Below are positions 1 to 64,000 of a DNA stretch of 64,000 nt, one piece after another (positions within the stretch are counted from its first letter, which is position 1; every line of letters starts with the position of its first letter). Source of the stretch: Sarea resinae (taxonomy: Eukaryota); assembly GCA_026026165.1 (NCBI GenBank), contig JAPEUD010000007.1, positions 434,001 through 498,000 of the forward strand, read 5' to 3'. The translations under genes were made by a program, and so were the position numbers. A model generated the notes under the pieces. The model was not told the origin of the DNA. It did not search any database and saw only the letters and a list, made by a program, of their open reading frames with translations.

Positions 1-1591
1 GCCGACGACGACACCGTCCGAGTCTGGGACCTTCAAGACTCCGACTGGACAGCAATCATCAACAATGCCGCTGGAGGCTTCACCAAAGTCGCACATGTCT
101 CGTTTGGGAGTAGCGCCGGCTCGATCCTCACATTCTCGGAGTTCAATTTCAAAGTAACGGCCTGGCTGCTTGACACCGGCCGCAGTGTCGAGATCCGAGA
201 TCCCAAATTCACAACAGGCAAGGGTTATAGCTATCGGCCAGGCAGTGGGCACTTCGCTCTGCTGACGAGGCCTGCCGCCCACGATATCATCACCCTTCAC
301 GCGCCAGGCGATTATAAATTACTGAATAGCTTTCCGCTGGCTACGATTGATGCGCAGAAAGTGAAGTGGAGTCCTTGTGGACGATGGCTCGCTGTCTTGG
401 AATCTGCGGGTTGTGGATTTAGGGTAGTGGTATATACTGCGAACGGTCACTTGTATCGGACGTACGCCGGCGAAAATGAGAACGGAGTCGAGGGGTTAGG
501 AGCGAAGTCCTTTGAATGGAGTCCTAGGGGGGACCTCCTAGCCGTAGGCAACTATTCCAACCGCGTCACTCTTTTACGGAGTACTACCGTAAGCTCCCAC
601 ATGTGCCACTAATCTATAATCCGCGCTGACATCCCCCCGTCAAAATGCCCAGTTCTCAGCCTCGGTCTTCCTGGACCACACGCCAACAATAAAGCTACCC
701 CTGATAACAATATGGCAAGAATACATCTCAGCACTCAACGAGCATTCCTTCACTGCAGCGGCCCAGCCAACGTGTCCACCGACAGTGTCATCCCTACCAA
801 CCGACCCTAACCCGAAGATGGGCATCTCAACCATCGCTTTCAACAACCCGGACGGCGGCTACGTGGCTACTCGAGACGATTCCATGCCGACGACGGTGTG
901 GATCTGGACTCTAAAACAGTGTCCCAGACCATTTTCTATTCTCGTGCTCCACTCTCCAGTCCGAAGTCTTCAGTGGCATCCCTCGAGACCGGATCTCCTC
1001 ATGATCCAGACCGTCCACGACGAACGCATTGTATATGTCTGGAGTGCCGGATGTGAACAACCACGCATCATCAAATTTCCCATGGAGAACGAGAAAGTGA
1101 TAGGCAAGCATGAGGTCAGCTGGCTGAGAAGAGAAGGAAACACAAATGAACACAAAGCGGTGATCATGTCCGCGGACTCCCAGCACTACGTTCTTGGGAC
1201 TCTAGACTGTCCTCAAGCTCAAGCTGCAGCTACAGCTACGGCTACAATTACCGAGGACCCAGACCCCCGTCGCAACACCAGCGATGATGACAAAACAAGC
1301 AACAACACTGCTGCGTCCCACGTGCACGAGACTGCTCTCTTCCATACTCTAGCAGAGGACAATAATACCAGGCTGAAGGACAACTCCGAAGAAGAAGAAG
1401 AACTTCACAGATTCAGTCCCGCTTTCACCACCACCAACACCACCTCACCACCATCACCATCTCCCGCCCCGTCTCTTCCTCACTCCTCCGCCTCCTCCTC
1501 TTACGACCAAGAGGAAAGCACAGACGACGACACTTTCTACCACCGGCCTCTCCACCGGCAGCACCAGACACACATGACCACAACCACCTGA
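1..1591 (+). CDS. WD40-repeat protein, WDR8/WRAP73-like (5'-truncated by window edge)
   Basis: Frame 1 is open from base 1 (ADDDTVRVWDL...SVEIRDPKF...KWSPCGRWLAV...FEWSPRGDLLAVG). Intron 589-652 (GTAAGC, GCTGAC branch, CAG) joins in frame to ORF 785-1591 (YVATRDDSMPTTVWIW...LQWHP). Low-complexity C-terminal tail. Confidence 0.75.
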
Positions 1592-2632
1592 CACGTGACA
1601 CGACACCACAAAAACGAAACAGCCACAAAAAGGAAGAGAAAAACAGAGCAAGAATCCCAACAAGTAAACCGAACCTAGCCCTCCTCCGACTATCTCACCA
1701 GTCAAATCCACACAGCCAAGGAAGGGAAAAAAACTCCGTCAACTTTCCTCGACACACACTTCTAGCTGTACTCTCTCCTACTGCTTCCTCCCTGCCCCCG
1801 CGTTCGTCCGTCCGTCCGTTTGTCCGCTCGTTCGTTTTTCCACCCCCCCTTTTTTTTCTTCTCTCTCTCTCCCGATTCTCACAGGCCAACGAGCGACGAG
1901 CGACGAAAGACGAGGTTTCCGGGGGCCCGTCTACAGGGGATTGCTTGGCGTGTTTGGGCGTTTTTCTTTTGGGGGGAAAGGGGTTGTTCGGGTGGCGGTG
2001 TTCTGGTATCGGGGTTTCTTGGACCTGAGCAATCCATGAACGTGGACGTGGACGTACGTGTACGTGCACGTGTATGGCCAGCTGGTGGTGCTGGTGGTGG
2101 TGCGTGGTGGGCGGCTGTCTTCCGGACTCTCGGGCCAGGGGGCTAGATTGTGCTTGGTTAGTCAGGTGTGGGGTGGGATTCTTGGGGAAAGGATCGGGGT
2201 TGCGGAGGGAGGCAGGGGAGCGGGGGGGCGGGGCCGCGGGCGGGGATGGGCGTTCTTCTTGGCTATACTCTAGAGTAAGTTGGGAATTTTAGGGGGTTAA
2301 TTGTCATGGGACTTGTTATCTCCACACGCACAAGTATACAAGCACAAGCATACACACAAGCGCAAGCATACACGGTGATATCAGCTCGTGGAGGATGTAT
2401 AGGATGTATAGGACGTAGGGGATGCAGGGGACAGGTGATTACACACCTATTGGGTTTCTAACTGCGTTCGGTGTGTCCGAGGGATGTAGGGTATAGGGTA
2501 ATAGAGTGTAGGGTAGTAGGGTAGTAGGGTAGTGGTGTGTGTTATTGGCGGATTAAGGAAGAAGATAGGGAGACAGAGAGAAAGGAAGAGGGGAAAGGGG
2601 GTACAGAGAGGGAAGAAGAAAGGTAAGCTAGA

Positions 2633-2736
<104 letters not shown>

Positions 2737-5700
2737 TGTTCTCTTAGTATCTAGTCTCTACAATTAAGTGTTTACTGTTCTAGAAACACACACACATACT
2801 ACCTACACAACACAGTAAAATATCTACACAGTTCTCTTTCTTTCTTTCTATTCTTTCGTTCTTTTTTTCCCTTTACTATAAGCTGCTGCTCGTGACTAGG
2901 ATAACAAGCATATAAGTGTACTGCGCAGTAGGCCTTTTTTCAGTTGTGTTTTTTTATGTGCACGCTTAGGTGGATTTCTACCTATGTGAACACTTCTACC
3001 TATCTCTCGTCGAGTGGATACGGACGCGGATGACGGGCTGCAAGGCTCGATCGTAAGGCAGGGCAAGGAAGGCTAGGTACGGAGGTAGAGAAGTAGGGTG
3101 GTTCGATAGATACGAAGCGTACGCACTCTCACGAGCCCCGTACGACCTCATCGACTGCGCTATCCTGTATCTTAAATTGTCTCAGACTGAGCTTTTACAT
3201 ACCTTTGCTGCAGCTCAGCTTGATCGCTGTGGCAAGATAAGGTACCCGCAAGGTAGGTACGGTATGCTGGGCCCAACGAGCCGAGAGGAGACGAGACGAG
3301 ACGAGACGATCTTGCGAGGCAAGAACAGGGAAAGACAGAGGTACAGTGCAGCAGAGTAGAGAGATGTGGGTCGGTCGACGTAAGGCAAGGTCCCGTCATG
3401 ATAGAGAGGAGTGAGCGAACCGACGCCGTGGTTCTGGGAGCACTATCGAGCAAGGCGCTGGTGGATCACTGGGCATGGGAGTCGGGGACCGTGGATTTGG
3501 TTTGGATTCCGAGGATCTAGTGTCGTCTGGTTTGGTAAGTTACAGAGTACTGTATCGGTGGGGGTCCGGGTCTGGAGGATTGAGCGTTGGGGTATATTGC
3601 GGTGATGACGTGGAATGTTTGGGGCCTGTAGTTGCGTTTGTTGTGGTCGTTTCTTTGGGTGGTTGTTGTCGATGCTGTGCGTGTGCCTGCGTTCGTGGCT
3701 GGGATGAAGCTGGCTGAGCACTGTGTATGTGCAGAGTATTGTGCATGTGGGCGTTGGGCATCAATGACGAGGCAGGTAAGCTACTACTATATTCATTGCA
3801 TATCATAGATAAGGGAGACATGGAAGGTTTGAGTAACGAGATGGTCGCCTTGCGTAAGCTGAAGAGATTGAGGTGGTCAGCCTCTGAGAGAGGTCGACAA
3901 GAGGGCAGTGGTGTTCAGTGATGTCGAGATGGTTTTCCCGTACATTCTCCGGCTGATCGTGCGTGGGCCGCAAGGAGAAGGTAGACGCCGGGAAGGCAAG
4001 GTTACCTGACCTTTAGTGGACTCCTTGTTTCAGACCTCTCCCAAGTGAACTGGGGAGGTTTCGAGCTGCTGTATCTACGGCCGCCGATGGCACCGCCAAC
4101 CCGGGTTGGCGGGTCCGGCTCTATCCCGGAGCATGGAGCTGGTGGTCGTGAGTGGCCCGGAGGGCCAGAGAGGAGAGAGGAGAGCTATGTTTCCGAGCCC
4201 TTGGGCTGGAGAGGCGTTTCATGTGGATCGGCGGATCAGTGGATCAGGGCGGACGGGCGGGCGGGGCGTGGCAAGGAGCTAGGGAATCCTCCGCTGTGGT
4301 ATTACTACGGCCGAAGTACTTCGTACTCGTGCTACTCTACCAGCAGCTCGCGTCGTCTCAGCGTGCTGAGATGAGATGATGTCAACGGGCTCGTGCAAAT
4401 CGCGATGGATGAGAATTGGAAGCGCCCTTCGCAGTTCCTCGATATCCGAGGTTGCGAGGGCCAATGGAGATTGGAACATCTCTCGGCCGCATCGACCAAC
4501 GAGGCATCTCGTCGTCGTCGGCGAAGAGGGATCACGGGAGAATGAAGAGCGAGATGAGATCAACGCACACGAAGAGAGAAGAGAGAGGGCCCGGCACGGC
4601 CACATACGGCAGCAGCCGGTGCTCGTCTATCTTCCTCGACAGACGAGCGACGAGATGGACATGTCGAAGCGGTCGGATTGGTAATACCTTATTATTGCCA
4701 TGGATCCATGGGTCCCGTATCCTGCCTGGCTCTCACGCAGCCGTACGGATACTCGTACTCCACTACACACCGCTTCGATCCTGACCCCTGCCGTCCAGAC
4801 TACCACCCCTTGGCGCATCATACAATGATGCCGTACTACTCATAGTATGTGCATGGAGGCAGGCAACCTAATCGTCTACTACGTCGTAAGAGTGCAACTA
4901 CTATGGTACAGATATTACATAGTAGTCGTCTTCGTGACTCCGGTCCAGCAAGTACATAAGGTAGGGCAGGGACGGGACGTCGGCGCTGTCCGTCGCAGAT
5001 CCATCGAGCCCTAGTCAGGATCCCTTCACCGACGGACTCGACTTTAGGCTCTTTGAGGCCTCTTCGATGCCGCTGCGGACCAAGGGTGCTGAGACTCTAC
5101 TTCGTAGTAGTGGTCGATTCTGCCGACGGCTATCTGCCTCGACCGCGACTCGTCCTCGGTTTGGGTCACTAGGCTACTAGCGAATAGGCAATTCCAACCT
5201 CCTTGTCTGTCCGCACCCCTTGTCCGCCGTCCGCCTCTTCCAGTAAGGTATCTCACTCTCCTCTCTCTCTTTCTCTCGCCCTCCTGTGTGTGGTGTCGTG
5301 TATTCGTATCCTGCCGACTTACGACCTACCTGACCCTGACCCGACACCTTGCCCATCATATCCGCTGGCGGTTGCTGGCTGGCTCTGTCATCGGCTCGGC
5401 CAGCAGCATCCTTGCCGTCCTCTGCCCTCCACTGGCGTTCCCTTCCCGATCCAGCAAGAACGGTCGCTTCCATTCCATCGTTGCTCGCTCGTCTTAGGGG
5501 CTCGGGCGCGATACTACACTCTACTCCCTACTCTGTACTCGTATCTCGTTTACCTTCCATGCTCGCCGTCGCCTTTGGTGCCCAGGTGTACTGTCCCCCG
5601 TACTCTACAGTATTCGTACTCCGTACCTGACTGACTACCTACCTTACCTGTACTGCCCTGCTCGGCATTCGCTGCTCACACACACTCCAGCACGAGTTAC

Positions 5701-5855
5701 CACAAGGGCTATTGGAAGTCCACAAGTCCGGGGAGACTTGTCATCTGTAGCCACACAGACCAAAGGCGAACGACAAACGATACACACAGCCTGTGCGCCG
5801 CCGCCGCCGCCGCGCATCGCACCCTGCTGCACCGAACATCAGTCTCCATTCCCAT

Positions 5856-5880
5856 CCCCCCCCCCCCCCCCCCCCCCCCC
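5856..5880. repeat. poly-C tract (25 nt) upstream of gtr2
   Basis: Homopolymer visible directly in the sequence. Confidence 0.95.
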
Positions 5881-6058
5881 GTAGCTGCCCGACATTACAG
5901 TAGCACTAGGCCGATTGTCCTCGGCCGGAGAGGAGGAGGAGGAGGAGCAGCAGCAGCTGGACGGAGGAGGAAGACGAGGAGGACGGACCAGCTACCACGG
6001 GCCATACGCGTGGCAAGGGGCTCCGTCGCTTCCATTCCGTTCCTTGCGGACAGCAATC

Positions 6059-8193
6059 ATGGAGGTATGAGATCACACCTAATTCCAATTTTCATTGTTA
6101 TTACTATCATCTCCCTCCTTGCACCCTTCCTGCCCTCTGCTTGTCTGCTTGTCTGCTACTTGCCTACTGCCCTCTTCTTGCTGTGTGCAATCAATCCCTC
6201 GTTCTCATCAAACACCGCAGACGCAATGCCGTGCTTCTCTGTTCGCCAAGAGTTTACCTTCCTGCAGCTGTGTGTTGCCTCACTTGTGGTCATCCCAAGA
6301 TAGCACTCGGCGTCGTTTCTTGCGATGTGATATGTCCAGCAGCCCTGCTCTTTATTATATGCGACACCTCTGCTGTCGCTCCTCGTCACGCCAGTATTCC
6401 TACATTTTAGATTCCTGTCGAAATCCTCTTCTTGTGTTGAGTCGATAGAGTTTCCTTTGTTGTGCCGTACAACCCATCATTTGCTGCGGATCTGCCTGTT
6501 CGATGTTGAGATTATCTCGTTTTCGCACTTGTTTTGGGCGGGACTGCACCTTTCCGCTTGTACGCTGAGGGCAAGATCTGCTATGTATCCGTCGAGGGAG
6601 TTTTGCTTCCTGTCTCGTTCGATCCCAGTTTGCGGTGACCACGATCTGGATAAGCAGCAGTCTGTATGATTGTTTGATTTGCTCTGCATCAAAGAAGCGT
6701 TATCTCTTGGTGAATGATCTTTGAACTACGTTATCTGCCCAGCTGCACTTTCAATCTCTTTGTGTGCTTCTATCATCTCTCTATACTCTCCTTGCGGTCC
6801 ACCTTCGCTTCATACTAGCGCACTTCGACTGCTTCTTGCGCAAACGTCTTTGATAGCGGACATGCCTCCGTCATACTTGACCACTCCCACGCCGCGGCAT
6901 TCGGCTAAGTCCGCCGATGAGCCGCGGGGTGGACGATGGAGATATCAGACACCGGCATCGTTAACACTTGAACGATATTTTCAGGACCTTCATCATGCCG
7001 AAACACCTGCGAGTCCTTCTCGACCGCAATTCCACACTGGGCGCCTACCGAATAGCAAGCTCGGAGATTCGAAACCGCGATTACTACTGATGGGTCAGAG
7101 AAGGTTTGTTCCGTGCATTCGGATTACCATGATTTGGCTAATAGGGAGCCCCAAAGGAGCGGAAAGTCTTCGATATCTAGCGTCGTCTTCCACAAGATGC
7201 CGCCAACCGAGACGCTTTTTCTCGAGTCAACAGCCCGCATCCAGAAAGACTCGATGCAGTATGTTATCATCGCGCTCCTGTTCTCCACCGCCTAACAAGA
7301 AATGCAGCTCCTTCATGGACTTTCAGGTCTGGGACCTTCCCGGACAGCTCGACTTTCTCGATCCGGCTTTTGATGTGGACAACATCTTCGGTGAGATCGG
7401 TGCCCTCATATGGGTCATCGACGCGCAAGATGAGTATCTGGACGCCATTAACCGGCTCAATACTACGATCCTCAATCTACAGAGGTCTTATCCGAACATC
7501 AACATCGAAGTGTTCATCCACAAAGTCGACGGGCTATCAGAAGATTACAAAGCCGACACTTTTCGCGATATCATCCAGCGCATACAGGACGAACTCTCAG
7601 ATGCTGGATACGAGAACGTGCCGGTCAACTTCTACCAGACGAGCATCTACGACCACTCCATCTTTGAGGCTTTCAGCAAAGTCATCCAAAAACTCATCCC
7701 GCAATTGCCGACGCTCGAGAGTCTGCTCAACAGTCTATGCAACAATTGCCGAATCGAAAAGGCCTACCTTTTTGACGTGTTGAGCAAGATCTATATCGCG
7801 ACCGATACGACGCCTTCGGACATCTCGAGCTATGAGATCTGCTCCGATTATATCGATGTCATCGTTGATGTGAGCGAGATCTATGGGTGGGATCGGCCGG
7901 GTAAGATCGAGAACGGTGAAGCTGAAGAGGAGGAAGACGAGGATGAGGAACTGCAGAACGCGGATGCGGAGAGCATCATCACCTTGCAGAATGATAGTTA
8001 TATCTATCTCCGCGAGATCAACAAGTAGGTCTTTCCTTTCTTGTGCATAGCAGATTTACTAAATTACGCCCCGTAACGCAGATATCTGGCACTGATATGT
8101 CTGATGAAAGAAGATTCGAGGGGGAAAAAGGGCTTGATTGACTACAATGTCGGCATTTTCCAAGATGCTCTCGCCCAAGTCTTGTCGAGGTGA
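6059..8193 (+). CDS. gtr2: Rag GTPase Gtr2 (RagC/D), TORC1 activator
   Basis: Exons 6059-6064 (ATG GAG, inferred), 6985-7103, 7157-7258, 7308-8024, 8082-8193 give 351 aa. Splicing restores the P-loop [34 protein letters not shown] and [15 protein letters not shown]. An alternative in-frame ATG lies at 6862. Confidence 0.93.
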
Positions 8194-9010
8194 ACAATCA
8201 GTGACTGGTAGCTCAAGGATGAATGGTGTTGCTAGGATTCGCTTTATTTGTGGTTTGGAAGTCAGCGGCGGTCGTAGTGTAGACGTTTGCTACCATAGAC
8301 AATAATCAATCGCGCTTACTTCTCTCTACGAATCGGTCAGGACAATTGAAACGCGTAAATTGGTGGCCTGCGTGGTGTTTTGCTCGACTGCCTCGAGGAT
8401 GCCAACCCTGACTTTGCTGGCAGATGCATGTCGTTGTTTCTGGCTGGCAGGCTGGCGTCAGACCCCAGGCGACGATCACGACAAGCTCCCGCGCGCGACC
8501 GCCACACGACTAACAGCCTGGAACCTCAGCGGCTTTTCGTCACCCCACACCACGTCCTAATTCACTCAACACCAAGCCACTCCCTCTTCTCCTTTCTTCC
8601 TTTGTCTCCCCACCAGTGTTATCGCTCCCCTAATCAAGCCTTGAAATGGATTTTCTTGTTCTCTAGTAATCTTCACACTTATCATTTCCATACCAATAAT
8701 CTCTACTTGACATTTTCGGTTGCGAGTCCAGATTAGCTCTCCCGCGTGCGGCTCAGCCATTTCGAACGAGATCTTGCCCGCATTGATTGAGTGGGCTGAG
8801 GTTTTGCACCCTTTGAGCGAAGGGACATGTGCTTATAGCATTGGCATTGGCATTGGCATTAGCATCGGCATCAGCATCAATCTTCACATCGGCATCAACA
8901 CACATCAAAACCAGCTCAGAGCTGCTGCCCGCCAGCTCATCTCACCCCATCCCAGCTCCAACCAAGTTATTCCAATCGACTCCACCCTACTCCCCTAAGC
9001 AAAACTCGCC

Positions 9011-10197
9011 ATGGCCACCATATCCTCCTCGGAACAACAGCCATTGAATGGAACCAACAGCGCGCGCCTCCGCAAGCAGCACCTCGGCCTGCCCCTCACA
9101 GGAACCACAGCCATGACACCCGGCCCCGCCGTCTTCGATTCGTCAGACCTGACCTCGTCGTCGTCATCGTCCTCGCTATCGTCGTCCAACGCCCAGGGAG
9201 ATGGCCTGACGCCATCGGCATCATCGTCCTCGACCAAACGCTCCCATGGCCGCCGCCGCAGCAGCAGTGCCGCGAAGAGCTCGAGCTCGAGCTCGAGGAA
9301 GAACAAGACGCACCACCCCCCGCCGCATGGCTTCGGCGCGAAGAAGGGCTCCAAGGCCGCCGCCGACTCGGAAGACGAGACGAGCGTGACGATGCTCGAT
9401 ATCGTGCGTTTGGTAGTGGGCCTGGTGTTGCTGTCGACCGTGCTGAGTTATTTCGTCACGTCTGGCACGAGTTTCGTGTGGGGGGTCAAGAGACCGTGGT
9501 GGGCCAAACCAGCACAGCTCCAGGCATATATTGTAAAGCTCTCTCCCCTGACCCTCCCTCTTGATCCCCATCCTCTCGTTTCCCTCTCCCTCTATCGCCT
9601 CCCTCACAACCGCGGCCCGAGCAAAAGTACCAGCCGAAGCTAACATTACCTTTCCCCCAACCCAAACAGAACGGACCCATCGCCCTGACGCCCGATCAGC
9701 TCTCCCAATACAACGGCACCGACCCGACGCTGCCGATCTACATCTCGCTCAACAGCACCATCTACGACGTCAGCGCATCGCCGCACATCTACGGGCCCGG
9801 CGGCATGTACGGCTTCTTCAGCGGGCGCGACGCGACGCGGGCGTTTGTGACGGGCTGTTTCCGGGAGGACATCACGGCCGACGTGCGCGGGGTCGAGGAC
9901 ATGTTCTTGCCGCTGTACGTCGACGACGACGGCAAGCCCGTGCCCGATGACGAGATCGTCTTCTCGGAGAAGGCGCTCCAGGACGCCCACGCCAAGGTCC
10001 ACAAGGCCATCGCGGGCTGGCAGCGCTTCTTCGAGAACAGCCCGAAGTACTTCCGGGTTGGGTGGCTGGTGCTCGAGGACGGCTGGCTGGAGAAGCTGCC
10101 GCGGCGGCCGCTGTGTGAGGCTGCGCAGCGGGATCGGCCGACGAGGAAGAGAGGTGGTGCTGCTAAGGGCAAGGGGAAGGGCAAGGGGCAAGGGTAA
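9011..10197 (+). CDS. Cytochrome b5-like heme/steroid-binding domain membrane protein (MAPR family)
   Basis: Exons 9011-9532 and 9670-10197 (GTAAAG...GCTAAC...CAG). One TM segment (IVRLVVGLVLLSTVLSYFV) followed by LSQYNGTDPTLPIYISLNSTIYDVS...YGPGGMYGFFSGRDATRAFVTGCF. Confidence 0.88.
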
Positions 10198-10690
10198 AGG
10201 CCAGTAGATGCCGGCTGGCTATGTGACTGCGAGTGCATGACAAGCTGTCGAGGGACTCCCATTATACCTGCACACAGAGAGATACACGTCGATGGCCTTC
10301 GGCGTCGAAGTAGAAGGAACAGGCGATTTCAGTGTTTTGTGTCTGATGTCTGTGGTACCCGTGTAACCTGTGTCCACGGCACTGGTATATAGCATCGACA
10401 TCGGTGTCAAGCAGCAGCTCTCACAGTACAGCATTGCAGATGATACGTAGGTACCGTACTTGGAAGAAAGGATAACGCGATGAATGACGGAAAGAGAGAG
10501 AGGAGAAAAGAGCAAAGCGGAAATAGCAAGGGCAAAGGAAAAGAGAAAGGGAAAGACAAATGCATAGGGAAAGGGAAAGGGAAAGGGCGGGGGCGGACGA
10601 CTCAGGATATATATACATAACTCACTCCTAATAGCTAATTCAATCAAATTCGATACAATCTACTACTACAAATACTCTACCTTACCTGCC

Positions 10691-10693
<3 letters not shown>

Positions 10694-10745
<52 letters not shown>
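10694..10745. repeat. (CT)n microsatellite flanked by other simple repeats (CTTCTA, AGTAA, GAGAA, ACAGAGC) to about 11215
   Basis: Visible directly in the sequence. Confidence 0.95.
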
Positions 10746-10748
<3 letters not shown>

Positions 10749-11512
10749 TCTCTCTTCCTCTATCTTTCTCTACTTCTTCTACTTCTTCTACTTCTTCTAC
10801 TCTCTCTTACTTACTTACCTGCTTACTTGCTTATTTCTATCAGTCTATTCTATAGAAGGGTAGACTAGACTAAAGTAAACTCAAGTAAAGTAAAGTAGAG
10901 TTAAGTAAAGTAGTAAGTTAGTAAAGAAGAGAGAAGTAAAGTAGAGTTAAATAAAGGAGTAAAGTAGTAAAGAAGAGAGAAGAGAAGAGAAGAGAAGAGA
11001 AGAAAACTACATCACCTCATCTCTTATTACTTTAATAGTTGAATGCACATTGTACGTTATAGACGTTATACTCCTCTATAGTTTCTTATATTCCAAGGTT
11101 GAAAGGGTTAAGGGTGAAGGAGTAAAGAATGAGGAATTACGAGGCATAAGGGATAATGGCTTAGACACAGAGTAGAGTACAGAGTACAGAGCACAGAGCA
11201 CAGAGCACAGAGCACAAACATAGAGGACCAATCGAAGCCGATGATATTGAATCTACGCTGCAAGTCTACATTGCATCTATCTAATCGGATGCATCATTCG
11301 GGTGTATCCCGGTGTATCCCATTGCTGCCACGCAGACAAGCAACTTGGATAGATAGATAGATCAGACACCATCGACAGCGATCGGACACCTCACCACCCC
11401 TACACCCTATAACCTTGTCTCTCGCGCGTGGAAAAAGGCAAGGCACCCAAAGACGTTGTGATCAGGAAACTCATGATTGAAAAGCGTAGCGTAAGGAAAG
11501 CAAAGAGATCAT

Positions 11513-12455
11513 CTACTCGGTGGCGCCAACGGCACGAGCTGTAGCGAGATACGTTAGCCATCAAAGATCCCCTTTCTCCGTGGGTGCGTGTCCCCTGGTG
11601 ATGTGATAGACAGGAGAGAAGCGTGACGTACTATAGATCTTCATCTTGCTGTGTCCCACGACCTGCTTGATCGTTCCCTTCTCCTCGAGATCCTTGAGGG
11701 CGGACCGGGCGAGCGAGCCGTTGATCTTCAAACGATCGACGAGCGTGGCTACGGTGATGAGGCGGTACGATTGCACATCCTTGTTGAGGCGGTCCGCGGT
11801 CGACTTGTCGAGGATGACGGCGTGGTTGGCCTTGTCCTTGACTGGTTTGGTTGTCAGTATTGCAGCTTGATATAGAAGCCAACGTGGAGGCGACAGTGAT
11901 GTGCGGCCGATGAAGTCGGCGTAGGTAAATGAGAGCGAGGAGTGTGCGGGGGAACGTCTGGATGGAAAATAGGATGGACGTGAGAGTACTGACCCTTGCC
12001 CTTTGACCACTTCTTCTTTTGCTTCTTGCCGCCGGCGCTTGCTGCGGGTGCCTATAGAGGGAACAAAATGTCAGTCATCAACTTCTTGCGCGGTTTGTTC
12101 TTGCTTGCGTCTGTCTGTCCGTCCGTTGGCTTGTCGATCCATTCGCGGGGTTTCATCCTCTGTTGCACTCTTTTCCATCGGCCATCGCCCCATCATCCAC
12201 CGTTCGTCGAATGAACCCGTGTTGTTTGGATAGTTGCGTTTTCGAGGAGCGCATTCCGATGCAAGTCACTCAATCTGATCGCCATCACCCCGAAGCCCAC
12301 GATGCCTGCCGTCAAGCCCTCAAGCACATTCTCAAGCCCTGACGCAAAGCCATTTGACGAATGGACCCCACGCTCAGTCCCCCAACTATTCTCTTAAATT
12401 CCCCATTTCCCGGAACCAAGGTAACCCACAGAATAGAAAAAGAAGAACTTACCAT
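11513..12455 (-). CDS. rps25: 40S ribosomal protein S25 (eS25)
   Basis: Exons 12453-12455 (ATG only), 11994-12051, 11632-11841, 11513-11538 give 98 aa: [33 protein letters not shown]...YRLITVATLVDRLKINGSLAR...IYTRAVGATE. Confidence 0.97.
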
Positions 12456-13052
12456 ATTGAAGGATCTGTCGTCGTTGATGGATTGTCGTCGGATCGATCA
12501 AGAAACAGTAAGAAAGATCGCGAGACTTTGTGACGGCTATTCGTTTCGCTCTCGGTGGGGGAGCGAGTTGATGAGTCAGCTAGCTGTTCGTGTGGCAGTC
12601 GTGGGCGGAATTTTCGTTGTGTGCGGGTCGGTGTGGGCTTGAGCCCGAATAAGCGAGACAGAGGGAGAGGCTGATTCGGAAGGCGAGAGGAACCCGGTGT
12701 GCGTTATGGCATGGACTCTATGGAAAGCTGCGAGCCTTTGAAGAGGGCAATAACAATAATGGGATGGGTAGAACCGCACGCTGTGACTGCAGATCCTGCG
12801 AACTCGGACCCGATCATGATGCCTTTCCAAGTAGACTTCAACGAGGATTTCAATTCTCAGTGCATGGTAACCTCGACACTAATACAGTGACAATATCATA
12901 GTCGTGGGAGATCGCCTTGATGCTCCCCCTATGCAAACAGCTCGTAGATCAGACGTTCTGGTTGCCATTGAGAGCGAGAGCCATGATGCAGATACGGATC
13001 GTTTCCCTTTTCTACCAGGCTTCCAAGGAGAGCAGCTCTCTGTAATTCTGCA

Positions 13053-13816
13053 TCACTCCTCAAAACCCTCCATCCTCCACTCCCCACTCTTCCCACCCTC
13101 CTTCAACACCACTCTTGTCCCCGCAATGATCATCCCCCGATCCACCGCCTTACACATATCATATACCGTCAAAGCAGCCACACTGACAGCCGTCAGCGCC
13201 TCCATCTCCACGCCCGTAGCCCCCTGACACTCGACCTTCGCTCTAAGCCTAACGCCACCAAATGCTCCAACGCCGCCAGCCTTGTCCACATCCTCAGGAC
13301 CGACCAACTCCACATCCACGCCGACGCTGGTGAGCGAGATGGGATGGCACAGCGGTACGAGATCAGCGGTACGTTTAGCGGCCATGATGCCAGCAATGCG
13401 GGCCACGCTTAAGACGTCCCCTTTCTTCATTGCATTGGCGCTAATGAGGACGTGGGGTTCTGGTGTTGAGAATTGAACGGTGCCGCATGCGATAGCCTTG
13501 CGGTGAGTGTGTGCTTTGGCATTGATGGATACCATATGTGCCGTTCCCGTAGGCGTGACATGAGTGAGCCGTGAACCTTTTTTTGCCTGCTCCTCTTCAG
13601 GCCTTTTTGGAGAAGAGCGGTCTTTTGATGCTAGTATTCGAGCAGTGGAGAAGGCCCGCATTTGAGCAAAGACCATCTTCGTAGGAAGGGAATGAGTGGG
13701 AATCCTCGTCCATGAACTTGGCGATGATGAACGGTCATTGTGGTGTTGATATCGGTGAGATAGATGGAGCTGCTGTTCACGTTGCTGCTGTACTGTCTCA
13801 CAGTGTACTTCCTCAT
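13053..13816 (-). CDS. moaC: Cyclic pyranopterin monophosphate synthase (MoaC/MOCS1B domain); 3' part of the cnxABC/nit-7-type locus
   Basis: LTHV...AHMVSI, KKGDVLSVARIAGIMAAKRTADLVPLCHPI and TGVEMEALTAVSVAALTVYDMCKAVD are MoaC signatures. Reached either via the predicted splice acceptor at 13817 or from its own ATG at 13676. Confidence 0.95.
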
Positions 13817-13976
13817 CTATACCCGGATCAGCACGGTCCGCTCTACACCATGTCGTGACGGGAAATCTCAATGTTGTCTTCTGCTCATTCTGCCATAGAA
13901 CGCCCGACGAGACGCCGTAGATGTAAATGTATCGAAAACAACACCGCTGATGCTCGTGCTTCTTACAAGATAGAAC

Positions 13977-15417
13977 CTACCCACCAATCAAGATCATAGG
14001 CCGATTCTTCATATTCTTCAACTCGCCCATTCCAGCGTGCTTGGCCTTCTTCCTTTTGACTGCCATACCTATGACTTCCAACAGCTCCCTTTCTCTCTCT
14101 CCCCACCCAAGCACGGTGTCGGACTCCGCAATCCCTTGTTGCCGGTCCATTTCGATCTTTTTGATGGCTTCAAAAGCCTCCTCGTCAATTGGATTGCCAT
14201 TGTTGTCCTCTCGGAGCAAGTCGCGCAACGAAACCTCAGAGTTGCCAAATAGACAGACCTTGAGGTTTCCGTCACTTGTAATTCTGAGTCGATTGCAGGT
14301 TCCGCAGAAGTTGTGAGTCATGCTGGTAATGAAGCCCACTTTCCCCAAGAAACCAGGAACTTTGTATGATTTGCTGGTGTCATTCGGATGATCTTGTATC
14401 CGCTTTAGATCCGGATACTTCTCCCTTATGATATTCAACATCTCCTGGTAACTGAGCATCTTCCCCTCGCTCCATTTATTGCCATCAAACGGCATATACT
14501 CGATGAAGCGGACTTCAATATCCTTCTCTCGTCCCATCTCAACGAACGGAATGACCTCTCGCTCGTTGAGTCCTCGCATGACCACGCAATTTATCTTCAG
14601 CTTGATACCGGCGCCTAGTTTGTTCATCTCCAGTATGCGGTCAATGCTTTTCATCACCGCCTCAAATCCTTTGCGACGTGTCATGATCTGGAATTGGAAA
14701 GGATCTAGAGTGTCCAAGCTCAAGTTGACCCCGGTCAATCCGACTTCAACCATCCTGTTCAATTTTCGATGTAGCGATATGCCATTCGTTGTCAAACAAA
14801 GCTCGCGCAAGCCCTTAGGGCGGAGCGATCCAATAGATTCCATGAGAGGTACAATATCGCGTCGTATCGTAGGCTCACCTCCTGTCAGACGGATCTTCGT
14901 CACGCCCTGAGAAACGAAGAGCGAAGAGAGGTAGAAAATCTCCGGTGATGTAAGCAGATGAGCCTGCGGAGATAGTGGGACGCCCTCTGGACAACAGATT
15001 AGCAACCACCGCCGAACACCACCATGTCTGAGCCATACCTTCCGGCATGCAGTACAAGCATCGAAGATTGCAACGCTCCGTAACACTGATGCGAAGATAA
15101 TCGTGCTGTCGTTGGAAGTCATCGGTCAAAAAAGAAGAAAAGGGCTTTGCGGTCTTGATAGTTTGCTCTCTTCTGGACCGAGGGCTTTCAATGCGCGACG
15201 GAGGCGCTGGAAAAGGTTTTGGAGGTGGAAACTCGTCAACCTGAGGAGTTTCTTCGATTGTTGCTGCTGCGGCTGCGGAAGAAATTTCACGACAACGGGG
15301 AGTTGTCGTTGGGTAAATGTGCAACCGCCTGGACAGAAACCGTTCTGGAGAGCCAGCAACGCTTCTGCATGGGCGCAAAAGCGCCAGCGTCGAGCGTATA
15401 TAGGCTTGCTCTGCCAT
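13977..15417 (-). CDS. moaA: GTP 3',8-cyclase (MoaA/MOCS1A, radical SAM), Moco biosynthesis step 1
   Basis: Exons 15039-15417 and 13977-14986 give 462 aa. [17 protein letters not shown] (CxxxCxxC), [35 protein letters not shown] and C-terminal MILIGG*. The N-terminus resembles a mitochondrial presequence. Confidence 0.96.
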
Positions 15418-16087
15418 GGCGTTTGCGTAGCCACGTAGGAGAGAAGTTTTCCTAAGGGTCGCTGTAAAGGTCGTGGACAGGTGCGTAAGAAGTGAAACTA
15501 TTCCGTGAAGGGGCGAATTGTATCTGCCGAGACGTGTTTTCGGACTGGCAGCCAAAAGAATACGATCGTTCTGGCAGCTGTACTGGTGGTGGCCATTATT
15601 TATTACCGCATCTGAATCGTCAGCATTACTGTTGTTGGCTTCTCGATCATTATTGACAGGGATTGATGCAGCTTTGTTGATGGATTGGCACATTCGCCGC
15701 TCGAGTGCTGCCCGTAGTATGCGATCTTCCTAGTTCGCCGTGTTCTAGTCCTCTGGAGTTCCCCGCCGCCGTCACCCCCACCTCGGCGCGATCATCATCC
15801 CCAGCCGAATCGACCTGGCTAGAGTAGTGCTGCTTCCGAGCACACCTCACTCTCTACACCTGCTGAAAGGGGCAAGGCTTGACCACGAACGCCCACAAAT
15901 ACAAGACAGAAAGCATCGACTTTTCACTGCATGATACACTCACAGCTGGAGAGCGATCAATGTCTTTTTCATCTATGAAATGGATGTCTATCTACTACTA
16001 GCTGCTGCCATAGAGAGTCCTGTGCCCACCGAGCCTATAGTGATTTCAACCCAATCTATCAACGATATTGACGTATCGCCCGCCGCT

Positions 16088-17899
16088 CTACAGTAATTTG
16101 AAATATCCAGGCTGCAGCTTCTGGAATACCTGTGCTGGATCGTACTTTTGGGCAACTTGCCTGAGGCGGTGGAAACTGTGCCTGCCATAGGTGGGGAAGA
16201 CTTCCTGGAACTCACTCGCATAGTTCTGGTAGACGAAATCGTGATCCAGGCCCCACGCCTTGGCCTGTGCTACCGTCCGCTCGATGATTCTGGCGCAGAC
16301 ACGCTGAATAGCTTTATCGTCTAAGGGATCCATGTAGCTGATTTCCAAATTGAGAAGGATAAGCGGGCCGTCTGAGGCTGAAAGTCCAAGTGCATTGCCG
16401 CCGTTATTCGACATGTGACTCAACTGGTCTGTTGTGATGATCTGGAGAACACACGACGGGATAAGCCCAGTAGCATTCTCGACAGGTGTGAACTCCTCAA
16501 CGAACACTTTGACGATGAAAATAGCGAGATCGGAATCGAGCTTGTAGGCGGCAGCCCATGACTCCTGACGCTGACCATTAGGGGTCAGCTCGGCGAATTC
16601 CTCGGTGATATTGGCCAGGGTCTTGATTCCGCTGGTGTCCCTAAAACTAGGAATGGCCTTGAATTTATCGAAGATTGGCGGATCTGCCACAGGTAGGGCG
16701 TATTGAATATTGACTGCGGCGGTAAGTAAACCCCCGATCCAGACCATGGGGACGACCAGGGCAGCATTAGGATCCATAGCACTGTTGAAGCCAAAACCGA
16801 CAAAGGCATCGATAACTTCATGCGCGTGTTCGCTGCCATAGAATCTAAAGCCACCCCACATCATTCCTTGCGGAAATGTTAAAAGATCGAAGCGTGTAAC
16901 GATGCCGAAATTGTTCCCACCACCGCGCAGGGCCCAGTATAGGTCTGGATAGGATGTCTGATTAGAATTAATAATGGAGCCACCAGCAGTTACCAGCTAG
17001 AGATTGTTAGCTGAGATATCTGAGACGGAAGCCTTGCAGTCTACTTACTTCGTAATTGATAACGTTATCACAAGCCCAGCCATACATGTTTGAGAAGAAG
17101 GAGACGCCGCCTATGCAGAGTCAGGTGTTGCTCATGGGCTGGTGATATGGCTTTTTGATACTTACCTCCAAGCGTCAAGCCGCCAACGCCAACACCAGAT
17201 ACCCGGCCACCAACTACCGCAAGATTGTGTTCTTCCAATGCGGTATAAACGTCGTACCAAGTATTCCCCGTACCAATGCATGCTACTTTCTTGTCTTCTG
17301 ATAACGAGATCGACTTCAATCCGCCCAAATCAATAGTCATTCCGTCGTCGATACTAGAGGCGCCAGCGAATCCAGCATGACCGCCACTTTTCAAGGCAAA
17401 CGGACACTCTGCGAGGCGGGAGAGAAGCAATGCGACGGGTAGCTGAGAAATGTGGAGAGGCCGGAAGATGCAGTATGGTGCAACTTCTCCTTGTTGCTGC
17501 GCCCAAAATGCCGATCTAAATTGATGATATAGGAAGCTGCCTCTAGGGGTCACAGAACCATTATAGAAAGCTGCCAGAGTGGAGCACTAATATAGAGACG
17601 TCTGTTAGAGACACGAATATGTTGAGCTGTTTATGCTGAGATGTGCCAGACAGACGACATACCGCGTATGAGCAACCTGGCGCCTGGTAGCCAGATATCG
17701 AAGTTAGAACCTCTACGCCGTCGGTCAAATCTAATCCGAGGGAAGAGAGAGCTTGAAGGACATTTGCTCCATCTCCAGCCGCAGGGAAGCCAGATTCTAG
17801 GATGCTTTGGATTGAATATTGGAAAGCTGGGGCATCGAAGGCAGCGACGTTTAGACAATATAAAAGGGTTGCCGTGATATAGAGATGAGACGGTAGCAT
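16088..17899 (-). CDS. Secreted FAD-linked oxidoreductase (VAO/berberine-bridge-enzyme-like, AA7-type)
   Basis: Exons 17663-17899, 17166-17586, 17049-17110, 16088-16996 give 542 aa. Signal-peptide-like N-terminus, FALKSGGH (covalent-FAD His motif), VGVGGLTLGGG, DLYWALRGGGNNFGIVT and C-terminal YQNY...KYDP. Confidence 0.88.
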
Positions 17900-19405
17900 G
17901 GCTAGTTCTAAGAGATCGCCTGGTTGGCTATGTCTAGGTCTCGAATGAGCGTATCGAGAAAGATTTGCTTTATCTAGCTTTTGTATTTAAAATGCAGAGT
18001 ACCGGCCGTGTCTGTCGAGAGTGGCAATGTCGGAGGTTGGAGATCAGAAAAAGACGGAACAGAAGGCGAAGTGAGGGGAAAATAACAAGAAGACAGCAAA
18101 GAGAGCATTCTACGGATAGATCACAGTGCATAAGACAAAACGGTGAATTCACAAAGGTTCGGGTTTGCGATGTGAAGCAGAAGTGAATGGACAGTCCAAA
18201 TAATCCCGTTTCCAAACAGCGAATAAGTGAAGAGAGGGAGAGAACAGAGAACAAAGAACACGGCAACACGAAGTTCATGATAGACGTTCCGGAAGGTGCA
18301 CTGCACGGACATATGATCTGTGACCATCCATGGCGAGTTTCCTGCCAGATGCACTCCCTGCCAGATGGACAGAAGGCGAAGGACGGTCGCCCGGTCTGTT
18401 TATTTAGCTGGAAGAAGAGCATAGGCACCATCATTTCACCGACGGCTTGAAGATATTCGAGCACAGATGCCACATCAGCCATCTGACCGATAGGGTGATC
18501 CGGGTTAGCCTTCCGAGAAACGGCAGCGATGGCCTACTGATTAATTATTCAGAGCATACATATCAGCCATTTGTAACACAAGATGCGACAAGAGAGTGGA
18601 GCAATTTCCTCGGAATCGCAAGAGTTGAATAGGTAGATGCTTGAGATGAGTGGTATATCGGAGCCCTGACACGCCGATAAGCGGTGCCATCCAATGCTCC
18701 CATCATCCATCATTCATGATGCTTTCAGATTACCAAGAAAACGGCCAATCCATGAAACCTGCGCATGATCGCAATAGCGACGACGACAACGACGACGACG
18801 ACGATGACGATGACGAAGAACAGCAGCCTAATATCAATGAATCCAACGGGTGTTACTCCCTTTCTTCCATACCTATCGCAGTACGGAGTACCAGGGCAGG
18901 TCTTCCCGATCGACGTTAGCCCTCCTGGCCTCCATTCCCAACGCGATCCATGCCCGATTGGTGGTCTCGGCAGAGCGATGCGGGCACGCACGTCAAGCAC
19001 CCGCGGCATGGAGATGCCCGAATCGAAATCCCGGTGGCCCTTGGCGCCCCGCGGCGGCCGGCCTCGACCCTTGTAGCAGTTCTGATCGCAGCGAAAATGG
19101 CGTCACAGAATCCACATAGCGGCCAGCCCACTACGATGTACCATCTGCGCGATGATGCAGTCAGTGAGCGCATCTCTCACTCATCTGTGGGCACGCTTTG
19201 AAATCACGACATCACGAGAGAGAGATATATATATTTATACATGTTACATATCCGTAGCCCCACCCAGTCATACGTTCGACAAATTTTCCAAAGAGAATCA
19301 CTTGCAGTCGATCATCGACAGTCTCCATAGATCCTTTCTTGATTCCAACAGAGCAACTCCCTTTCAAGGAAATAGAAATCAAATAATAGAGCAATCTCCA
19401 TCAAG

Positions 19406-20278
19406 ATGGCATCCCCACGCGTTCTTCTCCTAGGCGGGCACGGCAAGGTCTCGCTGCTCATGACACCGCTCTTCCTTTCGCGCTCCTGGAACGTCACATC
19501 CGTGGTGCGTAATGCGGATCACCGCGCAGAGATCGAAGCCACAGGCACCGGCCATCCAGGAAAGGTGTCTGTGCTGGTGCGAAGTCTAGACGACGTCAAG
19601 AGCGACTCAGACGCACAGAGCGTGCTGGACGAAGTGAAGCCCGACTATGTCGTCTGGTCAGCTGGTATGTCTTGCCTTTTTGCTTCGAAACAACCTCGAA
19701 CTAACGAATACCCTTTTCCAATAGGCGCCGGTGGCAAAGGCGGAGCAGCACGTACCTACGCGATTGACAAAGACGCCTGCATCCACTTTATCCGAACATC
19801 CCTTGCAACGCCGAGCATAAAAAAGTTCCTCTTAGTCTCGTACCTAGGCTCGCGCCGCAACCGGCCCGGATGGTGGAACGATGCCGGCTGGGCCTCGACG
19901 CAGAAGACCAACAGAGAGATCCTGCCGCATTACTACGCGGCGAAATTGGCCTCGGATGAAGTGCTCACTGCCTTGGCCCACAAGCGCGCCGAAAAGGGCG
20001 ATAAGGAGTTCCAAAGCATCCTGCTCCGGCCCGGCGCTCTAAGCGATGAGGCGCCCACGGGCAAAGTGGCGCTCGGCAAGACAGACGCCAGAGGCAGTGT
20101 TAGTAGGGGCGACGTGGCGGCCGTGGCCGCGCGCTTGTTAGAGCGACCAGATACAAGGGGCTGGTTTGATTTGCTGGAGGGTGAGGAACCTGTGGAATCG
20201 GCCGTGGAGAGAGTGGTCAAGGAGAAGGTCGATTGTGTTGAGGGCGAGGATTTGGAGAAATTGTATAGCGTTGCTTAA
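19406..20278 (+). CDS. NAD(P)-binding Rossmann-fold protein (atypical SDR, YMR090W/UPF0659-like)
   Basis: LLLGGHGKV, VVWSAGAGGKGG after removal of the in-frame intron 19665-19724, YYAAK, ILLRPGAL and VSRGDVA. Confidence 0.85.
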   Translation: MASPRVLLLGGHGKVSLLMTPLFLSRSWNVTSVVRNADHRAEIEATGTGHPGKVSVLVRSLDDVKSDSDAQSVLDEVKPDYVVWSAGMSCLFASKQPRTNEYPFPIGAGGKGGAARTYAIDKDACIHFIRTSLATPSIKKFLLVSYLGSRRNRPGWWNDAGWASTQKTNREILPHYYAAKLASDEVLTALAHKRAEKGDKEFQSILLRPGALSDEAPTGKVALGKTDARGSVSRGDVAAVAARLLERPDTRGWFDLLEGEEPVESAVERVVKEKVDCVEGEDLEKLYSVA

Positions 20279-20365
20279 GATTGTTGCCATATATAGGTAT
20301 CGATGGATGGAAATATGAACTCAACTTCATGAAGTCATCGTAGAAACGGGTTAGCGGATTATGAA

Positions 20366-22787
20366 CTACATTCGCGCCTTCAAGTCCACGCGCATCTCCC
20401 TGACCAAGCCGCTCGAAATCCAGTCCGCAAGTGCGAGGGCAGTAATCATAGGATTCGCTCCACTGGCACTCGGAAACACGCTTGTGTCCGCCACGTACAA
20501 GCCACGGGTACCCCAGACCTGTCCGCGAGGATCGACGACGCTGGTTGTCGGGCTGCGGCCCATGCGACAGGTGCCCATTTGGTGGGCGGAGATGAAGTTG
20601 GCATCGGGAGAGGGCAAGGCGCGGCGCCGGAGGGCGGAGAGCCAGGCCTGGAAGGCGGGATCGTTTATACCGCCGTTGCCGTCGAACCCGTCGTCAGCAT
20701 GATCAGGGGTAGGATTCCGAGCAGGACGGTCTTCCCGAACGAAAGTCGGCATACCCTCAAGCGCAACAAAGATCTCACGAGCTCCCGCCACGTAATTGAT
20801 CTTCGCGAGCGCAATGACCCCCTCGAGACAGTTCGCACGATCGAAGGCAGACGGCGAATACTGGACCCTGCAGCGGCCGTCATGAGGATCGGCGAAAACG
20901 CGGCCCGGGTCTCGATCGCGTGTCAGAGAGATGAAGCCGCTCATGCGGTTGAACTTCGCGCACAGGAGCTTGTACTCGAGACCGCCGAGCCAGGGCTGCA
21001 GGGTTAGGAATTTGGAGGGCAGCATGGTTGTTGCTTCGAGCTTTGGGCCGTGGCCGTGGCCGTCGAGATTCTGGAATTCGTCGCACACTGTTGTGAGGAT
21101 ACCGCCTTCCCAGGGGCGCACTTCGTGGTCGTAGACAGCGCCCATGAAGTATACTGTGCGAGATTAGCATGTGGATGTAGTACATGTACGGGGGATATTG
21201 ATGGGCTACCTGGGTGAAGATGCAAGTGTCTACCAATTTGCGAGTTTCGTAACCCACTTCTTAATAGAACTAGCGGACTATTGAGACTCCCGGCGGATAC
21301 GGTGACCTTCTTAGCTTGGATGATGACTTCTCGTGTGTGCCGGCCTCCTGATAGACCTCCATTTGCATCTCTCGAAGTCCATGTTCCTTGCACCCCCGCC
21401 GCCACCCTTTCCCCGTTCTTCTCCTCAAATAGAATCCTCTGTGCGTCGAAGCCTTCCACGAAACGTGCTCCCGCCGCTGCTGCGTCCGGAAGCCAGGTAA
21501 CAGCCGGTCCTTGCTTCTCAGCCGCTCCACAGCCGAGGCTGCAGCGCCCACAGTAATGCGTATTGCCTGCTGTATTCTGTGGGACATCCTTGACGCTATA
21601 TCCTAGCTTGCGAGCTCCTTCAAGGAGGACACAATTGGTATGATTGTGCTTGATTTGATTGGCCGAAACTCCCATTCGGTGGCAGACCCGATCAAGGCAG
21701 TCCTGGAAGGCAGAAGACGTGAAGAAGGGAAGCCCGCCTTCTGCCCATTCTTTACGCACATAGCCTTGAGTCTGGAGAGAAGCACTCCAATTGATGGTAC
21801 CGCCGCCGCCCCATGCCTGCCCAGCTATAGTGTTGATGCTGCTGTCATCCGCTGGTGATGTTAGCCACGCTTCTACCGTTCCACTAAGGTGATCACAACT
21901 TACACAGTTCTGCGCCACCATTTGTGAAGAGATGGAAACTCCCTTCTTGCTCCGACATGGGGAGGCTCTGAGGTGGATGATGGTATGATTTATCCACGAC
22001 AATGACTCGGTGGCCTGCCTCCGCGATATTCTTCGCGCAGACACCTCCACCACACCCGCTGCCAATGATAACAACATCTGTGTCGACGACTTCTGGCTGA
22101 TAGCCAGGTGGAAACTGAAGGAAGTCGAAATCAAAACCCCATTCTCGCTTCCCCTGTGCTCCAACGCGTGGAAAATCAAGGATAGGCCCAAGTGCTGGAC
22201 TGGAGAGAAGCCAGCTTTGCTTGCATAAATTTGTCAGTGACTTGTATGCTTGTCGAAGGGGAGGAAGACGAGCTTGAGCCCAGCCACGGAGGATAGATTG
22301 GCGTGCATTTAGGGTTTGCGAGTGAAATGGGACGATAGATCCCGTCAAGAAGAGGCTTCCAGTCCTGGTACTACGATCTTCTTCAGCGTCTTCAGCTAAG
22401 AAGGTATTACATATCTTACTTGAGGAGATATAGGACCAGAGCCAGGCTCTTTCGAAGGTCCTGCCGTACAAAGCATGCCAGTGTCCGATGAAGCCCATTT
22501 CTAAAATCTTGCACGTCGCTGGCCCGTTCGAAAAGGTATTTCTCGATGACACGCTCATCTCGACTGCCAGACCCGGATTCCTTCAGCTTGCCGACAGCGG
22601 CTGTATAATCCTCATCTGGGATCAACAAGGAGGACGAGTCGGATGTACGCGCCGATTTGACTGCGGGGATCACCGTATCGGCTATGGCAAGAAGCGTCGT
22701 CCATTGAGCTGGCGTGAGAGGCTCGTCTTGAGGCGCTGGAGGAAGTGGGCTTGCTAACGGAGATAAAACACCTGGATTACTTGCCAT
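20366..22787 (-). CDS. Long-chain fatty alcohol oxidase/dehydrogenase (GMC oxidoreductase)
   Basis: Exons 22420-22787, 21904-22370, 21210-21851, 20366-21153 give 754 aa. DVVIIGSGCGGGV, GGGGTINWSA, CGRCSLGC, SAHQMGTCRM, ADTSVFPSASGANPMIT and C-terminal ARM. Confidence 0.9.
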
Positions 22788-25700
22788 GATTCCGTAGCTT
22801 AAGAGATACGCAGAATGGAGAGTCTTAGATGAGGGCAGAGATCAAAGCATCAATTGGCAAAGGCGATATCTTGAGGGACTGAGAGCAGGAATGGTACAGC
22901 TCCTTAGGGAATCGGGATGCTTAGACGAATGAGTACTGAGATCTGATATCGATAAGCGCAAAGCCGTCCTCGAGATTCTAATCGTCCTTAGTGCTCTCCT
23001 AGGGCCGCCACAATTGAGACGAGACCACACGTATTCAAGCAACGAACTCACGAGAAACTTGAGTGAGAGCGTCCCAGCATTTGAGAGGGAGAGTCCCAAC
23101 GACCATTTCCTGGATCGACTGAGGGTTGCAATCAAGAGTCAATGGAGGCATCGCCATGCCTCGGCCCATCATGAATGAGGGGTTCAGCCTCCTCGCCCAT
23201 CATTGGACGCATACGGACAGCTACTGAAGTAGATTCGAATCAACCATCTGCCAAGTACGGGGTAATTAGCCGAGACCTCAGGCCTACCTTACCTAGAACG
23301 GACTTGAACCACGTGCGGGGGCTGCACTCAAAACTTCCATTCATTGCGCACTACACTCAATGAACAATGGTAATGAGAGGCGCCGAACTCATGATTTTCA
23401 TGGCCATGACAAACGGAAGGGGGATCAAACTCAATCAGATGAACCCGGAGATACGGTATGCACTCGTATTGACCCAATCGACAATCCCATCACCATCGAC
23501 GCAGCAATTGCCGTAGCTGAACACACATATTGATGAGATCGATAGGGTCGTTATCCGCCACCGCGCCAACCGTCATATTCTGCATCATATATATGGAGCT
23601 CGAGGGGACGGAGTAGTAGGGGGAGGGGAGTGAGTAGCGGTGGACGTTGGAAGCCCATCAAGATACTTCGTACCTTACCGTCCTCCCTGAGATTACTAGG
23701 TACTTACATCGTGCATCGTACATGGATGACAAAGGGCGGTATCGGTCGGGGGTGGTTGACGCTGGCCGTGCTTGCTCGCCACGCTGCACAGTGACACAGA
23801 GAGACAGAGGCCCACGACAGAGATCGAGATCGCGATCGGTAGATTGGTTATGGGAGCCTCTCATTGGTGTATCTGCCGTAGACACTGGGTGCTGTCAGAT
23901 CCATCTCAGTTGCTCCACCCCTCTGACACGGCACCAGCCATGCTGCAATTTCCGCCCTCTAGCGGCACGATGCAGTCCGCCTCTGACATGCATGGCATGC
24001 TATTCCGTCCTAGCGGCACCGGCTTTCGGCGCGCCTTCGTCTTCCGTGTGGCGGCCTCGCGCCCTCGCGCACTCTCAACCCGCCATGCAGGGACGGCCAT
24101 GCGCGCCAAGCCGATCTGCGAGCCAATGGACGTTGCGCGATAAGCAAGACGCCCAACCGGGAAAGATGTCTTGCGCCTTGACCGGCATGCGTCCAGGATG
24201 GGACTGGTTGGACTCGATAGGCCCGGCATGATGGCGACGGCTCGAGTCGAGACACTGGTACTCCGGAGTAGACACTGGTAGAGACAGGTAGTCATGTTCG
24301 TCTAAAGTCTTCTCAACGCTCTTTGGGGCAGCGATTGACGAGCGATATGCAACTTCACTTATCTATTCGAGGAGTGACCTCCGACCTCTTCTCATCTCCC
24401 ATCCTCCCATCCTCCCCTCTCATCCCTCTCCTCCGTCTTTCGCCCGCACCTAGATGTGGCCGGAAGACACGGTTGGCCCCCTCTGCCTGCTCTTGCCTGA
24501 GAGAACAGGCATCAAGGTGCTTACGGCTCTGCATGGACGCCTCACAACTGTGCCGTCTTGGATTGCCTCCCATGATAAGAGAGATCGCCGCTTGTATGTA
24601 GAGAGCATGTCCCAGACACACAGCCACTCGCCCGTAGAGTATGCAGGCAACGAAGAGGCAATCAAATTGACGGCACACCGAAGAGCGTGCTTATATCCAT
24701 CATCTCTTGGACGTTCCAAGTCGAGACACGGGCCGATTTCTGATCGCCGTCCATTCGTCCATACTGTACGAACCCGAGGCTCCGCTGTTGCGGCTCCAGG
24801 GACCAACAGCTGCACGTCTCCTGGCCGCTGGTTCAAGGTCACCACGTTGAGATCGACCTAGTCTCTGCAGAGTGGGCAAGTGCACACCGCATGCTATGTA
24901 ATAACATGGAGTCCAGATTTCTGTAGCTTCCAGTCATTATGTACGAATTACTCTAGAGCAGATCTTTTGGAGAGGGGGTAAAGGGGGGAAGGGGAGGGGG
25001 GCTTGGGAGAGCCACCAAGACGTATCCGATGCCAGAAGATCCAGAGTCCCAAGTCCTGCCTGGCGGACATGGATGTACGCATTACTCGTAGAGAGCAAGG
25101 GAGATGGAGAGGAGATGAGAGCCCAGCAGCCAAGGCAGGCGACAGATTCCCCGAAATGACCATGCTAGGAGACGCTTTACTTTAGCAGATCCAACGGTAT
25201 CCTGGGGCCCATCGCTCATCCATCGCTCATCGTTCTCCATCGGCGGGCGTAAGGTACTCTACCTTGCCCTAGTCCATCATCTCCACCGTCGGGCCCTGTG
25301 CGAGTTCCTACTATGTAGTAGTGTTGACCTCGCAGCCTGTAGGATTGCTTCGATTCTTTAGTGGGTAAGCGAACGGATGTGGATCTCCTAGGATTTAAAA
25401 CTACCCGTTGTCGCCCACGCTGCTGCAGCAAGGACCCTTCCAATAATCCATCCATCGGCCTGCTACTGACCTGCGGATACTCTGTTACATATTTCATGGT
25501 CCGTGTCGCGCTGCGGATGCCGCCTCACTCACTTCTACAATCCTCACACACCTACATGATAATACCGTAATTGTTGCCCGTCTCTTCCATTGTCGTCTGG
25601 GAACCGGCAAGACAATCTTCATCGATCGAGACGCATACCAGCCGTCGCCGCGTAATACTTGGGTCTAAACTGTTCGCCTGCGTTAGCCGACGCTGAGCCA

Positions 25701-26047
25701 TTCTTACCCGTGGGCGCTCGAGCAACACCCCAAGTCTCGAGATCTTAATTGACGTTTGTCGGAGGGAGAAGACCTTCTATTCTCGCCGTCATCCCGCTCC
25801 TCACTCTGTCTCTGCCCAGACAGATCTTTGGAACGACTGCGACATCGGTCATTTGTTTGCCTGCTTTGTTCTATCGAGCTGGTCAACGATATCAACCCAC
25901 CGACCTACCTACCGCCTAATCTCCTAATCTCCTAATCTCAAATCCCGCACCTACGTCAAGACCACCTAACATCATCGAAGTGCCCTTTCATCTCGACGGT
26001 CGCATCCAGCATTCCTCATTCCACTCCTGGATCTCATCTGCGATAAG

Positions 26048-27380
26048 ATGGCCACCAGTTTCGCGACGGCGCAAGCATATACTTCTCCTCCCAGCTCGCA
26101 GATACAGCTCTATGGCTCTCAGCAGCCCTCTCCCTCGGACTCCGGCAGCAACACCCCGACGAATGCCTCGCCAACATCTCCCCAACCTCAGAGCAAACTT
26201 AACCATCTCCCTCTCCAGACGCGTCAACTTCGACCACCAAAGTCGCCGCTCTACGTCCCAGCTGTCCTTCGACCCACAGAGAGGCCTGTGCGCCAGTCGC
26301 CATTGACGCCACCACGGAGCGCACAAGGCAGTTGGGACAGCAATAGCGATGACGGAAAGTTGATGATGGGCCGCCGTTTGACCGTCGAGAGTGCCAAGTT
26401 TGCTGGACTGGGAAGTGTTATCGAAACCGAGTGGGCGGGCGACGAGGGATTCGGTAAGATTACCGGCCTCCCGACTCGAAATCACTGGAAGGTCAGTAAA
26501 AGTTTCTGTATTGTTGTCTAAAATTTGATCTCTGCCCCGTCATTGGTAATCCGCTCTTCCATTACTCAGCGTGTGCGACATTAAAACTTTCTCGTGCTTG
26601 TGTTTATGCTGCTCGGGAGATGTAATGGCTTTTCCGGCACAGCTTGTTCCGTAAATGGCTCTCGATCTGAGTTGAATGATCGCAAAGTCGAAAATTGCAT
26701 ATCTCGAAGCTTTGTGCATGAGATGTTCTCGGCTTATATCATTTTCTGAGCGCTGGAATCGCAAGCTCTCGCCTATATCGCGTGCTCGTCGCGAAGTGCA
26801 GATTCATTTCCTTTTCTGCTCTCAACGCCATCACTTCGCGTGCTTCATGCACCCTGCATCCTTCATGTTCCAACTTGCATCATTTGTCCTTGCATTGTCA
26901 CCACTTCATCCTACCACGACTGCGAGTTCGCTTTAGTGCACAATCACACCTTTCAGGAATATAAGCAGCTGACACAAATTATTGCAGCCGGATTCCCTAG
27001 CCACATCTTGCGATGCCGAAGGGTGCGATAAACCATTCTCACTTTTCGGTCGGCGGCATCACTGCCGACGCTGCGGCAATGTCTTTTGCCGCCAACACAC
27101 TCCACACACCATACCATTAGATCAAGATGCGCGATTCCATCCAGGTGGCTCTCTTTCCCGCGCCTGCGACATATGCTACCACGATTACGTGCAGTGGGAG
27201 GCAGCGCGTCGTAGCCGGAGCAACAGTGAGAGCTCCGAAACCAGCACACAGCCACCAGTCGGCATTGGAGGCCCTGGCATCAACGTTCGAGCCAGAGGTC
27301 ATATGGGTGGCGCATTGGGTGACCGCGTTGGTAGTTTCCAGGGCAGCGTCCCCAAGGACTGGAACTGGAGCACCTTTTAA
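26048..27380 (+). CDS. FYVE zinc-finger domain protein
   Basis: Exons 26048-26491 and 26988-27380 (496-nt intron GTCAGT...GCTGAC...CAG) give 278 aa. Splicing creates HWKPD (WxxD), followed by C...C, FSLFGRRHHCRRCGNVFC and RACDIC. Confidence 0.9.
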
Positions 27381-30150
27381 AAACATTTCGCCTCGAAGCA
27401 ATCACTTTAGCGGAGGTGTTAGGGTGGCGGGCGTGTTGTCATTCTCTACGATGGGACTGTCAGTCGGACCGTACGGAGGCAATTTGCACGCATTTTGGGA
27501 GGCGCTTTGTCTTATTTTGATATCACGAGCGAGCGACTTCCTAGACCTAATGTTCTTCTTTTGGAGAGCGGGGCACGATTACAGTAACGGCGTCTAAAGT
27601 CTGGGTTTCTTGGGCGCTTGTTTTTGTTTTTTTGAGCGTTTGTGCATTGTCTTGATTTTAGACCCTTTCATTCTGCTTTTTGATATCCATCGTTTTGCTG
27701 TGTTTGATTAGAGGCGTTTGGGCTCTCAATGGATGGGAGAAGGTAGGGTGCTTTTGGTATCTTCTGGATTGTTACATATTTTTGGTTCATTTTGGTTGAT
27801 TAGCTCTCCGGAGATGTTGAATTCATTAGACATTCTCCGTCGCACCAAACTCGCAACATAGCTCTCACTTTCGCTGATGTCTGAGCATATTAATATGATA
27901 ACATAACATTATCAGAGCCGGTACTGACGGTACTAAAATCGGAATCTTGGGCATTCCAAGTCGTCAATACCTTAGATTTCAATATGCGCAGCAAACTCCG
28001 GAGCATTATCCTCCTCCAGCTTTTACGAACTAAACTTTGAACCAGCCGCTCGTGATACCTACCGTACCTACCTTAGGTACCTATCTACGGCAAAGTACTA
28101 GGTAGGCAAAACAGGTAGCCACGCCACAGACGAGTGGAGGGAAAGCTGAGCCCATCGACCCTACCCCGCGCTATTACGAAATAAAGAGCCACAGTTCATG
28201 CAGACCCCAACGTTAGTACTTCCCTCCAGGGCCACCTCATGACAGTGACAGATTCTCGCGGCTGCACCCGAATTCCGAGTCCTCCCCACGGTAGCGGGCG
28301 TTCTGGGCCGTCATGATCATCATCATCATATGTACTCGGAGTATGTACGGGCTGGCCATGGGATGCTGGCCTGGCTGCCTGGCTGGGTTGTGGGATTCAT
28401 TAAGGTACATTCACGTCCATCCGTGTTCGTGACGGTGGTTACTGTGACTCTCTTTCTGCACGTGGATGTGCACGTCAGGTGGGAGGTCCTGAGAGGAGGG
28501 GGATCAGGAGGAACCTGGATGAGGAGTGCTGGTGTACGATAACAGGTAGCTTGGATGGCTGAGATCTATACATTTCTATATGCTACCTACCTACCTAAGG
28601 TAGGTAAGCTTTTTGGAATACACTGGATCGAGGCTTTGTTATGTGTTTTATTGTTGTTTCCAAAGGAACATTGGTTGGATGGACCGAGGTTCTCTGCTTC
28701 CTCTGATGGTCACCTCAATCAGAGTCCGGTTCTTCGGTATCGGCAGGCCGTGTGCCCAAGTCGCTAAGTCGATGTCTTGCAGCTTGAGATCTCCATCTGA
28801 GTGCGCAGCGTGTACGAGGATCGAGACTCGAGGATGGCACTGCGTGGCTGTATTATTATGTAATTACATGCTGCCTCTGATTCTCATGGATTGTATTGGA
28901 TGGATGGGACCCTATCTTTGGTAGTAGGTACCTACTAAGTGAGATGGATTGGTGTTCATGTGTGTGCGTTGAGGGGAAGAACTTGTGAGGGTGGGGCGGG
29001 GCGGGGACGGAGGGGAGATGAGATGGATGACTACGGGATGGATGGAGGAATCAGATCGAATGTATCCGTTGCTTCTGCGAGTCTTCTCTACGGGAGTATG
29101 AAGAAGAAGACGGTGGATTCAACATCCGCGGCCCCTCTCTCGCTCAACCACCCACAGCTGGAGGGTCAGGTAAGGCCAGTAAGGTACCTGACCGACCCTT
29201 AGGCTCCAGGCTGGTAGACCCTGGATTTGAGGAAGCGGATGATGAAGATATTCGTCTTTGTCACCGACTACCTACTTACTACGTAGTACTCCGTAGTGTT
29301 CTCCAGCTGCTATCCATAGGTACGGTAGAAATGGACATGTACGAAGTACTTCAGTACTGCAATACGCCTGACCGCCTCCCGGAAGCTTCAGATCAACAGA
29401 AGGTGAGGTACTTTTAGTCGTACTCGGTACTCGGTACCTCTACCGTGTGATTTACTTTGTGGGGCGCAACGGTACCAGGAACTGCTCGTGGTGCTGCTAA
29501 AGTGCCGAGAGACTTCCCCCTCTCTCTCTCCCACCTGCCGTTTTCTCTCGTCCGCCGTCCATCTCTCGACCTCCCACCGTCCCACCGTCCCAAGCGATCA
29601 TCCGGACTAATATCTAGCCCTCACGTTAAGTCCGTTAGGAAACTTCGTTAAACGCTTCGCTTTCCACCTGCACCCAATCCCACTGCCCGTTCCCGATTTT
29701 CCCCCACCATCCCCTGCTCCTTCGTCAGAAGATCCACCAGTAGATTTCCCTCTTGATTCGTGCGCGACTGAGCATCTCCGCCGCCGCTTCGACGAACACC
29801 AACTGACCACTGCTATTCCGACGTCGACGTCGCCTTCGCCTTCGCCTTCGAGTTCTTCGCATCTTCGCAATCTTGTGGATACCATCGTCTTCCGTTCACT
29901 CTGATCGACTGTTTGCAGCCCAGATCAACGGTATCGTCGCCCACTTCGACTCCAAACGAGATCGCGACTCCGTGTGCGGACCTCTGCCACACGCGGCCCC
30001 CCTCCCCATCTTACGGACCGAAAAGGCTTGGCCGTTGATTGAGGATCAGGCCCGTATGGTGTGGTATCGGATCGATTAAGGGAACAACCTTTGATCCCTT
30101 ATTCAGTATCACTTTGACGTCGTTCGTCTCGCTGTTGTCACTGGCCCGCT

Positions 30151-32222
30151 ATGAGCCAGACATCCAATTCGCCATGGCCGCAACCGCCGTACGATGCGAT
30201 GGGTACAGCACCCGACGACGACTTCTCCAACCTGTTCGACCTGGGTGATATCCAGCTAGATTTTCCTTCTTTTGATGCGCCCGGCCCGCAACAGGATCAA
30301 CAGGATCGACAGCAAGATGTGGATGCGGCCATGGATACGAGTGGGGATATGAATCCAGGAGAGGTCGCTGCGCAAGGCCAGCCGTGGGAGCATGATCATA
30401 TGTCTCAGCAATCATTCGCGACTGGAGAAAGCACGCAATATGGCTCGACAGAAGCTCTCATGGGTATGGGCATACAAGAACCGTATCAGCACCAGCACCA
30501 GCACCAGCCTGCACAGCAGCTGATGCAGGACCATGAGTATCATCATCGAAGCTTTGTGCCACCAACCCCGGATAGCATCGAGATGCATGGAGGCGTTGCT
30601 CATTATCGCCGGATGGATCCCCAGCAGGATGCATCGATAGATCGATATCAGCAGATGAAGGATGACCTAATCGCATTTACTCCACTGGTTTCACCCGCAG
30701 TCACTCCTCTGGATACTCAGTTCCAACTGCCAGAATTCACGGTCCCAGGGGCATACTTTAGCCCTCTCACTTCTCCCGCGCTCGAAGCTCAAAATCACTC
30801 GGCACAAACGACCATGTATAGCGTTGCATCCAGCTATGAAAGCTCAATGAACTCGTCACCCGTCGAGAGGAATTCGAATCAGGCCGTGGGCCAGAATCTA
30901 CAGGCGATTACTGCTCGGAAGCAGCCAAAGAGGAGGTCATCCGCGAGTACTCGAATTCGTCAGTCACCAATCGTGAAACCGCTGAGGCGGAAAGGCGTGG
31001 CGTTGAGCAAACAGAGCCCTATGATCAATGCGGAAGTGCAGAAGACTTACAGCTCTGGTTCGGGTTCGATTTCTCCAGAGCCACTTTCTGAGGCACTCAT
31101 GGCGCCTCCACCGGCTCCAAGGCATATTCATCTGGCACAATCCAATGGTACCGGTTTGAATGGACCGAAATCTGCTCCTCTGCCAGCCATGGACAAGTCC
31201 GATTCATTGTGTCCTGCGACGCCCTCGTCGTTGATGAGATTGCAGAAACAATCGAACAGCAACGTTCCCGAACTGCACTTGTCCGCACCAATGGTAGCAC
31301 GCAGTATTCCTGAAGAGGGCACTTCCGGGCAGCCTATGAATGATATATGTCTCCCGGAAGCGGCCATTTCCTCCAAGTCCTCTTCGGGTCGGCCAGAGCA
31401 AGATGATCAGACTACGCCAACCGTGTCCGCGAGGAACACCCCAAGGCTCGGTCCGTCATCTGCGTCAATCTCTAATTCTGCCTACTCGAGTCCGCAACTC
31501 AGCGCCATCAGCTCTCCCAATGGATCAATCTCGACGGGCAAGCATACGGACTTGAAACGACCGGGCCGTGGTGGGAAGAGAAACAGCGTCAGTTCCGTGC
31601 AAGTCAGCCCGGCTTTACGCCCTAAGATCTCTCCCAGTATCAAACCATTACTTCCCGAAGGAGGTATGTCGTCCGCCTTCTTCTGTTTCGATGCCAGGCC
31701 ATCCCATGCATGAGTATAAATTGCTGATAAGGTACTACAGCTGTTTCGGCCGAGTCGTCCGCCGCCCTTCTCGCCAAGAAGTCAAATTACCAGAACCTCC
31801 TCGATGGTACTCACGTCCCTGGCGTTTCCTACCCACCCAACCTCTCTACGAACCTCACCTCCAAGCGCACCTCGCACAAGATCGCCGAGCAAGGTCGTCG
31901 TAATCGCATCAACAACGCTCTGCAGGAAATAGCGAGTCTCTTACCCACGTCTCCCAGTGCCAAGGACTCGCCCGGTGGTGGTTGTGCAGCAGGAAGCGAA
32001 AAGGGGGCAGGTGCTCCGGCAGGGCCAGGACCCACGGAGGCACAACTGAATAATTCCAAGGCTGCCACCGTTGAAATGGCGATTGAGTATATCAAACAAC
32101 TGCAGATGGAGCTGAAGGAGACGAAGGGTAAGCTTGAGAAGGCTGAAAGGGATAAGAGTACTACACAGGCGGGGAGTGCTACCGGGCACGAGAGTCAGAA
32201 GCCGGATTTGGGTAGTCCATGA
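30151..32222 (+). CDS. pho4: Phosphate-acquisition bHLH transcription factor (Pho4/NUC-1/PalcA)
   Basis: Exons 30151-31663 and 31741-32222 give 664 aa. FTPLVSPAVTP, YFSPLTSPAL, SPALRPKISPSIKPLLP, KSNYQNLLDG, bHLH SKRTSHKIAEQGRRNRINNAL and NSKAATVEMAIEYIKQLQ. Confidence 0.92.
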
Positions 32223-33161
32223 GGCCCGAGTCTGCGAAGCTCTGATGGGGTCCTTATTTCCCTGTCTCATCTCAAGCGAAAGAGAGGGAGAGCAAAAATC
32301 GCCGCGATTGTTATTTTCACTTTTCTCTTCACCACTTATCTTCTATCTCTATAATCTGGGCGGTCATCTGGCTATGTCTTCTTATATTTTGTCTATTTTC
32401 CCCCTTCAACTCCGGATCTTTCCTACGGCTCCTATTTAATCCTTGCTGTGGATACAGGCGTATGAGATGCGACACTCAACTAGTTGTGGTATGAAACAGA
32501 AGCCGTCCCACAGTGCGCGCATGCCTCTGTGCCAATGCCCTCTCTCTTGTTATGCTTATACTTACTCCTATGTCATCTCTGCTCTTTTTCACAGGAACGG
32601 CTTGCCTATCTATGTAACTCGCCTTTTTGTATCGGATCATTAGAAACGTGCCTTATCTATTCTCTTAGAAAGAATGAAGGAGATGCTCAAATCAGAATTG
32701 ACCTTCCAAGTAATCGTCAACCAGTTTTGTGTGTCATTGGTCAAACTACCAATCTGCCAAGTGGGCTGGACCCCTGTTTCGCATGCCTAAGGTACCTACC
32801 TAGTAGGTATGACGTACCCCTCACTGGACAGGCTTTCACTCGTCCGTTCCAAAACCTGGCACCAGCAGCTTGAACTCTTCTTTACGATAGAGAGGGTTAT
32901 CGTTTACCCTCCCATAGTATTGCCAGCTGGCTCCTGCCTTACGGTGGCCTTATGTAGTTCTTCTTCGCCAAATGCAGGGCAGGACGTGGGAGCGCAAGGC
33001 AGCGTAGCCATGCTCTATATTTATTACTCTGCCACCCCCCGCTGACTGTGAATGCGCCATAGACTGTAAACACGATAAGCTAACCATATCGTACTGATTT
33101 CCAAATCGGTCGCAACTCTTTCAGCAACAGAGAGGCCAAAGGCAACGAGATATCTGCAAAG

Positions 33162-34998
33162 ATGGGTGACCAAGGTAGGTGATCTTTCACTCTTGTGGAC
33201 GACTTTCATTGTCTAATTGCGTTTGATCGTCGCCTTCATGCCAGATTTTCATCATGCGATTATGCGATGAACAAAGCTGATGATTATAGCTACAGAAAAG
33301 AGACCTACGCCTGAAAATGCGACCATGATGCAAGCCTTCGAGTGGAATGTGCCGGGTGACCAAAAACATTGGACAAGACTACGTGACCACGCGGAGAGCC
33401 TGAAAGCCTTCGGCGTGGACAACATATGGCTCCCTCCAGGATGCAAGGCCAGCAGTCCCAATGGCGTTGGCTACGACATCTACGACCTCTACGATCTTGG
33501 GGAATTTGACCAAAAGGGTTCCAGAGCCACTAAGTGGGGCACCAAAGAAGAATTGATGCAATTGATCGACAAGACGGATGAACTTGGTATGGGTGTCTAC
33601 TGGGACGCTGTACTCAATCACAAGGCAGCTGCGGACCATAAAGAGAGATGTCGAGTCGTTGAGGTTGACTCGAATGGTGAGGCGCCCCCTCTTGCAGCCC
33701 ATATCAATCACATAGTCACTGACTTCATCTGATGCTCAGACCGGACGAAGGAAATATCGGAACCTTACGAAATCGACGGTTGGCTGGGCTTTGACTTTCC
33801 TGGGCGTGGTGATAAGTACAGCTCTCAGAAATACCACTGGGATCACTTTAGTGGCACCGACTTCAATGCCGAGAACAACAAAGTGTCCATCTACAAGATT
33901 CTTGGAGACAACAAGCATTGGTCCGATTCGGTCGCCAATGAACAGGGAAATGCTGACTACATGATGTTCGCCGATCTGGACTATGCTCATCCGGAAGTCC
34001 AGAAGGATGTCATTCACTGGGGGGAATGGATTATCAAAGAGACTCGTATCAAAGGTTTCAGGCTCGATGCCGTGCAACACTACTCGGAAGACTTCATGAA
34101 CGACTTTGTGCACAACATTGAGAAAACAATTGGGGAGGGGATTTTCTTCGTTGGCGAGTACTGGGTCGGTGATGTAAAGGCAATGACGGCTTATCTTGAC
34201 CGGATGCAGCATAAATTTTCTTTATTTGATTCGGCCCTTCTGTACAACTTCTCGAGGATTTCGACCACAGAGGACGGAGATCTCACCAAAATTTTTGACG
34301 ACTCTCTCGTGCAGGTCGAGCCCGTCAATGCAGTTGTGAGAAGTTCTCTTTCGAATTCAAGAGCTTACGATTACTAACTTGATTTCTTGCTAGACGGTCG
34401 TCACAAACCATGACACCCAAAAAGGCCAAACTATGGACACGCCCATAGAGCCGTTCTTCAAGCCGCTGGCCTATTCGCTGATCCTCCTCCGCAGCGAGGG
34501 TTATCCCTGCCTCTTCTACGGCGATCTCTACGGCACCAAAGGCGAGCACGCAGAGGGTCCGTCCTGCGGCGGCAAACTCGCCGACATCACACTTGCGCGT
34601 AAGCTATACGCCTATGGCCGCCAGGACAACTACTTTGACTATAAAACCTGCATTGGCTGGGTGCGTCTTGGCACCTGGGATCATCCCTTCGGGTTGGCGT
34701 GCGTTATGAGTAATGCGGGACCTGGAGAGAAGGAGATGTTCGTGGGTGAGGTGCACGCCGGTGAAGTCTGGACGGATGTATTAGGGTGGGAGACGAGCGA
34801 GGTGCAGATCGGGAAGGACGGCAAGGCCATGTTTCCGTGCCCTGGGACGAGCGTGGCTATCTGGGTCAATAAGGAAGCGGAGGGAAGGGACAGATTTGGG
34901 AAATTGTGAGTTGTTTTCATCCGTCCTTTGCTTTGACGTGTAAAACTCTCAAGGCGATACTGACTTTACGCAGCGATGCGAATATCTACAAGGAATGA
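33162..34998 (+). CDS. Intracellular alpha-amylase, GH13_5 (bacterial liquefying type)
   Basis: Exons 33162-33174, 33290-33676, 33740-34335, 34394-34905, 34974-34998 give 510 aa. MMQAFEW, GYDIYDLYDLGEFDQKG, DAVLNH and the catalytic regions GFRLDAVQH, GEYW, NHDT. No signal peptide. Confidence 0.92.
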
Positions 34999-35388
34999 GA
35001 TTGTGGCACGGTCCTACCTCATAGGCAGCATCGATATGGGTACGCCAGCATAGATTATGTGTCGAACGTTGTGGATTGCTTCTTTAGGTTACGTCCTCAG
35101 CGTAGAACAATTGATATTGATAGACCATCTTCGTCCATGTTGTTGACTGAGCATCCCAAAATAAATACCAACCATCTTGAGTCACTTTGCACCTTGGCTG
35201 AGCGCAATTGTCGCGATATGATCCCCAACGACTCTGCGCAGGCGCTGCTGCGCCAGTGAAGTAAAAGTTGTAAGCTGTACAAAGTACACTGAGTGCGCAT
35301 ATCATGAAGTAGCGGGGATGATACGACAGACCAAAGAGTTACGCGACCATTCATAATTAGTATAACGTTAGCACCTTCCAATGAAAAG

Positions 35389-35515
35389 GCGTTGGTGGTT
35401 TAGTGGTAAAATCCATCGTTGCCATGGCGGGTAGAACCACTATATAACTAGTTATGGAGGTGTGATCTTAAAGCCGAGTTTCGATGGGCCCCGGGTTCGA
35501 TTCCCGGCCGACGCA
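35389..35515 (+). tRNA. tRNA-Gly(GCC) with a 56-nt intron (35425-35480)
   Basis: Acceptor stem GCGTTGG/CCGACGC plus discriminator A, D-arm TGGTTTAGTGGTAAAA, anticodon stem CATCG/CGATG with GCC at 35421-35423, T-arm CCGGGTTCGATTCCCGG, followed by an oligo-T Pol III terminator. Confidence 0.96.
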
Positions 35516-35959
35516 TTTTTTTCTTTTTAGAGCATACTACTTACTATGCTGCGGCAGAGCGGAGGGTCTTTTTTGTTCTTGGTGCTTGCGGCCACTGTGG
35601 TATATATATAGTTCTGATCATTTCTTGATAGGATCCTCTTTTTTGACCGAGTAGAGGCAGCACTACCAACCGTTTAATTGGCCCACAGGGTCCGAATGGT
35701 CCGGCGACCTTGGGCAACTAGATAAAGATCATGTCTTCCATAAGGTAGCTCATCATTCATAAGGCATGATACGGCGTCTTACGAGTGATGGTTATAGACA
35801 ACGCTTGATGGATTTGTATCTCATCTTTCTATTTTCTATCTTTTAGGATATGTTGGTCTAGAATTGTTCAAGTGATATCGTAAGTTCTACCTGCAATCAC
35901 GCCAGAAACCCAAAGCAAAGCAACGAATCCTAGAAGCAAGTATAACATCCTATCCAAGG

Positions 35960-36687
35960 CTACCGCATTACTGGCGGCCGGGACTCTTTATTCCACTTGA
36001 CCCGACTACATATCCACTCCACGGCCTCCCTGACACCTGTGCCCGTCAAAGCACTAATTGGTAGCACCCTACTATCCCTCACCCCGCCCCCGTGCTCTCC
36101 CTCAAACACCTTCCTCACCAGCCCCTCTTTGATTCTGACCGTCTCAACGCAATCCTCACGGTCCTGCTTATTCGCCAACACGAGCAACGGCACTCCCTCG
36201 GCATCTTCGTTCTGCAGCACGCTCTCCAACACCAACTTACACTCCTCGAGCCTGCCGCCCGCGCCCATGTCCCCGCGGCCTAGCTTCTCAATGTCTGCAT
36301 CCCCGACGTCGCTACTGTCGATGACGAATACAATCGCATGACATGAAGCGTAGTAGGACTGCCAGAGCTTTCGGAGACTGTGCTGCCCGCCCACGTCCCA
36401 GATCTTCAGGTACAGGTTTTGGAGCGTGATGGTGGACACGTTTTGGCCGACTGTCGGGACCGTCTTGAGGTTCGGCTCCGGGGGCTGCGCCAGACTTGAG
36501 AACTGCGACTTTATCTGTTCGAGCAGCGTCGTCTTGCCTGCGTTGTCGAGACCGAGGAGGACGACCGAGTATTCTGTTCATCGTGCTCTGTTAGTCTGTA
36601 GTTTATGGGTCCGTCTGTGTATTGGAGAGATGTGCTACCTTCTTTGCTCGTGGCATAGAGATATACGCCTTTGCAGAAGTGATACAT
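35960..36687 (-). CDS. arl3: ARF-like GTPase Arl3 (ARFRP1)
   Basis: Exons 36639-36687 and 35960-36573 give 220 aa. MYHFCKGVYLYATSKEEYSVVLLGLDNAGKTT, TVPTVGQNV, WDVGGQ, LANKQD and ISALTG. Tyr rather than Gly at position 2 is typical of Arl3/ARFRP1. Confidence 0.92.
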
Positions 36688-37303
36688 GGCCGATTGACTA
36701 CCTTAGGCCTGCCAGTCTGCCAGCCTGCCGGCAGTCTGCTGCCGCGCGTCACCCGCGTGGACTTCTTACAGCTTTTGTGCGCCTTTGCCGTCTTCACGAT
36801 GGAGGGAGGGTGGTATTATCTTTGCGCATAGCTTGCTGCGTCCCGAGCTGTGGAGAGGAAGGTTTGTTGTTGAAAGCGTAGTGGGCAGTGGGGAGGTTTG
36901 GTTTGCGACGATCCGACTATCTGGCAGCTTCGCTTTCGCATGCGTGGAGCATGGAGCATGGAGCATGGAGCTACTAAGGCAAGCGCGCGCATGCGTCGAC
37001 AGCAAGACCTGTGACGTATGACTTTGTACTCGTACTGCATACACTCAGCTGTCTTTGACAACAACAGGCGGCCCACCCCTCCTCCTCCCAGAATGCTAGG
37101 GCATATATTACATTCCTCAAAACACAAACAGTCGGACAAATCACTCGTCTGGATCCATGCGAAATATAAGCAAACGAATGCAGCTGCTATCAGCACATCG
37201 ATCATATACTGACCTGATTTACTGACCGCCTCCCCACCGCCATTCAGAGGGTCTCAGGCTACCTTACGCCGTCCCGCGCGCATCAACACGCTCACGCGTC
37301 AAA

Positions 37304-39040
37304 ATGGCACCTTTGGAGCCGGATCTCTCGAACTCGAATCTCCGCGCCTACTTCACTCTTGGGAGCGTTGTCATCTCCTCTGCGACTTTGGTTTCGCTGG
37401 TCCTCTACTCTACCGCTAAAGCATTCACGTCCCTCCCTCCATCCCAAGGCACGCGTTTCCGAGAATCACACCGCAAAAACCACGTTGCGATCTTTGCGGC
37501 GCTAGCGGTGACAAGTCTGAGCTTCTCGCTTTACAACAAGATCAGGTTCTTTGTGGAGAGCTACAAAAACTGGGCTTATGAGCGAGGTGAATCCATTCCA
37601 AGGGGCGTCTGGGGGAAGGGGGGAGTGTATGGGGGTGAGGATGCCGTGGGTATGCAACTAGGGAGGTGGATACATGATACGAAGTTTGGGGAAGAGTTCT
37701 GGGAAACCAACATCGAGGGTGCAAGAGGCTTTTGGTGGACTCAGCAGGTCTTTCTGGGCACAGTGGCGTGGGGTGTTTTCTTGAGCGTGGAAGGTAAATC
37801 TTCGTCACTCTGATTTCTCGTCTCTAGGAAGAGATATCACTGACATTGTCGAATCCAAGGCCGTCGACGACAGATTCCTCACTTGTGGGCTTACGCCCTT
37901 CTTGCTCAATGTCTCAGTCTCCCGTTTGCGCAAAACTTGTTCTATCTCGCCATCCTATTCCACCCGGTATCGACAGAAGCTAACCGTACCCCCAAAGCCC
38001 CAACGGCGTCGAAATGGACCCCTAGCACCACGACACTCCAGCTGATGACTCTTATCCCAACATACGCAAACATTTTTCTGCTGCCCTTTGCTTCCAATAC
38101 CCCATCCTTCTCCGTCGTCCTCTTTCTCTGCCGTGCTCTCCCGTTTCTCTCGCTCCTCTACCCCTACATCATCTCGCCTTCGACTTCGCAATTTAACACT
38201 TCGACTCTCTCCAAAACCATCTCGTGCGTCTCTCTCCTGCTGCACCTGAAATCCACCCTCTTCGGCCTCACAGCCCCGCTACCCTCGGAGCACCATCTCG
38301 ACTTCCTCCCGGACGCCCTGACCCCGCAGCGATACCAGCAGCACCACTCGACCGCGAGCGCAGCCTCGCAACTCCTCTCGGCGCCGTCGCAGAACACAGC
38401 GCTCCGGACGCTCGCGCACGACGTCCTGCTCGCGACCATCTCACTGGTGCTCTGGGCCGGCCTTCGCGGCCTGGATCCCGTGGCCATGCTCCGGGCCGCC
38501 GGCGTGCCGGGATTCGCCATCAAAGAGATCCCGGGCCTCGAAGGCGTCGAGGAGCGACTGTCCTCTGCGGATCAGAAAGAAAAGGATCTTCCGAACGGCG
38601 TTTCCTCGGCCGACGACGCCGAGCAGGACGACCAGACGAGTCGGCGTAGTGCGAGAAAAAGCCGCGGTTCGGGCCGAGGCCGCGGTCGAGGCGGCCGACG
38701 CAATAGCACCGCCAGCAGCGCGCCTAGTGGCGGATCCAAGCAAGACGGGCGAAGCTCGACTCGCGGCCGTCGAAGTGGCAATAAAGCCCGCACGTCTGGC
38801 GCTGCCGCTGCCAATGAGAACGACAACGACGATGGAAACGAAGACGAAAACACGGCCCCCTTTGTGCCGGATGAGAAAACAGCCGAGGCGACTGCTGCAG
38901 GAAGCGGTGGTGGTGGTGGTGGCTGGGAAGCCGATGACACGGACACGGCGCCCAACGTCGAGGCGGGCGTGTTGGGCTGGTGTCTGTGCGCGCTTGGCGG
39001 CCTTGGTGTCGGCGGGGCGGCCGTGTGGGGCGGCGCTTGA
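37304..39040 (+). CDS. Uncharacterised multi-pass membrane protein
   Basis: Exons 37304-37793 and 37860-39040 (GTAAAT...ACTGAC...AAG). Several hydrophobic segments, an Arg/Gly/Ser-rich loop and a hydrophobic Gly-rich C-terminus. Confidence 0.7.
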
Positions 39041-39298
39041 TGGGGCATGTCATATCAGTAGTGGCACTGGGCACGGGGTACCAGAAGCAGAGCAGAGTGA
39101 AGGAAGAAAGGGAGAAAGGGAGACAGAGGGAAGGGAGAAAGGAAGAGAGGTCAGGGCGTGTGTTTCTGTTCTAGGGACTTTTGTCTTGTCCGACTCTGGC
39201 TTCAAGTGCTTGATAACGATGATGATGATGATGGTGTTATGTCCATGTTTATGATTCTAGTTTGTTGTTGGCATTGCTAGAGGGGGAAGGGTGGAGAA

Positions 39299-39318
39299 GG
39301 GGGGGGGGGGGGGGGGGG
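39299..39318. repeat. poly-G tract (20 nt)
   Basis: Homopolymer visible directly in the sequence. Confidence 0.95.
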
Positions 39319-39651
39319 TTATGAGTATTATGGGTTATGAGTTCTGGGTCAGTGCGTCGTGCGCCATCCGTACGTTAGGCTAGGGTTCTAGCTATTTAGT
39401 CGTCCTCTCTTAGATGACAAGGACAATGACGGTGACGGTGACGGTGACAGTGACAGTGACAGTGATAGTTTTCTAGTTGATAGTTTTCCTTTAGCTGTTA
39501 ACATTGACGTCAAAGTCATAGGCTTCCAGTCAGGGATTACAGCCCAGGATATAAAATAGTTATCGTGTTCCTAGCTCTGGGACTAGGTTTCCTGTTGACG
39601 GTTTGAGAATCAGTTTGTAGTTATGCTATATATAGATTGGTTATAGATTGA

Positions 39652-39677
39652 TGTGTGTGTGTGTGTGTGTGTGTGTG
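39652..39677. repeat. (TG)n microsatellite in a degenerate TG/TA-rich tract
   Basis: Visible directly in the sequence. Confidence 0.93.
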
Positions 39678-40420
39678 CGATAGATGTGTGGACATGGTAG
39701 ATGTGTGTGGATGTGTGCGTGTCTACATGTCCAGTTTATATGTGGTGGATTAGGGGATGTGGATCTCTGTACGTAGACCGATGTAAATGCATGTAGATGG
39801 ATGTGGTTAGGGATGTGGATAGGGATATGTATGCGAATGCGTGTGTACGTATATATGGCTTGTGTCTATATGTGTATCAAACGCGTCTACATAGCCGTTT
39901 TGCATGTGTCTATCTGTGTATGTGCATGAATGTAGATGCATATTCCACCAGTGGTGAAGGTGTATGCGTCGGTATGCTACTAGTAGGAAATGCGTCTGCA
40001 AGTAATTGTGTATGTATGCGTTTGTGTATTCCATATGTAGACATATACAGAAAGTAAAACATTCACTTCCGCCAGATAGCGCCCCTAGGAGGATGTTGCC
40101 TTGGCCCTTCTCTCCCTTGCCTTGCCTTGCCCTTCCTCTTCCTTTCCCATTCCTATCCATTGCCTGTCCTTTCCCTTCTGTAAGATACAAAAAGTAACAC
40201 GCCTCATCCCTTATTGCCTCATTGTCCAGAACCCCTGACTTTGATACCAGGGCTTATATATATCTCTCAGCAAGCATATCAGAGGCCCACGCCCTCGAGT
40301 ACCTCTTTTGACTTGGGTATAGCTTATATCTATAGATCTAGCACGCCGAGTCTCTAGGTTCTAGCACGCTCTGGTGCGATTGATTGGCTTCTCCGTCTTC
40401 TCCCTCCTCACCTTGAGCCA

Positions 40421-42973
40421 TCACGGCAAAAGACGGTCAGAACTCGCTCGCGGCATTCGACGATCAGGGCCCGTCGTATCCGAGTCCGAGACCGGTGCCG
40501 AAGAAGAGGCGTCATCGGGAAAGAGTCGCGGACCTTCCCGGTCTGCGGCCGGCGGAAACAAGGGCTCCGGGGCAAAGAGCTCATTGAGACGATAGGGAAG
40601 GAAAGAAGAAGAGCGCGAAGCTGGGCCCGGTGTGGCGGTGGCGGCGGCGGCCGTCGAGAGAAAAGAAACGCGCGATCCATCCGACGGGCGGCTGCTAAGT
40701 CCAGAGCTGGGTTCCGCGGGCTGGGCGCTTGAAGAGGACGCGTTCTCCCCCGGAAGGGCTCCATGCATGGTGGGCTGAGCGCCATGTCCGTTTCGTACCC
40801 CTACGGGGGCACCGGTGGAAGAGGAGTCATGTTCTTGAACGATTATCGGTGGCGGTCGAGGTGCTGATCCATCATGTGGATCTGTTGCCCGGGTGTCCGT
40901 ATCACCCAGTCTCTCAACGATATCCCGAAAGACCCATTTCATATGCCGCTGGTACCACCACCCGACGTAGGTGACAAACAAAAGGAAGACGGCGGCCGTG
41001 ATCCCGAAGCTTTTCCAATACTTTTTGGCGTCCCGGATGGCCATGTAATTGTTCGTCGAGATCGGGAATCTAAAATCGTTGTTCAGGTGGAGCCAGTACC
41101 AGACCGGAATCTGGCATAGACAATTGCGGTAGACCCCAATGATCTGCATCAAGGTCCCGCCCAAGACGCAAAACACCGATATGGCAAAGACCGAATAATC
41201 TATCACCTTCCAGACGCACCACCTCAATCTTCGGTGCGCCAGATTCTTGTCTAAGAATTTCCAGAGCCAGCAGCACAGCAGGGCAAGTTGGGTGCAGTAG
41301 TAGACCAGGAAGGTGAGAGATCTGCAACTGAGACCGATAGCTGGCGTGTAGTAGGCCACAAACAAGCCGAGCAGACATGGCAGTGATAACAATATGACGG
41401 CTATGGAGAGCTCTATCGACCATTCGCCCAGGTCCATCTCGTGTAAGCTGTTGTCCCCTTCGTAGAAGGTATATACCTTGCGGACCTCGCGGATCCACTT
41501 ATCTTTGAGTTCAGCTCTGTCCCAAAGGTCCGCTGGTTTGTAGACTGAGTTGTAGAAATAGCTGCCGACACGAAGCCATCTCCAACCTCTTAAGAAGGTC
41601 TCTTTCCAACCCGCTGGCTGCTCTTCTTCGCCTTCTTTCAGCTGCGATTTCGCGTCCTTTACCAGTGCAACCATGACACCCTCGAGCGTATTTGGATTGT
41701 TTCCGGCGAGAAGACATCCACCAACGACCGTGATATGCGCCACGGTCATCCACCAGATTCCGAATGCCAAAGCATGCGAAGTATCGTTGTCACCATAATC
41801 GCTGAAGACATCGGCCAGGGTGAGCACAAAAGAGCCAACGTAGAAGATGACAGGTGCTCCGACCATGGAACCAAAGCTATATTGGCACGCCAGCATGGTG
41901 CGGAGACGTACCTTGGTCTTTTCGAGTTCTAATCTAGTATCGTGTTCCTTTTCGAATGCCGACAGGCGACCCACAAGGTACCTGATGTGGTTCCAAGCGC
42001 CTTCCGTCTCGCAGGGCTCATGACTCGGTGTACCCTCTCCGTTGCTGCTCATGTCATCGAGGAGAATCGGCCCATCTTGTTGCCGACCAATCCTGGGACG
42101 ACCAAATTCGAGGTTGCCGACTAGTATAGCATAGAGAAGATGGATTGCTCTTAGGCCTTTCTGCTGTACTTGGCCATCTTTCATGAAGATGATCTGATCG
42201 ACCTCACCCTTGCGCTTGGTCTTGGGGCTTTTCCGAAGGTCATCCTCCAATATTTGCCGATCAAGTCCAGCTTCGTAAAGGGCACTGATGAGCATTGGCC
42301 CCGCGTATGCGAAGACTATGCTCAGCCAGACAACCGTATCAAGAACAGCAATGCTTCCGGCAATCGAGGCGTAATAAAACCCAACAACAATGTCCACGAG
42401 CAAATTGCCTTTCTCGATTTTGAAGAGCTCCTCGGGAATCTCAATCTTTCTCTGTCGCGGAATCGCTAGCACGAAGACGACAGACGGAAGAAGGAATCCT
42501 ACCAGAGGCTGCACCCACTGACTCAAATTTTTGGATCCAGAGCGCTGCCAGCCGGGACACTTTTGATGGCACCACGTGTAATTAACGTTTACTTCTATCG
42601 GATTGCCGCTCGGATCCGTCGTGTACTGGGAGTTGCACGGCCAGTTCCGTTCTAGCATGGAGCTATTGACGTCCCGCCCATTGCTTAACATGAGGTATCG
42701 GTCCCGACCGACCTGAACCGTTCCGTTCGCATCGCTGTAGAGTGACTCGTTTACTGCTATCATGCAGCAACGGGTGTCGAATTGTTGCCCACCTATGATG
42801 CTGCTAGGTCTCGGCGGGAAGCTATTGAACTCAGGAAACGCTTGTCGGAAAGCTTCGGGTATGCCGTAGAACCCGGTATCTGAAGCATTGCCTTGGGCGT
42901 CCACGCAGAGAAAGAAAAGTAAAGAGCAGGTGATGTACACGACACGAAGCCGAATCAAAAATGGGCTTGCCAT
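40421..42973 (-). CDS. Uncharacterised 850-aa polytopic membrane protein with signal peptide and Cys-containing ectodomain
   Basis: Single uninterrupted 2.55-kb ORF. Hydrophobic N-terminus, Cys residues and N-X-S/T sites in the first ~150 aa, many TM-like segments and a Ser/Pro-rich tail. Confidence 0.8.
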   Translation of the reverse strand: MASPFLIRLRVVYITCSLLFFLCVDAQGNASDTGFYGIPEAFRQAFPEFNSFPPRPSSIIGGQQFDTRCCMIAVNESLYSDANGTVQVGRDRYLMLSNGRDVNSSMLERNWPCNSQYTTDPSGNPIEVNVNYTWCHQKCPGWQRSGSKNLSQWVQPLVGFLLPSVVFVLAIPRQRKIEIPEELFKIEKGNLLVDIVVGFYYASIAGSIAVLDTVVWLSIVFAYAGPMLISALYEAGLDRQILEDDLRKSPKTKRKGEVDQIIFMKDGQVQQKGLRAIHLLYAILVGNLEFGRPRIGRQQDGPILLDDMSSNGEGTPSHEPCETEGAWNHIRYLVGRLSAFEKEHDTRLELEKTKVRLRTMLACQYSFGSMVGAPVIFYVGSFVLTLADVFSDYGDNDTSHALAFGIWWMTVAHITVVGGCLLAGNNPNTLEGVMVALVKDAKSQLKEGEEEQPAGWKETFLRGWRWLRVGSYFYNSVYKPADLWDRAELKDKWIREVRKVYTFYEGDNSLHEMDLGEWSIELSIAVILLSLPCLLGLFVAYYTPAIGLSCRSLTFLVYYCTQLALLCCWLWKFLDKNLAHRRLRWCVWKVIDYSVFAISVFCVLGGTLMQIIGVYRNCLCQIPVWYWLHLNNDFRFPISTNNYMAIRDAKKYWKSFGITAAVFLLFVTYVGWWYQRHMKWVFRDIVERLGDTDTRATDPHDGSAPRPPPIIVQEHDSSSTGAPVGVRNGHGAQPTMHGALPGENASSSSAQPAEPSSGLSSRPSDGSRVSFLSTAAAATATPGPASRSSSFLPYRLNELFAPEPLFPPAADREGPRLFPDDASSSAPVSDSDTTGPDRRMPRASSDRLLP

Positions 42974-44990
42974 GCTCCTGATGTCGTCTCAAGATCTTCT
43001 TGATACAGGGGACTTCCCATCATACAGTACCGCTTTTTCGAAGCAGAAAAGAAACAAGGAAGCAAGTCTATGGAGGACTGTGAGCCGTTGACGGGACAAG
43101 AGCCATTTAAGTTGTTCAAGCGCCTAGGCTGATGAATACCAGGAATCAAAAGTCGCAGCTGTAAGGCCAGGGTAGGGGCCCAGTGTGATAAGTGCGGGTG
43201 GTCGCGGCCACAGGCAACATCTACAGGCAACATCTTGTGGCGGCGATTGTCGCACAAAAACAACCTTCAGTTGGCCACGAGAGGAGTATCGTACGGCAGT
43301 GAATGGGAACAGATAGGCTCGCGGTCACCAATGGATCAGTTGGAGGCGCGCGGCGTAGCTTTGACCATCGGGTTTAGACAAGGCTGAGCCTTTGCGAAAG
43401 GCAATGGTTGCCTTATACAACATCGTCTCTAGTATGCGTAGAAGCCGAGTCACATGCACTGCGCTGAAGTGGCGCACCAGGCTTGAAGCCGTCCGACTCG
43501 AGAGCAGACAGTCACAGCGATATCATGGATGGGGCATCTGCGCGAGATGTTGATGGCGCACGTCAGGGAGATAGGGCAGCTGACTAAGCGTAGAAGACCC
43601 TCCGGGACCAGGTACGGAGTACCTTACTATGGTACGCAGTGATAAGGGACCTCGGACCCGATCTTAGGTTGTTCGCTTCTTTCGTACTATTCCGGAGTAC
43701 ATGTACCTTATGTACAGAGTACCTAGTTGCCCTGAGATCTCTGGTACCTCTCTGAGCTCACGTTCCACTGCGGAAGTACCCACGTAGGTAGCGAGGTATC
43801 GCAAGGTACATCGGCGACCGACCGAGTCAGGCCTAGTGAGGCTCAACCGGCACGGAAGCGAGTCTTAAGCCTCCGTCTCCTCGTCGGCCATTGGACCATG
43901 GAACGCCGACGTTTTGCGGGGAAGGTGGAGGGAATCATGATAGCCGAACAACGTGTGCACTCGAACCGAATGAACCACACGAAACCACATGTGCTCGAGT
44001 ACTACTACCGTCGGATGGAGGGCGTCTAGGTGCCTTTCACGTCTATCAGGGGCCAATCTCAAACCATTCATTCCACCGCTCGACCAAACAAAGTCAGATT
44101 TCGACTAGGCTTCCTATGAAAAAGAACCGATGATCATCGAGGAGAAAAGACGGAAGAAAACAAGATGGATCGCTACCTGCTTGCCCCTTTGTGACCTTGA
44201 AATGAGAAGATGCATTTTTCGCCAAAGGAGATGTGCACGACACATGCGAGATGCTCTACAAAGAAATCCGAGCGACGAAGTGTAAGTCAGACCGTGCTTT
44301 GCGTCTGTAATCGAGCGAGAACACGGAAGGGAAAGAAAAGAAAGAAAATAGAAGACAGGAGAGACATGGTAGAGAACACACGAAGACTCGAGCTGCAAGG
44401 ATTCTGCAAACCGAATCAGCCGATTGGCAATCCGGGAATGAGAGGCGAGACGAGTAGGAAGACTGAACAAACAAAATTTCCATTTCCATTCCCATTTCCA
44501 TCGCTCTATCACAGACCAGATGACACGCAGAACCTCCATCAAATGAGTCAGATTCAAAGTCGAAATGCGTTCGGGTCACGGCCAGAACAAGCCAAACATG
44601 ACCGCAAAATAAGACCGTGGCAAAGAGCCACGCTGACCTCTGGCCTTTCTACCCGCCACTCGCCTACTGTATCCTCAACTCGCAAGATACTCCGATTTCC
44701 ACGTGACAAGCTAGATAGCGTCCTAGCAGCCATTTGCTCGCAACACGTTCGCCGAAGGACAATGCTTGAATAATGCACAAGAAAAAGATCGTCGCTAAAG
44801 ACGGGCATGAACGTAATAAAATTTGCAACCTGCTCGACAGATTGCTACCTTAAAAGGCTTCAACGCCATTCCCTCGCAGGCGCCGGGGAGCATGATCGGT
44901 GCGGTACGAGAGGCGAAAAAGTCGAGTGCCAATCGAAGAATGCTGGATGAGTCCCAGTCCGCCTGATGCGCCAGTAATTCACATAAAGGT

Positions 44991-47736
44991 TTAAAAAAAA
45001 TGTGTGTAGACTTTCGATTGCTCGTGAACTTCCATCTCCTGTGTAATGAATTAGCTTTCATTCGGGACAACAGTCTGAAAGAATCTTTACCATTTTGAAG
45101 GTATTCAGCTCTTCCTTGATTTGCTGAGCAAGCATTGGGGTCAAACGGTTGCAAGTAGCGATTTCGCCCCTCCGATCATACTCGCCGCTTGGCCACGTAT
45201 CATGGAATTGGATGCGAGGGCTGAAACTGATATTTCGAGCTAGACTCTGTGGGGTATTGGGAGCGCTCTTCGAGCTGCCGTTCGAGAAACTAGGGATCGA
45301 CATGAAGTAGTCTTCGCCTTCGATAGTGACCGAATCCGTGCGGCGATGACCGGCCCGATGAGGTTGATCTTCCACGGGAGTGCTGGGGCTGCTGGGAGAA
45401 GGAGAATCATTTACATGAGGAATGCGGGGAAGATTGAAATCTGTGCCCTTGCTGTCAACGGGTTTGACGACTGGCGAAGAGCTCCCAGAATCGGTACCGG
45501 TTCCTAATCAATCATCAGCAGCCAACTCTTACTTCTCGCATGATAGCAGCCACTCTTACTCTTCAATATGCCCTTCTTGACAGCAGCCAAAACTTCCGAT
45601 CTCTCTTTCTCTCCACCAACTATGCTCTTCCTGGCCCTTAAGTCGCTACCGTTGCTCTCACCTGAATTCCCACGACCTTCATTGCCTGCGGCACTTGCAG
45701 CATCCATTGAATTGCGTTCAAGCTTCGGAAACCCAGTCCCCCCACCCGTTTGCTCGTGCGGGTTTGCATTGACGTTCACCTTTTCTCTCTCGGCTTCGAC
45801 CGTAACCATCGACACTTGCCCAACGCTAGCTTCAGGGACAGGACCTTCTGCTGCTGGTATCCCAGTCACAGATTTTGGGCGGAACAGACCAGCTAGAGAG
45901 CGAGTAGACTTCTTCATCCCCTTGCCCATCTTTCGAATCATGACTGAAGCCGATGAGGCGGTGGAGGAGATTGAAAGGTTATCGGTTGAGCCGGCAAAGA
46001 AGTGTCCCTGCCCGGAGTATATTCCCTCGCCAATGCCGGCAGCCTCCTGCTTCTGAGCGATGGCAGCTTGTTCAGCCTCGTTGTCGTTGTGATACCTATC
46101 CTTTCGTAGTTTGGCCCGTTCAGCAGATATGCTGTTGTTCATGTTGTTCTCAGCGGAAGCCCGACGAAGTTCGGCAGCACTTCCAAAGGAAAAGGCTCGC
46201 TTTAGCCGGGACTTGACGCCCTTCTTTGCTTCCTTCTCATTCAAGGCTGCGAGGCGCTGTGCAGCAGGGCTTTCTGGGACACCAGCTTGCGTAGTCTGTG
46301 TCACGGCAGGGGTTGGCTCGGTCGGCTTGGATGGTTGTGGAGTAGCGAATGATTCTTTGAAAGAAGTCGCCTCAGGACTCATCGGCACCGGTTTCGAGAG
46401 GGGAGATGGGTGAGCTAAGCGTTTATTGGGATCAGACGACCCACGCGCGGGAACATTCACAGTCTTTATATCTTGGGAGGTAGATGCGGTCTGGGAAGAA
46501 GTGGTAGCAGACAGACTAGCAGGTACCATGGGCTCTCGTTTGATCTGTATAATTGATTAGGAACGGATACCAGTGAACTGACAACCAGATGTAAATCTGA
46601 TGGATAAAATCACTCACAGAAGATGCTCGAGAATTGCTGTGAGACGAAGACGCACTCTCAGCACTGCTTTGTCGTCCGTGAGACGATCCTGGTCGCACAA
46701 TTGGTGGCGAAGGTGTCGGATCTCTGTGATCTTGTCGACTAGTAGCAACAGGTGAGGGTGTGGCATGTCGTTGCTGGGTCATGACTTGATTACGATTGTC
46801 ATTCGCCGGGCCGCCGAGTTCTGCGGACCCTAGGCTGCTGATACTTCGTCGATGGTATCTCTTCCCTTGATCAGAAGCAGGCTGACGATAGAGGTGCATG
46901 TCATCCACGCTTGTCGCACGGAGTTGTCCACTGTATGTGAAGCCATTGTTTCGAACGCTTTGTGGATTTGCCGGTCCAGGTGACTGATACGTGTGAAGGG
47001 TTGGAGAGCTCTGTGCCTGTGAAGGATGATTATAGAGATGGCCTACGGCGACCATGCCAGAACCCGAAGGCATGGCAGACGTGTTCGGAGAGCCAACCCG
47101 CTGGGTATTAGAGGGAGGAGTATTTGTCTCAGCGCGACGATTATTGCGACGATAACGATCTGGAAATTGTTTGGTCTGGGACTGGAATTGAGCATCTGAG
47201 GGTATGTTGCTGAGCCCAATGGTCGAGGCGGGCCGATTGCTAGCATCGACATGACGCGATGGTGTCATAATAGCACTGTCATCTTTGGAAACAAACTGCT
47301 GTCCATGGCCATGATAGACTGGGGAATTCGGGGCGGATGTCTGAACGTAACGAGGTCGTGCAGCTCCTTGGCCGTTGGGGTTCTGCTGACTATAGGGGTT
47401 CCCTGGGGCCGAGAACGTCCGTTGTTCCTGTCGAAGATGGGGAGACTGTTGGTTTTGACGCGGTCCGCTGTTCGACGCCGTCAGGATAGGTGTGCTCGTA
47501 AACGCGTAAGGAGCGACCGGAGATAATGGAGCCTGCCCTCGGTAGCCGGCAGCACCCATACCACCGATCATGCCGTTGTATACATTCCGTGAGAGAGGAG
47601 CAGATCGTGCTGATGCTTGATGGGATTGCCCTTGCGGGGCATTCTGAAAGCTGCCTGAAGCAGAGGATGGCCGAGATTGGAGCATTGTGACAACACTTGA
47701 TTGTTGGGGGTATGTCTGGACGAGGGCAGCCATCAT
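44991..47736 (-). CDS. bni4: Bni4-like PP1 (Glc7)-targeting scaffold protein
   Basis: Exons 46618-47736, 45560-46544, 45091-45503, 44991-45038 give 854 aa. Low-complexity body, KKGILK, and C-terminus RNISFSPRIQFHDTWPSGEYDRRGEIATCNRLTPMLAQQIKEELNTFKMEMEVHEQSKVYTHFF. The start codon is uncertain. Confidence 0.85.
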
Positions 47737-50700
47737 GTTCTCAGATGGCAATAGCGATGGAGTCGTCGGCGGTGTTGAAGGTTGTAAGGGAAGATTTGCT
47801 ATTGAAGCAATGATTCGGACAGGGTGAGCTGGGCGGAGGGCGTTGGGAAAGAGACCCCGGAGTAGAAAAACTCAGTCTGATGGGCGAGGAAGATGTTAGC
47901 CAGTGTGAATCATGGTGTTGTTCGGCAGTATGAGAGAACGTGACTCTGTACGGGAAGTAGTGATGATGATGGGAGGGAACCTAGATGGCAGCCTGACCGA
48001 GGGAGCGGTAGCTCTCGACCCGAATTGCAGCGGATTTACATACCCCCTTTCGCAGCAGAGACAACAGAGGCCCCACAGAATGATTATACAATGTACAATG
48101 AACAGACAAAAGTATTCATTGGTGATAGACCGCGTGAAGGTAAATCAAAAGACAGTAAGGCTGTCGAGTCGTATCGAATGAGCGAGGTGACAGACTGTAC
48201 CGTGTGCCTCGTCTGTCATGGATTGACTGCAAATGCCAAGTGAGGAAGCGTCAACACGTCCCGCAACCAGACGAAGTGGATGCAACACCGCTTCGAATAT
48301 GATCTGCCGACCGGTCGTCGGGTGAGAAGAGCGACCGTGTCCTTCAAATGAAGAGGACGAACGTTGGGGAGGTTGAAGGCAGAGTGTGGCACCCAAGGGG
48401 GGACGACGTCAAGCGAATGTGTTCTCAATCCGAGGAATGTCGTTGCATCCTGGCAGTTCGGGGGCCACTCAGAAAGAAAGAAAGGGAAAAGAAAGCGAGA
48501 GGGAGAAGATGAGGATGAGACGTGATGAGGATGATGAGGGTGAGGACGATGATGATGATGCGGCGGCAGAGGAGATGGAGGATGAAGGGCGAGAGAGGAT
48601 GGGCGGCGGGATTGGGTGAGGAGAATGAATGTATGAGTGGAGAGGAGTATGTATGTCTGGAAGAGGTATCGACTGGATAGGATCACCACGCTCTCCGGAG
48701 TCGAAGAGTTCCTCCACGAAGTAGATGGACTACTGAGTGAGTGAATGTTCTCCCTGGCCGAGCTATGCTGGATACTACTACTACGGCGAGTCGTCTGTCT
48801 CTGTGCCTACGGTATTCTCCATCCTGGGATCTCGCCGTCTCCCTCTCTCTGCTCCTTCATGCTCCCTCTCCTTCTCCTTCTCCTTTGGCCCTGAGAGGTG
48901 CGCGGTGTCTTGCCGGCCGCAGTAGGTTGCAGAAGTGCACATCCATGGGATCGTAGTGAGGTGCTCGCTACAGGGGTTGATAGGCTTCCCTTCGCTGGAC
49001 ACACCACATCTGGTAGGCGTGTTACGACATGCCTTCGCGGCGTAATCTACAAGCGGAATGGCGTCGTGCTACGGGCTGGCTGAGTTACGCGCAGAGGCCG
49101 TGATATCCCATGTTTCGTATTCGACCTTGTACGTGGAAGTATCTCGAGCCACGGCCAAGTACTCCTGATGCGCAAGATGTCGTTCTCTCCATCTCTCCTG
49201 TCCTCTTCGAGCCTGTCGACGGATGGAAATCCACTGCATCGATTGACAGCTGAAAGGCATGATTGACAGATGGATCAGATCCATGGGGAACATCCATTGT
49301 GCCCAGAGCGTTCCTGCCCAGGCTGCCTCAGAGACCCTCGTACATCGTCCTCCACCTGCCTCGAACCATATATCATATCGGCAATATTTAGTGGTGGTAC
49401 CCGTCGACTGCAACCGAGAGCGTTCGTCTATCATGCCCGTCTTCCGCCCATCTCCATGCCGCTCGAGGGGCGGTGGTGACATGCTTCTCCATCAATGTAC
49501 GTAGTAGGTACTCCGGTACTCCCGCAACAAGGCCATAGGAACTCCTCGTACCTTGCCTACTTGGGCGGGGGACTTACTTCAGTAGTACCTTAGAGGACTT
49601 AGAGTAAGGTACGTAGCTAGGTAGTAAGGGCCATCGACTATGAAGAGATACTAGAGCACACTACCATTTCGTACCTTTCCATGCTACTCCAGGGCTGTAC
49701 CGTACTTGCTCTACTTCGTAGTAGGCTCCTCTACCTGCCCAAGGTACTCCGTACTTCGTACGTCTCTCCCTACCTACCTTACCTACCTTACCTTCTACCC
49801 GTGCTTAAACTATCCCACCCCCCGCTCAACCAGCTGTGAAACATGCCTTGAGCAAGCCGCAGAGTTCCTTCGTTCCGCAAAGACCAGCGCATCGCCGCTC
49901 CGTGAGCAGTGCCGCAGGCCGCACCCAGCCTCGGGGAAAGGAGGCATGGTTTCCAATCTCTCTGGGCTACTTGCTCTAAGCAAGGTTGGTGATAACGACC
50001 TTTCGAGGTCCCCTCCTGACTGCCTGCTCTAAGGCAAGGTAGTGTGGTTGTGGGCGCAATCGTGCTGGATTCTTCTGGGACCGGGCATCGTCATGATTCT
50101 CGAGAAGATTCAATGAAGGTACGGCAATGCATTCGACCCTTCAGCTTTCGTATTTCGTACATCGTACATCTGCAGGTGAGTGAGTACCTAAGCTAGTTGA
50201 GTCACTCATTCTTGTACGGCATCATTGAATGAGTGCCTTTATTCTTGATAGGCTGATATTGGCTTGGAATAGTGATCAAGGTAGGTACTGTAGGCAATAA
50301 CAATGCAGTCACCTCAGTTCTCTCATTCGTTGAGTTTTGTTGACTGAATTTCTCATCCGTAAGGTACCTAGGTACTTCGTAAAATTAGACTAGACAATCT
50401 GATAAGATAATGAAGATCGGACCCTTTTCAAATGTGACACAACTACGTAAGCCATTGTTGCTTGCAGCCACGGGTCGTTATCAAAATCTTCTATCTGGGA
50501 GTACCTTGCTTCAATGCTGTATGTTTCGAACGCGTTTTGTCACGATGTACAATAGCCTATGGCCTTTGGCCAGCCATTACTGCGGGATCTGGGAATTAAT
50601 GTCCCCATAAGGACTTTACAGTACTTGGGGTAGATAGTCCAATGACAACGACTTCGAATATCTACTCCGGCGTAATGTTACTCTAGACGAATCATGTACG

Positions 50701-52475
50701 TGATTGGTGAACTATATTTCTTGGCTGATGTTCCGATCTCCTACAGCGAAGCTTCAACGGTCATCTCAGCCTCCGTCGTTCTACACCGGCATCTGCTCAA
50801 CGTCAACCGGGTCCTCGTTTTCGGAACGCCTGTTGCCGAGGGATAAGTCTAACTACCTTACTACCTTGCCTTGTGCAAATTATCAGGCAAAGCAGCACTT
50901 ACAGAGTATACTCCGGAGTATGAAGTTTGTCATTCTCACATAGCGTATCTACTGCACAGTAGCGCAAAGGCCGTTTCGATTCATCGCGGGGATGCAAGCA
51001 AGCCTTCCATTCTACTCCTTTAGCCCCTGACTGACGACAACATATCGGCCAATATTATCCGAGCAAAGGATGAATGTCCGCATAGATTTGAGTGGTCGCG
51101 GTCGTCGAGCCGGCGCGGCAAATGAATATTTACCCACGCGGCTGTCGTGCGGATACGTAGCCCACTCTCCCAGCTCATCTCCGAATCTTCATCCTGTTGC
51201 ACTCCTCAATCTCGCGCGGTCGCGATTCGGATTTGGCATGGCTATTGCAGGACCCAGCTCCGCAACCGTCATATGAACACGGTCTGCAACCGGCGTCGGA
51301 AATCCTTCGTCGAAAAGAAAAGACGAAATTGTATCTACATCAGTAAGGAAATCACGCCATGGGCTCCTCTCGCCTCGAACCCTTCCCCACGGGCTATCCA
51401 TTTGGCGACATTTCGATTGTCGCGAGGAACCCACATCGCTTGGGCTTCGCCGCCGCTACTCATGTACCTTCCCTCTGCAGCAGCGCTCACATCAGTTCGG
51501 TGCAGGAGGTAGGGATTGACGATAAGATAGGGTGAAAAAACATTGAAGCAGATTTCACGCTGAACGATGGTGAACATACCAGGACAGCATCCCATCCCAG
51601 GAGCACGGCGTCTGGAGCACGGCGTCTGGTGGAATTGATCCCAATCTCTAAATTGCATACCTCAGGTACCTTACTTTATCACAGCCGTGACCGATCAGTA
51701 CCTTACCTGACTTGCCTCTTCTAAAACCACAGCTCGGACCTCGCACTAGTTGATGCTTCAGCATTACTACGTACTATGTAGTAGTCGACTGCTAAGATCT
51801 TACTAGGGGCGAAGATCTGCCAACGTAAGATAGGTAGTGCGGCCTCGTTCCCTGAACGACGTTCCCTGAACCCCGTACGGAGATGTACTCGGAGTACTGG
51901 GTGGGATCAATGGCAGTGGCGATACGCATTTGCTACATGCAGCATGATCTAAATTTATTTGATAAGAGACATCCACATAGAGGCAGACGCAGCAGCAAGT
52001 GTCTCTGTTCGAAGACCAGCACGACAGATTGCTGAAAATCAACCATCTGAGACTTCACATGAAGGACTTGATCGTATCATCGGTAGGCCAGACGCGTACT
52101 CCGTAGTACCTAGAACGAATGACTTGGCCTTCAATTGTGAGTACTCGGAGTCGAGTTCTCCTAGCCAGGAACTACCTGTTGAGGCTCAAAGCGGACCGGA
52201 GCGGAATTATGTATTTCCGCCTTCCAGTCCAGACCGAATCTCGGCCACAATTTTTCTGGATGTGGCACGTCAGCCATGGGACGGTCGCTTTCACGCCGTG
52301 AAATTCAACACCAGGAATCTTTGTCGTGATCTTTCGAGAGTAAGCCATCACTGCTCGCGCTGGGCTCTTTGGAACGATATCATCTCCAACCATACGGTCC
52401 TTGAGCCGTTTCGGCCCTCGGGGCCCGTTGTCATTCCTTCGGCAATACGCATATCAACTACTAAGTCGCATTGCC

Positions 52476-54610
52476 ATGACTTCCGCCGATTGTGCCCCGT
52501 CGCCGACCACCGCGAATGGAGACATGCCGAATGGAACTAGCGTCTCCAGTGCGCCGACAGAGAATGGGTTCAAGAAACTGCACGGACGAGCTTTCTACGA
52601 GAGTCTCGGTAGCCCAAAGATGATACTCGCCCCCATGGTCGATCAATCCGAATTCGTCAGTCAATGCCCTCTTCTGTCGTGAAATCCTGCAGAACTCTCA
52701 GCTAACTTGGGCCGTAGGCGTGGCGCATGGTCTCACGCTCGTTCCTGTCGCCTGAAGAGAATAAGAACCTCATAGCCTATAGCCCAATGCTCCACGCCCG
52801 CATGTTCATGGAGAAAGAGAAATTCCGCTCGCACCATTTCCAACCCACAAGAGCTCCTCTACCCTGCCCACCAGATGCCTACCACATATCCCAATTCCCA
52901 CCCACGGATATCTACCTCGACGGCAACCCCGCCGTCGATCGGCCACTCTTCGTCCAGTTCTGCGCCAACAACCCCGACGAGCTCCTCCAAGCCGCCAAAT
53001 ACGTACAACCCTTCTGCGACGCCGTCGACCTCAATCTCGGCTGTCCCCAGGGAATAGCGCGAAGAGGGCACTATGGGGCCTTTCTCCAGGAAGACTGGCC
53101 CATCATCCACTCCGTCATCTCGAAACTCCACACTCACCTCTCCGTTCCTGTAACAGCCAAACTCCGCATCCTCGAAACCAAAGAACGCACTCTCGACTAT
53201 GCGCGCATGGTTCTCTCCGCCGGTGCCAGCATCATCACCGTCCATGGCCGGCAACGCGAACAGAAGGGCCATAATACGGGGCTGGCGGATTGGACCGTCA
53301 TCCGCTATCTGCGGGATAACCTGCCCTGGGACACAGTCATCTTCGCCAACGGTAACATCCTGAACCATGATGACATTGCTGTATGTCTGCAGGAGACTGG
53401 AGCCGACGCCGTCATGAGCGCCGAAGGCAATCTCTACGATCCCTCTATCTTTGCCACACCACCGGCGCCGGGGAATGAAGGGAGAGAATACTGGCGCGGT
53501 AGGGATGGGAAGGGCGGGTATAGGATGGACGCCGTGTACAGACGATATATGGACATCATCCACCGATACGTTCTCGAAAGCGATCCACCAGAACGGCAGC
53601 CCCTTTTCGTACCCTCTGACCTTGCTACACGGCCACCAACGACACTACCATCCACGAACTCCCCAGCATCCCCGAACAACGAGGTTCAAGAACCTGCACA
53701 CAAGCGCCACAAGCCTAATCCCCACTCCCCTCCACCTGCCACCGACACTAAAAGCACCAATCCACCCCCCACTTCGCCCACCTCATCCAACAAGACCCCG
53801 CCACCACCCAAACGGTCAAAGCCCAAACCCGTCACCAACCCGAACCTGCTAGCAATGCAGCCACACCTCTTCCACCTCCTGCGGTCCCTCGTGGCACAGC
53901 CGCGCAATCACCCGATCCGCGACGCGCTGGGCCGGTGCAAAGCGGGCGACATCCCCGCGTTCGAGCACGTCTTAAGCATGGTCGAAGAAGCCGTGCGCGA
54001 CGGCCTGCTGGAATACGAACGCGAAGGCGTCAACGAGACAGAGGCGAGAGGAAACGGGGCCAGTGCGGAAACAGTGAGGGATGAGCGTGGGCGTGGGAAA
54101 GACGAGTGTGGCCAGCGCGAGGGAATTGCCGGAGCGGTCGAGAACGCTGCAGAAGAGGCCAACGGGACGGGTACAGCAGAGGAAAAGGCCGCGGATGCGG
54201 AAGCGCATGCGAGAATCGAGGCCATCAGAGTCCGACAGCGCATCCGAAGACCGTGGTTCATCGCACAGCCGTACATCCGGCCGCTGCCGTCCGAGGCGCT
54301 GCAGAAGGGCAGTATGACATTGAGCCGGAAGCAGAAGGCACGATTGGAGAAGCAGAAGCAGGAGGCGGGCGAGGCTGGTGGTGATGCTGCGGTGGCGGCG
54401 ACGACCACGCCCACGCCCACGACCGAGACCGAGGCAGAGACGCAGACGTGTCATCAACCCAAACCCAAACCCACCACCGAGGGAAGTCCCAAGGAGCAAA
54501 ACCAAAACCAAGGCAAAGGCCAAGACCAAGGCACAGAAACGCAGCAGATCGGAGCAGAACAAGCACGTGATGACGTAGGCACCGTTCGACCTGCCGCCGT
54601 GTGTGGATAG
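52476..54610 (+). CDS. dus1: tRNA-dihydrouridine(16/17) synthase Dus1
   Basis: Exons 52476-52655 and 52718-54610 give 690 aa. ILAPMVDQSEFAWR, RPLFVQFCAN, DLNLGCPQGIARRGHYGAFL, ITVHGR, ANGNI and QPYIRPLP. Confidence 0.92.
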
Positions 54611-55436
54611 AGAAATGCGGGCTGGGCTATGTTTACGTGTATATATATATATATAGAGTGATAGAGATACTGAAAAAAATCGTCCTCACTTACTTACTTA
54701 CCTTACTCACTGACTCATCCACTCATCTACTCGCTCACCTACTCGCTCATCTATTCACTCCTTTCCTCACCTCTCCTGTCCTAAAGTCTTGGCAATTTTT
54801 TCTGTTATATTATGTGCACAATATATACTCTCGTATTTCCATTGCATTCATATATACTTGTATCCTATCTGGCCCTAGAAAAAAAAAAGAAAACAATTCC
54901 CGGCGCTGAAATCCAACAAATTCAACCAATTCAACAAACATCAACAGAAATCAGCGATAAACGTGATAGAAGGAACAAACAGCAAGAAACAAGGATTCAG
55001 GACAGATGGAGATAGGGATAGAGAAAAGAAGAGGGGGAAAAAAAAGGGGCACGGAAGGACGTCAATCAAAAAAGGAAAAAAAATAGTTGGAATTCGTTAG
55101 TTCTGGTTCGAAAAGCGGGTCAAGGGGGGTATGTCGGCCGGTTGGGGAAGATGGGAAAGGAAAAGGGAAAAGGAAAACTAGAATCTAGGAACGAGAAGCC
55201 AGGAAGGATGCAAGGAGCTCATGCCCCCTTTTCCCGACGAAAATGCAGGAAATGGTGATATAGATCCATGGAACTCGTTCATCATAGACAATATAGCTAG
55301 GAAAATGAGAGAGAGAGAAAGAGAGAGAGAGTGTGTGTGTGAGAGAGAGAGAGAAGGGATGCAGACATCAGATCATACATATGTCGCCTCCACTTACTTG
55401 CTCGCTCACTCACTCACTCATCCCCTTACTAGCTAC

Positions 55437-57662
55437 TTACTCATCACCCACCGCCTCCTCTGGCTCGCCTACATCAACGCCAGCGCTGTTCTCCCCCTCT
55501 TCGTGGACATCATCGACTAGACTCTCCGTACTAGCGTCGCCATGGACCAACGACTCGCTCTCAGTCTCGCCACCAATAACGACATCATCGTTGTTATCAT
55601 CAGGACTAGAATGAGTGTCAACGGATTCGACGACCTTGCTACTCAGAGGAGCAGGAGCAGCCCGCTTATGTATCTTGTCGTCGGGACTCTGCTGGTGCTG
55701 TTTCGATTCAGGTGACAGCGACGGTGAGAGCGGGATATGAGACGGCGATTGAGAGTGGAGAGAAACGCAAGCAGCGGGAACGCCACCACCAGATTTCACT
55801 CTGGGTCTGCCCGCCCCGGCGCCTCCAGAGCCAGAGCCAGAGCCAGAGCCAGGCGATACCACCCCCGACAGCGGAGAAGCCGGAGCCATCTGTGGCCCAT
55901 CTCGCACATAATCCACTACCATGCCCATGCCCATTCCTCTATCGACCTGCCCCAGCCCTCCGACGGCAGGAGGCGGGGTTGTGGGCCTTAGGGCTAGAAA
56001 CACGATGAGTGAGCTGAGGAGTAGGATGACGATGTTGCGTTTGTCCTGCGAGAGGAGGTAGACGTAATTTTGAAGGAGAGTGAGGAGCGGGATCTGCTGT
56101 GCGGGATCCATGCTAGTAGCAGTGGTGGTGGTACTGGCGCGTTTAGAAGAGCGAGATGTGGGACGGTGGGACATTGTTGGGTTGGTGGCGGGGTCGACGA
56201 AGGCGGGTTCGGTGGCGGGCTCTGCCGGTTGCGGTGGCGGCGGCGGCGGCGGTTGGCGGGAGGGTGGTGTGCTCGCTGGATTTTGAGACTCGCCATAGAT
56301 TTCCCTCAGTCGACGTGCTTCCATCTCGGATCGTCGTTGGTGCAGCGCTTCAGCCTCCCGCAATTCCTTCTCGCGCCTCGCCTGCGCTTCCTCCTTGATT
56401 CTCAGCTCCTCCTGTTCTTTGAAAAGGCGCTCCTCCTCCTGCTCCTTCAACATTCGTTCTTCCTCCTCCACATCCACGTCCACATCCTCTACATCATCCT
56501 CCTCCTTTCTACTCGCCTCCAACTCCTCTTCTTCCTTCCTCAGATCCAGTTCCCGTCTCATCTCCTCCGACACCCAGGGCGCGAGCTCCACGTCCACCCT
56601 CTCCATCTCGCTCCATGCCGCCGCCCAAGCCCCTGCCCTCATCAGCCCATTCGCGGCGTAGATCTTGATGTCCCACCTCCTGCTCCCAGAGCCGCATCCG
56701 AACCGGCCATCTTTGACCCTGCCGCCGCAATCGACACAGATCTCGGCGTCCTCGTCTTCAGTATGGTATCCGTCCTCTACGTCGGATTCTCCGTGGCTCG
56801 CTTCATCGTCGCGGTGGAAATGGCCGCATTTGAGGATACGAGGAAGCTTCAGCTCGAGAGACTCCAGGAGACGCTCTTCGAGTAGTTCGTAATCCTCTCT
56901 TGGATGTGGGAGTAGTATGCCACGTTCGAGCACCGTGTCGGAAATTTTGTCTTTGAGCAGGTTGTAGTTGTCGATGACATACGGCGGTAGGACCGCTTCC
57001 ATGACATCTAGGGAGTAATGAAAGGCGATCGGTAGGATGGTGACGTGGAGGAGTACGAGAGGATATTCTTTTTTCTTTGAAGGGCTCAATTTTGTTTTCA
57101 TCGCGCTCTGTGAACGAATGGAGCGGGGAGTGCCGCTTCGAGAGGGTGTGTTATGCTTGTAGCGTTGTGAGAGTGGAGAGGAGAAATTCTGGAATGGCGG
57201 CGGTGTTGTCTCTAACTGCATCGCGCGGACAGAGGAGGGATTGCGAAAGGGCGGCCTTTGCTTCAAGGGCGTATACGGCGAGCTCTTTCCCTCGTAGACA
57301 ATAGCTGCATCGCCGACATCCTCGGGCATTTCTGAAATATCATCATCGGACTCAGGCGCTGTCCCCAGAGAGGCGCGCGAATTGTCATCCTCAAAAGCGG
57401 TGGCATCGTTCGACAGGTTCCTGTGATGGATGATGGAGCCAGAATTGCGCGGTCCGGTCTTCTCAATCGGATCATCATGCTCGATACTTTGCATCATTCG
57501 TCCTCGCGTTGGATGGTTTTCCACGTCGCTGTTCGTGTCCCCATTCCTGGGAGTGCCGAAGTCGTCATCTAAGGAATGGTTGACATCCGGATCGGGGGTC
57601 GGCAATGCGGACCGATCCTGATAGATGTGGAAATCCCCACCTGAGACATCTCTGGATCCCAT
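55437..57662 (-). CDS. Conserved-looking fungal hypothetical protein (globular core, coiled coil, one C-terminal TM segment)
   Basis: Long ORF with first ATG at 57662. Core LVLLHVTILP...PHPREDYELLEERLLESLEL...CGHF...CVDCG...YAANGLMRAGAWAAAW, a Glu-rich coiled coil, and TM segment IVILLLSSLIVFLAL. Confidence 0.75.
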   Translation of the reverse strand: MGSRDVSGGDFHIYQDRSALPTPDPDVNHSLDDDFGTPRNGDTNSDVENHPTRGRMMQSIEHDDPIEKTGPRNSGSIIHHRNLSNDATAFEDDNSRASLGTAPESDDDISEMPEDVGDAAIVYEGKSSPYTPLKQRPPFRNPSSVRAMQLETTPPPFQNFSSPLSQRYKHNTPSRSGTPRSIRSQSAMKTKLSPSKKKEYPLVLLHVTILPIAFHYSLDVMEAVLPPYVIDNYNLLKDKISDTVLERGILLPHPREDYELLEERLLESLELKLPRILKCGHFHRDDEASHGESDVEDGYHTEDEDAEICVDCGGRVKDGRFGCGSGSRRWDIKIYAANGLMRAGAWAAAWSEMERVDVELAPWVSEEMRRELDLRKEEEELEASRKEEDDVEDVDVDVEEEERMLKEQEEERLFKEQEELRIKEEAQARREKELREAEALHQRRSEMEARRLREIYGESQNPASTPPSRQPPPPPPPQPAEPATEPAFVDPATNPTMSHRPTSRSSKRASTTTTATSMDPAQQIPLLTLLQNYVYLLSQDKRNIVILLLSSLIVFLALRPTTPPPAVGGLGQVDRGMGMGMVVDYVRDGPQMAPASPLSGVVSPGSGSGSGSGGAGAGRPRVKSGGGVPAACVSLHSQSPSHIPLSPSLSPESKQHQQSPDDKIHKRAAPAPLSSKVVESVDTHSSPDDNNDDVVIGGETESESLVHGDASTESLVDDVHEEGENSAGVDVGEPEEAVGDE

Positions 57663-58291
57663 ACTTCTATCCACGTGGTGAGAGGAGGACTGAGTGGTTG
57701 CCGCCGTGGTACGGGATTTGCGCGTCGTTGGCGCACGCTCTCGAAGAAGGTAAACAAAGGCTTGACAGCGAGGATATTGCTTTGAAGGAAGAGGAAATTT
57801 GAGCTTTAGCGATCGTTTCAAACACTTGCACGCTTGAAGGAGAATCAGCACTCGAGTTGAGCAGTATTGCGAGTGATGAGGGCGTACAATGCTGGGTTTC
57901 CGAATGTGGAGGTGAGCTGTACTCGGCCGTCGAGTCCGCTTTGTTTGTGTAACAGGGGTCTTCACGGGCGCTACGGCAACCACCAAAGTGACTCGAGAGA
58001 CCCCTGTAAGGTGCCACTCTTATTACGCAGTAGAGTACCACATCGCACAACACTTATTACGCCTGCGATCAAGAAGATACTATTCCTGACAAAAGCACAA
58101 TACAATGGAGATACCCTCATATATAATTCGAACGAATGACCGCCTTCGCACAAGACTTCCCAATAAAGAATGACGCAATGTAAAAAGTGCAAATAACGAG
58201 TCCACGCTCTACTCTGGCGGTCATCTAATAGTCCAACTAGCATGCCCCTTCCCAGACATGCCCTACGTACCCAAATGCTTGACGCTCCATC

Positions 58292-61117
58292 TCAAACCCC
58301 GGAATCGTCCTGATCAATCTTGTGGGTTTTGACCCACTTGTCCCAGCCTTCACATGTCTCGATAGTAGGCGTCAAACTACCAACTGAGGCCTCAATGTCG
58401 CGTTGGCGTTCCATGATCTGGAGGGCCAGGCCCGAAGATGCATGCCAGGCTGTTCCATATATTATTAGTTTCATGACGCGAATTGAAGCATTAGCATCGG
58501 AAAGGCTGGGACCAAGCTTACCGATATGACAGTGCAGAAGCCAGACACTGTGAGCATCATAGCACGTTAGCTACTATCAGTCCGCAGACAGGAGCTGGAA
58601 GCTCGCTAATGCTTACCCAGGATTGTCCGGGCGGAAGGCAATGGCCAAGTAGCCATTAGCCGGCAGCATTGCCACATCGCGTCGCGGAGGATTGTGGAAG
58701 TTGAAGCTTTTGGGAGATTCGGTTTCGTTGTACTGATTGACGCTTTGGCCCAGGATAGCAAAATCGTGGCCGTGGAGCTACATTCACGTAAAGGTCAGTA
58801 TTCAGACGTGCAGAGAAGGCTAGAAACTAGGAGCTTAATGCAACTAGATGGAGCTTACATGGATAGGATGTGCGGCCGGAACCTCTCTCTTAGTCGTATT
58901 AAAACGCGTCAGATTTCCTAGATTGGCATCAGTTGACGCTCTGGTGAGACATTGCTAAAAATCAAACCTGTGATGATCAGATAGACATACTGCATATCAA
59001 TATTTAGCTCTTCTTCCCTTATTTCAAGGGAAAAGGGTCGTTTGCTGCTTACTCCTTCCTTATAGTTTTCATCAATGACAGCGTAGTCGGCGCGGAACGT
59101 GGTGTTTTGCAGATCCAGAATAGTAGGCTCTGAAAAATCAAGCCTGTAGTCCTCGTTAGACCTCGCACGAATAAGGATGAACGGTCAAACAGAGTAAAAC
59201 ATACAGCGGACTGGAAGAGAGTTTAATGTCGAGTAGCATTGGAAGACAACTTACCAAAGAGGCGTATCTGTGAGGTCCCAGCGCTGAAAGCCATGCTCCA
59301 AGGTGAGGTCTAAAGCAGCCTCATATGTGTCCTTGACGACATTGTTCACGGGATGTTGCGAAACCTCCCAGGGTACGATGGGCACCAAGCTCGCCACTGG
59401 AGGATCGGAACAATTTGTGGTAAGACCTGGATGAGGTGACGATGTTGGGAGTTCCTGGCTATGGGCATCATATCGAATTATGCCGGTTAAGGAGCTGTTC
59501 CCAAGAGGGCTGATAGTGCCGCAACCAGTTGTCACCTGCGTACGCATCCAGTAGTTGCCGTCCTTGACGGGATCTGATGGGTTGGCCTCGACAATGACCG
59601 AATATCGCTGACCTGGTTTTGTCGTAAGACTTATAGCCAATAAGTGAAAGCGGGAAAATTAGCTTACCAATGCCGAGAAAGATCGACTCATTTTTGAAGG
59701 GATGGATGGGTACAAGATCTGTGGATACGACTTGAAGAAGATGATTATCAATGGAGAATGTAAACATAGACTCCGTAGATGCATTGATGATGCGAATAAG
59801 ATATTTCTTTCCCTTCTGCAATGTCCTGGTAAATAGCGAGTTGCCTCCTACGCACAACGGATCTGACTTGTTGCAGGTGTAGTTACCTTGATGCTGTTTA
59901 GTACATAGGTTAGAGGAGATGAAGGTGAGAATTACCATGACCATCAATCAGGATGCTTGTCATCACAGGAAGACCGCCTGTATGAGCGGGGTCAAGTTCG
60001 TGCTGAAAATCTGCAAAAGCACTGTTGTGGCTCCAGTCGTTAATAAGGATAGGATCCCATGCCTCATCGTAGCTGGCGCTAGTGGGGCCGTGGATGAGCA
60101 GCGGCCCTATTAGAGTTATTAGAGGAGACCACAATAATCTGAATTGGTAACATACCCGCGACGCCATCCGGATACTGCAAAGAATAGTGACTGGGAGGGC
60201 ATTAGCTTATGACGAGAAGGCAAGGCTGGTCAAGGTCTACCTGTGATACCACGTGTGACCATACTGCACGGCCTTAAATTTGTAGGTAAAGGTGTTTCCG
60301 TCCTAGCAAGGCAAATTTCAGCATATAGACTCCTAACCCATGCGATCATAGGATGCTTACGGCGATAGGGCATTGAGTGACTCCTGAATATGGATGATCA
60401 GAATTTCCATCAATGATTACCCCCATTCAAACGGCAGCACGTACCATTGACACCGTCCATCTCGTTACTATTCAATTGACGAATTCCATGCCAGTGAATC
60501 GTGGTCCCATTATCCTGGACGTAGTTCGTGACGTGAACCGCTACGATAATCTATCAGCAACTGCGTGACATGCTCCGACTTTTGGACTTACTAATATCGT
60601 CTCCCCAGCATGCCTCTATGAAGGTTCATCAGTCGGCTGAAGCCAGATGTAGATGTGAGTAGATCATACCGATAAGTGGACCCGGGTAAGTACTGTTGAA
60701 CACTTTCCCGTGCTGCTTGAGGTAGCCATCTGGGGATATGGCTTTGTCCGTCACATTGAGCCAGAACTATATAGAAAAATCAGAGCCGGATAAGTCTGTG
60801 TCGGATAGTGAGAATACTTCGCGATGTACGCCCTGAGGGGTCCGATCTTCGTAGTCGGTGTGGATGTCAAATTGGCTCCAAAGTGGCTGCTTGACCTTGC
60901 GGTCTCGGATCCAACAGTCGCGACTGTTTGGCCCGTTGCAATTCTCCCAGCCCGTGTACGAAGGATACTCGCACCGGAACCCTTTGGAGGCATGCTCGGG
61001 ATGAACGATAATCCCGTCACTTAGTGGAAGTGGCCGTTGCGCCAAGTCTCCAAGTTGAAAGCTACTGAGGGCAGCCAGTTGAAGCAAAGCTTCGAAGCAG
61101 CTATTGATGAAACCCAT
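58292..61117 (-). CDS. Multicopper oxidase / ascomycete laccase (AA1), 16 exons
   Basis: Exons 60818-61117, 60670-60766, 60592-60615, 60445-60540, 60361-60383, 60241-60302, 60156-60190, 59936-60106, 59668-59886, 59255-59612, 59053-59143, 58968-58989, 58859-58917, 58617-58777, 58522-58547, 58292-58449 give 633 aa with consistent phases. All four Cu motifs (HWHG, WYHSH, HPIHLHGH, HCHIAWH) and C-terminal DSGV are present. Confidence 0.93.
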
Positions 61118-63077
61118 TCTTTGCCACAGAAGAGCAAGCAGAAATATGCAAAGGGGCAATGGAGAGAATGAGGGAAATTGAGGGAATTATATTTATTTGG
61201 GCATTTCGAGACATAGACATAAGGAAAGACGATCACATATTACAGCCCCACTGTACGTGATGGGCTGAATCATGCCAACCGTGACACAAAATGAAAGCCT
61301 GAGAGCTTCTGGTAGATACGACACCTCGGAAAAAAGACGGCAGAGAGCCGCTGAGCTCAGCCATAACCTATTTCAGGGGTTCCAAGGCACGCCTGGTCCA
61401 GGCCCCCAAGCGTTCGTTCGCCATTCCCGTAGCTGAAAGTAAGCATGTGTTTCGGATACATCTACTACAGTAGAAACATGACGTCCGAGGGAAAATGCGT
61501 GTCACTGCGGCAACATGGCAAAGAGTGCCTAGAGTGAAGAGATTGCCTTCTTAAGGCATACAGATTGAGGAAAATCATCTTGATGGCCGAAGGCACCAAT
61601 CAGTGTATCCTGCAAAGAAAAGTAGAGATCTAAAGCGAGAGCAGAGCCGCTGTGCATGGGATTCAAGCACCTGAGATTGTACTGATAGAGGAACAATCAA
61701 CATATGGAATGTTCATTCTGAAAAGCCCACTAGTAACAGAACAGACGAGCTATGGCCAGATTGAACACTCAATGCAAGCCATTGCGTTGACGTTGGTGGT
61801 AGACGGTCAGCAACCTGAGCTGATCGGCACTAGATGGAAAGAGACCGCTGCAGACATGAGAAGATGACGACTGGGAACTACTCCTCATTCACATAGGGCC
61901 GACAAAGAAGTCAGATCGTTGTAGGATTGTGCTAGACTGAGAGCATGAGCCGTGAATCACCTCAAGTTCCTTCCCCAGCTGATGTGAGGAGATACGAAAG
62001 GAGCAACGAATCATTGGGCTCGGTCGATAAACCACAGTACAATGCTTAGCCTCGATTGTGGCCCCCACAGTCCTGTAGTCGTAATGGCTCATAAGGCGTC
62101 CCATACAGCGGCTAAGTGTCTATACCAGGCGGGAAGAATCATAATCTCGACCGCATACCGCGGATGCGGATTTTGGATTATACCACCATTACCCACGGTC
62201 AGGCATCGGAAAATTGGCGAGCCCGAGAATTCAAGCCAGCCACAGCCATCCAACGCAGGGAATCCTGCCGAGGCAGGGGGCCTGTCCGTAAACAGATGTT
62301 AGAGAACGCCCCGAGGCCTAGCATTTCGATCTGTCAGAGGGCCCCCGCGAAAGTCAGACCAGACGAAAACAAGCCGGATTGGATACACTATCTTACCCAG
62401 TAAATTGGGAGTTGGAGCGGATCTCGTATGACATCCATATGGAGATGCAATGTGGAGGTAGTTGAGACAGGCACAGGTGCCGCCGAGCCGTGTCGCCGGC
62501 GTCGCCTGTGTCGCCTGTGTCGCCTGCCGCAGTAGCAAGATCAACGACATTCGGAATGCGCACATGTATAACCGAAAGGAATATTGTTGTGTTCCAACCA
62601 GAAAGCTAAACGGGCACCCGAGAGAGACTTCTAGTATCTAGTTTATGTCCACCTCTTTTCACAATACCGCCCAAAACTCAATTGGGTCAGATGCCCACAG
62701 AAGTGGCTGAGTCTGATCGTGTGGTCCACCGGCCAAACATAGACCCTCATAGGATGAACGGACTCTAGTCTCTAGGATGGGGGAGCTGGCGTTTCCTCTA
62801 CTAAATGCTAAGCTAGTCAGAGCATATGATAAAAGCAAGCCTAATGACATTTCTCAAGACTGTACAGGTAACAAGAGCAAACCACATCTGCTATATACAC
62901 TATGCTATATGTGCTGTATTCTCGATCCATTTTGCTTGTGTCTGTCTATACATCCACTCTTGGAAATGCATCCTTATGTCTCATGGGTTCAAGCACCGGA
63001 GAAGTAGCGTGCCTATTGACCTTGAGAGTTACGATAGATGACTCGGACGGCTCTGATTCTATTGATGAGTTTATATT

Positions 63078-64000
63078 TCAAGACCGCCATCTTAGCAACC
63101 CAGGCCGCGTATGAACATCGATGAAGAAGCCATGGGCATCCATGTCTTCTCTCTGCATTTCCTTCTCCCAGTCCTGCTTAGGTATCTTCGTAGTTATCAG
63201 CGGGACGAGGTCAGCACCGTCCTCTTCAATGGAGTCTTCGCGCAACGCCACCCTCAATATTCTCCTGGTGTTGATCTTTCTGCTCTTCCTCACAGCTCTC
63301 GAGACCCTGTATACGTCGTAATTGTTCTTTTTGATGTCATGATATAGCTTTCTGGTCCGCTCAGTAAACTCTGCCATTTCAATGGCGTCAGGGTCGCTGG
63401 CATTGGACTCGCGGTTATACAAGTGTGTAAAGAAATCAAGAGCAAACAGGCACGCGCCTTGAATCAAGTCACTCATTCCAGGCTCGGCCATTGGCCGTGA
63501 CGGACCTGCTGTCGAACACCAGTGCTGGCAAGCAGCAAATGGTATCACAAAGCAAGGATCTTTTCCGACCTCTCCAAGCTCTTTATTGGTCGTTAGGTCG
63601 AATAAACCAAGCCGAAGGTTTATCATGCGCACTTTTTGCCTTTGAAAGTAACCAACATCCCATGAAGCGCAATCATCCAGCATCGCCATCTCGAGTGAGG
63701 CAAATGTCTTTTCTTGCGGCGAATTTTCCTTCGGCCACCTGAAAAGAGGGAAGACGGCATTTTTGAATCGTGACTCGGGATACGAGAGGAGACGTATTTT
63801 CCAGCCAGCTGGATATTCATTCATCCGTCGCTCGAGATGTGCGTTCGATATTACCTCAGGAGCAGAAGCGGACGAGTCGCTCAGCGAAGGCTGTGGTTCT
63901 GGCGATGGTAGACCTGCAGTGATATCATCGTCTTCGACTTCTTCGACCTCGTAACTGAACACTCTTGTCGGTGCCCTTCCCTGTGGGGCATTCTCGAGTG
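63078..64000 (-). CDS. Hypothetical protein (5' end outside window)
   Basis: The frame is open from the window edge (LENAPQGRAPTRVFSYEV...) for more than 300 codons. No family recognised. Confidence 0.6.
   Translation of the reverse strand, partial: LENAPQGRAPTRVFSYEVEEVEDDDITAGLPSPEPQPSLSDSSASAPEVISNAHLERRMNEYPAGWKIRLLSYPESRFKNAVFPLFRWPKENSPQEKTFASLEMAMLDDCASWDVGYFQRQKVRMINLRLGLFDLTTNKELGEVGKDPCFVIPFAACQHWCSTAGPSRPMAEPGMSDLIQGACLFALDFFTHLYNRESNASDPDAIEMAEFTERTRKLYHDIKKNNYDVYRVSRAVRKSRKINTRRILRVALREDSIEEDGADLVPLITTKIPKQDWEKEMQREDMDAHGFFIDVHTRPGLLRWRS

Follow-up and report, generated by a model that had tools for sequence, protein, structure and literature searches.

Introduction

The locus considered here lies on the minus strand of a 64,000-nucleotide stretch of Sarea resinae DNA (referred to below as the window), and it raises the question of how two separate enzymes, MoaA and MoaC, are obtained from a single gene in which the MoaA frame closes on a stop codon and the MoaC domain follows farther on in the same frame. 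The answer favored here, to which a probability of about 0.72 is attached, is that one intron carries two competing donors that are placed 4 nt apart and share one acceptor, so that the ratio of splicing from the first donor (D1) to the sum of splicing from the second donor (D2) and intron retention would set the ratio of MoaA to MoaC. In an earlier, sequence-only reading of this DNA, a simpler switch was proposed, in which retention of the intron yields MoaA and its removal yields a MoaA–MoaC fusion; readthrough of the genomic stop codon was raised there as a further possibility.

Structure of the MoaA–MoaC Locus

The locus is an orthologue of nit-7, cnxABC, and MOCS1 and encodes the first two enzymes of the molybdenum cofactor (Moco) pathway. 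In the 25.5-Mb genome, one match was returned for each of the two domains, which are thus present as sole copies, and the Pfam domain order is Radical_SAM and Mob_synth_C before the genomic stop, followed by MoaC after it. The best homologues are found in Candelaria, Geoglossomycetes, and Sclerophora, which marks the gene as one of a filamentous ascomycete outside the Sordariomycetes. Once intron 1 is removed, MoaA is complete at 462 aa and terminates in Gly-Gly-stop; the Gly-Gly end is essential to the enzyme. By eye, the Arg/Ser/Leu-rich start of exon 1 is likely a mitochondrial presequence, and the N-terminal length of the predicted protein resembles that of the Candelaria homologue P0004. 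The coordinates of all features are collected in Table 1.

Table 1. Features of the MoaA–MoaC locus, in coordinates of the window (a slash marks the predicted cut at a donor).
Feature	Position	Strand	Basis
Exon 1: start codon, Arg/Ser/Leu-rich N-terminus, CxxxCxxC radical-SAM motif	15039..15417	-	Sequence
Intron 1, 52 nt, GTATGG ... GCTAAT ... CAG	15038-14987	-	Sole scanned GT-AG pair giving an open MoaA
Exon 2: MoaA core to NRPMILI and first G of Gly1	13985..14986	-	Pfam Radical_SAM 9.7e-19, Mob_synth_C 3.8e-38
Gly-Gly codons and genomic stop, GGT GGG TAG, overlapped by both donors	13977..13985	-	Sequence
Donor D1, G/GTGGGT, 168-nt intron, predicted 714-aa GG-less MoaA–MoaC fusion	13979..13984	-	Sequence and conservation
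Donor D2, GG/GTAGGT, 4 nt 3' of D1, 164-nt intron	13975..13980	-	Conservation
Donor-like GTAAGA behind the stop, 18 nt after D1	13961..13966	-	Consensus-like sequence
Branch site GCTGAT	13827..13832	-	Sequence, acceptor-region alignment
Acceptor TAG, common to D1 and D2	13817..13819	-	Sequence, blind rule, alignment
Initial 4 nt of exon 3, A-TGA	13813..13816	-	Asp-Glu in the D1 frame; completion of Gly2 and stop in the D2 frame
Linker motif RAFST, candidate mitochondrial processing site releasing MoaC	13644..13658	-	Sequence, by eye
MoaC domain and final stop TGA	13053..13535	-	Pfam match 13535-13092, 6.2e-50

Several observations concern the surroundings of these features. Upstream of the presumed start, the exon 1 frame stays open for approximately 100 codons (15729-15417, minus strand) with an earlier in-frame ATG near 15693, and an N-terminal extension from this ATG could change targeting, as human MOCS1 exon-1 variants do. 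In the linker, RAFST is a candidate mitochondrial processing motif. By eye, otherwise divergent linkers from many orders often carry a W..IP.HLL-like motif followed by R.FST or R.YST (approximately 13715-13644 on the minus strand of the window), a combination that is possibly a conserved processing or targeting signal. The linkers between the A and B parts reach approximately 250–800 aa in Dothideomycete models (P0102, P0089, P0192, and others), versus 40–110 aa elsewhere. By eye, the neighboring open reading frames resemble genes for an FAD-linked oxidoreductase (16088-17986), an NAD(P)-binding protein (19376-20278), a long-chain alcohol oxidase (20366-22841), and a multicopper oxidase (59251-61186), all on the minus strand; no Moco or nitrate gene cluster around the locus was evident by eye in the window.

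Two Donors in One Intron

The elements named in the sequence-only reading are present in the DNA: MoaA ends in ATT GGT GGG TAG at 13988-13977, the frame after this TAG remains open for 307 codons to 13053, and D1 at 13984, the branch GCTGAT at 13832-13827, and the TAG acceptor at 13819-13817 delimit a frame-keeping intron of 168 nt, the removal of which gives a fusion of 460 + 1 + 253 = 714 aa that lacks the GG tail. What had been missed is D2. When D2 is joined to the common acceptor, the junction reads ATT GGT GG/A TGA, that is, Ile-Gly-Gly-stop, and the product is the same MoaA as that from retention; D2 use is therefore predicted to give MoaA-Gly-Gly-stop from a spliced mRNA. Of the proposed switch, the GG-ending MoaA and the GG-less fusion via D1 hold; retention is probably not the only route to MoaA. 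By eye, none of the other nearby acceptors yields the MoaC frame when joined to D2. The two donors are balanced in their pairing with U1, at approximately six Watson–Crick pairs each. The GTAAGA behind the stop could possibly serve as a minor route to a MoaA with a spliced 3' region, comparable to the dispensable second donor of N. crassa; this candidate was set aside, as it is not conserved in the donor-region alignment.

In the proposed mechanism, D1 would cut within Gly1 and remove Gly-Gly-stop, leaving an inactive MoaA fused to the linker and MoaC, and this fusion precursor would be imported into mitochondria, where MoaC would then be released, as has been shown for N. crassa. D2 would cut within Gly2, with the first base of exon 3 completing Gly2 and the next three bases supplying the stop, and an intact MoaA would be made. 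In unspliced RNA, translation would end at the genomic TAG and give an identical MoaA; this TAG also forms part of the D2 donor.

Conservation of the Splice Sites

Metagenome contigs were scanned for the MoaA C-terminal motif, which returned at least 113 loci. Among the matches listed and the window, 59 were assigned to the ascomycete type by the upstream peptide, and 47 remained after 12 near-duplicates were dropped; the loci are related to each other, so that the counts given below overstate independent events. A downstream MoaC could be located in 29 of these 47 loci, and the flanks of the remaining 18 are mostly short. Acceptors were chosen blindly as the first YAG beyond the first CTRAY located 30 nt or more past D1, without use of frame or stop information. 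The Gly-Gly codons are GGT GGG in 45 of the 47 listed loci, versus 77 GGT and 63 GGG among 389 upstream Gly codons, and, of the 24 listed loci in which both an acceptor and MoaC were located, 22 have the blindly picked acceptor in the MoaC frame; donor and acceptor are thus conserved beyond chance. All 47 carry a genomic stop after GG. The ascomycete-type loci L083 and L104 read GGT GGC, which changes D1 to GTGGCT, and both D2 and the exon-head stop are absent from them. Orthologous loci had been proposed earlier as a check on the switch, and they bear out the donor and the acceptor; neither the frame nor the openness of the linker is conserved.

A Stop Codon at the Head of the Downstream Exon

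If D2 is used, a stop codon should stand at bases 2–4 of the downstream exon, a prediction drawn from the window alone before it was tested on the orthologous loci. Such a stop is found by the blind rule in 29 of the 40 listed loci with an acceptor site (28 of 40 by a slightly wider rule), whereas the background for any base followed by a stop is 2–4%, from 3 of 150 comparable sites in the window and 4 of 103 at other positions within the loci (3/37 and 4/21, respectively, when base 2 is T). The other seven of the 47 listed loci yielded no acceptor site, and all seven have a poor D2. The stop accompanies the quality of D2: among the 28 listed loci whose D2 carries G at +5, 27 have the stop by the blind rule or 26 by the wider rule, versus 2 of 12 loci lacking this G (Fisher p 4.5e-6, uncorrected for kinship and with the +5G split chosen after the first results). 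Loci L008 and L021 keep the stop despite a poor D2. The stop is also limited to one offset, with 26 loci there versus 0–2 for any one of the nine others compared, and its identity at that offset varies (TGA in 19, TAA in 4, and TAG in 3).

In the D1 frame, the junction residues are variable, including D-E, G-D, D-N, G-K, and D-R. Together with the interchangeable stops, this variability indicates that the conserved feature is the stop rather than the amino acids. In loci without an exon-head stop, the Asp codon is often GAC. Alignments of 15 acceptor regions and 19 donor regions display the same pattern of D2 and exon-head stop. At the level of sequence, therefore, a second donor and its frame-specific consequence are both conserved across orthologues, as would be the case for a functional tandem donor. 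Selection on the exon-head stop would imply a biologically relevant level of D2 use, either as a main route or as a leak that is rescued, and D2 is probably functionally used. Since D2 and the conserved exon-head stop would give the same MoaA by splicing, retention is probably not its sole or main source. The genomic stop is what the GTRRGT donor consensus spells in the MoaA frame.

Distribution across Lineages

The sequence LEHMKN precedes RPMILI in five Sordariomycete proteins and is absent from five others, and the loci with the HM signature have neither a D2 with G at +5 nor an exon-head stop. Judging from genomic sequence, D2 and the second stop appear to have disappeared from Sordariomycete-type loci, in agreement with the published intron retention in Neurospora. 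Annotated fusion junctions were inspected by eye for compatibility with one base plus stop, a necessary condition only, on junctions that are themselves gene-model predictions: 40 of 44 non-Sordariomycete models are compatible and four fail (22 of 24 in the first homologue set are compatible, and 18 of 20 from 22 further homologues fetched), compared with 31 of 76 Sordariomycete models. Excluded from this count were 21 models that keep a GG internally and one that lacks the motif. For instance, protein models from three Aspergillus species have ILI-D-K junctions that are compatible with the exon stop.

That gene models would report a single isoform had been expected in the sequence-only reading, and all 120 retrieved models are indeed A–B fusions, although the search was biased toward fusions. 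For annotation, this means that only the fusion form is given; moreover, 20 of the 120 keep an internal GG and look mis-spliced.

Similar arrangements were found in three non-fungal, multi-exon loci, which were picked for D2 and a MoaC match and in which the choice of acceptor was made by eye and with knowledge of the MoaC frame. In each, D2 is GTGAGT, and the in-frame downstream exon starts with a base plus TGA, namely GTGA after a 362-nt intron in L039, ATGA after a 1809-nt intron in L047, and GTGA after a 135-nt intron in L048. With an intron of 1.8 kb, routine production of MOCS1A by retention would be less likely. It may tentatively be suggested, at somewhat less than even odds, that the 4-nt donor pair, with its Gly-Gly-stop assembled across the junction, is the ancestral MOCS1 switch of opisthokonts, retained by the majority of Pezizomycotina classes as well as by some lineages outside the fungi that are probably animal; the retention of Neurospora and the exon-9 scheme of vertebrates would then be derived, and the genomic stop partly a by-product of the donor consensus.

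A different bicistronic arrangement is seen in three other non-fungal contigs (L004, L011, and L064), in which a continuous MoaA ends in GG-TGA, MoaC follows in the same frame 102–696 nt later, and no GT is present at the D1 position.

RNA Evidence

One RNA run, X1, contained 0.23 of the sampled words, and its locus-matching contigs span 12836-13720 at approximately 99% identity, which covers the MoaC end only; no contig spans the junction and no joint was listed, a gap that counts neither for nor against splicing. Two short contigs from other organisms in the same run, ending at 13974 and 13978, run unspliced past the stop and possibly represent DNA. Among the 113 metagenome loci listed, no D2-spliced transcript was recognized. 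Two candidates were considered for spliced transcripts and rejected: L053 has a continuous MoaA without a downstream MoaC, and in L071 the MoaC frame is open from the donor, yet a normal acceptor lies at 241 nt and the contig is taken as genomic.

Alternative Explanations

The observations could also be accommodated by the Neurospora mode alone, in which MoaA arises by retention and the fusion by D1, D2 is a leaky cryptic site at most, and the exon-3 stop rescues mis-splicing or reflects acceptor or protein preferences. Retention has been demonstrated for nit-7 of N. crassa (PMC7232280), the genomic stop after GG is universal among the 47 listed loci, and the unspliced contigs of run X1 point in the same direction if they are RNA. 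However, a GTRRGT donor would spell that genomic stop in frame in any case, and retention alone leaves unexplained why three interchangeable stops occur at a single offset, why the stop co-occurs with a good D2, and why an identical layout spans a 1.8-kb intron; this explanation is accordingly considered unlikely, with perhaps one chance in several. A division into two genes is considered very unlikely. Here, MoaC would have its own promoter and start at Met 13676, an in-frame ATG ahead of an Arg/Ser-rich, presequence-like stretch, and RNA contigs are confined to the MoaC side, although such coverage does not in itself point to a start. Against it stand the conserved donor, branch, and acceptor with the in-frame relation noted above for 22 of 24 listed loci; the Logan and JGI proteins P0089, P0183, and P0192, which are one frame across the junction and would represent spliced transcripts if intron-free; and the N. 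crassa B part made from its own Met, which was not imported and gave no complementation (PMC7232280).

Programmed readthrough of the genomic TAG would produce a 768-aa MoaA-GG-X-linker-MoaC protein. The intron is in frame and stop-free in the window and in L051, and these are the only two of the 29 listed loci with such a linker, about the chance level; MoaC shares the frame of MoaA in 13 of the 29, and intron length modulo 3 is split 14/6/8 among the 28 listed loci with a good D2. A run of 53 stop-free codons has P = 0.054 in mononucleotide shuffles, before a frame factor of 1/3, and the intron peptide between the MoaA stop and exon 3 has no Pfam match. TAG followed by G is not known to be a leaky readthrough context. 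Because frame and openness of the linker are not conserved in orthologues, readthrough as raised in the sequence-only reading is unsupported, and it is rejected here as exceedingly improbable.

Significance

What genomic comparison probably adds to the known switch is a pair of conserved donors, 4 nt apart, through which Gly-Gly-stop is assembled at the junction; this would be new in fungi. The current model of fungal control is based on intron retention in Neurospora; if D2 is used, the ratio of MoaA to MoaC would be set by donor choice in most other filamentous ascomycetes. The spliced products would differ by only 4 nt, and gel-based RT-PCR would consequently miss D2. If true, this would be a rare case of a conserved and functional 4-nt tandem donor, and if the ancestral reading also applies, the pair would rank as a frameshifting tandem donor of deep conservation, undescribed for fungi.

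Comparison with Known Systems

A moaA/moaC architecture with a splice switch between A and AB forms is of a kind already published. In nit-7 of N. crassa, according to Wajmann et al. 2020 (PMC7232280, where Probst et al. 2014 is cited for this gene), one intron encodes the GG motif, the unspliced RNA yields NIT-7A, and splicing of 1460-1696 yields NIT-7AB; both forms are required, NIT-7AB is cleaved after mitochondrial import, and the unspliced form increases on nitrate. The same text describes a second donor 9 nt downstream that is dispensable, and 5' RACE gave no 4-nt variant. The locus studied here shares with nit-7 a single MoaA/MoaC gene, an intron of which the 5' end consists of the GG motif and stop, and a GG-less AB fusion with a linker, and D1 coincides in position with the N. 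crassa donor whose use eliminates the GG motif. Unlike N. crassa, with its retention and extra donor at +9 nt, the present locus has a donor at +4 nt and a stop in the next exon, from which MoaA by splicing is predicted; N. crassa is set apart through the loci of its class-mates, which carry the EHM signature and are without the layout of D2 and exon stop. The cnxABC locus of Aspergillus nidulans, reportedly the subject of Unkles 1997, is an orthologous two-domain locus. It is discussed as bicistronic in PMC7232280.

Human MOCS1 similarly yields an A form with a GG end and an AB form without GG from one gene, the B part being freed by cleavage (bioRxiv 10.1101/429183). In the same source, the MOCS1A transcript of type I is spliced, 15 nt of exon 9 are missing from type II, type III skips exon 9, and the stop lies inside exon 9. 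Unlike this exon-9 stop, the predicted stop of the spliced A form in the present locus is built across the junction. No description of a 4-nt donor pair in MOCS1, nit-7, or cnxABC occurs in the titles and abstracts found; the abstract of Gray and Nicholls 2000 reportedly lists alternative donors in animals, and these may include a 4-nt pair. Most tandem donors are described in PMC8055015 as uncharacterized or noise. The present pair is like other tandem donors in that its two GTs lie 4 nt apart, share one acceptor, and shift the frame; it is unlike most of them in that the pair appears to be conserved and is predicted to provide two required enzymes.
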